The position numbers and the translations under genes were made by a program. This document shows positions 1 through 64,000 of a stretch of DNA of 64,000 nucleotides, piece by piece (the first letter of the stretch is position 1; every line of letters starts with the position of its first letter). The DNA is from Raja brachyura (Eukaryota), in the NCBI GenBank assembly GCA_963514005.1, contig OY740797.1, positions 43,586,001 to 43,650,000 of the forward strand, written 5' to 3'. The notes below the pieces were generated by a model. The model ran no database searches and had not been told where the DNA came from. It worked only from the letters and a program-made list of their open reading frames with translations.

Positions 1-27
1 ATGTGCAGAGGGACTTGGGGGGTCAAC

Positions 28-375
28 AGTCAAGAGTGTTTTATTGTCATATGTCCTGGAATGGAACAACAACATTCTAACATGCAGCAACACAACAGAT
101 ATGTAAACATAGTACTCAGTAAACTCCATGGTAAACAATGAAAAAAGTGTGTGTGTCTGTGTGTGCGTCAAACAAACAATGATAGTGCAAAGACAAAAAA
201 CAATGCTCCACAGTCTGTATGTAGTTCAGAGATTATTGTGGAGGTTGCAGTGTTTAGTGCCCTGAAGGTTGTTGGGAAGAAGCTGCTCCTGAACCTGGAC
301 GTTACAGTTATCAGGCTCCTGGACCTTCTTCCCAATGGCAGGAGTGAAGTAAGAGTCTGGCCAACATGGGGAGGT
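28..375 (-). mobile_element. Rex1/Babar-type LINE 3' end
   Basis: Minus frame LLPLGRRSRSLITVTSRFRSSFFPTTFRALN matches the LPSGRRYRS...RxRxSFFPxAIRxLN RT C-terminus. It is followed by an AT/GT-rich 3' UTR, and a related copy lies at ~46200-46690. Confidence 0.7.
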
Positions 376-699
376 GTGATCCAGATCCAGAGCTCCCTGA
401 AAATGGCAACACAAGGAGGTAGAGAGGTGAAGAAGGAGCATGGTTTTCTTTCCTTCATGCTTAGCATCAGAGAAGAGAGAAGCAGTCAGTGTTTCAGATC
501 AGTGCTGCTTCGGCAGAACTATGGGGCCAGGTCGTTAATGTGTAATTGAGCATCCCACAGTGATCCCACTCTGTGCTCCTAGAACTGCCAGTATTAATAA
601 CTTGCTGCTTGCTGAGTATGGACATAGTGGGTTCATATTTATTCTATCCCATTCATAGTTGGAAGGTGGAATTCTCTATAGAAATGTGTCATAGGTGCA

Positions 700-1132
700 A
701 AATCATGAAGGTGTGCTACCTGGATTGGAAGGTATTGCCTACAAGGAGAGGTTGAACAAAATTGGATTGGTTTCTCTGGAACGTTGGAAGTTGGGGTTCC
801 GACATGATAGACGCTTATAAAATTATAAGAGGCACGGATAAGGTAGACAGTCACGACCTTTTCCCCAGAATGGAATTGGCAAAGAATGGAGGATGTAGCT
901 TAAAGAAGAGAGGGGCAAGATTTAAAGGAGATGTGCAGAGCACATTTTTTTACACACAGAGTGGTAGATTCCTAGAACCCGCTGCTGGCAGATGGGATGG
1001 TGGCATTTAAGAGGCTTTTCAATAGGCATATGTATATGCAGGGAATGGAGGAATATGCATCAGTTGCAGGCAAAGCAGATTAGTTTAGCATCATGTTTGG
1101 CATAGACATTTTGGACCAAAGGGCTTGTTCCT
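700..1132 (+). mobile_element. CR1-type LINE 3' fragment
   Basis: DMIDAYKIIRGTDKVDSHDLFPRM...KRGARFKGDVQSTFF is the CR1 ORF2 C-terminus, followed by the typical 3' UTR (ggaccaaagggcttgttcctgtg). Confidence 0.85.
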
Positions 1133-1335
1133 GTGTAGGAAGGAATGGCAGATGCTGGTTTAAACCGCAGATAGACTCAAAAAGCTGGAGTAACTCAGCG
1201 GGTCAGACAGCATCTCTGGAAAAAAGGAATAGGTGACGTTTCGGGTCGAGACCCTTCCTCAGACTGAGAGTCTGTTCCTTCTCTCCAGAGGTGGTATCTG
1301 AGCCGCTGAGTTACTCCAGATTTGGTGTCTACCTT
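1133..1335 (-). mobile_element. Penelope-like terminal repeat foldback with hammerhead core
   Basis: gctggagtaactcagcgg...tctctgga is later mirrored by tccagag...ccgctgagttactccag. The minus strand at 1233-1266 reads cagtCTGAGGAagggtctcgacccGAAACGTCac. Confidence 0.75.
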
Positions 1336-1384
1336 TGGCATGTTTCTGCGATGTATTATTTCTATGTTTACTGCGAAGATTCTG

Positions 1385-3000
1385 CCCTAGTTTGACTTTG
1401 CAAAATGCATCACCTGACTTATCTGAATTAAATTCCATTTGCCACTCTTCAGCCAACTTGCTCAGCTGATGAAGATCTCGCTGCAATTCATGATAACCAT
1501 CTTCACTGTCTATGATACTATCTATTTTAATATCTTCTACAAACGTACTAATCATGTCTTGTGCACTCATCTAAATCATTGATGTGGATGATAAACAGCA
1601 ATAGTCCCAGCATTGATCCCTGAGGCAGACCATTAGTCACAAGCCTCCAGTCCAAAGGACAACTTTCCACTATCGCCCCTGCTTCCTACCATGAAGGCAA
1701 TCGTGCATCCAGTTAGCTATCTCTCCTTGGCTCCCATGCAATCTAACCTGCAAGAGCAGCCTACCATGCAGAACATTTTCAAAGAGTTTGTTAAAGTCCA
1801 TATGGACAATGTGTATGGTATTGTCCTCATCAAACTTCTTGGACACGTCTAAAAAAACCTCAAAATAAATTCATGACATGATTTCCGTTGTACAAAACCC
1901 TGCTGACTATGCCTAAACAGCCAGTCTATCGAAAAGATGTTTTATCTTATCCCTCAGAATCCTCTCCAGTAACTTTTCTACCATAGATGTTATGCTCACT
2001 GGTCCATAGTTCCCTTGCTTTTCCTTAAAGCCCTTCTTAATAGAAGCACAACATTAGCCACCTTCCAGCGTTTCTGCACCTCATCAGAGTCTGATAAGGA
2101 TTTGTACATTTCACCCAGTTCTCCTGCAATTTCTTCTCTAGCCTTCCACGGTGTCCTCAGATATATCTGATTAGGTGCAGGAGATTTATCTACCTTCATA
2201 TTCCTTAAGACATTCAGTACCTCCCCAACTTTAATATGGAAAGTCCTCCATTGACAGTCTCAAGTTCCCCAGTCATCATGTCTTTCTCTGCAGTAAAAAC
2301 AGAGACAAAACATTAATTGAGGACCTCTCCAACACCCTGTGGCTCCACACAGGATAACCACTTTGGTGACTCGGGAGCCCTATTCACTCTCCAGTTACCC
2401 TTTTCCCCCTAATGTTCTTATAGAATCTCTTTGGATTCTCCTTAATCTCAGAGCTTTCTCATGTCCCTTTTTTGGTGTTCCTGATTTCCTTAATTATGCT
2501 CCTCAGTCTCCGAAATTCCTCCAGGGAAGTTTAGAGATACAGCATGGAAATGGGCCCTTCAGCCTACCGAGTGCACACTGACCAGCGATCCCTGTACACT
2601 AGCACTATCCAACACTCGGGACAATTTACACTTTTTACTGAAGCCAATTAACCTACAAACCTGGATGTCTTTGGACCCTCCCAAGAAGATCTTGCCCAAT
2701 ATAGAACTTTAACTTATGGATGGCCCCTGTCCTTATCCATAACTATTCTAAAGCTAATCAAATTGCAGCCCTTGGTTCCAAAAGACTCAACCACTGACAC
2801 CTCACTCCCTTGCTCTGCTCAATTTCCTAAAAGCTTGTCATGCCTTTCCCTCCACCTTATATTGCATGAGAAGACTTTCCTGAACACCTTTCACATATCC
2901 CCCTCCACCCCCTCATCCACCCCTCCAACTAGCCCCCTGGCAATATGGCAGTCCCACTCCATATTGGGAAAGTTAAAATCCTCTATAATGACAATCCTGG
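1385..3000 (-). mobile_element. Fragmented CR1 LINE ORF2 (RT region) with many deletions, interrupted by a SINE
   Basis: Minus frames give ISTFVEDIKIDSIIDSEDGYHELQRDLHQLSKLAEEWQMEFN (cf. ISKFADDTK...LQxDLDxLxxWAxxWQMxFN) and MKVDKSPAPNQIYLRTPWKAREEIA...WKVANVV. Confidence 0.85.
2530..2675 (-). mobile_element. HE1/V-SINE 3' portion
   Basis: ttagagatacagcatggaaa...gggacaatttaca...ccaattaacctacaaacc is shared with the full-length copies in this window. Confidence 0.75.
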
Positions 3001-3054
3001 AAAAATCCTGGCATCATGACTTAGCTCACAGTGTCATCTAAAACTGGTAGAAGC

Positions 3055-3235
3055 ATGGAGACGCAGCAGACAGCACATTCCTTGAACCTTGAGCAAGTAA
3101 CAGAGTGCTGGAGGAACTCCTCTGTGGAGGGGAATGGACAGATAGCGTTGTAGATCAGGACTGACTCAAAGCATTGTGTATCCGTTTCCCTCCACAGATG
3201 CTGCCTGACCCGTTGAGTTAATGCAGCACCTTTTG
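3055..3235. mobile_element. Degenerate Penelope-like terminal repeat foldback
   Basis: gtgctggaggaactc...ctgtggaggggaatggaca is mirrored by tccgtttccctccacagatgctgcctgacccgttgagtta. Confidence 0.6.
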
Positions 3236-5090
3236 CATCAGTAGATGAGGTTCTACCCCTATCACTGATCCCTCAAAGTGCGCTGCCCTTAATATTGTAA
3301 AACCAATAATGGTAGTTGTTCAAAGTGATCTAATAGAGAGACAGAGTTGCAATGGAGATATCGGAACGATCCACGTGCTCCACCTGTTGTCTACCGGCTC
3401 ATAATTGTAATGTCTGACATGTCAATGCAAATTCAATATGTGGCATTTCTGTTTGATTGCAACATATCTTGGTTTGTAAATATGTGACTCATACAAAAGG
3501 TTTGTGGTTATTGTACATGCAATGAAACCCCCAGGCTGGTGGTGGAGTTCCTTGATTATTATCTTCCACATAACTAGGCCTGGCAACAATTGTTGGTTGG
3601 AGGATATGTAACTTGTTTTAATATGAACATATTTGTGGTTAATACCTTTTTTCACTTTTTACTATCATATAATGTATTCATTTTAACTGGCACGAGAGCG
3701 AATATGTTTGAGTTTGCATTCAGAAGAAGATAGGATGCTTTACAACATTCTGATTTCTAGTGCTGCTATTCTGTCCCAATTAACATTACTATTTGAAATA
3801 ACAAAATGCTCATTTTGTATTGTTCCTGAACTATATTGCTAGAAAGAAGTGGCACTATGGAACGCATGGAAATCCCTTTCAGCTACATTTTTAATACAGG
3901 TGTTAACTTGTTAATTTTAAATACATTACTGGCTTGATTAAAATAGTAGATATGTTTGCATAATTATATTGCGCAAACCACTTGAGTAAAAGATGGTTTT
4001 TAAACTTTAATATGAATATTTTTTAATGTGGCCAGTGACTCAGTGGTGTGTGAACATTTATCTAATTGTGATCTTAGTGTGATTAAGCTCAACATCGCGT
4101 TTGAAAGAGAAACACAAAACTGGAAACGAAAGATTCTGGATAGATAGGTAGTGTGTATTACATCGAAACAGAAAATGCTTGCAACTCGTTCTAGTTCAGG
4201 CAGCATCTGTGGAAAGACAAATGCAATTAGTATTTCAGGTTGATGATGCAAGATGCTGCCCACATTTCTCTTTCCACGGAAGCGCTCTAATAATCCTCCC
4301 ATTTCCGACATTTTCTGCTGTTTTTTCTCTCAGATTTACAGTGTCTGCAGGTTTTTTTTTGATTCTCATTGACTGTGCATGGTAAATCAGCTGGTCGAGT
4401 TAATAGTAAAATAACAGAAGATCCGTCACGCGTTCAAGTAACAATAAAGAACCAGCTGATGCCTTGAACAGCAAGAGTTCTTCCCAAAAATAAACAGCCA
4501 TAAATGTTCATCAATGTAAAGGCTGACTAAGGAATTAAAAGGAAAGTTATACAAAATGCAAAAGCCCGCACAGAGCATGGTGACCAGGACAGAGAAATGG
4601 AGGCATTACAGATGGCACGGTCTACAAAAAGGGGAGCGTGAAGTGAATTGTGCAAAACTATTAACAAGATTTTTTTCCACTTACATATCAAAAGGAGGTT
4701 GATCAAGAGCAAGAAGGACCCCAGGAAAACTGTTAACAGTGACATTGTAAATGAAAATACTGACATATTGAAAAATTACTTTGTGTCGGTATTTACAATA
4801 GTAGATGAGGGTGGCGTGCCGGGTCTCTGAAGAAAGTCAATGTTGATGTGAATGGGGACTCAGCAGAATTTACATTAAGATTAAAGAATAGACTAGAAGT
4901 GTAAAGAATAGATGTCTCCATTCACTAGTTTAAAGGATGCTGGAGATAACTTTTCAGGTACTTGGACCAGCGTTATGTTAGACATTGCCTGATTTGAGAG
5001 CTGTTCTTTTTAATTGGATGATTGTACCTATCAGACTTCTATTTAAGTAAGTGGGAAAATAAAACCATGACCCAGCATTTGTTATCTGCA

Positions 5091-5185
5091 GTTTAGTTTA
5101 GGCTAGTTTAGAGATACAGTGCGGAAACAGGCCCTTCGGCCCACCGAGCCCGTGCAGATCAGTGACTCCCGCACACCAACACTAT

Positions 5186-5226
<41 letters not shown>

Positions 5227-5443
5227 GGGACAATTTACAATTTAACCAAAGCCAATTAAACTACAAACCTGTACATCTTTGTGGTGTGGGAGGAAACTGG
5301 AACACCTGGAGAAAACCCACGCAGGTCATGGGGAGAACGTACAAACTCCGTACAGACAGCACCCGTAGTCAGGATTGAACCGGGTCTCCGGTGCTGCAAG
5401 CGCTGTAAGGCAGCAACTCTACCACTGTGCCACCATGCTACCC
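5091..5443 (-). mobile_element. HE1-like tRNA-derived V-SINE with internal (CA)n
   Basis: The minus strand begins gggtagcatggtggcacagtggtagagttgctgcc (A-box head), then a B-box-like ggttcaatcc, the V-domain gggttttctccaggtgttccagtttcctcccacac and a (taaac)n tail. (CA)n runs at ~5189-5225. Confidence 0.85.
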
Positions 5444-5524
5444 TAAGCTATTAGAATCTGCAAAAAAAACTGTAGACTCAATGGGCCGAATGGCCTAATT
5501 CTTCTATGACTTATGAACATGAAA

Positions 5525-5616
5525 AAGCCGACTGCTGGAGGAACTCAGCAAGCCAGGCAGCATCAATGGACGGAATGGACAGATGATGTTTCGGATTGAG
5601 ACCCTTCTTCAGACTG
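5525..5616 (-). mobile_element. Penelope-like terminal repeat fragment
   Basis: tgctggaggaactcagc...ggcagcatc...gatgtttcggattgagacccttcttcagactg, with a degenerate hammerhead core on the minus strand. Confidence 0.65.
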
Positions 5617-5925
5617 TTTCAGGAAATGGATAAGTCTGCAGTAATGGTATTTCAGTGTTGGCAAACGTCATCCATTCTACATAAAAGAGATATGACAAAG
5701 TGCTTCTTGGACAGTATGTAGTGATTGAGAGCACTTTTGTGCAAGCACTTCCCAAACAAGCAGTCTCTAACACTACAAATGTTAAGTCAGCAGTTATGTG
5801 ACAAGTTTATCATCTACAAGTTCTTCTCTAAATTTCACATCCTGAGATGGAATTATCATCACTGCTTCTTCAATGCTGGGTCAAATCTACAAAATCCATG
5901 CATTGTAGTGCAGCAATTATTGTGC

Positions 5926-6169
5926 AAATAATCTGACTGCACAAAGTGCTTATCTTTAACAGTAAAAAGTGAGATTTGAGATAGTGACACAATTGTAATC
6001 TAAAGTTAATATAAGGTCTAAATATCCTTGCCTTGATAGCACCGGATGGGATGGAGCATTAAATGAGGCACTTCCTAATCAAGTGTTATCGTTACAGAAT
6101 AAATCTCCATTCATTTCTGCATCATCCACCTCCCCAACCAATACCTCCAATCCCCACTCCTTGAGAAGT
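5926..6169 (+). repeat. Copy 1 of a ~245-bp local direct duplication
   Basis: aaataatctgactgcacaaagtgcttatctttaacagtaaaaagtgagatttg...ctccttgagaagt recurs at 7212-7453. Confidence 0.95.
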
Positions 6170-6739
6170 GTCCTGCATTGGCTTGGTGCAGTTTACACAA
6201 TCACCAACTCATGGGTGGACATGAGGTGCTGTTCTTCCCAGCAAAGTCCACAATCTATCACTTGACATTTGCAGTCTGAGTTGACAGCTGGCTGCACTGG
6301 AGGGATATCATTTGGACTAGGTATTGAAAGAAGTCTGGCTCTTGAGTAAATACAGCTACACTAAGCAACATCTAGGGATGGAAAATAAGTGGTGGGACAG
6401 AATCCAGAAGTAGGAACAGCTGACCAGAGACATTCTTCCTATGAACAGCATTAAAGCATTGGCTTTCGTACTGTTTATACATTAACCCATGCACACTGTT
6501 ACAGTGGCCAAACCCTGAAACCTCCTTGTTGCCTGCTGTTGATTCACTGACGATGTTAGTAGACTCATGGACTGGCCTTCCACCTCAATTAGTTTTGAGC
6601 ACAACACTTTGAATGGATACTAATGAAAGAATGATCCAAAAGCAAAATATGTGAATGCTGTAAATCAAAAGTAAAACAGAAAATGCTGAAAATACTCAGC
6701 TTATCTGCGACACCTGTGAGGGGATTAAAAGTTATTTCA

Positions 6740-7050
6740 GGGACGGCACGGTGACATAGCGGGAGAGTTATTGCCTTACAGTGCCAGAGATCCAGGTTCG
6801 ATCCTGACTAAGGGTGCCGTCCATATGGAGTTTGGACTTTTCCCCATGACCTGTGTGGGTTTTCTCCAGGTGCTCTGGTTTCCTCCCACACTCCAATGAC
6901 GTACAAGTTTGTAGAATTAATTGGCCTTGGTTATAAAATATCGTAAAGTGTCCCTAGCGTGTATGATAGTGTTAAGTGTGTGCAGGGATCGCTGGCCGGC
7001 GTGGGCTGAAGGGCTCTGTTTCCGCACTGAATCACTAAACGAAACTAATA
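6740..7050 (+). mobile_element. HE1-like V-SINE
   Basis: Head gggacggcacggtgacatagcgggagag, B box ggttcgatcc, V-domain, and a ctaaacgaaactaa tail. Confidence 0.85.
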
Positions 7051-7211
7051 ATAAATCAATGACCTTTCATCTTTGGTGAAAATAGCCATCTAACTTCAGG
7101 GATTTTTTTATTAGTTGGAATACTTCCCACTGGTTGAAGAAATCTGTTCACTGCCCATGAATGTTCACATTATGATTGTTGGCCTCCTTCATCTGTAACT
7201 GTGGAAACTGA

Positions 7212-7453
7212 AAATAATTTGACTGCACAAAGTGCTTATCTTTAACAGTAAAAAGTGAGATTTGACATAGTGACGCAATTGTAATCTAAAGTTAATATAA
7301 GGTCCAAATATCCTTGGCTTGATAGCACCGGAACGGACGGAGAGTGAAATGAGGCACTTCCTAATCATGTGTTATTGTTACTGAATACAGCTCCATTCAC
7401 TTTTGCATCATCTACTGCTCCAACTACCTCCAATCGCCTCCTCCTTGAGAAGT
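7212..7453 (+). repeat. Copy 2 of a ~245-bp local direct duplication
   Basis: Aligns colinearly with 5926-6169. Confidence 0.95.
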
Positions 7454-7639
7454 TGCCTTAACCCTTGCTTGCAGAAGAATAGCCCTCACTGCAATTTTGT
7501 TGCCAGCACCAGTAAGTTCATGATTCAACTGTGCAGCTGACATTGTCACTGGTGCAGAACACACTAGGAGTCCACAGACATAGGCCCTTCGGAACACTGA
7601 TTCCACACTTACCATTAAGCACCCATTTACACTTTTTTT

Positions 7640-7926
7640 TAGTTTAGTTTGATTTAGAGATACAGTGCGGAAACACCTTTGACCCACCTTGTCCGCCCCG
7701 ACCACCGATCCCCGCGCACTAACGCTATCCTGCACACTAGGAATCATTTACAATTATACTGAACCCACAAACCTGTACGTCTTTGGAGTGTGGGAGGAAA
7801 CCAGTGCACCCGGAGAAAACCCTCGCAGGTCATGGGGAGAGCGTACAAACTCCCTACAGACAAGCAGCCGTGGTCAGGATTGAGCCCGGGTCTCTGGTGG
7901 TGTAGGGCAGCACCACCGTGCCGCAC
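7640..7926 (-). mobile_element. HE1-like V-SINE nested in an older SINE remnant
   Basis: Same structure as 5091-5443. The flanks ...catttacact / aatcttaccc... appear to continue an older SINE. Confidence 0.8.
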
Positions 7927-8209
7927 TAATCTTACCCTAATTTTATTCCCCTCACGTTTCCCTGTTATTTTTATTTGGATTTGATTCTGTTTATCTCAGA
8001 CGATAATTTTATTTAAACCAGTTTGGTGCTGATTGTTAACATTTGATGCTGCTGATGAAACACTAGAGTCACATTTTAGTTGAGGAGCACAGAACACAGT
8101 ATCAGGTTCCATGAGAAACTGCCACTGAAATAAATGTGTAATGGTTTCTTACAGTTAGCAGGTAGGTGAACTGTTAACCTGAACAGTCAAAGGACAGCTG
8201 TACAAATAA

Positions 8210-8575
8210 TCATGCCAATATTGTTACGCTTTTTGATGAGCTGCCAGTTCTAAACCATTGATCCTGGAATATGAGTTTGAATCTAACTGTAAAAGTTGGG
8301 GAATTTATATTCAAGTACTAAAATAAAATATATACATAAAAAAAAGTTAGACTCAGTATTGGTAGCTAAAAAAAACTGCTTGAGTGTTGTAAAAATCCCA
8401 TCTAGGTTATTCATGACCTTCAGAAAGGGAAATTTGCCATCTTTTTCTGATCAGGTCCTGTGCAACTTAAGAGCCGTCAATATGGTTGACTTAAATGCCT
8501 CCGTAGTTCAGGGGCTATTAGGTATGGATGATAAATGCCAACATTGCCAATGACATCCACTTGCATAAAAAAAAT
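8210..8575 (+). mobile_element. Old elasmobranch SINE (non-HE1) with CR1-like tail
   Basis: gttgtaaaaatcccatctaggttattcatgaccttcagaaagggaaatttgccatc...ggtatggatgataaatgcc resembles a common shark SINE. A related fragment lies at ~57110-57215. Confidence 0.5.
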
Positions 8576-8819
8576 CAATAAAGTTCTCAAGAAAATGCTG
8601 CTACTTAAAACTGAGAGCATCAGGAATTCAGGAAGTATTGAATTTGGTGAGGAAAAAACACATTGGGTTTTTGGTTGAAAAAATAACAGGGGAGGGGAGG
8701 GATTGAGTGAACTGTCCAGGTTGTGTTAATCCAAGTTCAGAAATTTAAACCCATTGCACTTTGGTTATGTTTGCAACAGCACTCATTACAAACAGGGATA
8801 GCACAGTGGAAGGTGAAGG

Positions 8820-8928
8820 TAGGCACAACACGCTGGAGCAACTCAGCAAGTCAGGCAGCATCTCTGGAGAAAAGGAAGAGGTAACGTTTCGGGTCGAGAC
8901 CCCCCCCCCCCCCCCCCCCCCTTCTTCA
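8820..8928 (-). mobile_element. Penelope-like terminal repeat with poly-C expansion
   Basis: gctggagcaactcagcaagtcaggcagcatctctggag...acgtttcgggtcgaga(C)n ttcttca. Confidence 0.75.
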
Positions 8929-11036
8929 CGTGAGCTGGCTATCTAAGGATGGTATGAAAATAGATGACAACAATGTGGAAAGGAATCTGCTGGTATATGT
9001 GGCACTTAGCATAGGGAATGGCTGTGGAGATTGCTTTGGTCAAACTGGGCGTTGAGAATTGGTGGTCCACGCTGAACAAAAAAAACAAATAGCTAAGCTA
9101 CAGTGGCGATGGAGAACAAGAGCCACGCGATTCATTGGTATCAAAGGTTAAAATAGGGGACATGCACAGTAAACTGAGGCTCTGTAACGTAATGAATATT
9201 ATTCAATTTGAGGAAACTCAGCATATTATTCCAGCCTTCCCAGAGCATTGTTCAGAGGTACTTGGGTCACTGGGTAATTTATTTTGTGGGCTTGCTGGGT
9301 CTTTGTCATGCAGACCCTCGAGGTGAAGAATCAAGGGGCCTATTCCCTTGCCACTTCAAAGTATCAAAGAGGCTCCCCACCACAATGAGTTTAGTTAAAT
9401 CCTGGCTGCTAGCAGGATCAGTGATGATGTGACGATTTTGTGACTAGCAAAGCTCCTGCTGCACGCCGGCCAAGCTGAAGAGGAGACGGCAATGCGATCC
9501 AGAAAGGGTGACCTTAGCTTGATACATATTTTGTTGGAGCATCCAGTTATATGCTGAAATAATTTTTGATAAAATAACTGAGAAATGCAGTCTGCTCCAC
9601 TGGTTAGTGTGTTTGTTTTTTGCCAGATATATCAAAATAATCAGAGAGGGCTGATAATTTGTTTGCAATAAATGAAAGCTGTTACATTTATTTCCCTCTT
9701 TTAAAAGTGTGGCCGATTGGCAACTTGTTTTCACCATCACAAAAGTGAGCGCAATTGAATGATTTCTGCCTGGGTTCTGGAACTGGTTGAAAAGCACTTG
9801 CTAACTGTGTTTGCACAAAGCTAATGAGGCCTTGTAGAACTGATCTGCCATTGATCGTTTTGATCAATTTCAGACCTGGTAAGATACAAATACCCATTTG
9901 ATTAGTGTCGTAGTAATCCTTGGGGCAATTCTGCTCAGTGCTCAGTAACATCTGTACGATAAAGAGAAGCCTGCTGACGGTGGAAATGTGTTTACAAAGA
10001 TGTCGTTTTCGTGAGTGCAAGCCTGTGATATCAACTTTTCCTAGAATGCTGCAAATGTGGTCAATGCACATTTATGAAGATTAGAAAACAAATTCTGTCC
10101 AATTTGTTGCACTTTTGATAAAGTATCAGAATCCATACAAAGACGTTCACATGATATTTCTCAGTCGCAGGACTTTTCTCTGAATGTGTTAGAGCAGGAG
10201 TGCTGAGATGCTAGCACTGATGTGTTCCAGGAATTAACTGCACAGTGTTCTTGCTTTATCCTCCTCATTCAGCAGTCCTTTGGCTTTGGAGGATTGCTGA
10301 TTTCCACTCTGTAGATTCTGAGGTAGCTAATGAAGCCGAGGTACCCTAGCAAGTGGTAGTAGCTGATGGGGCAGGTGTGTGGAGCTGATGAGACAGGCGG
10401 GTGGATAGTTTGTGAGGTGGAGCACTCCTTTCTTGATGTACGCAGGCAAGTGTGTGCTCCTGTTGTTCGGCCTTTTGGATTATAACACAATAAATGCTAT
10501 TTTATGCACATCCTTGAACCATTTTCTCTCTCTGCCCGGTAATGTCCCCCCAAGGCTGAGGTCAGATTCTGTTTCGGAAATCTATGTCAGGCAGGCAGGC
10601 AAACAAAATGGCCAGCCAAATGAACCCAACCACGAGTAACTTGTGCCTCAGCAACAGGAAAGAATGTTAACTTTGGATCTCTTGTCCTTTCACAAAATGT
10701 GTAAGATTTTCGCAGAGACAGCACTGGGGGGATTTTTCCAGACCTCGTGTTGCCTGCTGCCAGTAGTACAGGTGTCATAAGCATACAGGAAAGCTGGGGT
10801 CACTATTGCCCTGTAGAGCACAGGTTTTGGGCCAGGTCTAAGTCTTTAACAATCTCTTCCTCAATTGATTAAAGGATGCTCTTGCATTCTGTATCCTAAT
10901 GTAGGCTTCTGGAAATATTACTTTCTTAGGCAAAATTGCCAGGAAAGGTTAGTAGGAATTTGCTTCCAGCTATTTTCAGCCAAATCTGTGCGATTCCTCT
11001 TGAATATTGCATAAAGCTGGAGAATCTATGAACTGA

Positions 11037-11047
11037 AAGATGGCGGC
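11037..11047 (+). promoter_or_regulatory. YY1 consensus site
   Basis: AAGATGGCGGC matches the YY1 core exactly and has kept its CpG in CpG-poor DNA. This is motif evidence only. Confidence 0.3.
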
Positions 11048-11226
11048 CAACATGTGCCTGTTCATCTGACATGTGGACTGACAGCTAATAGAGATATTAG
11101 AAAGAATGACTTTGTCTTGATCGAATGGTGGTTGGATGGACATGAAGGCTTGCTGACGATCAAGGCAACTGCGTTCCAACTGCCCACTCTGCTATGAAGC
11201 CAGTGTTTCACTGTCCCAAAGGGTTA

Positions 11227-11433
11227 AGGGCCTGTCCCACGGTGATATTTTTTGGCGACTGCGACGTCATATCAGTGTCGCCAAAAGATTTCGAACATTT
11301 CAAAATCCATGGGCGACACTTGAAAAAGCACCGCGCGTCAAACGACATCACACCGCAAATTTCTCGGTGACCTGATCCATCAGTCAATGATGGCGGCAGT
11401 CGCCGAAAAAAATCGCCAAGTGGGACAAGCCCT
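11227..11433. mobile_element. PIF/Harbinger-type MITE
   Basis: TIRs AGGGCCTGTCCCAC / GTGGGACAAGCCCT, exact TTA target duplication (11224-11226, 11434-11436), and an internally palindromic body. Confidence 0.85.
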
Positions 11434-11546
11434 TTAGAATCTCGGTCTATGCCCACGTTGTGATTGCACCAGCATCCTTTGGCCTTTCCTAGTCTCAACT
11501 TCTGGATGGGTAATTCTCTTTCTCAAAGTAGGATTACATTCTATAT

Positions 11547-11666
11547 ATCTGAAAAAATGTCTTGACCCAAAACGTTACCCATTCCTTCTCTCCAGAGATG
11601 TTGCCTGTCCCACTGAGCTACTCCAGCTTTTTAAATCAACATCAGTAGTTCTTCCCTACACACTTA
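11547..11666 (+). mobile_element. Penelope-like terminal repeat fragment
   Basis: tctgaaaaaatgtcttgacccaaaacgttacccattccttctctccagagatg. Probable TSD ttacattctatat (11534-11546) / ttatattctatat (12949-12961), separated by the Helitron. Confidence 0.7.
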
Positions 11667-12062
11667 TCTATATATTACTAAAAGTCTGATCTTGACCACT
11701 TCCTGGTGTTCTGTAGAAAAACATTTTAGAAAAAACGCTGCCACTTACGGCTGTGATTTTTGGCCATCTTACTCAGAGTCCCCCTCCGCTGCGCAGGATA
11801 AGAGGATTTTTCCCATGGATAAAAAATAAAAGAGTTGATAGTGTTTAAAAAATGTTGAGGTTCTCTCTCCTGAAGGCAACGCCCCTTCCGGAGGGACTAT
11901 AAAACCCGGAAGTGTTGAGTGCCTCAGTTAGTCTCTGCAAGATGGGGGTGCGAGAGGGTCATGTCGCTCAGTCTGAGCTGTGAATAACACTGAACACATG
12001 TCTACTAAACTGTGAGTGGTTTTACTGACTTGTCAGTGCCCTTACTGTGGTTTGAAAATATA

Positions 12063-12209
12063 GTTTGGAAATGCTAAAGCTGTGTTGCCTTTGGTTTGGA
12101 AATGCTAAAGCTGTGTTGCCTTTGGTTTGGAAATGCTAAAGCTGTATTGCCTAATTAAAGTTGCCTTGTCTAATTAAAGTTGCCTTGCCTAATTAAAGTT
12201 GCCTTGCCT
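12063..12209 (+). repeat. Minisatellites inside the Helitron: 31-mer x3 then 19-mer x3
   Basis: gtttggaaatgctaaagctgtgttgcctttg at 12063/12094/12125; ctaattaaagttgccttg(t/c) at 12151/12170/12189. Confidence 0.95.
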
Positions 12210-12528
12210 TCTATATAATTAAAAGTCTAATCTTGACCACTTCTTGTTTGCGCTTTATATTGATTTTAGAAAAACGCTACCACGTACGGCTGTGTTTTTT
12301 GGCCATCTTACTCAGAGTCCCCCTCCTATCATCAGGTGCCAAGGAATTTTCCCATCGATGAAAAATAAGAGTTATTAGTGTTTAAAAAATGTTGAAATTC
12401 TCTCTCCTGTCAAGAAGGCCATGCCCCTTCTGGTGAGAAGGGGGGGAGGGACTATAAAACCCAGAAGTGTGGGCGTGGCACTGTCTTTGCAAGATGGAGG
12501 AGGGAGAGGTCATGACTCGCTGTCTTTA

Positions 12529-12650
12529 GTGGCCTTGCACCCTGCCTGAAATGGTATGAAACTGCACGTGAATTTGGTGGTCTTGCACCCTGTTTGAAGT
12601 GGTAAGAAACTGCACTTGAATTTGGTGGCCTTGCACCCTGCTTGAAATGG
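12529..12650 (+). repeat. 48-bp tandem repeat (~2.5 copies) inside the Helitron
   Basis: gtggccttgcaccctg..tgaa.tggta.gaaactgcac.tgaatttg at 12529, 12577 and 12625. Confidence 0.9.
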
Positions 12651-14090
12651 AATTTCAAGGAATAGCCGTGAGTCAATTGCCAACTCACCAGCCGTGAGTG
12701 AGTGAGCTGCCAGCACAACAGGCTCAAGTGAGTTAGCTGCCAGCCCAAGAATCTATTCAGCCCACAATGTCCATACTAGCCCCCCGGAAACCATCCCTTC
12801 AGCCCACAACACCCATACTAGCGCTCCAGAAAGCACCCCCCCCCCCAACTGGCCACCAATATTGGAATTGGTGGAGAGGTGGAATATTGTGTTGGGGGAC
12901 CAGCCCTCCCGTGTGATGCTGGGACCCAACGGGTCCCACTTAGTCTCGTTATATTCTATATGGCTTGGCAATATTAACTGGGACTGGAATTACTAGTTAG
13001 GATACTCACCAATTTGTGATTCATTTTCACAATGATAAAACAGGTCCCTTTTATCTTCTATCTTCCTGTCACCTTGTTGAGTCAATTTCAGGCGTGGAAG
13101 ATGTTTTTGACTTTCTTCTTGTGAGAACTGCGAAAGCAGATGTTGGATGAGTTTGCCAGAGCCAATGATCCAGGGTAAGTTGTGGGATCGGAGCAGTAAA
13201 TAGAACAACGTTAATATGGCTGAACCATTGAAGGGTTTGGATATCAATGCATGAGAAAGACCAAAAGAATGTCAAGTATGGACTGTGGAATAATAGCTAT
13301 GATGTATTAGTAGGTTTTCATTTCCAGTGATATTAATCTCACACGCCAGGAAAGGAAATACTTAAAATGAATTTTGATTTAAAAGATGTAATTTGTTATT
13401 ACTTTTTGCCATTTTCATTAAAAATATTATTTACAAAAATATCTTACCATTCCAATCAAAACAATTACAATGAAATTGCAGACCAGTGAAACATTACAAA
13501 TATCAAACATTTTCCGATGATTGTGCCTGTGTTCATAATATCCGAGGATTATCCCTGCAAATACTCTCTGACAGTACGATTAATGCAATATGTAAATTGC
13601 CTTCATTTATTTGATATTAAATGTGTTTTAATCTCTTATATTTGCATTTTGAGGATGGGATCTCTGCAAGGGCTTTACATGCCACTGTTGGCATAGTGAT
13701 AAAATTAAAGCTTTCAATTTGAGATCCTGTTAAATATTTATTTAGGTGGAAGAATCTGATTGAGTTCCTTAATGAGAAGGCCATTTCATGAGCGATATTT
13801 AAGATTTCAATGTGAGTAGTTATGTAAAATTGTTACACCCCATGCCACGTAGTTAAAAATCATTTGTTTCAGAACAAATTAATAACTTGATGTTATTTCC
13901 TTTTATTGGTGCGTTCTGCACATAACATATCAAGGCTGTATGTAGTATTTTTAACTATTTTCTACAGTCCTAACAACTATTGGGACATATTTACCTAGTT
14001 TTGTATCACAGGACACTGGCATGATGTCAATTTTATTTTTATGTTTAATATCTCAAAATAATTTGTTAGATCTGTCGAGAAAGAACACTT

Positions 14091-14276
14091 GTGTAGGAAC
14101 CCTTGCTTTTCCTTCTCTCCATCCCTCCCCCTTTCCAGTTTTCCGACCAGTCTCCGTAACTCCCTCGCCTCTGACGCTCAGTCTGAAGAAGGGTCTCGAC
14201 CCGAAATGTCACCCATTCCTTCTATCCGGAGATGCTGCCTGTCCCGCTGAGTTGCTCTAGCATTTTGCGTCCATCT
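14091..14276 (+). mobile_element. Penelope-like 3' end/terminal repeat with 16-bp target site duplication
   Basis: C/T-rich UTR, then cagtCTGAAGAagggtctcgacccGAAAtGTCacc. Perfect flanking repeat tcgagaaagaacactt at 14075-14090 and 14277-14292. Confidence 0.85.
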
Positions 14277-17200
14277 TCGAGAAAGAACACTTCATGTCTG
14301 CGGATCTTAAAGGAGACCCGCTGTGCCATCGTGTGACTTCTTCCCTCCCCCTCTGCTTTCCTCTCCAGGCAGACTGGGACAGTGTCAGCTATCAGTCAGG
14401 GTGTGTTGCCAGGCCGCTTGACGAGCCTATGTTTCCAAATGACAAGGCCACAGCTCCGCTCTCCCAGGCCTGAGACAACATGGATCAAACCTGACAAAAA
14501 GGAGACATGAAGGAACAATCAGTACACATTCCCTCCCCTCTCTAATGGTGATGGGGATGCCTGAACAGCAGGGCTGGAGTAGAGCTAGTGCTTAGTTGTC
14601 TGTATATTGCCGATGGCAGGTAACACTGAGGTGGTTTTTTTGACCAACAGCAAGGGCTCCAGCTACCAGCTTTTACTGGCCTCTCTGTAATTTTTATTCT
14701 CAAAGGCAGTGGGAGTGAATTGATCAGCTCTCACAGCTTGTTGCACCACAACCCCCAGAAAATATATGTCTGATTAGAAATGTAATTGCACAACATCCTA
14801 AGAAACAAAGATAGAATGTGATGAAGCCTTCCTTCAGTAAAGCCGTGTTCTACACCAAAGTTAAAAGAGTTTATTTTGTTTTGCTGACATGTCATTTTTA
14901 TTTCCAAACCTCTTAAAACTGGTCTTGTCTCAGTTTGCAGCAGCATTGCAGATTTTTTCTGCGAAAAAGAAAAAAAATGAAGTTTTGTTTATACTCCCAG
15001 TGCTGAGTGCATCCTGTTTGGACTGACTTCAGAGTCCATGTTTAATACAATACAGTGTTGAATTGTGAAGCTTTTGCTTTCATTCTGTTCAAACTTTTTC
15101 CAAGCAGTCCATTTTTGACAATGGGCATTAGGTTATGGGAAATATAATGCTGACATTTGCAGGAGACAGCTCGAATCATTCATTCCACCCCTTCTCTCCC
15201 AAAGTGCTTTGAACTTGCTGCACCAAATTATGAGTATTAGAAGACTTTTTTTCTAAATTGAATCTGGTAATTCGGTTTAAACACTTATTGCATCTTTTCT
15301 CATCTTTTGCCATCAGTTTTTCTTGTTAATGTATAAATCTGTTCGAAAACGATCAGAAAACAATTAAAACTCTTTTGTTGTGGGAGAAGACTCCTGCTAT
15401 CAAAGTGAAGGCACTGTGAAAAGTCTGGCTGTGAATGTGTGAATATACAAAGATTCATATTTTAAGACATCGTTTTCTGATACTCTTGAATGTCCATAGT
15501 ACATCGTTTGCCATTTTGAAACATTGGTCGTGTGTGTATGTGTTGGAACAGATTAGGTGATGGTTACTTATTCAGTGATATCTATCCCCTGTTTTCATTG
15601 CTCTTGCAACAAAGAACAAGTATGCCTCCAACAGCTTTATTTTTTTAATTGGGGTGAGGAGTTTTGGTTGAAATTTGCCCAGGTGGCCATCAGTAAATGA
15701 CTGACCTCTCAAATGTTACAGAAAATTGGGGGGAAAAAAAGCACATGTGGTGTACATGGACAGAAATGAAGCTTTCCAAAGACTAACCACTTATCATCAG
15801 CATCTGTGGAACAGTACTGCATCGCCACATGAAGGTTCTGAATTTATAAAGCACCAATATATTTACATTTTTTAAGAAAATGATATTGGGGCTGTTCCAA
15901 TCATGGCAAGCTGTTGATTTTTTTTTGGTTGCAAATATTTGCAATTAAAATATGCTCAAGTGTGAAGAAATAAAAATAGAGCAAATGGATTTTTAAACAA
16001 AGTTTTCAGTAAAGTTTAAAATGCATTTGTTGATGCCTGCTATTTCTTTCTAAATTCGGAAAATAATTTATCCTTTAAATCCTTGTGTAAATAATGTTTT
16101 TCTTCACTGTAGAAATGAAGAACTGCCTTGTTCTTCTATGGCCAGCATTATCCTCATTCCCCCCCCCCCCCCCCCCATGTTTTGGTTATTTTAACAAGTT
16201 ACACTGTGAGGTTTGAAGGAACCAAGTGACTAATTTTTTTTTTTTCAGAGCTAACATTTAAAATTTATTGTCAGTGACGAATGACATTCTTCTAATGTTG
16301 CTGGGGCTGACTTTAATTTCAGTGCACCTTATTAATCATTAGGAGTATGCAGTTGCAAAAGCGAGTTCAGTTTTGACAGTGTAGCCCACATCTGTCACTA
16401 ATGCCAATCCCAGCAGTCAGTGCAAACAATTGTCCCAGTGACTCATTTGTATGACAAATGGCAGACATGGCAGACTGTCGGGCTTGTGTCATTTACCTTT
16501 TTTTTTCGTTAAGAAAGGGCAGGGTTTTTTTTTTCTATTCCACTCCCTGATAGTGTAGTAAGAACAAGGTCAAAGTACATGAGAGCTTTAATTTAATCAC
16601 AACATTAGAGACAATATTCAACCTCACTTTGGAATAAGCACGGCAAGAGAAGCTGCATTTATATTTTTAATGAAGTAACAGGCAACGCTGATCCCTGGGG
16701 AGAGGCTCTATTTGGAAAGGAAAGTGACTCCTTTCCTCTTTGGTTGCTGCAGTCACTAATCATGACCCTGTTTGCCTCTGCGTTGGGTTGCTGCTCACTG
16801 TGTTAGCTGTGCAGAAGAAAAGTGCATCTCCTCCTATACCCTGAAAAGGGGCAGCATCTATTTCATTGAACTGGCTGTCACAAAGCACAGATAATTGAAT
16901 AATGGTTAGTCTTCCAAAGTTTATCATAAAAGTGGGCTCGCCTGCAGGAGCATTATTTCAGAGTGGTCTGATTCGGTTGATTTTCTCTCCTGTTCTGGTA
17001 ACTGGGATCTCGTTGAAAGGTCCTTCTGATGTCCAGTTGCTCATTGTCCTCTGGTTGACAGGAGTAATAGCTGCACAGAGTGGCACTTCTGCCTTTGGAA
17101 GCCGAGTCCAGACCTCCGCATCTCACTGCAATATTTTTTTGTTAAAACACTTTAAAATAGATAATGGGTTTGAAAGTGATCAACAACAATGCACGTCGGG

Positions 17201-17299
17201 TTACTAATAACCTGGTTGACATTCTTACCTTAGAAGGAGGAAAACAAAATATGGTGTAAAACGCTCTTCCCTTCCCTCCCACTGATGGCATTGACTAGT

Positions 17300-17445
17300 T
17301 TCATATCGTGTATTCACGCATAACTTTGTTTTATTGTATTGTTTATTATATTGTTTATGGAGTACTATGTTTGCATATTCTGTTGTGCTGCTGCAAGTAA
17401 GAATTCCATTGTTCTGTCCGGGACATGTGACAATAAAACACTCCT
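17300..17445 (+). mobile_element. Rex1/Babar-type LINE 3' UTR
   Basis: ctgttgtgctgctgcaag...ccattgttc...gggacatgtgacaataaaacactc is the reverse complement of ~35-100. Confidence 0.7.
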
Positions 17446-20224
17446 GCTCTTAAATGATGTCTGCCAATTATGAACGTTTTTATTGATAGAAGATGCATTT
17501 AAATTCTTTCTAAAATGTCCTCAATCCAAATATTGAATATTATAGTTTGGACAGACTTAGGTGACCCTAGGTTTGCACAACATTCTGCAATTTCAACCTA
17601 ATAGTTTATGTGATTTTCCAACCTCGTTATTTGGTAGTCTACCTATGACATTAACCAATGGCTGGAATCTATTACTTGTAATACTTTTCTAACGCAGTCG
17701 GTGCAGACTGACAACAAAGGCGAGCATTGTGGCCTTTGCTGCAAATGTATGAAGTGTATATACTATCTCAGTCTGTCGTTATCTACATTTATTTTCTCTC
17801 CATAAATAACATCATGGTGAGCCACAAGCTCTGATTGTGGGAAGGTTGTGTTTTACATCTCTGAACTTGACCTCAGATTGTTCAGATAGGCTCTGGGCGA
17901 AGCGCCGTAGTCTGCCATCTCACTGCCTGAAATTAAAGGGAAAGTGTGAGAAAGCCGAGGGCCTTTCAACACAGCCTGACCCTTCGTGAAATTTATTCCC
18001 TGCCAAATTCATAGCAGGTTTGGGTCCCAGCTGGACAGCATCACAGCCCTGTCTTTGTAAATGTCTGTTACACATCACTGTGTCTGTGACTGACTAATGG
18101 GTGTGATTGCCCCAGGTCTCAAGAACGCAATTGTCTTTATCTAAATAGGTCCAGTTTTTTTGTATTTCATTTACATTTCAGTGCTCATTAGTGTGTAATG
18201 GATAAAAATCTAGTGGCCAGGTGGCAAATGGCTATCTTAAAATGACAAGTGGCAATTAAAACAGAATGCAACATGGTGACAGGACTGAAACTGTTTCTCG
18301 TGTGCAGTTCCTGTCACCGGACTGTTTTAGACCACTGGTTTACTCCAGGGTCCGAAAAAGCAAGACTCACTTAACACCCAGAACATTCCTTCACCATTTA
18401 ATTCTTAGTGTTAACTTTATCAATTCTGTTTACACATCAATTCTTCTCAGTAAGTGACGGCAGCGATACATGGTGCAGGGGGATCGCTGGGAGATTTTGC
18501 CCTCAGGTTGTGGGGTCACAGTGCATTCTGCTCGCAAATCCTCACACCTCTGGGTGTGCAGCACAAAACCCGAGAAACCCATCTTCCTAGAACCACTGGC
18601 AAACTTAGCAGTTGTACAAAATCTATCAACTGAAGATAGATCCTCCCTGTTAGATAAGGGTGGTTCCTTGTTTTATTTTAACCAGAATTATCTACACACT
18701 GTGACATCACCATCATCTTGTCCTTGGCAACTGAAAAATCTAGCTGACTGTTAGCCAGTCCTCAGTGAGACTAAAGAGAATCAGAGAAACAAGGAAGGTC
18801 AAATGATAGTAGTTTTGCGAGTAAAACATCCAAAAATTGCTGGGAAAGGAGAGGTTTAAATGGAATTTAACAGCACCATCCAAATCCAAGTGCGGAATCT
18901 CCGATCAGCGAAATACATCACCTTTGAAAAAATGTTTTTTTACATCAATGGCTGCAGCTTTCAAACTGGGATTTGTTGAGTTATTACCATGTGCCTCTGT
19001 TTCTAATAAAATCGGCTTTCGACTACAAAAAGCACCTTTTCTCAGAGTATAAGGCTCCCTTCATACGCTGCAAAGCACAGTTTCCTTCAGAGTGAAATAT
19101 TTGCTAAATGAAGGCCACTCATCTGGAAAAGGATATGTCCGCTGCTTTGATTTTCACGTCGATTAGTGCCATGGATTTAAAAATTGTATTTTTTTGGCTT
19201 TATTTTAAGATTTAAGAGGCTTGCACCTGTAGAACTGCTGACCGCTCAAGATGTTTACAGCACTAATATACCTTTGCTCTCCTGGGAAACTAAAAGACCT
19301 GAGTAACGTGCATATGCTGTGTACTCATTAAAAGTGATCTATTTATCGGCCCATGATAAAATATAATCGCAGGCAGCACAGCGTATGGTTTCCTCTGGGC
19401 TTTGGACACCACTCATTATGTTGTCCCCTCCATTGATTTTAAAGTTGCATTTTGAAAGAGTCTTACTTACTCCATGCATTATCTCGACACATTGATCAGG
19501 CCTGATTGAGAACCTATAAAGTTCCGAGCACATAATGGGAACTTGGCATGGTCATCTGTTAGGATGATGCTGAGAGAAAGGAAATGAGGTTGACATGTTA
19601 TAGCAATTTTATTTACAATTAACATGGCCAAAATGATTGCAGTTATTGATCCTTTTACAATTATGTATTGTTTACATTACAGGATCTTATTGCTAAAGAA
19701 GATATTCGATAATTGTTACATTATCTAATATAAAGTTTGCTCAGCTCAGGTTTGAGTCACATTTGCATACTTCCTCTCTCCTTAACGACAGTATTAACAA
19801 AGCACTTCCTATCCCTGTAACAGCAATAATAGTGCAATTTGGTTCAGAAAGTGTATTCATCTGAAGACTGGCATTCTCGATCAGATAGCTGGGCAGGAGA
19901 GTGTCTCTGGCAGGGCAGGACTCAAGCGGGAACAGTGCACTGGTGACTGAAGGTAGGCTAACCATTTGACTTTCATTGTTTCCCGACCTTGGGAGGAAAT
20001 TCATTTTGTGTTCACCTGACCCAAGAGAGAATAGGGAAAAGTTGACAGAAGTGGCTTTATTGTGAGTCTTTTTAAATACTGAATGTTTTTGCCATAAAGA
20101 GTAATTGAAGCAGAGACTATTGTACCTTTTAAAGTGAAAAATACAAGCATTATTTAAGACAGTGAAGATAGGAGAATCAGTGGAAGAACCCAAGTTAGCT
20201 TTGGATTGATTTAAGGTAAGATAT

Positions 20225-20392
20225 GGAAAAATGTAGAAACAAAAATATGCAGATGTTGGTTAATACACAATGGGGCATAAAGTGCAGGAATAACTCAGCA
20301 GGTCAGGCGGCATCTCTGGGGAACATGGGACTGGTGACGTTTCAGGTCGAGACCCTTCTCCAGACTGTGCAGAGTTACTCCAGCACTTTGTT
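20225..20392 (-). mobile_element. Penelope-like terminal repeat foldback
   Basis: taactcagcaggtcaggcggcatctctg...gtgacgtttcaggtcgagacccttctccagactg, then the inverted gagttactccagcactttg. Confidence 0.7.
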
Positions 20393-21699
20393 TCCTTTTA
20401 AGGTTAGACATGGAATGGGCACAGTGGGCCAAATGAGTGAAACTGTTGCAAACAAGCAGGGGATTCAGAATTTGAAAGCTGGGTTCTTCCCGGTGCCAGT
20501 GCTTTCAAGTTTATAAAAAAATTAGTCTAGTTGCAATTTAAATTTATCGTGCGGTCATGTGACTCAACCCCACTCCTTAACATGAGGTCTTCAGGTTGTC
20601 AGGTGATCAGCAAGATCCCGAGCAACTGAAATCAGAGACTAGTGGTGAATGCACGTTCCTGAAACCGATCTCTTCTTCATTGAAGAATTGACCTGGGATC
20701 GCCCTGGTTTAACCAGATTCTATTTGCATGCATGAGTAAGAACCAGTGCAGCAACAACAGGCACCAACCAAGTGCTTGGAAAAAAATCTGGTCCATTCCA
20801 TGTGTAGAAAGTATGGATAATGTGTATTATATTAAGACAGCATAAATCACAGTATAATATCTAGGGGGAAACCAATGTGGGGTTGCAGGCTACAGATTAA
20901 TAATGGGCTGTGAATACATATGTTGTTAAATGATTCCCATTCGATGTAATCAGCACACTCACATCCTAATGATGTAATCCAAACAAAATAGCTAAAGCGA
21001 TAGCTTCTTAATTAAAATAAATATAATGATCCCATTTGGCAAAGACTCTGGACTCTAGTGACGATCTTAAGAAAGTTGAGTTGATCGAAAGAAACTTAAA
21101 TAGATTTGCGCACAAATTTCTACCAAATGCGTGCATATGTTTTGCTCAAATGTTTTCCATCCTAGTTCTGCTTCAGATGCATCGGTTTAGGGAACGCTTC
21201 ACTCGGTGCCCGAGCATAGCTTGAAGCAATATCCCCAAATATAAATCAAGCTGGCTCTTCCACTGTGGAAACTACTGGAATTAAGCCTGATCCCAATGTC
21301 AATTTATATTTATGAATGCATGCTTCATTATACACTGATCAAGTTTAAGAATTATGGTTATTGTTCGCCTTCTTAAATGTGGTGACAAATTGCTATTCCC
21401 CCTTTGAGATGAACTAAATCAATACAGATGTGTTCCAACCCTCAGCCCTTCCAAACTTCATCTACACAGGGTTTCACATGGGGTGTACATTTCCAAATGG
21501 AAACATTAAAAATTGTGTGTTTGCTGGTCAAAAAAGACAACCTGCAACTATATCATTTGTAGGTTCAGAATGATATTAAAGTGCAGTCAACCCTTGTTTT
21601 GATGGATCTCTCTATAATGGATTTTGGTTATAGTGGATGGAATTACTGATAGCTGCTGATGCCAGCACTGGCTTGCACTTTCCTACCCCGGTCGCTTAC

Positions 21700-21977
21700 A
21701 GCCCCGACTGCCGATGCCACCCTCGGCTCACAAGGTGGAACCGGCGAATCCTTCTTCACCACCTGCTGCACCGTCCGGTTGATGGCTGTTGTTGACGGCT
21801 CACGTTGTAACCCCTGGCCGGCAGCACTTTCTTCAGGTTGCCGCCACGGACAGGACACGCTCGGTCACCGTGCGACTCTCTCCCCGCTCACCAGCTGCCG
21901 CTTCTTCCTGTTGGCCATCGCTTTGTCCACTCGGCCTCCTCCTCCTCCTCCTCTTCCTGCCCAGTGGTCACCGACAT
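21700..21977 (-). pseudogene. Degenerate histone H1-like sequence (left arm)
   Basis: With frameshifts it reads MSVTTGQEEEEEEEA / VDKAMANRKKRQLVSGE / SRTVTERVLSVAA / LKKVLPARGYNVSR / AINRTVQQVVKKDS. Compare the H1 globular domain [30 protein letters not shown]. Confidence 0.6.
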
Positions 21978-21992
21978 ACTCCGCCTTGGAAC

Positions 21993-22275
21993 ATGTCGGT
22001 GGCTGCGGTGGAGAAGGACGAGGAGGGACTAGAGGAGTGGACAAAGCGATGGGAGAAGAGGAAGAGGAGGCAGCGGTGGAGGGGGTAGCAGACAAAGCTG
22101 CGGCCGACAGAGAGAAACAGCAGCTGGTGAGAGGGGAGGGAGCCCCATGGTGACCGAGCGTGTCCTGTCGAAAACACTGTCAGCCTGGGGCTACAACGTG
22201 ATCTGCTTCAACTGGACAGTGAGGGAGCTGATGAAGCAAGGCTCGCTGGTGCAGACCAGCGGCATTGATGCCTAG
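21993..22275 (+). pseudogene. Degenerate histone H1-like sequence (right arm)
   Basis: Starts ATG TCG GTG with an acidic N-terminus. 22147-22275 reads MVTERVLSKTLSAWGYNVICFNWTVRELMKQGSLVQTSGIDA*. GYNV and GSLVQTSG match H1 GYDV and GTLVQTKG. Confidence 0.65.
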
Positions 22276-22479
22276 TGAAAGGTGAAAGGACACAAAGTGC
22301 TGGAGAACCGCCATGCTATGATCAATACATTTCTCCTCATCTCGCTCTTCAAATCAAATGCTTATTTTGAGAATGTGTCTCTTGGTTCTAGATACCCAGC
22401 CAGGGAAAACATCATCCCTACATCTATTATTCCAAACTTGAAAGGACTTAGCATGTTTCATTGAGATCACATCTTATCT

Positions 22480-22632
22480 CACTTCACAGAAGGCTATGGA
22501 GGCCAAGTGAGCGGATACATTTAAGGCTATATATATATATATATATATATAGATTCTTGATTAGTGTGGGCACCGGAGGTTATGGGGAGAAGGCAGCAGA
22601 ATGGGGTTCAGAGGGAGAGATAGATTAGCCTT
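22480..22632 (+). mobile_element. CR1 LINE 3' fragment with (TA)n
   Basis: cagaaggctatggaggccaagt...ggttatggggagaaggcagcagaatgggg; (TA)n at ~22528-22551. Confidence 0.75.
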
Positions 22633-24439
22633 GATGAATGGTAGAGTAGACAGTCCGTTCCTATACAAGAGGTCTTTACTATTGCATTCAAGTCCCCGTG
22701 CAATAAATGGCATAATTTGCCTTAAATAAAAACTCAAAGTGCGTGAGATGCTCGGCAGGTCAGTGTAGAGAGAGAAACAGAGTTCCCGAGTCAGGTCAAT
22801 ATTTTTTCGTCAGAACTATTGACCTATCCAATTGCTTTGTGCACCTGCATATTAACTTTCAGACACTGATGTCTCTCAAAACGTCAACATTTTTCAGTCT
22901 TTCACCCTTTGCTTTTTCTCTGCTTTTCTATTGAAGTGTCAGGAATGGGGACTAGTTTGCACAGTTGAGGGGTGTTGTTTCACCAATGGCAGAGAGAATT
23001 GGAGAACGTGGCAATCAGCTCTTTAGTTAGGGATTTGCAGACCATCATATACCTGGTTCCTTTTTGGGAATTATATTATGCTCGGAACAAAATGTGTTGA
23101 GAAGGAAATGAAAAAAAAAGGAATATAAAGTCACCACAGATGTTTTTTATATAATGGAGAAATTTGCTACATTTCTAAAATATGAAACTGTGGGAACTCG
23201 CTAAGTTTAAGATCAATTATGCAAGTATAATTGCGATTGAAAGCATTTATTAACATTTTGGACCATTAAATATGCATCTTCTGAACGACAGATATTGTAC
23301 CATTTCCACCTAATTATGGTATGAATTCAAAGTAATGCTGAAAAAAGTCTCATTAACTTGAAATATTAAAGAAGGATTCTTATTCTGTGACACAGCTTTG
23401 AGTCCATCAGAACAAAAGGCAGTAACCGTATATATAAAAGTTTAGGAAATAAAAGAAAAACCAATTTTGTTTTTTAAAATAAGCTTCATTAATATTTCTG
23501 AAATCTGGCCAAGGAAACTGAAATTAAAAAGAACCAGCAGCTTCTGTAGATTGACGATGCAAATGATCAAGAGTTTGGACTTTTAATGGTGACTTTCGTT
23601 AATCTTTGGCTCAATCATAATGGTTTGTGTGGATAAAAATGTGGTAGGAAGTCAGTTTATATTCTTGATTAGAACCACTCGCTTTTGATGTAAAAAGAGG
23701 TTTATAAAATACCGCACTCCCACACAATCACGGAAGATGGTGCATATTAAAATGGTGATTATTTAAAATAAAACTTCATAGTTTATCAGAATGTGGTTTT
23801 AATTACCTTCAGATCAGTACATTCATGCAATAAAAGTTTGGAACTTGTAAAAGCAACCTGCGCTTGATGTTACTTACAGTTTGCAGAGGCATTTTGCGAC
23901 GCTCCAATTTCCTACCCAGTAATAAAACATGTTTGCTTTCATCAAAATCTAGTTATTTTTATTTAGCAAGGCTTTGGCCTCAGAAGGATATTGAGGCACA
24001 GACAGGGTGGAAAGAAGGCGCACAAGGTGGATAACAAAAATATCAGCAAGGGCTAGACGGACTATTTTGTTTTCTTGAGAAAAGTTGTGGGCTAATCTTA
24101 TAAGATCTTTAAAATTGCAAATGGTTTTAATAGACGTGGATGCAAGAAACATAACTAGAGGCCGCCAATACAAGCCAGTCACCAACTAACCTGAAGGGCA
24201 ATTCGAGAAAAAAAACACTTATTAGACCAAGTGGTTGATACCAACAGGAGTGATGGTGGCAACAACTTCATTAAAGGCTGGACAAGCTTCCAAGGGAGAA
24301 GGAATGGAGACTTTCACTGAAGGAAATTGAGTGAGGAAATTTAGGAATGCAGTATAAATGCCAGAATAGCCTGAAAAAAATCATTTTATGTGCTGTTTTT
24401 AACCAATATAATCTTACGTAATTTTGCGGTTACCTTGAT

Positions 24440-24535
24440 GGTAGACATAAAATGCCGGAATAACTCATCGGGACAGGCGGCATTTCTGGAGAGAAGGAAT
24501 GGGTGACGATTTGGGTCAAGACTCATCTTCAGTCT
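24440..24535 (-). mobile_element. Penelope-like terminal repeat fragment
   Basis: gtagacataaaatgccggaataactcatcgggacaggcggc...gggtgacgatttgggtcaagactcatcttcag. Confidence 0.7.
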
Positions 24536-24937
24536 TTTTTTTGCCATTATCTTCCTCTGTTGATTGAGGCAGTTTCAGAAGGTTTTTTCCTCCATTATCA
24601 ATACTGCGAGAATAAGTTTCTGGTCCAGATTTCCAGGCAGGTTTATGTTTGCACGTGTTAATTACTCATTTGTTTGTGACTGTAATTCCAATAAAAGATG
24701 AGGAAGAGATGAACTAAGTTTGTTCAAGTTGAATCGCAAGTGACTTCTGTTTCTGAACTTAAAACTGTTATGTCCCTGACAATTGTGAACTGGAGTTTAT
24801 GGAATACATTTGAAAACATCTTTTAGCACGGTTTCAAGGTGAAGCTTCTTATCACATGGAATTACCATCACATTAGTGGAACATACATCAGAAAAATCTA
24901 CAGCCCAGGAGTCCCGCAAGCCTGAAAGTGTGTTAAA

Positions 24938-25048
24938 GTGTATAGGAAGGAACTGCATATGCTGGCTTAAACCAAGACCCGAAATGTCACCCATTCCTTC
25001 TCTCCAGAGATGCTGCCTGTCCCGCTGAGTTACTCCAGCTTTTTGTGT
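24938..25048 (+). mobile_element. Penelope-like terminal repeat with short inverted 5' piece
   Basis: taggaaggaactgcatatgctgg (inverted end) joined to gacccgaaatgtcacccattccttctctccagagatgctgcctgtcccgctgagttactccagc. Confidence 0.75.
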
Positions 25049-25621
25049 TGGGAGTCTATTGTACCACGATATTTGATTTGTTATTTCAATAATCAACAGA
25101 TAGATTTAAAGAACAAATTGATTGCAAGACTGGTTTTATTTAAATAGTGGTCCATACCATTGAATAAAATGTCTGCCATATCTGTGATAGTGCTTGAAAA
25201 TGTAAATTGTTTGTACCTATTGATTTCATTGCCGTACGTCAGCAAGGCCAAAAGACTAAGGTTTTGTAGGAGTAAACTTTCTACTCTCAGATACAGAGCG
25301 GGAGTTGAAAGATTCAGATATGTTTGCTTAAGTTGGAGTTTGACACACATACATGGTGAGAACCAAAATAAAGCTGCCTGTGTCCCACTGGCTTGGATTT
25401 GTTTTAATTGATATTCACTCAAATAAATATTGCCTTTATCTAGGTTGTTCATTTGCTGATAATTTAATTGAGGAGTCCATCGTTTTTTTTGCAGTGGTAA
25501 CATCTTACATATGATTGCGAGACTATATTTGATATGGGTTGCGATATCAGGCTGACTAACAGAAGGTTGCCGGAAAGCTAATCTCATTCAGTGATGCCGA
25601 GATTCAAGGCAGCAAAACTAT

Positions 25622-25930
25622 GGGCGGCGCAGTGGCGAAGGTGGCAGAGCTGCTGACTCACAGCGCCAGAGAGCCAGGATTGATCCTGACATTGGGTGCT
25701 GTCTGTGTGGAGTTTGCACATTCTCCCCGTGACCGCGATTGTGCTGGGTGCTCTGCTTTCCTCCCTCTTTCCAAAGATGTGCGGGTTTGGAGGTCAGTTG
25801 GACTCTGGAAACTCCCCTAGTATGTTGGGAGTGAATGAGAAAATGGGATAGTATGAGCTGGTGATCTTTCGTCAACGTGGACCCAGTGGGCTGAAGGGTC
25901 TGTTTCCATGCTGTATCGTTCAATCAATCA
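25622..25930 (+). mobile_element. HE1-like V-SINE
   Basis: gggcggcgcagtggcg head, V-domain gtgtggagtttgcacattctccccgtgacc, and a CR1-type tail. Confidence 0.85.
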
Positions 25931-26257
25931 GTGGAGCATGGTGGAGAGTTTTAGAATGGAACCGGCTATCCATCAGTGACTACTGTTCCAGCCCAGCAAC
26001 CGGAAGCTGAGGAGATAAAAAATAATCATTGAAGAGTGGCTACAAATGCCAAGCCAATAAGAGTGGATGTGTTTTGGAGCTCGTTGTGTATGGGAATTTA
26101 ATTTGTGCATGGCGAAAATTCTTGAGATAAATATTGCTCACCCAACTTGATTATGTTCTTTGTTGCCAGACTTCCTGGAGTTAGGGCCATGCCACCATTA
26201 CACAATAAAATATTTGTGAAATGTACAACAGCACCTCTACTGTTGGCTTGTTCATAT

Positions 26258-26405
26258 AGTCATGTGATAGGATCAGAATTAGACCATTCGGCCCATCAAG
26301 TCTACTCTGCCATTCCATCTTCCCCTCCCAACCCCATTCTCCTGCCTTCTCCCCATAACACCCGACACCCGTACCAATCAAGAATCTATCTGTCTCTGCC
26401 TTAAA
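26258..26405 (-). mobile_element. CR1 LINE 3' end
   Basis: gtcatgtgataggatcagaattagaccattcggcccatc...ccttctccccataac...aatcaagaatctatc. Confidence 0.75.
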
Positions 26406-27624
26406 TGAATTCCTCTATTGTGTATCTTTTCCCATTTTCTTGTTGAATGGAAAAGGGCCTTTTCAAAATAAGCAGCGCATTGGTTCAGCCATGGGTGCAT
26501 TTGACAAGTAGCCATTTTACAACTCATTTGCTAAAGAGCAATTCTGACAATGCTGCCGTCCCTCAGTGTTGAGCAGCAGTAAGCAGTTTCTGGGTTGCAA
26601 TTTGAACGCTTGGCTTTTTGACTCTGAGGTAGCCGTGCTGCCAATTTGAGCTTTGATCGTGTTGGCAGGTAGCCCTGTTGTCAATGTCGGGCTCCTATAG
26701 AGCATCACCTCAGTCTTTTGATTGAAAGCCAGAGATGAGATGCATGTGCCATGATGTGAGTCATTACCGTGAGGATGAATAATGGATTATTCTCCAAGAT
26801 AATGTTTGCATCAAAAAGCAGCTAACAAATACCTCCAATTTAAAAAAAAAATCATAAAAGATGAATCTACTCCTCGGTTTGAGCTGCATCTGTCCAAGTT
26901 ATTGCCAATTCACCAGGCCTTGATTTTGAAGTGATTTATAAAAAAAACAGCAGACACTTTTCAAGAGGACTAGTTCAGTACAGTATTTATTTTCAGTAAT
27001 CCAGCTCCTTCTATCAAATGAATATATTTTTTTACTGTGAGTTAATTTGTTTGACAGTGTGTGTATGTGTTTTTTATAAGCTACCTGGCAAAAGCTTAGA
27101 AAAATAGATTTTCGATGTACTCGAGTACAGTTGGCAAGTTTCTGTCTTCACATATACTTGCAATGCATCAGGACAGAATCAGCAGGCCAGATTGCCACAG
27201 CTTTGAATTGGTGGGTTGACAGCTGCTTCTTTGGCAGACGTTGTGAAGCCCAGTGAGTTGACAGGAAGGACGCTAATGTTTCAGCAGGGCTCTGACTAAG
27301 CTAGCTGCGTCGCAGCATCTGAATGTGTTGTTCTACAGTGATCGTAATTTGAAACAGAAGTAGTTCTTGGCAGAGATCGCGGTCTGTGCTCTCCAAGCAG
27401 GGAGCTGGCAGATTGTGCTGGAGTGCATTGTGCGAATCACAATCACCCAATGCTCAGCCACTTCTTCAGAGAGATTGCTTTAAAACTCGTTTTTAAAAAA
27501 TAACAAGATTTTAAAATTTCATCAATAGTATTGTGGTGAGTGCAGAGCACCAAAGGAGCAGACATGGACTGAAGTTTGCTGGACCTCAATTGAGTTGCTA
27601 TTAAGGGTTGTCCTGCATTTTTTT

Positions 27625-27933
27625 TAGTTTATCTTTAGAGGTACAGCGTGGAAACAGGCCCCATCGGCCCACCGAGACTGCACCGACCAGCGATCCCCGC
27701 ACATTAACACTACCTGACACACACTCGGGACAATTTGCGCTTAAATTAACATCGAACCCTGAACGTCTTTGGAGTGTGGGAGGAAACCGAAGGTCTCAGA
27801 GAAAACCCACGCGGTCACAGGGAGAACGTACAAACTCCATGCAGACAGCACCCGTAGTTGGGATCGAACCCGGGTCGCCAGTGCTGCAAGCCCTGTAAGG
27901 CAGTGACTCTACCACTGCGCCACCGTGCCGCCC
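27625..27933 (-). mobile_element. HE1-like V-SINE
   Basis: Full head on the minus strand (gggcggcacggtggcgcagtggtagag), B box ggttcgatcc, V-domain and tail. Confidence 0.88.
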
Positions 27934-28474
27934 TCTGGTCGCTTGTAGTGGAGGATGGGTGGACGTCTGGAATCCTTCGCTTCCTCAATTACTACCTTTC
28001 ATATCCAAAGTCTATGCAAGCTCCTATTATAATTCTGCTGCTCCTACTACTCCAGCTCTCGATACAACAGCCACATAAGGAAAGGAACAACTATCTATCT
28101 TGTAGGTGTGATGAACAGGGTGGTGCAAAAATAAAGGCAAGTTGACTCCAGGTCTCATTTAGCTTTTCATTTTCTAACTGCTTCAGTCACATTACAAGAA
28201 CAGTCCAGACACTATTCCTCTTGTCAATTTGACATTCATTTAAAAATACTTCTTTAATAAAGTAAGCTACATAAATGGCTATTACATAGGATCCTTGTGC
28301 TTGTATTGCTCTCACATTATTTAAGTTTTGCAATGGTGCTGAAAACTACTTTTGCACAAAGATGTTGCAGCTGGGTGCCATGGCACCACCTATTTTAATG
28401 TTTTAACCGCATTGTGAAAGAAGGCTAGGTCACTTCAGGTTAATGTTGCCTGTGGTTCTTGGGTTCTGGCCTCA

Positions 28475-29010
28475 GAGAATCATACAGCATGCAAACAGGT
28501 CCTTCAGCCCACCTCATCTATGCTGACAAAGATGCCCCATCTCAGCTAGTCACATTTGTCTGCGTTTCACTCATATTCCTCCAAACCTTTCATATCCAAG
28601 TACCTGCCCAAGTATATTTTAAATGCTGTTATATCACTCTGACAGCTCGTTCCATACACCTACCACCCTCTGAATAAAAAATGTTCTCCTTCTGGTTCCT
28701 ATTAAATCTTTCCCCTCTCTCCTTAAACCTGTGTCCCCTGGTTCTTGATTCCCCTACCCTTGGTAAACGACTGTGCATTTATCCTACCTGTTGCCTTCAT
28801 GATCTTATGCACCTCTATATGATTATCCCTCAGCCTCCTGCACTCTGAGGAATGAGGTCCTACCACGCCTAACCTCTCTGCACAGCTCAGGCACTTGAAA
28901 CCTGGCAACATTCTCAATCTTCCCTGCACCCTTTTCAAATGAATGACTTCCTTCCATTCCAAAACTGAACACAGTACTCCAAATGTGGCCTCACCAACGT
29001 CTTCTACAAA
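28475..29010 (-). mobile_element. CR1 LINE 3' fragment
   Basis: Minus strand LKRVQGRLRMLPGFKCLSCAERL...RRLRDNHIEVHKIMKA, plus the 3' UTR. Confidence 0.85.
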
Positions 29011-29049
29011 GAATATAACCAATATTCTGTGGAAAAACATACATCTTCT

Positions 29050-29495
29050 AGGTGCGCTGGGACGCATCCTCAGTGATGTGACCTGGGGTCATCGGGTGTT
29101 TCGGGTCTCACAGCATCAGACACCCTCGCCCAGGCGACCCAGCCGGGGTTGATCAGGCCCCGACTTGTGTCCCAGCAGCAACCGCCCACGGATCAGCCAT
29201 CTTAATAACTACTCTGCAGGGGTTGGGAGACTCTAGTGCATGGAGGGACTGGGCTCTGTGGGGTGACTCCCAGCCGAGCTCCTCCTGCATCTCACCAGGT
29301 TCAAGGCCTATGCGCTGCACCTCTTTCTCCTTCTCCGAGCATTTCATTCTCGCCTGATGGATTTTTAGGCCACGGTGGTTCATTAGGCCTTTCCGTAGCT
29401 TTATTGGGTGTCTTTCTCACGAAAGACACAGATTGGGGTGCTAACCCGGCCTGTCCCGGGTGCCGTCTCTCCGTGCTGTCAACTATCTCTCCAGT
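29050..29495 (-). mobile_element. Internally deleted REL-type (Hero/R2-superclade-like) non-LTR retroelement
   Basis: NHRGLKIHQARMKC...PGEMQEELGWESPHRAQSL resembles the N-terminal zinc-finger half of fish Hero-like ORFs. It is fused to IKMADPWAVAAGTQVGA* (their C-terminus) and a 3' UTR gggtgt...gacccgaaacacccgatgaccccagg..catcactga. Family assignment is from recall. Confidence 0.55.
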
Positions 29496-29877
29496 TGTCA
29501 TGCACAGTGTTTGTCACCAATTGAATGTCTTTAACTCCGATGAACATATAACTTTGCTGCAATAATATTGCATGAGACAATTTAAAAGATTGAATAAAAC
29601 AAAAATGAATGAAATGCTCAGTAGGTCAGGCAAAAAGGGAAGTTAGCTAATGTTTCAGCTCAGTGAACCAGCCTTTTAGTACAGAACCATGTTCTTTTAC
29701 AGTGTATTTTGTTAAATGTTACTGCATTGAATCTATTGTTAGTGAGATCTCTGCACATTTAATTAAAATGTGAATTCTGAATGGACATAGAAAACAATGT
29801 ACTGGACCTTCCGCCACTTTGTAGTGTTACCAGGTCGAAGATCATCAAAGATTTTGAGTTACGTTTGTATTATTACT

Positions 29878-30350
29878 CATAGTCAAAGAGTCATACAGGA
29901 TGGAAACAGGCCCTTCAGCCCAACTTGTCCACACGGACCAACATGTTCCAGCTACACTTGTCCCACCTGCCTGCATTTGGCCCATATCCCTCCAAACCTG
30001 TCCATGTACCTGTCTAAAGGCCCTATCACACGATATGAGTTTACCCAAGAGCTCTCCCGAGTTTGAAAAATAATCAAACTCGTGGTAAGTACGTAGAATG
30101 TCCGTAGCGGGAACATCGGAGCTACTGGATGTCTCGTAGCAGCTCGTAATGCTAACGGCAGGTACTCGGCAAAAGCGGTAACGCATGAAGTTTTTTCAAC
30201 AGTGTGAAAAATTTCCAAGAATAAAAAAAATACTCGTGATGAAGTACTACGAGTTTGATTTTTTTTTAAACTCGGGAGAGCTCTTGGGTCAACTCGCATC
30301 GTGGCACAGGGGCTTAACTGTTTCTTAAATGTTGCAATAGTACCTTCCAC
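29878..30350 (-). mobile_element. CR1 LINE 3' end split by a MITE
   Basis: EGTIATFKKQL|DRYMDRFGGIWAKCRQVG is continuous once 30018-30317 is removed. Confidence 0.85.
30018..30314. mobile_element. PIF/Harbinger-type MITE
   Basis: TAA duplication (30015-30017, 30315-30317). TIRs AGGCCCTATCACACG / CGTGGCACAGGGGCT extend into ~60-bp inverted arms (acccaagagctctcccgagttt / aaactcgggagagctcttgggt). Confidence 0.85.
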
Positions 30351-31239
30351 AATGAAAATGGAACTTTTCCACTGCTATTTGAATAGAATTATTGCATCAG
30401 TCAGAACAAAAAATGGCTTGATTAAAATAAGGCACATAATGTCGTATGGAAATATATTTGATTTTAAGCATTGCAGATAGGAGCTTCCATTCACTCGAAG
30501 TTGAAGACATTAGTCCGGTTTCCTTTCCTATATGATTCTCACATTACATTATTTGTCTGAGTCCATGGATGAAATGTAGGTACCGTCCATTTCAGTCAGA
30601 CGTGAACTGCTTTTACTTGTGTGGTCTCCTCCCTCTCCGACTCCATCCAATCCCTCCTCCCCCTTCCAAAACCAATCTCTTATGTACCTGACTTCTACTT
30701 ACACTCATAGGACCATTTAAAACAATCTAAATCTAATAAACTTAAAAACATCTAAAATCTGGTGCAAGTAAAGATGTACATAAATAAAGATTGGTTACGT
30801 AACTGTTGCCAACATTGAGGCATATTTATTAGGGTTCTGAAATGCAGTAAATAGCTGTACGAGTAAACATTATTATCGATACAGTCTTCAGAATCATTTT
30901 GCTGGGCTCTTAAAATCTCCACAAATACAACACATTCCCAACTTCTGATAAAAGCCAGTAATTTATTTCTTTCATGCTTTTCCTCCTATTTTGTTATCTT
31001 TGCAGCAAATCCCTTTCACTCTTTCTCCATTGCAACATTGTAATGGAAAGATTCCCTTGTGGCACATGATTCCAGGTGAGGTGTATTATCCACACTACGT
31101 TTGATGTCAAGCAATGTTTTTATATGTCCCACCAGGGGTTGTGTTTATTTTGAAGCCCTGGCCGATAAAGAGAATACAAAGTGTCATTGCTCATACCGAA
31201 GCAAAAGCTACGCTCGCAGGTGGACTTTTGCCCAAAGGT

Positions 31240-31396
31240 TTGTTGTTACCTGCTAACAATGATCTATCCTACATTTCCCTTGATCTCCATTCCCTTTGTC
31301 CTGTTTTCACACCTTACACTTCCTTATCTATCTACCTTCCTCTCCCCTGACTTCAGTTTGAAGAAGGGTCTCGACCCGAAACGTCACCCATTCCCA
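31240..31396 (+). mobile_element. Penelope-like 3' UTR and terminal repeat
   Basis: Pyrimidine-rich UTR, then cagttTGAAGAagggtctcgacccGAAACGTCacccattcc. Confidence 0.75.
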
Positions 31397-32164
31397 TTGT
31401 GTCTATAATTCTTTTTTATGACTTTTGAGTGTCAATGTTTGTAGCGGCAGATTTTCATATCTTTCAGGTAATTAGCACCCTAGCCGCTATTTGGATGAGA
31501 ATGGTTGAAGGGGGTGTCTTCTAAACGCATGCGAGCTCACTCACAGAGACCTTCGGAGCTTCTTTTCAGATATGGCTTCAAAACACAGTCTTTTGATGAA
31601 TAAATGCTTTATTGTTGATAGTAAACAGTAAGATACATCCAAATTTCATCCGACACATTATTACAATCTTCTTCGAACTCCAGCTTATTACTTTAGACAT
31701 TAGAAAACTCCTCGCGTCTCCGTAACACTGGCATGATCTGGCATGTGGCCCGCATGACCCCGCATGGTAGAAGGGTTAACCTTCCCCATCGTCTCTCCAA
31801 ACTAAACTAAAAACTAAACTTCTGCGCAAGCATCTGAGCTCCAAACACGCCCCAAAACAGGTCATAATTCCCACCAACAATATAACGGGCAGTCTAAAAT
31901 TTAAAGGCACATGCCATCATCAGTGACATGCAAAACAAGACAAAAGGCCATGACAAGGTTCTTTATTTTACTCCAGTAGTACACATTAAAACAATAATGG
32001 AAGATATTCCATAATTTTCCTCTGCAGATGTGAATAAACAGCAGTAGAATGTTGCTGGAAGATACCAGAAGAGAAAAGTGGGCCTGCAATGTTCTAATAC
32101 TTTACCCATAACTAAGCACAAAGGTCTAGCAACCAATTCAAGCTCGAGGTTCCTAGATCAGGAC

Positions 32165-32432
32165 AGCACAGGCCCTACAGTCCGCAATGTTTGTGCTGAA
32201 CATGATGCTGGGCTAAACTGATCTCATCTGCCTGTGTACATGATCCATATCCCTCTATTCCTTGCACTTCCATGTGCCTATTTAAAAGATTCTTAAAGGC
32301 CATTATCGTACCTGCCTCTACCACCACCCTTGGCAATGGTGGACCCCAGGCTCCACACATCTCCAGTAAATTCCCTCCTCTCATCTTACAGCTATGCCCT
32401 CTAGTGTTGGACATTTCCCACCCTGGGAAAAA
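32165..32432 (-). mobile_element. CR1 LINE 3' fragment
   Basis: FFPGWEMSNTRGHSCKMRGG...LPRVVVEAGTIMAFKNLLNRHMEVQGIEGYG. Confidence 0.85.
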
Positions 32433-32964
32433 GGTCATTTTTTAATTGACCATGGGACTGAGTACCTTGAAGAGGCACCTCATGACTTGTGACTGAACAC
32501 AGCTGGGCTCTCAGGCAATCCAAATGTTGCCTAGCTCCACACATGGGTCTTTGGTGCCAAGAGGAACACAACCACCCAACTTAGTTTCATAAAAATGTAT
32601 CCAAGAAACATTCCTGGGCTGGACTGAAACAGCCATCAATGATCCCCCAAAGATCTTGTATACGTGCTTGATATAGAACATAATCTGGTAAGAAATGGTG
32701 ACTGGGCTGAAGGAATAATTCCAATACACCTTCACTGAATGGTCCAGTAGGACATTGCAATCAAAACCAGAGAGAGTTCAGAGCAGAAGAAATCAAAGAT
32801 TTCCTTGTTGGGCTGGAATTAAACAACCATTGTCTTCATGGCTGCACATTCAAAGTTTGAAGAAAACTCTGGTACAGTAGATTAGTCTTGCTATGCTAAT
32901 GGGTGAGCCCTGCATCCCTGCTCTTCACAACATTACCATTCCTTTGTGTTCTCACTCTCAAACT

Positions 32965-33630
32965 GCAGGAAAGACTGAGTGCTGGAGTATCTCAGCGGGG
33001 GAGAGAGCATCTCAGGAAAACATGGAAAGGCGATGTTTAGGGTCGGGACCTTTTTTCAGACATCAGATGGGTCCTGACCCGCAGCGTCATCTATCCATGT
33101 TCTCCTGAGATGCTGCTTGTTCTGCTGGACTCTGTCTTCTTTAATAAACCAATATCTGCTGTCCCTTCCTTCCATGCTCTCTAACTCATTTCACAGAATC
33201 TATGCACAAGGACTACATTCTCTCTCTTTAACACCTCATTTAATCCACTGAGCAGATAAATCATTTAGATCTTATCCCCAGGACAACCCTGACCCCACCC
33301 TGTCTGAAATATTCACTTTGTGCTCACACATCTTCCCCATGCTCTCCAGAACTTGATACTAACTTGTGCAGGGAGGAATTGCAGACTCTGGTTTAAACCA
33401 AAGACAGACACAAAAGGATGAAGCAACCCAGTAACATCTCTGGAGAAAAGGAATAGGTGACATTTTAGGTCAATACCCTTCTTCAGACTGACTTGTTTTC
33501 TTCAATGAGTCTTCAGCCTAAAGTGTTAAATCTGTTTCGCTTTCCACAGATGCTGCCCGAGGTGCTGACTGCACCGTTTTCTGTTTATATTTCAGACTTC
33601 CAATGTTTGCAGTTTTTGATCTTCATTTTT
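32965..33630. mobile_element. Cluster of Penelope-like terminal repeats (foldback 32965-33170; minus copy 33365-33490; older copy 33510-33630)
   Basis: Repeated gctggagt..ctcagc, gggtc.ggaccc, cccttcttcagactg and tccacagatgctgcc motifs. Confidence 0.65.
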
Positions 33631-33959
33631 CACAGATGATATTTTCATAGCTCAAATAAGAAAGGAACCATAATATTTCATGAAGGGTTTGAGCACCTCA
33701 GTCCATATGTAACCAATAATAATCAAAACAGATTTTATCCAGCTATTTCTTTAAAAGCTTTTGACAGATATTCATATTATCATGGATAAAATCCACACCT
33801 CGAGACTAACTTGAACTTTGTAAATTTATACTGGTTTTGTATAGTTCTAATTCATAGTTCTAATGAGATAAATTGGTAATATTCTTTTTTTTCTTGCAGC
33901 TTTTTTAGGAGATCTATTTGAGATCTTTGAATCTTATTTTTTCTCAGTCCTGTGAAATT

Positions 33960-34600
33960 TTTTTTTTGATAATTTAACCTTGAAGTCCAAGAAAAAATGG
34001 TGTTGCTACACTCAAAACAAACACTATTCTTTGACGTGGGGTTCTCAAAAATACTTCCAGTATTCCAGATCTGCGGAAAATTAAAATCACTTGTTTTGAC
34101 TTGTAATCATATGCCCTTGAGATACATCCCAATACTTGATTACCTTGTTCGTAACAGCTTTCCACTGACTGGAAACATCCAGTGAATCATCAATAATCAC
34201 ACCCAAGTGCTTTTCTTTTCCACCTTTGTTAATGGACATCCTTATATTTGGCATGTGTTTCCTGTTGCAGTATGCATTGCCTTACATCTATATATCTGCA
34301 TTAAAATCCATCCACCATTCCTTAGCCTATTTGCATAATTGTTTAGATCCCTCTAAATGCTTTTGAAATGGTTTATATTCATCGCCCGAACAAATTAGCT
34401 GCTTGTGCCTGGCCAACTTTATAATTTTATTAAAAGTGCATCGCTTCATATTATTTATGAATATGGAGAACAGTAGACCTGAATGACTGCTAGCAAACTT
34501 CAATCATCCATAACCTCCAACTAGACCTTTTTCCCATTTATCATCATATCCTGTTTTCTCTTGCCAAGCCAACGTTTAATCCAGCTAGCTATTTCGTCAT
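33960..34600 (-). mobile_element. Old, highly degenerate CR1-like RT fragment
   Basis: Minus GNQVLGCISRAYDYKSKQVIL (cf. ANxxLGxIxRxxxYKSxEVIL) and a gcattaaaatccatccaccatt (W-x-M-x-F-N) remnant. Confidence 0.55.
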
Positions 34601-37489
34601 TAATTCTGTGACATGACTACTGAAAATGCTCACCTACTGAAAGCCACACTGGATCTCTCCTGTGAAAGCAAGTGTGTACAGATTTTGCGGTTTCTCCAGT
34701 AGCGATCTTTTCCTTTTAAAAAAAATATTTTCCCATAGAAAATGAATTGCCTAATGTATTTAGAAAACTGGAGATGGGAAATTAAGCATATTGCCTCATA
34801 TCATGTAGTCCGCCAATGTTTATTTGTTTACCAAGAGTCTTTTCTTTATGATAGCAGCTATCAAAATACTCAAAGCTATCAGAAAATATTACATAAAAAT
34901 CCAATCCTCTTGGATGCAGTGAGAGTAATGTATGGAATATTTCTTTGGAGAATACTATGTATATTGTGACTTTGTACGTGGCCAGATGCTTGGTCGAGTG
35001 GCTGGTGTAAGGGAATGGTAGATGGCAGTATGTAACAGGAATTTAACAAATGGCGTAGGTCGGTAGAGTGCAGCCCCACTAAGTGACATCAAACAGAAGG
35101 GTTATAAACACAGGTGGTAACCTGGAATTTTTCATTAAAACACAAATGAATAGAAGGAGTGGAGATCAAAGTTGTTTCTATGGAATGGTGACATTGAAAA
35201 CCCTAACTTTCTCCTCCAATTTCAAAACGCACACATTATATTCATACAATTTGTGAATATAGAGCATGCTAATATTTAATAAATTGCTGTACCTTTTTCC
35301 TGTGGAACTTGGAATGATTCCAGACCCAGATTTGCAGCTTACGTGGCTGCTCCTTTGGAACCCTGTTGCACCCAGAGAAACACCACTGGGGTAAGCAGTT
35401 CAAAGCACTACCCTGTCACCAATTCGTGCCTGAGGAGACAGAGAGGTACCCACCTCTCGACTGTCGAAGAAGTTACCTGTGACTGCAGTGGGAATGTGTC
35501 TGGTGGAGCGAGTTCCTGGAAGAGATGGCAAGATGGATAAACGGCACACTTCACTCTGGAATAATTCAAGATTATATGTGGCAGCATCTTGATGGAGCTT
35601 TGGGTCTTTCTACAAAACCAATAAACCAATTCCTCTTTTAAATACATGCTTTGAGGCATCACTTTTTATTCTTCCACGAGAATTGCTAGCAAGGACATCA
35701 TATTTTACCCATCACTTATTGGCCCTGCGGAAGAAATATCTGCTATTTCCGATGTTTCATTTTATTTATTGAACAAGACCAAACTTGATGGATTCTTCCA
35801 GAGTTAGAAGCTAATTTGTCAGCAATGACTATTTCAACAAAATAAAAACCATTGATTTTATTTTTCCTGTTCTCTGCTCAATTTCACTGCGTTGGTTAAA
35901 GCAGTAGCTACAGTGTGGTGGGATTCAACTTTTAGTTTTTTTCCTGACAGTTCCTGAACTATGATGCTTCAAAATGTTAAAACAGTTAATGTTTTAAATT
36001 AAAATTATGAGAAGCTCTTGATTGATGCTTTAATTGTCCTTCAAATTCCAGATGTTTTATTTATTTTGTCTTCTGAACCATGTTTCACAAGTAATTTCTC
36101 ATGATGTCCTCAGTTACTACAGACATGAAATTGCACAGTAATGAATGACCTAAGATATCCTGTACTTAAAATGTATGTGTTTCTTAATTCATTTAAATCT
36201 TGTTTTAACTTGTTAGTTTACTCAGAAACCGGAGGTTACATCTGCAAGGATTTAGTACCCACATGTAAGATGTTTGTTTGCTTTTCAACAGGCTTACAAA
36301 TCAGTTCCTCTTTCATAATATCATTAACCTCAAAACTAATGTAAAGCAGAGAAGATCTGTTTTGTACATTTTTGTGTCAGCATCCAGGATGCTAATGCAA
36401 CTTGTGGGTGTGATTCAATTTTCATAATCCACGACTGATTAAGCACGAGGCAGAGGCACAGACAATATTGAGAAGATGTGTCTAAACTGTAAATCAGCTC
36501 GATCTAATTGAATGGGCCAAAACATGACCCAAGATTTACCCCGTGCTGCAACTTTTAAAATGTGACCCCTTTAAGTTGTGAACTATTCTGTTTGAGACTA
36601 TTTCTTCCCTTGACATTTTTACTGCTTTTTGAACATTTTCCAGAGCCCACTCTATCATCACATCTTTAGAAGGGAAAGGGTGTGATCTCAGCTGAACTTT
36701 TTAAACATCTCACAGCTGAAGGGCTTATGTCTCTATCATATTTGTGTTTTTGAGTCTGGGTTCACCATTAATGCTGAATAAAGTCAGATATTTAAAAGTT
36801 GTGTTTGTCCATTATGGGTGCAAAATGAGAAATAAAATTACATACCGTTGCAAATTGTAATCCCAAGGATTGAGTGCCTAATGGCGGGGAGATAGCAGGA
36901 AAGAAGCATAGTTGCATAGTGCAAGTCTGTGTTTGGAATGCATTTGGAGACTTCAAACAAAAAATATTGAAAGGTCTTTATTGTCATTTTTTTTTGGTAA
37001 CAAACAAGGGTGTTTTTAAGCCATTGCCAACAGATAAATAGCATTTGCTGATTTCAATTCTGCCTCATCATGTCAAACACAATAGGGTTACACAAAAAAA
37101 ACTTTTATACAATTGAACAGATATTGGCTATTGGCATTTTTGTGAGGAAGCAGTCATTAATCACAATTATATGAAAATCTATCATTCTAAGCGATGTGGT
37201 CATCCTCTAAGCTCGTTGGCAGCGGATTGGAGAAAATGGTTGATAGCACATTATTAAACAGTCAAGCTGTACATCCTGTTGTCAGTACTTTTAGTACCTG
37301 ACTACTGAAAGTGCCGATGCAAGGTATTAGTCTGAGAAATGAAAGGAGAAAATGCTGGAAATACTCAGCAGATCAGGCATATAGGCAAACAAAGTTAATG
37401 TATCATGTCACTGTATTCTCCCGCTCTGAAGAACTATTTAGAGATGAAGCTGGTTTTAAGCAAATACAGAGGCAAGAAACATGTTTGTT

Positions 37490-37795
37490 GGAGAACCAGA
37501 GGACATAGGTTTAAGGTGAAGGGGGGGCATGGGGAAAGATTTAATAGGAACCTGAGGGGCAACTTTTTTACACAAAGGGCGGTAGGTATATGGAACAAGC
37601 TGCCGGAAGACGTAGTTGAGGCAGGTTCTATCACAACGTTTAAGAAATATTTGGACAGGTACATAGATAGGATAGGTTTAGAGGGATGTTGGCCACATAC
37701 AGGCAGATGGGACAAGTGTAGGTGGGGCACGTTGGCCGGTGTGGGGACGTTGTGCCAGAGGGCCTGTTTCCACGCACACTGCATGACTATGAGTC
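37490..37795 (+). mobile_element. CR1 LINE 3' fragment
   Basis: RTRGHRFKVKG..ERFNRNLRGNFFTQRAVGIWNKLPEDVVEAGSITTFKKYLDRYID. Confidence 0.9.
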
Positions 37796-37849
37796 TAGGT
37801 GGGTGAGATCTGTGATTGGGCACAAGGTTAGATCTCTGCTCCACTGTAT

Positions 37850-38230
37850 CTGGCAGGACCCTACACTCTTCCACTTGCCACTCTGTCCTCCTCCTCACCG
37901 AACCACAGTGGGATCACCAGCCCCATCACTCATCCTCATTCACCATCACCAATCTGCACATTCAATAGATCTGCCTCTCCCAGTTCGAATGCCGTGATCT
38001 ACATTCATCGTGATACCACCAGAAAACACATCTTCCTTTGCACCGCCTTTTCAACTTTGGAAAGAAATCCGTGGCAGCCTGGTACTCATTCTCACTCTCA
38101 TTGCCCCTGTCAAGGTACTTCTCAACCCAACAATTGCTCCCTTAACTTCACCCTCTCAACTGTGGAGGGTTCCAGCATTCAATCCAGGTGCAAAGTCATT
38201 TCACTAGTTCACTACGTGTTGATGCCTCTA
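37850..38230 (+). mobile_element. Degenerate Penelope ORF fragment (RT thumb to endonuclease linker)
   Basis: IHRDTTRKHIF resembles Penelope LQRDPTTKHIFP, and the neighbouring remnants resemble PLVLTFHP. Confidence 0.5.
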
Positions 38231-38492
38231 TACCCAGATTTTCTCTAATGCTATTGGGCATCATTTGGGGCACATTATCTGCAATATACTTGGCACATTG
38301 ACCCGTGAGGTCCTGTACAGCTATATTCTGGTTTAAGGGATAAACATTCTTGTCAATGTAAGTTGTGTTAGTTTTGCAAGCTGCAGAATATTGTTGGCAT
38401 TTTATGTACTATTGCAAACCGTATTACCGTAAGGTGCCAACTCCTCTCAACTCATGTTTCCATGATCTGCTCTTTAATCAGAGGTAGTCATG

Positions 38493-39276
38493 AGGGCCTG
38501 TCCCACTTAGGCAACTTTTTAGGCGAGTCCAGGAGACTCTGCGCTCGTTTCACATGGTCGCCTCATGTTCGCTGTTGGTCTCTGGTGAGTCTGCTTCGTG
38601 GTCACGAGGAGTTGCTGCATTCTGGGAACTAGTCACGGCCTCAGTATGGTCGCCGCAATTTTTTCAACATGTTGAAACATTTTCTGCGACCAAAAATTGG
38701 TCACCATGGAGAAAATCGATAATCCTGTAGTCGTAGGTGCAGTTGTAGTGGGGTCGCCATGTAGTTATGGGTAGTCGAGGTAGTCGTAGGTAGTTTAGTT
38801 AATCGCTTTTGCTGACTGGGCATTTTCATTGGCTCATCGAGGAAAAAAAACGTAAGCACGAGTTTTCAGAACCAAGGATAACCGACCGGTAATGTTAAAT
38901 GCCCACTGAACTTCACAGCTGTGTATCTCTGGCTTATTAAAAGTTGTCTGGCTTCTTAAAAGTATCTCCACTCCTTCTCTCCCCTTCTCCCCTCCTCCCA
39001 CCCTCCCCCTTTTTAAAGTGTACTTACCGTACACTGTGCTAGCCATCTTAACCTTCCTGTTCATCGCGGTGTATGTCTGTATCACCTTGGCTTTGCACTG
39101 TGTGAATTTCAGACACGGCTCCCCCGCTTTCCCTGGGCCCCGCCTTTGTGATGTGTTTGTGTGTGTGTGTTCCACTCTGACAGTCGCCGTTCCAGTTCCC
39201 GGCTTTTCAGGCAGGTGCCGCGAACTTGACATTCGCCGGCAGTCCGCTGAAAAATCGCCTAAGTGGGACAGGCCCT
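38493..39276. mobile_element. Non-autonomous PIF/Harbinger-type element
   Basis: Perfect 20-bp TIRs AGGGCCTGTCCCACTTAGGC / GCCTAAGTGGGACAGGCCCT, ATG/ATA flanks, inserted in a CR1 tail. Confidence 0.85.
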
Positions 39277-39635
39277 ATAAGGTCACAAGTGATGGGAGCA
39301 GAATTATGCCATTCAGCCCATCAAGTCTACTCCACCATTCAATCACGGCTGATCTATCTCTCCATCTGAACCCCATTCTCCTGCCTTTTCCCCATAACTC
39401 CTGACACCCGTACTAATCAAGAATCTATCTGTCTCTGCCTTAAAAAAATATCCATTGATTTGGCCTCTGTAGCCTTCAGTGGCAAATAATTCCACTGATT
39501 CACAACCCTCCAATTAAAGAAATTCCTCCTCATCTTCTTCCTCAAGGAATGTCCTTTAATTCCGAGGCTATAACCTTTGGTCATTAAGCTCTCCCACTAG
39601 TGGAAACGTCCTCTCCACACCCACTCTATCCAAGC
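39277..39635 (-). mobile_element. CR1 LINE 3' fragment
   Basis: gcagaattatgccattcagcccatc...ccccataac...aatcaagaatctatc...ctctcccactagtggaaac...ccactctatccaag. Confidence 0.85.
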
Positions 39636-40084
39636 CTTGGATAGTAGTAAAAGATAGCTAGAAAAAGCTATACAACTTGAAGCCCTCTCATCAAGTGCTG
39701 AATTCATTTCATTGACCCACTCTTGAATTGCAAGCAGCTGTTTCCTCTCACAAGATAGTAATTTGGCCCTTTCCTCCCACCCCCTTCTGCTCGCACCTTT
39801 GATACTGTACCTGCTCCATAAGGGAGAAAAAAATGCTCAAATTAGCCAGCTCTATTCTCCTGATCCAAGCTTACTGTTCATCGTGCCGCATCCCTGCACT
39901 GCTTCTTGCACCTTCTGCTTCGTATTGCAGTGCCATCTTTTTACTGGCTCTGCTCAATATGCAGCGCATGGATGGATGAATATTGCCATCGCTCTCACTG
40001 CAACTTGGAATCCTTAAACACAGATAATTGGTAGCTCCAAACCCGGCCATAATGCATTAGGAGCCAACATGTCAAATTCCTAAG

Positions 40085-40230
40085 CAAGACACAAATTACT
40101 GGAGGAACTCAACTGGACAGGCAGCACCTGAGAAAGGAAATGGACTGAACGCATTTTGGGTCAGGACCCTTCCTCAGATTTTCTTGAGCACTTTGTCTTC
40201 TGTTCAAGATTCTGGCATCTGCAGTCCCTC
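40085..40230. mobile_element. Penelope-like terminal repeat, degenerate
   Basis: gacacaaattactggaggaactc...ttttgggtcaggacccttcctcag, then the inverted gcatctgcagtccc. Confidence 0.6.
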
Positions 40231-40959
40231 TGACTCCCATTTTAAACTCTATATGTCATCTATAGAAATATCAGTTGGGTGTGAGACTTCCCTGTCTCTC
40301 TAATTTGTAAATCGATCAGTGTGAGTGTCTAAGTTGAGTGTGAAATCTGCCTGACTAGAAAATTCCTATTTTTGATGCCAGTCCCATGTTGACCATTTGG
40401 GCAGATTTGATGTGTGGAGCTCATCTCACTGCTTTAGGAAGGGAAGTGGAGGTGGGGGGCGGCCTGGGGGACGTAAATATCTGCATGTTCCGAGGCGGAC
40501 GCCAGGACATAAAATTGCCCAGAGTCAAATGCCCTGCTAATCGCCTCGCTGCGACGTCCTGTGAAAAATGAGCGCTGATCCTCTAGCTGCTGCAACCATC
40601 AGCCGGACTCGCAGTGAGGCGGCAGAACGCAATGGGTAAAAAAAAAAGCAACTGGAATTCCAAAATTGAAAAGAAATTCCAAAATTGGGTTGGAAAAAAA
40701 AATGTCATCCGAGCACCACAACAAAATAATCTGTTTAAGATAAGAAAACATTTAATCTTATCAGATCTGTGAGATATTATCACACCAATGCTGCCTTTTG
40801 TACCAACAGATACAGTGTACCACGGTATCTCCCAATTCAGTGTCGAGGTGGTGTCGTTCCCAGCAAGTGTGGCGTTGAATGACATTGACTGGACCTTGTT
40901 GGTCACTTCTGCCACATCTAACTTGGGGGAGGGGAGAGAGAAACACGTCAACTTGAGAC

Positions 40960-41072
40960 AATCACAAAATGCTGGAGTAACTCCGCGGGGCAGGCAGCAT
41001 CTCTGCATCCCACTCCTCCTCTCCAGAGATGCTGCCCGTCCCGCTGAGTTACTCCAGCATTTCGTGTCTACA
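40960..41072. mobile_element. Penelope-derived foldback
   Basis: aaatgctggagtaactccgcggggcaggcagcatctctg pairs with cagagatgctgcccgtcccgctgagttactccagcattt. Confidence 0.8.
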
Positions 41073-43002
41073 AAACATTCAGCATTAATGTTTCTCAACT
41101 CAGGGCTTGAACCAACATCCATCCCCATTGTTTATAGCGGGCAGCAGAGTTTCATTGACTTGCCTGATTGACGGCAATCAGGCAGGGATCAGCTTTGCCC
41201 GGGTGGAGACCGCAGGTTGCGCTGGTCTATTATTATACGGCTAGGTGCAGTATAACTGGAGCATGAAATACGAGGAGCAAAAGGCTTTTTCTCTTGATGC
41301 TGCCGTGCACTGACTGCAGCCACAGCGCTGCTACGTGGAACCATATGTGTCATTAAACGTGACCAGTGGAGGCGCTGCCGGAGCCTGGCAGCAGATCAGT
41401 GCCTCCTCGCTTTAGTTCTGACTTTAAGAAGTCTGTAAAGATAAATCAGTTTAACTTTGCAATTGAGAGAAGAAGAATCCAGGCCCTTGATTAAAACCTC
41501 ATGCTGTCGTGGGCAGTCAGTTATGCTCCATTCTGTAAAGCCCGTAACAAGTAAAGTCCAGCCCGTGTTTGTTGCAAGGTTATTTCACACCTGCAAATCT
41601 CAGCCTCGCGAACCACGCCGGGACCTGTTGCAGCGACTCCCAGGGGAGCAACCATTCTGACCCCTCGCCACAGTGTGGAAATAAAACCGATTGCCCTCCC
41701 CTAGTGTGTGCATTGTCGAGTTGTGAGTCAGCAAGGATGATGCGAGGAATTTATAGACCCGGGGTCGGCTGCAAAATTAAAACAAAAATCAGCTTCGGTT
41801 TGGGGGAGGAAGCGGGCGAGAGAATTATCCTCGTAATTATCCTCGCAGTTTGAAGCCCCTCGATCCAGGCACGACAAAGCTGGGCCAGGAAAAATAATTA
41901 TCACTTAGAAAAAGTCGATGATTTTTTTTTTCATTGCTTTCTTATTAAAAAACTTTCAACCCCCGCACCCCCCAAAGTGAATAAGTAAGTCATCGCAGTC
42001 CAGTAGCATGATTTTCTTTCATATAACAACATGACAAGGTTGCAATGTTGGGCAATGATGCGCAGACTGAATTCCTGTGCTCGCCAATTTTGTAAGACTT
42101 GCAGATGTTTTTTTTTTAGATTGTGGCTGGTTTACAGAGCAATTTGAACTTTAGTGACATTTCACCTTTTGAATTTCGCAATGAAGAGGGCAGGTTTGAT
42201 CGCTGATAGGAGGTTTCCAATCACGTTGTTATACTCGGTCTCGGAGAAGTGCCTTGTGTAACACCTCATTATCTCACCATAGAACCTGGTCTTTGGGGAG
42301 TGCAGCATCTCAGTTGCACACGATGGGAGTTAAGGAATCCTGCCCACTTGCCTTATGATCACGATCTCTCGCCTAGAATCCCAGCACCACTTTATTCGGT
42401 GCATCAGTTTGACAAGGAAGCAGTAAAACAGATTTCATATTGGAGTAGGTTGGGCACGTTGGAAGCAATGGCTATTAAATTAAGGAATGTGTTACCAGAA
42501 ACAAGCCATTGAAGTTTGACTGGTAGCATGCTGGCTTAACATTTGAAGAAAACACTTAAGACGGAAAAAATGGGAAGTAAGAGTGGACTTGTTGGCTGTA
42601 AAATGGCGTTAACACTGATTGAATAACACATCATTAGATTTCTGATTTTCATGAGTCATTGCGCTAGTTAGTCTCACTAAAACAATGAGACGTAGACAAA
42701 CCCCATTTAATATCATACACCTAACATTTTTCAAAATTTAACACTTGCGATTATGAAATGCTTGGAAAACGCATTTAAATGGCAATTTATTCTCAAAGCA
42801 TTTCACAACATTTGATTTAATTCAGCGCAAGGCTGGCAGCCAGTCATGGGATACACATGATGCCACCATTCTGTGAACATGTGCATCTGCATCCATTTTG
42901 AAGCCTTTTCATTTCCAGGGGTAATTTCATGGAGTTTCTAGAGTAGGTTGGATTATCCCTTTCAGAGGTTCTCACTGGATTCAGAGAAAAAGGAAGGATT
43001 AC

Positions 43003-43150
43003 ATGTAGGAAGGAACTGCAGATGCTGGTTTAAACAAAAGACAGACACAAACAGCTGCAGCGGGTCACACAGCATTTCTGGAGAAAAGGAATAGGCTCCA
43101 GAGATGCTGTCTGGCCCACTGAGTTACTCCAGCTTTTTGTACCTATCTTA
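43003..43150. mobile_element. Penelope-derived foldback
   Basis: tgtaggaaggaactgcagatgctgg...ctggag / ctccagagatgctgtc...gagttactccagc. Confidence 0.75.
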
Positions 43151-43254
43151 CTCTTGATTATTTTCAGTTTAGGATAGGGAGAGTGGTGTTGGTTGATTAG
43201 CCTCTGTCAGTGGCTCTAAACTGCACTGGAATACCAAGTTGTGCTTCATGCTAG

Positions 43255-43427
43255 ATTTAGATCTAGAGTTAGATAGAGCTCTAGGGGCTAGTTGAGTTAA
43301 GGGATATGGGGAGAAGGCAGGCACAGGTTATTGATAGGTGACGATCAGCCACGATCACAATGAATGGCGGTGCTGGCTCGAAGGCCCAAATGGCCTCCTC
43401 CTGCACCTATTTTCTATGTTTCTATGC
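43255..43427 (+). mobile_element. CR1 LINE 3' terminus
   Basis: gagttagatagagctctaggggctag...ggatatggggagaaggcagg...ggcctcctcctgcacctattttctatgtttctatg tail. Confidence 0.85.
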
Positions 43428-45465
43428 TGAGTATTGGGTGTTGGATCTGAAACCATTCTGTTTTGTCTCTGCGTTCAGAAAGAAAATAACAAACACCTAA
43501 AGGAAAGCAATGATGGGAGAACAAATGAGTTCTAGAATTAAATGAGCCGTAGCTTTGCAGAACAGTGAGGAAAACCTTGTTTAGAAACAGAAGAGCTGCA
43601 ATATTTTCATCATCATCTTGGCTTTTAATATATGAGAAAAGGAACGTAATTAAAAAACGCACAATGCCATGGTTGTATTATTAATTTTTTTAAATCATAC
43701 TGCCTATGATGCTGCATTCATCTATGTGGTGTATGGTACAACTTTATAAATGCAAACTTATCACTGCAAAAGATGCCACAAAGGGATTCCATTGTAATCA
43801 GTAAAGGTGTCTGGGCATTAATATAGATGCATTCTGTTGAAAAAGAGTGCTTTAATGAATTAGAGTCGTAATGGAGTGGATTGCATTATCACAATAAATT
43901 ATCACCATAAATTAACCACATCGCTGCAGTTTTAGCCGAATGTCTGAAAAAAATCTACGATTTTAAAAGACGCTAAAGATAACTTATTTTAATAGCTTAC
44001 TTTAGTCACTAGTTAAAGAAAGTAAATTGACTGCAATAATTATTTGTGCAAGTGTTTTAGGAGGCTATGTAACTTTGCTTTAGTAGAAATGTAACACTAT
44101 TAATCTATCATTAATCTGGTGCTCTTGATAATTTTTTTTAACATTTTCTATTGAATACTCAGATTCTTTTTTGTGTCAACCATCTTGCTGCACCGCAGTA
44201 CCAAAGGAACAAATGCGGTCAGATCATCGAGTCAGTACCGACTATGTTGTCAGGATAGATACCACAATCTATCACCATAAAAAAACATTGACAATATTTA
44301 GCCCTTGAGAAAACACCAGTGTTTTATTTCACATTTTCTCAAAGACTAGCATGTGATTCAGTGGTACCTACTGACACTGTTCAAACTCCAGCTCTGCATG
44401 GCACTGACAGTACAATGGGGAATAAAATACTAGATCTGTCAGATAGCCCTGCACTACGGCACTCTGTGGTTTAACAATACAGCCACTTGACCTATACACA
44501 GAAGTTTTAATGGTTCATTTCTAATGGATTAGTCTTTTTAGCATTTGGCTCTGTTTCAAAAGTCAGGCGATCAGTCTAAATATCTCGCCAGAATAAACGG
44601 TTGATTGAATATCTACAGCCGTGGACAGTCTAAGGTGAGAGCGGAGCAATTCTTTTTGTCCCGTACACAGGGTTTGATGTTACAGATCGCAAGTTCTCAT
44701 TGGAACTCAGCAACATAATTTTCTAATAAAAACCAGAGCATTGCCAACAGAGGGTCTTTATGATCATCCCTGACTACAGGAGAGCAGGCTCCAATACTGC
44801 ACTCAATATTGTAATGAAACCACCAGCACATACATACACCCTTGAGGCTTAATTCGAGGGTGAATCTACATTTTATGAATTTACATATGCCATCTTTTTG
44901 CATTCCCTGGACAAATAACACAAAATGAAATTGGAAATGTATGAACGAGTCAAAAAACAAATTACACATATTTAAATTGATTTCTATTTTTCCCCTTGTT
45001 GATAACTATTTATGCTTCTTTCCACCCACCACACACCTTTCTCCCCCCATCATCCCATATAAACAAGCTATTATCCCACATAAATGAGGGATCAAAGTGA
45101 ATTATTTGATCAGGGTACCACAGAGAAAAATAAATATAGATGGGGTATTTTTATAACTTTATCTGGTTTGGATATTAAGCAGCATGTTAAGGATGCAACT
45201 CCCAACATTCATTAGCTTGTAGCCATACTCTGATGATTATTTTACAGACGTTGCTATAATAATGAAGCTTCATTAGAAATTTGAATACAGTAATTGCATT
45301 AATTAGTTAATAGATGCTCAATGTGTTTAATATATATGAACTTCTTTGTCAAAAATAAATTGATAATCACTGTACAGAAACACGTGAACTGCTTAGTATC
45401 TTTTGTGTGAGGTTGCAGAGACTTCTTTATCACTGATAGTGTTTGTCGCTTTAACAAAGGAAGTG

Positions 45466-45676
45466 AAGATAGACACAAAATGCTGGAGTAACTTAGCAGG
45501 TCAGGCAGCATCTCTGGAGAAAAGGAATAGGTGACGTTTCGGGTCGAGATCCTTCTCAGTCGCCACCTGAAATGTCACCTATTTTTTCCAGAATGCTGCC
45601 TGACCCGTTGAGTTACTCCAGCATTTTGTGTCTATCTCCATTGCAAACCAGTATCTGCAGCTCTTTCTTACACACT
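45466..45676. mobile_element. Penelope-derived foldback with ~15-bp TSD
   Basis: gatagacacaaaatgctggagtaact...aataggtgac / gtcacctatt...agttactccagcattttgtgtctatc. Flanks ttaacaaaggaagtg (45451-45465) / ttaacaaagtaagtg (45682-45696). Confidence 0.85.
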
Positions 45677-46199
45677 ACTCCTTAACAAAGTAAGTGTTCA
45701 TTGCAAATAAGCTATTGACACCATGACGCCATTGTTTACTATCTAACATAACTAAATACTTGCATTAAGGGTTAATATAGTTAGATTTATACAGCATATC
45801 TTTAGTCAAAGTTTCCAAATATGACTAATGTACCACAAGCCCATTTACCAACTCCCCAATCATCTACCAGCAATCAGAAGCCTGTGGTTCATAATCCAGA
45901 AAGGATTTAGCGTTGAAAAGTAACCATTGAGCACATATGAAAATGATGCATTTCTGTCCATTAACTTGAAAACAACGACAGGTTGCCAAATTTGTCCGAA
46001 TTTTGTTTTAAAATTGCTGTTCATTGCATCCATGCACGATTCTAATCCATGCCAGTACTGATGCAGGTGGGAAAGCACAACAGAGTGAAACTCTCTCACA
46101 TTGTGTGTGCACATAATACTGAACAAGCGATGTCTGGCACTGGGCAATGCTGACTGTGTATCAGCTCTGTCAAATAGGACATCAAGGATGCAGTCAAGT

Positions 46200-46980
46200 T
46201 ATCAGTGTTTTATTCTCATATGTCCCAGATAGAACAATGAAATTCATATTTGCAGCAGCACAACAGAATATGTTAACATAGTACATTGTAAACAATATAA
46301 TAAACAAGAGAGAAAATAAGGTTCAGTGTGTGTGAATATACACACATTCACAAATACACAATACATTATATATGTATATATATATGCACACGCACACATA
46401 CGTACACAAAAAAACCACTAATAGTGCAATAATAACAATAATAGTCTAGGTTAGTGCTTATTTGAGGTTGTAGTGTTTAATAGCCAGATGTCCGTATGGG
46501 AGAAGCTGTTCCTGAACCTGGACGTTACAGTTTTCAGGTTCCTATGCCTTATTTCCAATGGCAGGGGTGAAATGAGTGTGTGGCCAGGGTGGTGATGCTA
46601 GCTGCCTTTTTGATTCCGGTAAATCCCTTTGATGGTGGGGAGGTCAGAGCCCATGATGGACTGGGCAGTGTTCACAACCTTTTGCAATCTTCTTCGATCC
46701 TGGGCATTCAAGTTATTAATATCATGTTTATCTATAGTATCAGCACACTGTAAATCGCATGATTGTAATCATGTAATGTCTTTCTGCTCACTGAATAGCA
46801 TGCAACAGGAGCTATTCACTGGACCTTGGTACACGTGACAATAACCTAAACTAGACTGAAACTACTTGAGTTAGAACTGATGACATCTATGTATAGTATA
46901 TCTGATCTGTTTGGATAGCATGCAAAACAAAGCTTTGCATTCTACCTCAGTACACATGACAATAATAAACCTAACACTAA
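46200..46980. mobile_element. Rex1/Babar-type LINE 3' end (minus, 46200-46690) followed by plus-strand LINE tails
   Basis: gggagaagctgttcctgaacctggacgttacag as at 270-310, then gattgtaatcatg...gtacacgtgacaataa tails. Confidence 0.7.
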
Positions 46981-47229
46981 AAGACAACATTCCAAACCAG
47001 ATTTACATAACAACTCATCCCAAGGTTCATACGAGGTCAATTAATTACTCTCGTGCATTTCCTTATTGCTCAATGTGGCCCCATGTCCCAAAGCGGTGCT
47101 CCGCCGGTGGTTGCAGTTGGAAGGTTCTGCACAGAATCTTACACCCCTTGAAATTATACTTGTGATTTCTGGCGAGTTTGCTTATTCATTGAGCATTTCA
47201 CAGTGCATTCCCATCAGCTGGCCCCTATA

Positions 47230-47562
47230 GAGAGACACAAGCAGAAACAGGCCATTCAGCCCACCAGATGTGTGTGACCATCAACATCCTATTTGTACTA
47301 GTTCCATACTTCCATCCCCCCCCCTCCCTCCAGATTGTACCACTTAGCTACATATTAGGCGTAATTTACAGTGGCCAATTAACCTACCAACTCACACATT
47401 GTTGAGATGTGGAAAGAAATTGGATCAACCGGGGAAAACTCAGGCAGCCGAAGGGAGAAACTGTCAAACTCCACCTCCATAAGACAACACCTGAGGTCAT
47501 TCTTGAAGCTGAGTCTCCAGCATAGTGAAACTGGTTCCACTGGCTGTGGCACACTGTTGCCT
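47230..47562 (-). mobile_element. Degenerate V-SINE
   Basis: gaaacaggccattcagcccacc...aatttacagtggccaattaacctac...ggggaaaactc...caaactccac. Confidence 0.6.
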
Positions 47563-48497
47563 TCGATCTGTGTCCTCAGAATGTGAGTTGACTTCAGTTG
47601 TAAGGGAGCCAGTTCCTAGATCAGACTGGAGATACTGGGGCTCAATAACTCATTGGATGTAGATTCTATTACTAAGCAATGTGTTGGAATCTGAGCTGGT
47701 GGCTACATTTGGATTCTCTCCACACTGTGGCCTTCACAGAGCCTTACCTTCTTTCCCCATTGTGGCTTTCGCACACCCTCCTTTCACCAGGTTGTGTCTA
47801 CCATCTTATTAGCAAAATATGGTGACACCTCTTACCTGTTGCAGCCAGCTGCACCAAACTTTAAGAGTTGTACAATAGTTTTGATTAGGAAAAAGTTGTC
47901 TCTCTCCTCCAAAATTAGGCTTCACCTTGAAATGCTAACGTGATCAAACATGATATCCAGTTTAGTGTCAATGTTTCCGTAGATTTATTATCATTCTGCA
48001 AAAAACATGATCTCACACCAAATCTCTGCTAAAATCAGGTATAACTCAGATGGTGAGATATACCTGTTTTTTCTATTGAATAGAACTAAACTTTTCACCA
48101 TAGCATTGGAAAAAAATAGTACAATTCCCAATCGTATGAAGAATGTGCATAAATTCCACCTGTAAATAATACCATCTGCTTTCTGTGCGTTAATTTTTCC
48201 AGCTTCCTTTCATCATTTATTTTCTCATGACTTGCCAAAGCATTATGGCAGAAAGAGTTGGAAATGTGTGGAATTACATTATAAATGTCCAATTTTCACT
48301 CATCCAGTAACACATAGCATTCAAAATAAGGTGACAAAAGTACATTAAAGGAATGTTGGAACATCTTTTGTGACAAAATAATCATGGAATTGACTGGAAT
48401 TTTCATTTTATGTCGATATCTGAAAGGAACATAAAATTTAATTAAATATATAAAATTACCCCAAAAAAAGACTTGCATTGTGCTGCAGTACTGTTTT

Positions 48498-48782
48498 CCA
48501 GACAGTTTCTTCCCAGCTTTTATCAGGCAACTGAACCATCTTACCAACAACTCGAGCGCTGTCCTGAACTGCTATCTATCTCATTGGAGACCCTCGGATC
48601 GAACTTTACTGACTTTATCTTGCACTAAATATTATTCACGTTATTCCCTTTATCATGTATCTTTACGCTGTGGACGGCTCGATTGTAATCATGTATTGTC
48701 TTTCCGCTGACTGGTTAGCACGCAACAAAAGCTTTTCACTGTACCTCGGTACATGTGAGAATGATCTAAACTCAAACTCACC
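48498..48782 (+). mobile_element. Rex1/Babar-type LINE 3' end
   Basis: DSFFPAFIRQLNH, then the UTR ...aaagcttttcactgtacctcggtacatgtga. Confidence 0.7.
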
Positions 48783-49664
48783 AACAGCTAACGTGGCAGC
48801 TAAAATAGGCGTAGATATCAAAAGAGGAGCAAGGATGAATGTTGTGTGAAGTAGATGCTTCGAGCTTTATCCAGGAAGGTGACACAGAACGAGATAAAAG
48901 CTTAATTAGTGTCATGACAGTTAAAATCTGCTGCAAAAAGTTGCAGTTTTAGATTTTGATTGAGTAGTTGTTTCACTTACTGTGTAGGTTTAATGTCTTC
49001 AGTGCAATTTGCATATTAAACGGTAATAATCTGTCAACAAAGGAGATGCGATAACTGCGGTGTGCTAAACTTACACCCAACGGGAGAAATTTGAAAAATG
49101 AACACGTATTTTTAATATTTATTCACAACTTCAAGCATTTCCAAGATGCTTCATTTCCAATGAATAACTACCGAGAAATGAAAAAGTGCATTTGTGAAAA
49201 TCTGAAACAAAGACATGTCACAGCCATGATCACATTGAATGGCGGTGCTGGCTCGAACGGTCGAATGGCCTACTCCTGCACCTATTGTCTATTGTCTAAC
49301 ACTGGTGATGTCCTGCAGACCAGGCAGCATCTGTGCGAATTAATTCAGGGCACGATTTGCTTTATGATTGGTTGCAAAGTTGATCGTGACAACCTCTTCC
49401 AGCTTAGAAGTGAAGATTTTTGCAGTGTCTCAAAATTTCCCATCTACTATTATGCAATGTAGATCACTGAGGGTCTTTTTTATGGAGAATCAGTGACACT
49501 GCACCCAGCTTTGCTAGTATTGTAAGTTTACCATAGAGCAGACTGCTATTGACTGCACACACCACTTGCAAATGTTGCATCCAATACTCTGCCCCTTACT
49601 AGAAAAGAATGGGAATTCAACTACTAGAGGTTTATCAATAAAAGGAGTTAATAACACGTTCACA

Positions 49665-49902
49665 AGTTATATGAGTAGAATTAGGCCATTCAGCCCATCA
49701 GGTCTACTCCACCTAATCACGTTTTCCTGCCTTCTCCCCATAACCCTTGACACCCGTTCTTATCAAAAACCTATCTATCTCTGCCTCAAATATATCCACT
49801 GACTTGGCCTCCACAGCCCTCTGTGGCAATGAGTTGCACCGATTAACTACCCTCTGACTAACGAAGTTGTCCTTTTTTAAAACAGCACCCTTTAATTCTG
49901 AA
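49665..49902 (-). mobile_element. CR1 LINE 3' fragment
   Basis: gtagaattaggccattcagcccatc...ccttctccccataacccttgacacc...ggcctccacagccctctgtggc. Confidence 0.8.
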
Positions 49903-51479
49903 TAACAATTTAATTTGAGCTATTATGTTTAAGTGGAAGAAAAACATGGAGGGGGTAGTACAATTAGTGTGTTTTGTCAAATTCAAGGAGTTTCTGTTTC
50001 GAAGATTCCAATGTCACCACAGATGGCAAGATCACTGCTTTGCGATTTTAGTTGGTTGCACTTTGTACGGTGCCTGTTTTCTTTACAGATATCAAATCTA
50101 ATCTTCTGCGTTGTGACAAAAGGTTTGTTTAAAAAGCGCTGTTTATATACATATGGTAGCAACTGCAATTAAAATAGTTTGGCCACATAGCCACATTTCA
50201 GATCTCCAGATGCCATCAAAGATTTTCCACATAGGTTTATTAAAGGCTCACTAATAATATCCTCTTATAGAAAGCTGATTACAAGCACATATCTCCCGGC
50301 CTTAATGCCCTTCTACATTTAATGTGGACCAGCCATTACAGAATTGGTGACGTTTTAAGTTAAGTAATTAAATAATAGTTTATTAATTAATAAAAGTCCT
50401 TGAGGTATAGGAAATCTTTACCTCCATTTAAATCATGTGTGGAAACTATATGTATTGGGTGACAGAGGTAACCAATATTTCCTAGATTGCAATATGTAAA
50501 TATGTTTCCTACTCCAACCCGAAACTTGGATGCAAATTCTGAATGATTAGATCACTTTTGACCTTCAATTTGGCCTTGACATATTGGGCATGAAAATCTG
50601 CAAGGCTACTGACCACATCTTAATCATTGTAACCAAATGGTCAGCACCTGCTTCTGATGGAATTCTGCCCAGACAGGAGATCAGAAAACAGATTGCCAAC
50701 CCTCCCTTGTGCTAAATTGTCACGGTTGGGAGAAAGCCCTGGGAAATTCCATCCGATACCCACGATAATAGATCTAATATAACAAACTTAATGAAGGCTC
50801 AAGAATGCCACAGGTAGCATGTACTTCATCTGAGTGGAGATTGATTACTTTGTTTGAAGTGACACAGGTGGGATCACTCCTGTGAAGTACTTCCTCATCT
50901 GCAGCTCCAGTATCAATTTGACATGGGTACAGTTCCTACATTTGGGGGGGCAGAGGTGGAATTGAGATGAACGCACACCCCTGAAAGTTATGATTGTTGC
51001 AGTGACCCTACCCTAAATATGCTTGTGCTGACGGATTAATGCTAAATTCAACGCCTTCCCCTGTTGGTGCCCAGGGGATTTACACCATCCAACACACTCA
51101 ACGTCAACTGCTAAAGACTTTTCCTGGCAGCAATGAATAGTTTCATCCAATGCTCTTGCCGACTATGTTGTCGTTCAGAAGTGAAGTTCATGAATATTTC
51201 TAAAATAGTATCGTCTCGCACACTTTTGCGTTGGTAGTGCCTTAACCTGGAGCACTTAAAAGCTTTGCAGAAAAGTAACCTCTCCACTTCTGTGGCGAAC
51301 AGTTCACTTTCAAAAAACAGTACTTCCCAAATCACACAATTGCAACAATTTCCAACAGGCAAGTTGTTTTAACTTGTCGATTTTGACAATCAACCATCTT
51401 CAGTTTTAAAGTTTTGAGCTCTGCTGCCTTTTTGGGGAGATGCTGACACTTTCAGGGATCTTAACTTGCAACGTTCTTG

Positions 51480-51875
51480 TCTATAGTAAAAGATCGGCAT
51501 TTCAAAGATCAGAGAAAACCGCTGTTTAATATTTATCCCTCAACCAAAACCCAAAATACACAATCAGAAGAAGGGTCACGACCCTAAATGTCACCCATTC
51601 CTTCTGTCCTGTGATGCAGCCTGACCCGCTGAGTTACTCCAACATTTTGTGTCTACCTTCCATTTAAACCAGCATCTGCAGTTCTTTCCTACCAAAAAAA
51701 TACAAGATTGTTTTTCCATTATGGAATTGCTGATTGTAAGACTGCATTGCTGTAACTGGTGGCTGCTGTATCTTAATTGTACCATGAATATTATTCAAAT
51801 GTACTTCATTAGCTGTAAAATGCTTTGGGACTTTTGGAAATCATAAAAGACAAATTATAAATGCAAGTCTTTTTT
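51480..51875 (+). mobile_element. DeuSINE (SacSINE1/AmnSINE-like) remnant interrupted by a Penelope repeat
   Basis: atatttatccctcaacc (Deu domain) and the tail ttcaaatgtacttcattagctgtaaaatgctttgggac...tataaatgcaagtctt. Confidence 0.55.
51562..51692 (+). mobile_element. Penelope-like terminal repeat
   Basis: cagaagaagggtcacgaccctaaatgtcacccattccttct...cagcatctgcagttctttcctac, with aaaataca on both flanks. Confidence 0.75.
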
Positions 51876-54542
51876 TATCAAGAAAGTGCAAGTCTTCAAC
51901 TGACAATTGTGGACAATCTATTCTGATGTTTCAACAATACCAATTCAGATGGAAGGTAGCTTTCATAATGTAAAAATATTAAAGCAGTAATGAGAATAAA
52001 AGTAATCAGATCAAAAATTAAAGTTAATTGAAGATTGGTCTTCTGTGGGATACATTTAAAAATGGTTGCCTTATTGCATTTGATGTTGGAGAGCGAAAAT
52101 GAGGTGTCCGTACTCAGAAGACCAAGGAAAGCACTTTTAGTGAGTTTAATTTAATACGTTTTCATCCCTGATGATTACATTATAATTAGTACAGGGGGGT
52201 GCACATACAAACAAATTACATTTGCCAACTTCAAATTAAAATTTTACTTGAACAGCATGCGGAAGTAACCTTTGCTGGGCTGTTAATCCCAGTGGATTTC
52301 TGTGAAGCCCCAAGTCTTCCCTGTTTTATGTATATTTCAGTATGACTGTAGTAAGAAAGACTGTAGATCAGATGAATGTCCTTTTGTTGCATTGATACAA
52401 ATGCAAAATTAAAAGTCTGGGTCATATTATTAAAAAATATATTTTTACCTAGATCTACCTAGATCTACCTAACATCACGCAACAAACATCTGAAAGCAAA
52501 ATGCCTTTTTTGGCAAGGCAAAAATGATCAGGCAACATGGAACGTTTGTTCCACGCTGCACATGATATCTTCTTGCCAGTGCTATTAATGTATCAGGCAC
52601 AGTAAGAAAACAAATCTCAAAAATCTATTGGCTTGAAGTGGAAGTTAGGTAGTGTCTGTAAAATGAGAAAGTGAATTGATCAGTCTGCATCCTCATCCAA
52701 GAGAACTATTTGTGCAGATTTAAAACCAGCCATGGAAGAGCATTTGATGTTGGAGGAAGAAAGGAACATCAGCTAAGGAAATCATAAAGAAAGAATGTAT
52801 TGCAGTGGCATTAGGGATTTTGCGGCAACTGCTATAATAATTATGTCTGTTTGAAGAAAGGAAGCTACATGACCTCGTTTGTTAATGATATTTTAATCTT
52901 TAATATTTTGTATGTGTTTACGTGCAAAGAAGTGAGTTATTTATAGAAAAATAGTGTGTGGTGAAGATCTTCGTGCAGTTTGACTTAATATTGACAAAGT
53001 AGAAAAAAATATAGATTGATGCATTAAGTTGGAAGTAAAACAATACTCATAATTCTTCAGGATAGCTACGCAGTTTTTCATTCATGTATACATCGTTTGG
53101 CTATATCCGAACCATATCATGCGTATTTCACTGTATGTGCGCCCCAAGACATCAGACTAAAATTTTTACAAAAATACGTTTGATAAATTTGTGTGCACTT
53201 TTACTCTGCATGTTGGTTTCATACTGAATGCGTGTAAATTAAAGGGGCACTGGGCCTGAATCTGTCTGACAATCACACAGACTGAATGGACCGATGGGTT
53301 GCCATTTTCAAATTTCACCAATCAAAATAAAGATAAAGACCTTCTTTAACTAATTTTTTTCACGGTAGTGTCTGAGGTCATAACTAACATCAATTACACG
53401 TTGAGCCCCAGCTGGAAGGGAATTTTTGATGAAAAGTCCACCCCTCCACCATCCTAAATCGCCGCAATGCCACAAATAGATCAAACAAATTGAGTTTGTT
53501 TTTTTTTCACTGCTGGTATGGACATCGTGTGCAGCTCAAAGGGAAGCTGTGCCTGAAGCTGGTCTTGGGCTGAGCAAACTATAACCACTATGTTTATGGG
53601 ATGCTGCGCTGAGTAATTGCTGATGAACACGAGTATAGATGTGTTAGATCAAAGCAGACATTCTGAAACTAACCCTTTAAAGAGAATTGTAATAAAATTA
53701 AGTGCTGTCCTTGAAATACTTAAATCGTTAATAGTTCTTGTACATTGAGAAGCTGATGACAAAATATTTAGGCTTATTAGCCAGCTATGAGTAGGTCTGA
53801 AAAGGCTGAAAATGATCTAAAGTTCAGTTTGCTATCTTTCAAACTAATGACAGTATCATAGTTTGCTAGATGAATACATGTTAATATTTTGTGTCTTGTT
53901 TGGCTATGCGGAGATAAAGTCTGGAACACATTGATGTCAGATTTCTTCAAAGTAAAGAAAATCCAGCGCTTGAATCTTCCCTTCCCTGCATGGCTTCTGC
54001 CACACACCGTAGCTGCCTAGTTTACCAATGGCCTGTTGATCGATCTGTTCGGCTCCTGCAACACGTTTCTTCACCTCCAGAAGGAAGCTTGATACTCTTA
54101 TGTATTATTTAGACTTTTCCCCAAAGACGCTGTTTCTACAAATAACTGGTCAATGTCAGAGCAGTAACTGTTTCACTTTTTCCCAACTTCGAGCTTACCA
54201 ATTACCAATAAATTGCTCCAGCCCATGAGATGGACTGTTCATTAGCTTGTTGCTGTTAGTCAAAATGTGGCTAAACAGAGGTCTGTATGAGTGGCAGGGA
54301 AATTACTTCGAAACTACTTTATTTAGAGATGGTGTGATAGCCTTAATTTTCTATCCTGGCCCCTTTCAATCCTCACATGCTCACCTACCAAACAGCAATT
54401 TGATCTTTTTTTTTAAAAGCCAGAGTTTCGATCGATGTACTACGGCAGGAATTAAAATGGGCACTTTGGTTTATGATTTTTGCCATTGAGTCAGTTTGAA
54501 ATAAGTACCTTCCCAAACTTTGGAAACAAATCTAACAAATTA

Positions 54543-54842
54543 GGGCAGCACGGTGGTGCAGCGATAGAGTTGATGCCTGCAGCGCCTGCAGTGCCAGAGA
54601 CCCGGGTTTGATCCCGACCACGGGTGCTGCCTGTACGGAGTTTGTATGTTCTCCCCGTGACCGGGTTGTTTTTCTCCGAGATCTTTGGTTTACCCCCACA
54701 CTCCAAAGACATACAGGTTTGTAGGTTAATTGGCTTGGTATAAGTGTAAATTGTCTCCAGTGTGTGTAAGATAGTATTAATGTGCAGTGTCGCTGGTCGG
54801 TGCAGTTGTTTCTACGCTGTATCTCTATGCTAAAGTAAACTA
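54543..54842 (+). mobile_element. HE1-like V-SINE
   Basis: gggcagcacggtggtgcagcgatagag head, gggtttgatccc B box, V-domain and gtatctcta tail. Confidence 0.85.
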
Positions 54843-55379
54843 TAATAAATTTAGCAGAAACTGTGAAAGAAAACTTGAGTTGATTTGAAGTGGGACTCAT
54901 TTTAAATATTTCAGTATTTCTTGGCCAGTGTAGTTTGGAATATTGATTCTTGGTACTGACGTACTGAAGCTTTCATGCGTTCATAATGCTGGCATGGAAA
55001 GGCAGACATTTCTTTTTAGTTAATATTCTAAATTAATTTTTTTTGCTAATTTATGTTTTGTGGTATCCCATACATCCATTTCCCAGAGATTTTTTTATGA
55101 ATAAGCCGAGTATTCAAAGTATTGGCACGTCAAATCTGTCATGTGTCTTAGATTAGAATTTGCATCTTGCAAATTGCCTGACTTCAGAGTCTTTGAATTA
55201 GTTTGACAGAAAAAGTTGTGGTTTGTGGTAAATAGCTTCAGTAGATTTCTGTTGGTTGAATATTAACAGGTGATAGTAGAACTGTTTCTTATGGTTTTAT
55301 TTCAGGATAAGCTTGGGTCTTCCCCACATTTTGTTCACTAACCTCCCATCTTGCAAATCAGGCTGTTGAAGGTACACTC

Positions 55380-56070
55380 TGGGATATAGATCTGCTACAG
55401 AAATGGGAGAGAAATGGCAGATGAAATGTAATCCGAGCAAGTGAGAGGTGTTGCACATTGGGAGGTCAAATGTAAGGGGGAAAATATACAATTAATGGCG
55501 GGACCCTCAACAGCATTTATGTGCAGAGGGAATCTGGGGTCCAAGTCCATAACACGCTGAAAGTGGCGCACAGGTTGAGTGGCAAAGAAGGCATATGGTA
55601 GGCTTGTTTATCATAGGTTGGGGCATTGAGTATAAGCGTCAGGGACTCATGTTGCAGCTTTACAGGACTTTGGTCAGGCTGCATTAGGGAGTCCTAATAG
55701 ATTAGGTTGGATAGATTTGCATCATTTACTGGAATGCCAGAGTTTGTGGGAAGACCTGACGGAAGTATATCAAATTAGGAAAAGTATAGATAGGGTAGAC
55801 AGTCTGAACCTTTTTCCCAGGATGGAAACATCAAATACTAGAGGCCATTGGTTTGAGGCCAGAGGGGCACATTTTGAAGAAGTGGTGCAGAGGATGGTGA
55901 GTGGTGGTTGTGGTAGATATCACAGTGGTATTGAAGAGACTTTTGGATAGGCATATAGATGTACAGGGGTTGGAGTGATATGCATCGTGTACAGACAGAT
56001 AAGAGTTTGTGATGGCACAGACATTGTGGGATGAAGGGCCTGTTCTAGTGCTGTACTGTCATATGTTCTA
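55380..56070 (+). mobile_element. CR1 LINE ORF2 3' part with deletions
   Basis: tggcagatgaaatgtaatccgagcaagtgagaggtgttgcac (WQMxFNxxKCEVxH), DLTEVYQIRKSIDRVDSLNLFPRMETSNTRGH, and the 3' UTR. Confidence 0.85.
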
Positions 56071-56559
56071 ACACCAGTTTCCTTATGCATTGAAGTCCAA
56101 AAATGCCTGTAAGCATATGGACAGACCTTTCTTAACCCTCTCACCTCTTGCATATTTCCGCTGCTCTTTGCATTGCGACACCTTCTATTTGTATCTTTCC
56201 TTTAAAATTTAATATGGAATCAAACTTCAGAAATTCAAAACCCTTCAAAAATAATTTCAGGCCACAATCTTAAAGTCACGGATGAGAAATACATATCTAG
56301 GAAATTTCAGGCAGACTGGAATGGGATTCGTAGATAGGTGGATCATTACTGCACCTACTTTGTATAAATAAGGTGGACTTTGAAATGCTTAAAAGATGCT
56401 TCAGCTTGGTGGGTGATCAAACTACTGAGGTGAGGATAAAAAGGATAAAAGGTTTGCACTAGTGTATATATACCAAATAGATTTACTTTGGAGATAAAAA
56501 AGAGGATATATAATGTGATGACAGAAGGCCATGTTGAATTATAAACTAAATCCTGGTTA

Positions 56560-57095
56560 GGAAATGAACAATGAACCTCACCTTCTCTTCCACACCCCAC
56601 TGCGTACAGCTTTCTGTCCACTCTCCTCTCCCCCCGCCACCCAATTCCTTCCCCCTTCCTCCATTCAACTCATCTTCCACCCCTCCATATATTCCATCTT
56701 CCCCCACTCCCCTTCCACTCACCGTCACTCCCACTGGTTCCACACATCGCTTCCCATCTTTCTTTCTTGTCAGATTCCACATCTGCACCTGTCGCTTCTC
56801 CGTCACCTCCCACCTTGGTTACTATCTCCACCCATCTCTATTTCCACCTGTCTCCTACCTGACTCATATGCCAAACAACCCCATCCCACCTGAATCTGCC
56901 TACCTCTTGCCAGTTCTCGCCCCACCCCTTCCCCTCACCTCTCTGTACCACCCATCTCCCCTCTACTCCCATCAGCCTGAAAAAGGGTCCCGACCCAAAA
57001 CGTTGCCTGTCCATTTTCCCTCCACAGATGCTCATTGCCCTGCTGAGTTCTTCCAGCAATTTGTTTGCTATTGAAGATTCCAGCATCTGCACTCT
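56560..57095 (+). mobile_element. Penelope-like C-rich 3' UTR plus terminal repeat
   Basis: Long C/T-rich tract ending cagcCTGAAAAagggtcccgacccAAAACGTT...tccacagatgct...cagcatctgcac. Confidence 0.7.
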
Positions 57096-57499
57096 CTAGT
57101 GTAACTCTTAATAACAATTTAATTGATTCACCAATATATTTAAAGAAAGGAAATCTGCTGATGTCACATTGCTATCTGCCCATGTTACCCAAAATACATT
57201 CCTGGTGATGTCAATGCTTTTTATAGTATACTTTGTTTCCAAAATTTGATTCCATTGCAGGTCAAATTTAGAACCAATATTAAACATGCACTTACCACTA
57301 TATTGAATGATGAGAGCTGCTGAATGTCTAAGTGAAAGTGAAGTCCAGTCTTATGCCAATATGGATGACTTGTAATTTGAGGTCATCAAGGAATGAGCTA
57401 AAAAACGCTTCCATTGCCAGCAATGCCCGCTTCTCAAGGGTGAGTTGAAAAGGGCAACAGAAATGTAGAAAGAAAGAGTGGATGGAGTAGGTTATACAT

Positions 57500-57850
57500 A
57501 AATGTTAGAAATCTTGAGGAGATTAGATAGGGTCAATGCACAGCCTCTTAACCGAAGGGAAATCAAGACCCAGAACACCCAGGTTTAAGGTGAAGGGGGA
57601 ACGATTTGATAGGAACCCGAGGGGCACCCTTTTTACACAATGGGTGGTGGATGTATGGAACAAGCTGCCAGGTGAATTGATTGAGGCAGGTGTTATCACA
57701 ACGTACAAAATACATTTGGACTGGTACATGAATAGGATAGTTTTGGAGCCAAATTCAGACAGGTGGGACTAGTGTAAATGGAGCATGTTGGCCAGCGTGG
57801 GCAGGTTGTGCTGAAGGGGCTGTTTCCATGCTGTATGACTCTATGACAAT
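57500..57850 (+). mobile_element. CR1 LINE 3' fragment
   Basis: RFKVKGERFDRNPRGTLFTQWVVDVWNKLPGELIEAG. Confidence 0.88.
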
Positions 57851-58259
57851 CAGCAAGGGGAAGGAACACATGTGAACTCTCAAAGGTATAAATGCTTGGG
57901 AAGTGAGTGATGCCTGCACAGAGGTGGAGCTGTCTAACAATAAGCATAAAGGCCCAGGGAAGTCACAACATCAGAGAGGCCTCAGGGAAGACAAACTCAC
58001 TTGGGACACAGTTAAATGAGGGAAAGGCACTAGTGGCAGCTCGTTGCATACTTTCAGGCCAAACACCTGAAAGTCATCAGATATTTGACTGGGTAATGAT
58101 GAGACCGATAGCCCAATGAGGATGTCTGGAAATGATAATGACCTGAACTAACAAGTCATGGGTGGCTGGAAAGGGGAACTTGACATAAAGTTGTTGGACA
58201 TTAGGAACATTAAACTAAACAGTGAGGTGATGGACCAGCTGGTAAATGTGGTGCCTTGA

Positions 58260-58678
58260 GGACAGACACAAAGTGCTGGAGCAACTCAGCGGGTCAGGCA
58301 GCATCTCTGGAGAACTTGGATAGGTGACGTTTCGGGATGGGACCCTTCTTCAGCCTGATTGCGGAGAGGAGGGGGGGGAGAGAATCTGGGAGAGAGAAAA
58401 GGCAGGACAAAGTGTGGCAGGTAATAGGTAGATATATATAAAGGGGGGGGGGGGGGGGGTGATAGGCAGATAGTTGGAACAAAGGCCAGAGATAAACTGA
58501 GCTGAACTGATGGAGGTGTTGCAAATTGTGAAGCAAGAGGAAGGAATGGAGGAGGGAGGGGAACGGAGAAATAGGTAGGGGAACAGGAGGGGGGGGGGGG
58601 GGGAGAGTAGGGGGTGTGGGGGATAATGGAGAAGGGGATTATTAGAGGTTACCTAAAATTGACGAATACAACGTTCCC
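58260..58678 (-). mobile_element. Penelope 3' end: ORF terminus, UTR and terminal repeat
   Basis: Minus strand aac gtt gta ttc gtc aat ttt agg taa (cf. Penelope ...N-x-E-F-S-N-F-R*), a C-rich UTR, and caggCTGAAGAagggtcccatcccGAAACGTCacc. Confidence 0.8.
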
Positions 58679-59699
58679 TTGGTCGCTTGGTCTGGTAAAG
58701 GGAGACGGAAAGGCCAGAGCCTGAATATTGATGAGTACTGAACCTTCAGAAAGGACTAATGTAGTAGGGTCCTCACATAGTAAAGAGACCCCTTATTAGA
58801 GGACACAGGGACACTCTAGGGCTAGTGTTGAAAAGAAATCTAAATAAAACAAGTATAAATGCGGTGTGTTTACTTGAAGTACGATGGAATAGAAGGTAGT
58901 CTGGCTTTTTGGAGTAAGCCAAGGGTATTTGACTACAGCAGCAGAAAATAGTCAAAAGTCGAGAGAGGGAAAATTCAAAGTATAAAGGGCCAAGTAACGT
59001 ACAAAGTTGAATTCATTTAGGAAATCGAGACAACTGTCAATGAAACATATTTAACTTTGCTGGCAAAAATTGTTCTGGAAACCCGATGAGTTTAAGGGAT
59101 GAAAAAAATTATAACTTAATTTCCCTCCACCCGTTGGCTGGATGAGGTTCAGTAACATCCAAGTAAGCAGCTTGGCCACATGGAATTTGTCAGAACATAG
59201 ACAGAGAAGCAGCCTATTCAGCCCCACGAATATGGACACGCATTCAGTTAGATCACAGCTAATACAGTATATAACTCATCTCTTTCCACCCACCTTTTCC
59301 TTTTGATATACCTGCAATGGAATATCCTTTCCTGCGCACACTGAACTAGACGAGTTAATCTCAGCTTTTAAATTTCACTTTCAATACCTGCAGTGTTTTG
59401 GTGGAAGAAGTCACTGCCCTTACGAAACAAAACTGTATGTCAATTACCTAAAGGGTCTGGCTCCAGTTTATTTCAATCCCCTTGGGGAATCCAGGGACTA
59501 CTTACAATGGGTTCAACGGCTCTTATGCACACATGCTCTGTGAACACATGGTTCTGTGCCCTCATTCACACCGTATCCCATTCATCCGTCACCACGATTT
59601 TGCTGACGCACAGTTAAGTGGCATGTCGATTCACCCACGTCTTCAACTCTGTCCTCTTCTCTCTCTAAAATCCCCTCCCATTATGCAAGCATTTTGCAA

Positions 59700-59850
59700 T
59701 CCCAATGTCTTGATAATCCCTCAATTTTAACAGCTACATCATTGATGTCCGCAGATTCTGTTGCAAAGGCAATAAGTTCTGGACAGGTTTCCCCGTGCCT
59801 TCGTGGTGCTAATTAAAAACTCTCTGGTTGGTCAAGGCATTGGTCACCTC
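59700..59850 (+). mobile_element. Old L2-like LINE 3' remnant
   Basis: cctcaattttaacagctacatcattgatgtccgc...aagttctgga...ttaaaaactctctggttggtcaaggcattggtcacct resembles shark L2 tails. Confidence 0.4.
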
Positions 59851-59966
59851 TACTCATCTGCTCATGCTGACCTTGTTTGATAATGCTGCTGTGGAACCCA
59901 CCTGGGGACTTTTCGTTGCATTAAATGAGCTATGTGAATACAAGTTGTTCATCGTGTTGTAATTGA

Positions 59967-60161
59967 AGGGCCTGTCCCACTTGGGCATCATTTGCACATC
60001 ACGCAGATGATGTACGAAGATTTTGTACATCCCAAAATCCTGGGGTGCCACTTGCGACCCTGCCTACATCACCGCGCACCATGCGTGCGTAATGCGCACC
60101 ACGCGCGCATCGTGACGCATAAATAATGTCGCGCAAATGACACCCAAGTGGAACAGGCCCT
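59967..60161. mobile_element. PIF/Harbinger-type MITE
   Basis: TIRs AGGGCCTGTCCCACTTGGG / CCCAAGTGGAACAGGCCCT extending to tcatttgc/gcaaatga; TGA/TTA flanks. Confidence 0.82.
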
Positions 60162-60314
60162 TTAGTCACTAGAGTCTAGAATAAACACTTCAGTATGGAG
60201 GCTGTAGTAGAGATATCCCACTCACGAATAGAGAAAGTGGGAATATGCGCACAGACACTCCCTGTTTTTGTGATTATCAGCTTTTGTTTGGGAAACACAA
60301 AAATGTGGCAGCAT

Positions 60315-60914
60315 TAGAAACATAGAAACATAGAAATTAGGTGCAGGAGTAGGCCATTCGGCCCTTCGAGCCTGCACCGCCATTCAATATGATCATGGCT
60401 TGTCATCCAACTCAGTATTCCGTACCTACCTTCTCTCCATACCCTCTGATCCCCTTAGCCACAAGGGCCACATCTAACTCCCTCTTAAATATAGCCAATG
60501 AACTGGCCTCAACTACCCTCTGTGGCAGAGAGTTCCAGAGACCCACCACTCTCTGTGTGAAATAACTCCTTCTCATCTCGGTCCTTAAGGATTTCCCCCT
60601 TATCCTTAAGCCGTGACCCTTTGTCCTGGACCTCCCCAAGATCGGGAACAATCTTCCAGCAGGTAGCCTGTCCAACCCCTTAAGAATTTTGTAAGTTTCT
60701 ATAAGATCCCCTCTCAATCTCCTAAATTCTAGAGAGTATAAACCGAGTCTATCCAGTCTTTTTTCATAAGACAGTCCTGACATCCCAGGAATCAATCTGG
60801 TGAACCTTCTGTGCACTCCCTCTATGGCAATAATGTCCTTCCTCAGATTAGGAGACCAAAACTGTACGCAATACTCCAGGTGTGGTCTCACCAAGACCCT
60901 GTACAACTGCAGTA
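60315..60914 (-). mobile_element. Young 5'-truncated CR1 LINE with open ORF2 C-terminus
   Basis: Uninterrupted LQLYRVLVRPHLEYCVQFWSP...RRLRGDLIETYKILKG...FTQRVVGLWNSLPQRVVEA...RGYGEK and a (tagaaaca)n tail. Confidence 0.95.
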
Positions 60915-60969
60915 GCATATTGTTCAGTCTGTGCAATAAGGAAAGGAAGTTGCTTCCTGAGCTGAGTGG

Positions 60970-61182
60970 TGTAGACCGGAACTGCAGATGCTTGTTTAAA
61001 CCGAAGATAGACACCAAAAGCTGGAGTACCTCAGCGGGTCAGACAGCATCTCTGGAGAAAAGGAATAGGCGATGTTTGGTTTCAGAAGGGTCTGAAGAAG
61101 GGTCTCAACCCGAAACGTCACCTATTCCTTTTCTCCAGAGATGCTGCCCGATCCGCTGGGTTACTCTGACTTTTTGTGTCTA
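60970..61182. mobile_element. Penelope-derived foldback with sense-strand hammerhead core
   Basis: Inverted arms gcatctctggagaaaaggaatagg / cctattccttttctccagagatgc; core at 61088-61123; imperfect TSD gcttcctgagctgagtggtgt / gcttcatgagctgaattggtgt. Confidence 0.82.
61088..61123 (+). ncRNA. Candidate minimal type I hammerhead ribozyme
   Basis: GGGT-CTGAAGA-a-GGGT ctca ACCC-GAAAC-GTC-ACCT: core boxes intact, 4-bp stem II, 4-bp stem I (one G.U), and a palindromic ACGT stem III. Activity is untested. Confidence 0.5.
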
Positions 61183-61359
61183 GCTTCATGAGCTGAATTG
61201 GTGTGGAAATGTAATCTCAGTACCTCAATGCCATTCCCATGAGGGGACAGTGAAGGGTCTTTTGTAGAAAAAGGGAAAACATGTTTCTAACGCATAAAGA
61301 AATATGTGATATATTTTGCGTGATTTTAAATACAATTTTTTTTCCTCTCGCATCCTTAG

Positions 61360-61591
61360 CACTTGCAGCAGCACGACAACACGGTGGAGACCGAGGCGTG
61401 TTACTACCATTGTTCACTGTGCAGCTACTCGACCAAGGCAAAACTTAACCTGATCCAGCACGTACGCTCCATGAAACACCAACGCAGCGAGAGCCTACGC
61501 AAACTACAGCGGCTGCAGAAGGGTTTGCCAGAGGACGATGATGACCTTGGGCAGATCTTCACCATTCGCAAGTGTCCTGCTGCTGAGACTG
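61360..61591 (+). CDS. ZFHX3: Internal coding exon of zinc finger homeobox protein 3 (ATBF1), containing one C2H2/U1-like zinc finger
   Basis: Translates to [77 protein letters not shown]. This is close to the vertebrate ZFHX3 sequence as I recall it ([36 protein letters not shown]) and unlike ZFHX4. Acceptor is a polypyrimidine tract plus ttag|CAC (AG 61358-61359); donor is G|gtaagt (61592). Length 232 bp, phase 0 in and phase 1 out. Confidence 0.95.
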
Positions 61592-63669
61592 GTAAGTACC
61601 CAGTGGTTTTTAACACGAGTCTTGCAGAGCTAGTCCAATCCTTTCTCACTGACCTGCCAAAGTCTGGAGGTTAATAAACTCATTTAAGAAAATTGTTTCT
61701 TGACACGAGTTAATTCATCAAAATACTTCAGATAGTGGAATATGTTTGATGTAGATTCTAAAGGGAATAAATCAATTTAAACACTATGGTAGATTTTATT
61801 TCTTTTACGGCGAGCACATTAAAAATAAGAACCAATCGTGAGGTAATCGTCTCATCTTTTTAAAACAAATCTTCTTACAAAACCGTAAACATTATTTCAT
61901 TTGTTATTCCCACTTCCTGATCCACGAAGGGACCTTGAATAGGCTTCTGTTACCCTTGTCTTACTTCCACTGGTACTGGCATCAATGCCAATAATTACAA
62001 CAGCGGCATATTTAAACTGGATGTTCCTTGCATGCAAAATAATATACCATCACTCTTGAGACAATTATAAAGCTGTAACTGATCACAGTTAAACATTACT
62101 AACCACCTGTGTGAGAAAGAACCACCTCGTGTATAAGGAGTATCATTGGTGCAGGATAATGTGGTCAATGTTAATGTATATGAAACATTTAAGTTAAAAA
62201 TAAAGTTTTTTAATGAAAAGCAAGCAATAATTCTACCAATAACAGAAGGTTTTATGATGTTAAACTGACGGCATTATCCCACTCTTCCCTTTTCTTATCA
62301 GCACTTAGAGAATCAGCCATCTAGTGAACATAGATATTGCCAGAAATTGGGTCTCATGACGAAATTAATGACTTATTGGCCCAAATGAATGCATTTGAAG
62401 AGCATAAGCATGAGGTGCTTGGCAAATAGAAAAAGTACTAAATGGAAATGGTAAAATGATAATGTTGAAGGTTGGAAATAATCGATTGGTCTCCAAGTGT
62501 GAGCAGCTTGTTAAGCCATGTTGCTGTAGCTAATTTCCTGAGAGTAGACTTGCGGTTGTGATACTGAAAAGCAGAATGGAAGATATCATTTAAAAGCATG
62601 CAGTGCCAAAGTGTAACATTGAATTCAGTGTATCTGAATATTTGTTATTTCGAAAATTTTATTCCCGGCAAACCGCTTTAAAATCAAGATAGACACCAGA
62701 ATCTGAGAGGCAATTCACCAACAGAACTTCTAGGGAATCCCAACAAGGTTTGGTTCTATGATTCCATGCACTGTGCATGCTTGCCAGTCCAAAACGTATC
62801 TGTTCTGAATGTTTGATCGTCAAAGAGTTCCAAGCTCAATGTGGTCTTTGGGGAGAAATGTGGTGGCCTTTTTAAATATATTTCCCCTGTGACAAGCTAT
62901 GACATGGCACTTTTGGTGCTGTCCTCAGCAATTCAAGCTTATAAAATCTATGTAATTTAACAGATGTCCTAATTGGAAATGGAAAAGAAAGCCTGGACAA
63001 TTGCTCATTTGGGAACAGCTATATCTTTAAAACAGTGTAAATGGTAGATCTGAAAAATGACTCAATTGCCAAAGTGTTTTAACTGTGCATTTATTTAAGC
63101 ATTTTGACAGATGGTTGAGTTTTGATCCCACTATTATTTCACAGCAATAAGGATGGAAGAATACGCAAATTCTTCAGCTGTCCTAAAGCACTTTTTTGAA
63201 GTGTAGTCACTTTTGCAGCGGGCAACTCTAGCAAAGGATCTGCACACCACAAGGGCACACAAAAGACAATGAAACAAATGATGGGTTATTTTGATGTCTT
63301 TAATGGTTTTAGTTGAGAAATAAATGTTTTTTTTTTGCTCCTGAAAACTCCCTTGGCATTCTTCATGTGGTGGCATAGAATATTTTTTTACATCCAACTG
63401 CAACTATTTTTTTGATTGTGAATGATGCCGGTGTTATTGTTGCAGTTGGACACCTTGAATAAAGCATATAGAACTGATCAAGGCATTTAATGTGGGTTGG
63501 TTTTCTATTCCATCTGGGAGTGGCTTTTCGAAGAATTTGCAGAGATTCTGAAGAAGTGGACACTGTAGTAAAATTGCTGGGACATGTAAATCAACACAAC
63601 ATTAAAAAATGAGCCATTGCGTAAAGGGTGGAAATCGTAAGTGTGAAGACATTACGTAAGCCCAGGCTT

Positions 63670-64000
63670 AGAACACAAAGTGCTGGAGTAACTCAGTGGA
63701 TAGACACAAAATGCTGGATTAACTCAGCAAGTCAGGCAGCATCTTTGGAGGAAAGGAATAGGTGACCTATCTGGGCTCCTGATGTGGGCGCCTATATATC
63801 GGCATGGCCAAACGTAGGCTTGGCGATTATTTCATTGATCACGCATGCACAGTCCGCTTTGGCTTATGTAATCACCCGGCTGCCAAACATTTCAATTCTG
63901 CTTCCCATTCCCATACTGACCTTTCCGTCCTGGGCCTCCCCCACTGCCAGAATGAACCCACAGACATATTGGAGGAACAGCACCTCATATTTCACTTGGG
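63670..64000 (+). mobile_element. Penelope-like element: inverted terminal repeat joined to a GIY-YIG endonuclease fragment (runs off the window)
   Basis: 63783-64000 reads CGRLYIGMAKRRLGDYFIDHACTVRFGLCNHPAAKHFNSASHSHTDLSVLGLPHCQNEPTDILEEQHLIFHLG (YIG...R...H..HF..H...LEEQHLIF). It is preceded by an opposite-orientation terminal repeat at 63670-63768. Confidence 0.9.

Follow-up and report, generated by a model that had tools for sequence, protein, structure and literature searches.

The window analyzed here is the 64-kb stretch C17:43,586,001–43,650,000 of a 2.7-Gb skate genome. Zinc-finger exons of a ZFHX3-like gene were located upstream at C17:43.515–43.536 Mb, 50–71 kb before the window start, and the next such exon was found at window position 61360. 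These flanking exons are all on the + strand, which bears out the placement, in a preliminary description of this DNA, of the foldback described below within an intron of this gene. The gap of ~111 kb between the flanking zinc-finger exons was taken as the host intron; small exons without zinc fingers would escape the scan. The host is probably ZFHX3 rather than ZFHX4, based in part on PF24056. The features are as follows.

21582–21607, + strand: target-site TA (TG in the assembly) and left terminal inverted repeat of Tigger/pogo type (position weight matrix score 30.7 at 21582)
21608–21734, + strand: left subterminal region, common with an H1-free sister subfamily (family positions 1–139, 85% between subfamilies)
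21735–21985, − strand: arm A, inverted histone H1 fragment comprising part of the N-tail and the globular domain, frameshifted (blastn; nhmmer 204 bits with a family arm profile that itself includes the window copy)
21985–22275, + strand: arm B, sense H1 fragment with TAG after the TSG motif and without the C-terminal tail (tblastn, blastn, H1 profile)
22276–22305, + strand: junction with the opening bases of an inverted Penelope-like 3' end piece native to the element (family homology ends at 22305; the piece resembles the 3' side of GIY-YIG elements)
61360–61591 (approximate bounds), + strand: next zinc-finger exon of the ZFHX3-like host, given for context

The foldback had originally been bounded at 21700 and 22275, and the feature as a whole reaches from the terminal inverted repeat at 21582 to 22305. 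The weight matrix was built from natural family ends, and 21582 was its sole match in the window at a threshold of 16; G21583 is A in 4/4 related sequencing runs. Homology between the window copy and the family has its left limit at ~21577 and its right limit at 22305, inside the inverted Penelope-like piece, so that this copy is 3'-truncated and has the left terminal repeat only. No right terminal repeat was detected in the window or in the 50 kb downstream. The insertion was found at the same, orthologous place in sequencing runs of six other organisms (B–G), which answers the question of its presence in related species.

The inverted arms are nested around 21985, with lengths of 79 nt (84% identity), 50 nt, 38 nt and 39 nt. 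All three pairings quoted in the preliminary description were found where it had placed them: 21849–21869 pairs perfectly with 22149–22169 over 21 bp, the longest perfect duplex in the foldback, the second pair lies inside the 50-nt arm (74% identity) and the third carries one mismatch. The CAT at 21975–21977 and the ATG at 21993–21995 are likewise both present. Arm-to-arm alignment gave 219/282 paired positions with large gaps, and this alignment also takes in non-homologous ends. The predicted fold of 21700–22275, a calculation that had been recommended, is a stable long duplex of the kind expected of a hairpin RNA, with an energy of −326.9 kcal/mol against −235.3 ± 6.4 for shuffled sequences (z = −14.2; 0/100 shuffles equally stable).

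Histone H1 ancestry of the arms

A total of 41 Linker_histone matches were found in the genome and only three of these, L047, L048 and L050, which form one cluster on contig 32, gave a good DNA match to the arms. Arm A matched L047/L048 at 83% over 100 nt (blastn, E 1.5e-22), and arm B matched L048 by tblastn (E 3.7e-6) and by blastn at 70% over 113 nt. The family consensus arms were closer to these genes, with 87–88% identity over 125–135 nt to L047/L048, 81% to L050 and 75% to L037. The candidate parents are intact PF00538 genes, and the search for an intact parent in the source genome yielded these candidates. The H1 origin of both arms and the head-to-head, inverted duplication of an H1 fragment, both proposed from the letters of the window, were confirmed. 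As judged by these alignments the element carries internal, non-transposon sequence with an identifiable parent, as a Pack-TIR does, and the donor appears to be one of several paralogues.

Searches with protein models were less productive. Although tblastn with L048 gave the match to arm B reported above, a Pfam search of three single arm frames returned 0 families and no Linker_histone match. With our own H1 profile arm B scored 10.8 bits and arm A gave nothing above 8 bits. By DNA similarity the arms are assigned to an H1 pseudogene fragment, in which no open frame matched Linker_histone.

The nearest database relatives of L047, L048 and L050 are skate 'H1.1-like' proteins. Their C-terminal tails contain 29–39 Arg, whereas three ordinary H1s from this genome have 3–5, a difference suggestive of a protamine-like, sperm-type H1 variant. 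Intact Arg-rich variants with protamine-like tails comprise L047, L048 and L050 (C32:35.2–35.65 Mb) and also L035, L038 and L037; their database matches carry no informative names, and they are candidate skate sperm nuclear basic proteins.

The parent had been predicted to be an unusual H1, and this held insofar as the closest parents are the Arg-rich genes, but the acidic N-terminus on which the prediction was based arises when a Gly-rich tail is read out of frame. In an alignment with L048, the beginning of the arm falls on the internal FPGDSGGRGGGG stretch of the parent; the family frame carrying PTVTERVLSVAA encodes a Gly-rich tail like that of the parent, and the ATG and poly-Glu belong to the neighbouring frame. 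The ATGs are outside the H1 frame, and the reading of both arms as opening with an ATG start was abandoned. The H1 motifs are present, with GYNV seen in each arm, LKKVL in arm A and GSLVQTSG in arm B, but none of them is in the ATG frame. The arms had also been described as having different internal deletions, whereas the main deletion, a loss of the same ~11 codons of the globular domain accompanied by a frame change, is common to both arms and family-wide. Arm B has a stop directly after TSGIGA. The shared loss, the frame change and this stop together indicate that the cargo was never coding in its present form, and the master element would already have been frameshifted and non-coding.

Two further H1 sequences were considered and rejected. 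The acidic-tailed H1 gene L045 has a GAG run alone in common with the arms and was discarded as a parent. L155 (C32:33.83 Mb) is a separate, broken H1 of the Arg-rich type which has neither the family deletion nor terminal repeats; it was classed as an H1 pseudogene and not as a family member.

The dispersed family and its mobilization

With the right arm as query 781 first-look candidates were obtained, and the 40 that were scored gave 56 matches of 67–86% identity on many contigs. Both arms were present head to head in 17/30 of the first loci. The preliminary description had viewed the foldback as a single relic peculiar to this intron and had named a high-copy foldback transposon as the finding that would overturn this view; it is such a dispersed family that was found, and the duplication would have happened once, in the transposon master.

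Full copies have a 26-bp inverted repeat at each end, starting TA-CAGT (self inverted match of 27 nt, 93%). Among all fetched loci, 53 elements had both ends (380–1300 nt apart), and these consisted of 24 with two arms (711–1290 nt), 4 with one arm, 23 with none and 2 unclassed. TA was found at 41/53 left ends and 35/53 right ends, and at 56/69 ends of loci found by their arms. These counts point to TA target-site duplication at family ends; as the window copy has no right end, its own duplication cannot be closed. Copies have different, unrelated flanks and lie far from the parent, on more than 20 contigs, as for a multicopy Pack-TIR.

The H1-free sister subfamily and the H1-bearing copies have 139 nt in common at the start (85%) and 230 nt at the end (92%), and this terminal stretch includes part of the 3' end of a Penelope-like retroelement of GIY-YIG type. 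In the H1 subfamily a further, inverted copy of this piece, 32 nt long, directly follows arm B. The piece matched 3/4 GIY-YIG-type loci tested, and PF01541 was detected in 2/3 frames, one over the cut-off, in agreement with its being a GIY-YIG retroelement 3' end. In Rfam searches of three family loci no match exceeded a gathering score; those obtained were to hairpin-like miRNAs of a generic kind, and no hammerhead was found. The Penelope-like repeat is very common in this genome (80,394 candidates for the endonuclease region), and short palindromes of Penelope-like 3' ends were observed in the window at 1181–1323, 40963–41066, 45464–45640 and 61003–61187. Sister elements L064, L066, L078, L084 and L088 (~450–650 nt) contain a different GC-rich cargo, possibly another captured gene piece.

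The window foldback is very probably the cargo of a ~1-kb non-autonomous DNA transposon of Tigger/pogo type. By its structure the element belongs among the gene-capturing Pack-TIRs, of which it is an uncommon variant, with a high copy number and a foldback as cargo. We also considered that the H1 arms had spread as processed pseudogenes or by means of the Penelope-like retroelement, the terminal repeats being incidental. The Penelope-like piece does follow arm B directly, and 13 of the first 30 loci had no end motif within 1.5 kb. However, the retroelement piece is internal, occupies the same place in both subfamilies and is bounded by the same ends, the breakpoints are common to the copies, and there is neither a poly(A) nor the C-terminal tail. 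Retro-spread is largely refuted by the 24 full-length elements that have two arms as well as both ends, and we regard it as extremely improbable.

Family size was estimated from the ends. A 24-nt end motif, with CpG decay allowed, had 301 exact matches, compared with 0 for the reversed control. Since 5/69 ends in arm-found loci matched this motif exactly, the 301 matches would correspond to ~4,150 ends (1,900–12,600). When 60 of the first 63 places listed by their ends were fetched, an H1 arm was found in 15 and both arms in 8; the 3 left out were already known arm carriers, which brings the count to 18/63 with an H1 arm. The H1 subfamily thus represents about a quarter of sampled ends. At one or two ends per element, the number of H1-bearing copies is roughly estimated to lie between several hundred and about a thousand.

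A candidate source of transposase was identified in L132 (C1:47.653–47.656 Mb), in which a 550-aa open reading frame (627–2508) has CENP-B_N, HTH_Tnp_Tc5 and DDE_1 domains. The left end of the family matched DNA upstream of this frame (BLAST, best E 2e-9) and was also found in L191 and in a broken relative, L204. The right end was found in L202 and L208 (E to 1e-12), beside transposase fragments, and L202 has both family ends around such a fragment; the ends are therefore shared with transposases of the DDE_1/CENP-B type. Although L132 was found by BLAST, a scan of the 30 best DDE_1 loci with the end motif (threshold 11) passed 0/30, and the transposase gave no tblastn match in 60 loci that had been picked by their ends. 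We were unable to find in the genome a complete autonomous element with both matching ends. L132, in which Val takes the place of the first catalytic Asp and which has no right end within 1.5 kb, is not a catalytically complete partner; the lack of an intact partner is expected for an extinct family. The nearest named relatives of L132 are crustacean TIGD7-like proteins, and the Tigger-type assignment is based on ends, domains and nearest relatives, membership of the Tigger clade proper being putative. From the shared ends and domains, it is likely that the family was spread by a Tigger transposase in trans.

Two other properties of L132 were recorded. The protein is 98% identical to an unnamed 12-member cluster, and its relatives in the genome are broken; a single open frame with Val in place of the catalytic Asp among broken relatives makes domestication possible. 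Its identity of 60–68% to lobster and amphipod proteins may hint at horizontal transfer.

Decay of the arms and possible RNA functions

Arms were compared over the core that they have in common. Of 119 aligned hits, 22 unclassed and 7 short ones were dropped, which left 90 arms, 41 of type A and 49 of type B. Mean identity was 0.732 for A–A, 0.747 for B–B and 0.727 for A–B between copies, and was again 0.727 for A–B within the same copy (36 pairs). The window copy, at 0.768, is one s.d. above the family mean. Only 9/298 columns distinguish A from B, and each of them lies either at the centre or at an outer end, indicating that the master arms were nearly identical. The arm tree is star-like and 0/27 cherries join two arms of one locus. 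Copies are about 16% from the family majority, which we use as a proxy for age, with divergence of 0.34 at CpG sites and 0.12–0.135 at others; such heavy CpG loss is the pattern typical of methylated neutral DNA. One locus departs from this picture: in L002 (1399–1959) identity between the two arms is 88%, whereas the family averages 73% (~3.7 s.d.), which suggests later gene conversion between arms, so that arm homogenization can occur, and this counts against our main reading.

The preliminary description had offered two outcomes for the window copy, neutral decay and a hairpin-RNA role against the parent gene. In the latter case this intronic copy would have been exapted to produce a hairpin RNA, whether endo-siRNA or ADAR substrate, that regulates the parent H1 genes or ZFHX3 processing. 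The strong predicted fold, the position in a sense-strand intron and an insertion common to seven organisms are in its favour, as is the non-CpG divergence of arm B, which is 0.07 compared with a family mean of 0.116 in a comparison set partly picked by likeness to arm B. However, arm identity is ordinary for the family, as is fold energy per base (rank 11 of 33 family copies), and the window contains ~10 further local inverted repeats. G.U-compatible mismatches on the plus and minus strands numbered 18 and 20 in the window and 619 and 663 in the family, so the absence of G.U bias noted previously extends family-wide, and neither compensatory nor G.U-biased change was found.

Substitution in the arms was also similar to that in the flanks. 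The orthologous contigs differed by 1–2% (B, C, D) or 3–5% (E, F, G), and among the differences listed, arm and flank counts in two runs were 5/344 and 15/559 (Fisher, p 0.25) and 5/346 and 19/1174 (p 1.0), a comparison of low power with ~350 arm bases per run. The perfect duplex does not exceed 21 bp. The longest exact match to the parent gene is 15 nt for the window copy and 11–18 nt, with one of 28 nt, for 24 full copies, so that silencing of the parent H1 by family copies today would be unlikely. We consider exaptation very unlikely. Decay of the arms looks neutral by these comparisons, as the preliminary description had allowed, and the window copy is likely to be inert today and without a function of its own; the hairpin-RNA role was not supported.

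An earlier role is a separate matter. During expansion the hairpins of the family could have given rise to small RNAs directed at the Arg-rich H1 genes, in a transposon–host conflict which is now fossil. In this case a near-perfect 2 x 290-bp hairpin of a probably sperm-type H1, in hundreds of copies, would have constituted a transposon-borne RNAi source directed at a germline chromatin gene. The near-identical master arms, their 87–88% likeness to L047/L048, the protamine-like tails of these parents and the share of the H1 subfamily among sampled ends are all compatible with this. Against it, a promoter, hairpin transcripts and small RNAs are putative, the parents are intact and their germline role is deduced from the Arg-rich tails, and the cargo was not required for spread, in which the H1-free sister subfamily was at least equally successful. 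We judge both the conflict and the RNAi source that it implies to be improbable. If true, this would be a vertebrate case of gene-capture conflict, and the parent H1 cluster and the small RNAs of the testis should still bear its trace.

Proposed history and relation to known systems

The anatomy, dispersion, parentage and decay pattern of the family were observed, and from its layout we infer the mechanism of capture. An older Tigger-derived element which already contained the Penelope-like piece would have suffered a break, and repair with template switching to an H1 gene would have folded back once in H1 and once in the Penelope-like piece. The resulting order would be end, H1 antisense, H1 sense, retroelement piece antisense, retroelement piece sense, end. 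The junctions at which capture would have taken place were located, though their age would obscure any microhomology. This master, with near-identical arms and already non-coding, may then have been amplified in one burst by transposase in trans before the split of the sampled skate lineages. One copy would have entered the ZFHX3-like intron before the split and lost its right end later, and copies would have been methylated and then decayed. Intronic inverted repeats generally form imperfect duplexes in pre-mRNA, and in ZFHX3-like pre-mRNA the window copy would do the same, perhaps being edited, but without a selected function.

These results remove a false lead, that of a unique H1 relic with a regulatory role, and document in a vertebrate a high-copy gene-capturing DNA transposon, a class reported to be rare in animals. 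They also have a practical consequence for annotation, as the spurious 'histone H1-like' hits that the H1-bearing element would produce in skate genomes number dozens to hundreds; ~94/116 tblastn H1 matches were dispersed fragments and 3/3 of those checked were family members. The family further provides a dated natural experiment on the fate of a long palindrome, and of the donor gene, after amplification of a hairpin.

Drosophila hairpin RNAs acting against protamine-related drivers are reportedly produced from single transcribed loci with demonstrated siRNA output. These loci resemble the skate element in being inverted duplicates of a fragment of a sperm-chromatin-type gene, whereas the skate copies are scattered through the genome as the cargo of a transposon, and their pairing shows no sign of having been kept. 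The literature searched yielded no vertebrate family with hundreds of copies and a mirrored linker-histone fragment as cargo, nor a description of this family or of these Arg-rich H1 variants, and the passages found of the Squalomix preprint make no mention of the family. The family may already have an entry in a repeat library such as Repbase or Dfam.

Tigger (pogo) elements and their MITEs are characterized by a TA duplication, TIRs of 8–33 bp and a single transposase of 300–685 aa, and their hosts include Chondrichthyes (PMC9219625). The skate element is alike in its TA ends and in a TIR length within this range, but its interior is host and retroelement DNA. Genes are known to be captured by TIR elements in both plants and animals. 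In a survey of animal Pack-TIRs limited to young cases, only four were multicopy (1.4%), with an example in three copies (Tan et al. 2021, PMC8277862). The skate element has in common with these a TIR DNA transposon with captured host sequence, GC-rich cargo and copies far from the parent, and the template-switch-then-transpose model given there for multicopy cases fits its layout. Unlike the surveyed elements as described there, it is estimated at hundreds of copies, is old (~16% from the family majority) and has an inverted duplicate as cargo. The closest parallel in cargo is the hAT-borne histone H3 of Dothideomycete fungi, for which hundreds of inactive copies with an intact parent were described (Dhillon et al. 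2019, PMC6710886). In both cases a histone gene was carried in a cut-and-paste transposon and amplified to hundreds while the parent remained intact. The fungal case involves a hAT element, the core histone H3 and inactivation by RIP, whereas the skate case is in a vertebrate and combines Tigger/pogo ends, no internal transposase, a mirrored linker-histone fragment and CpG decay.
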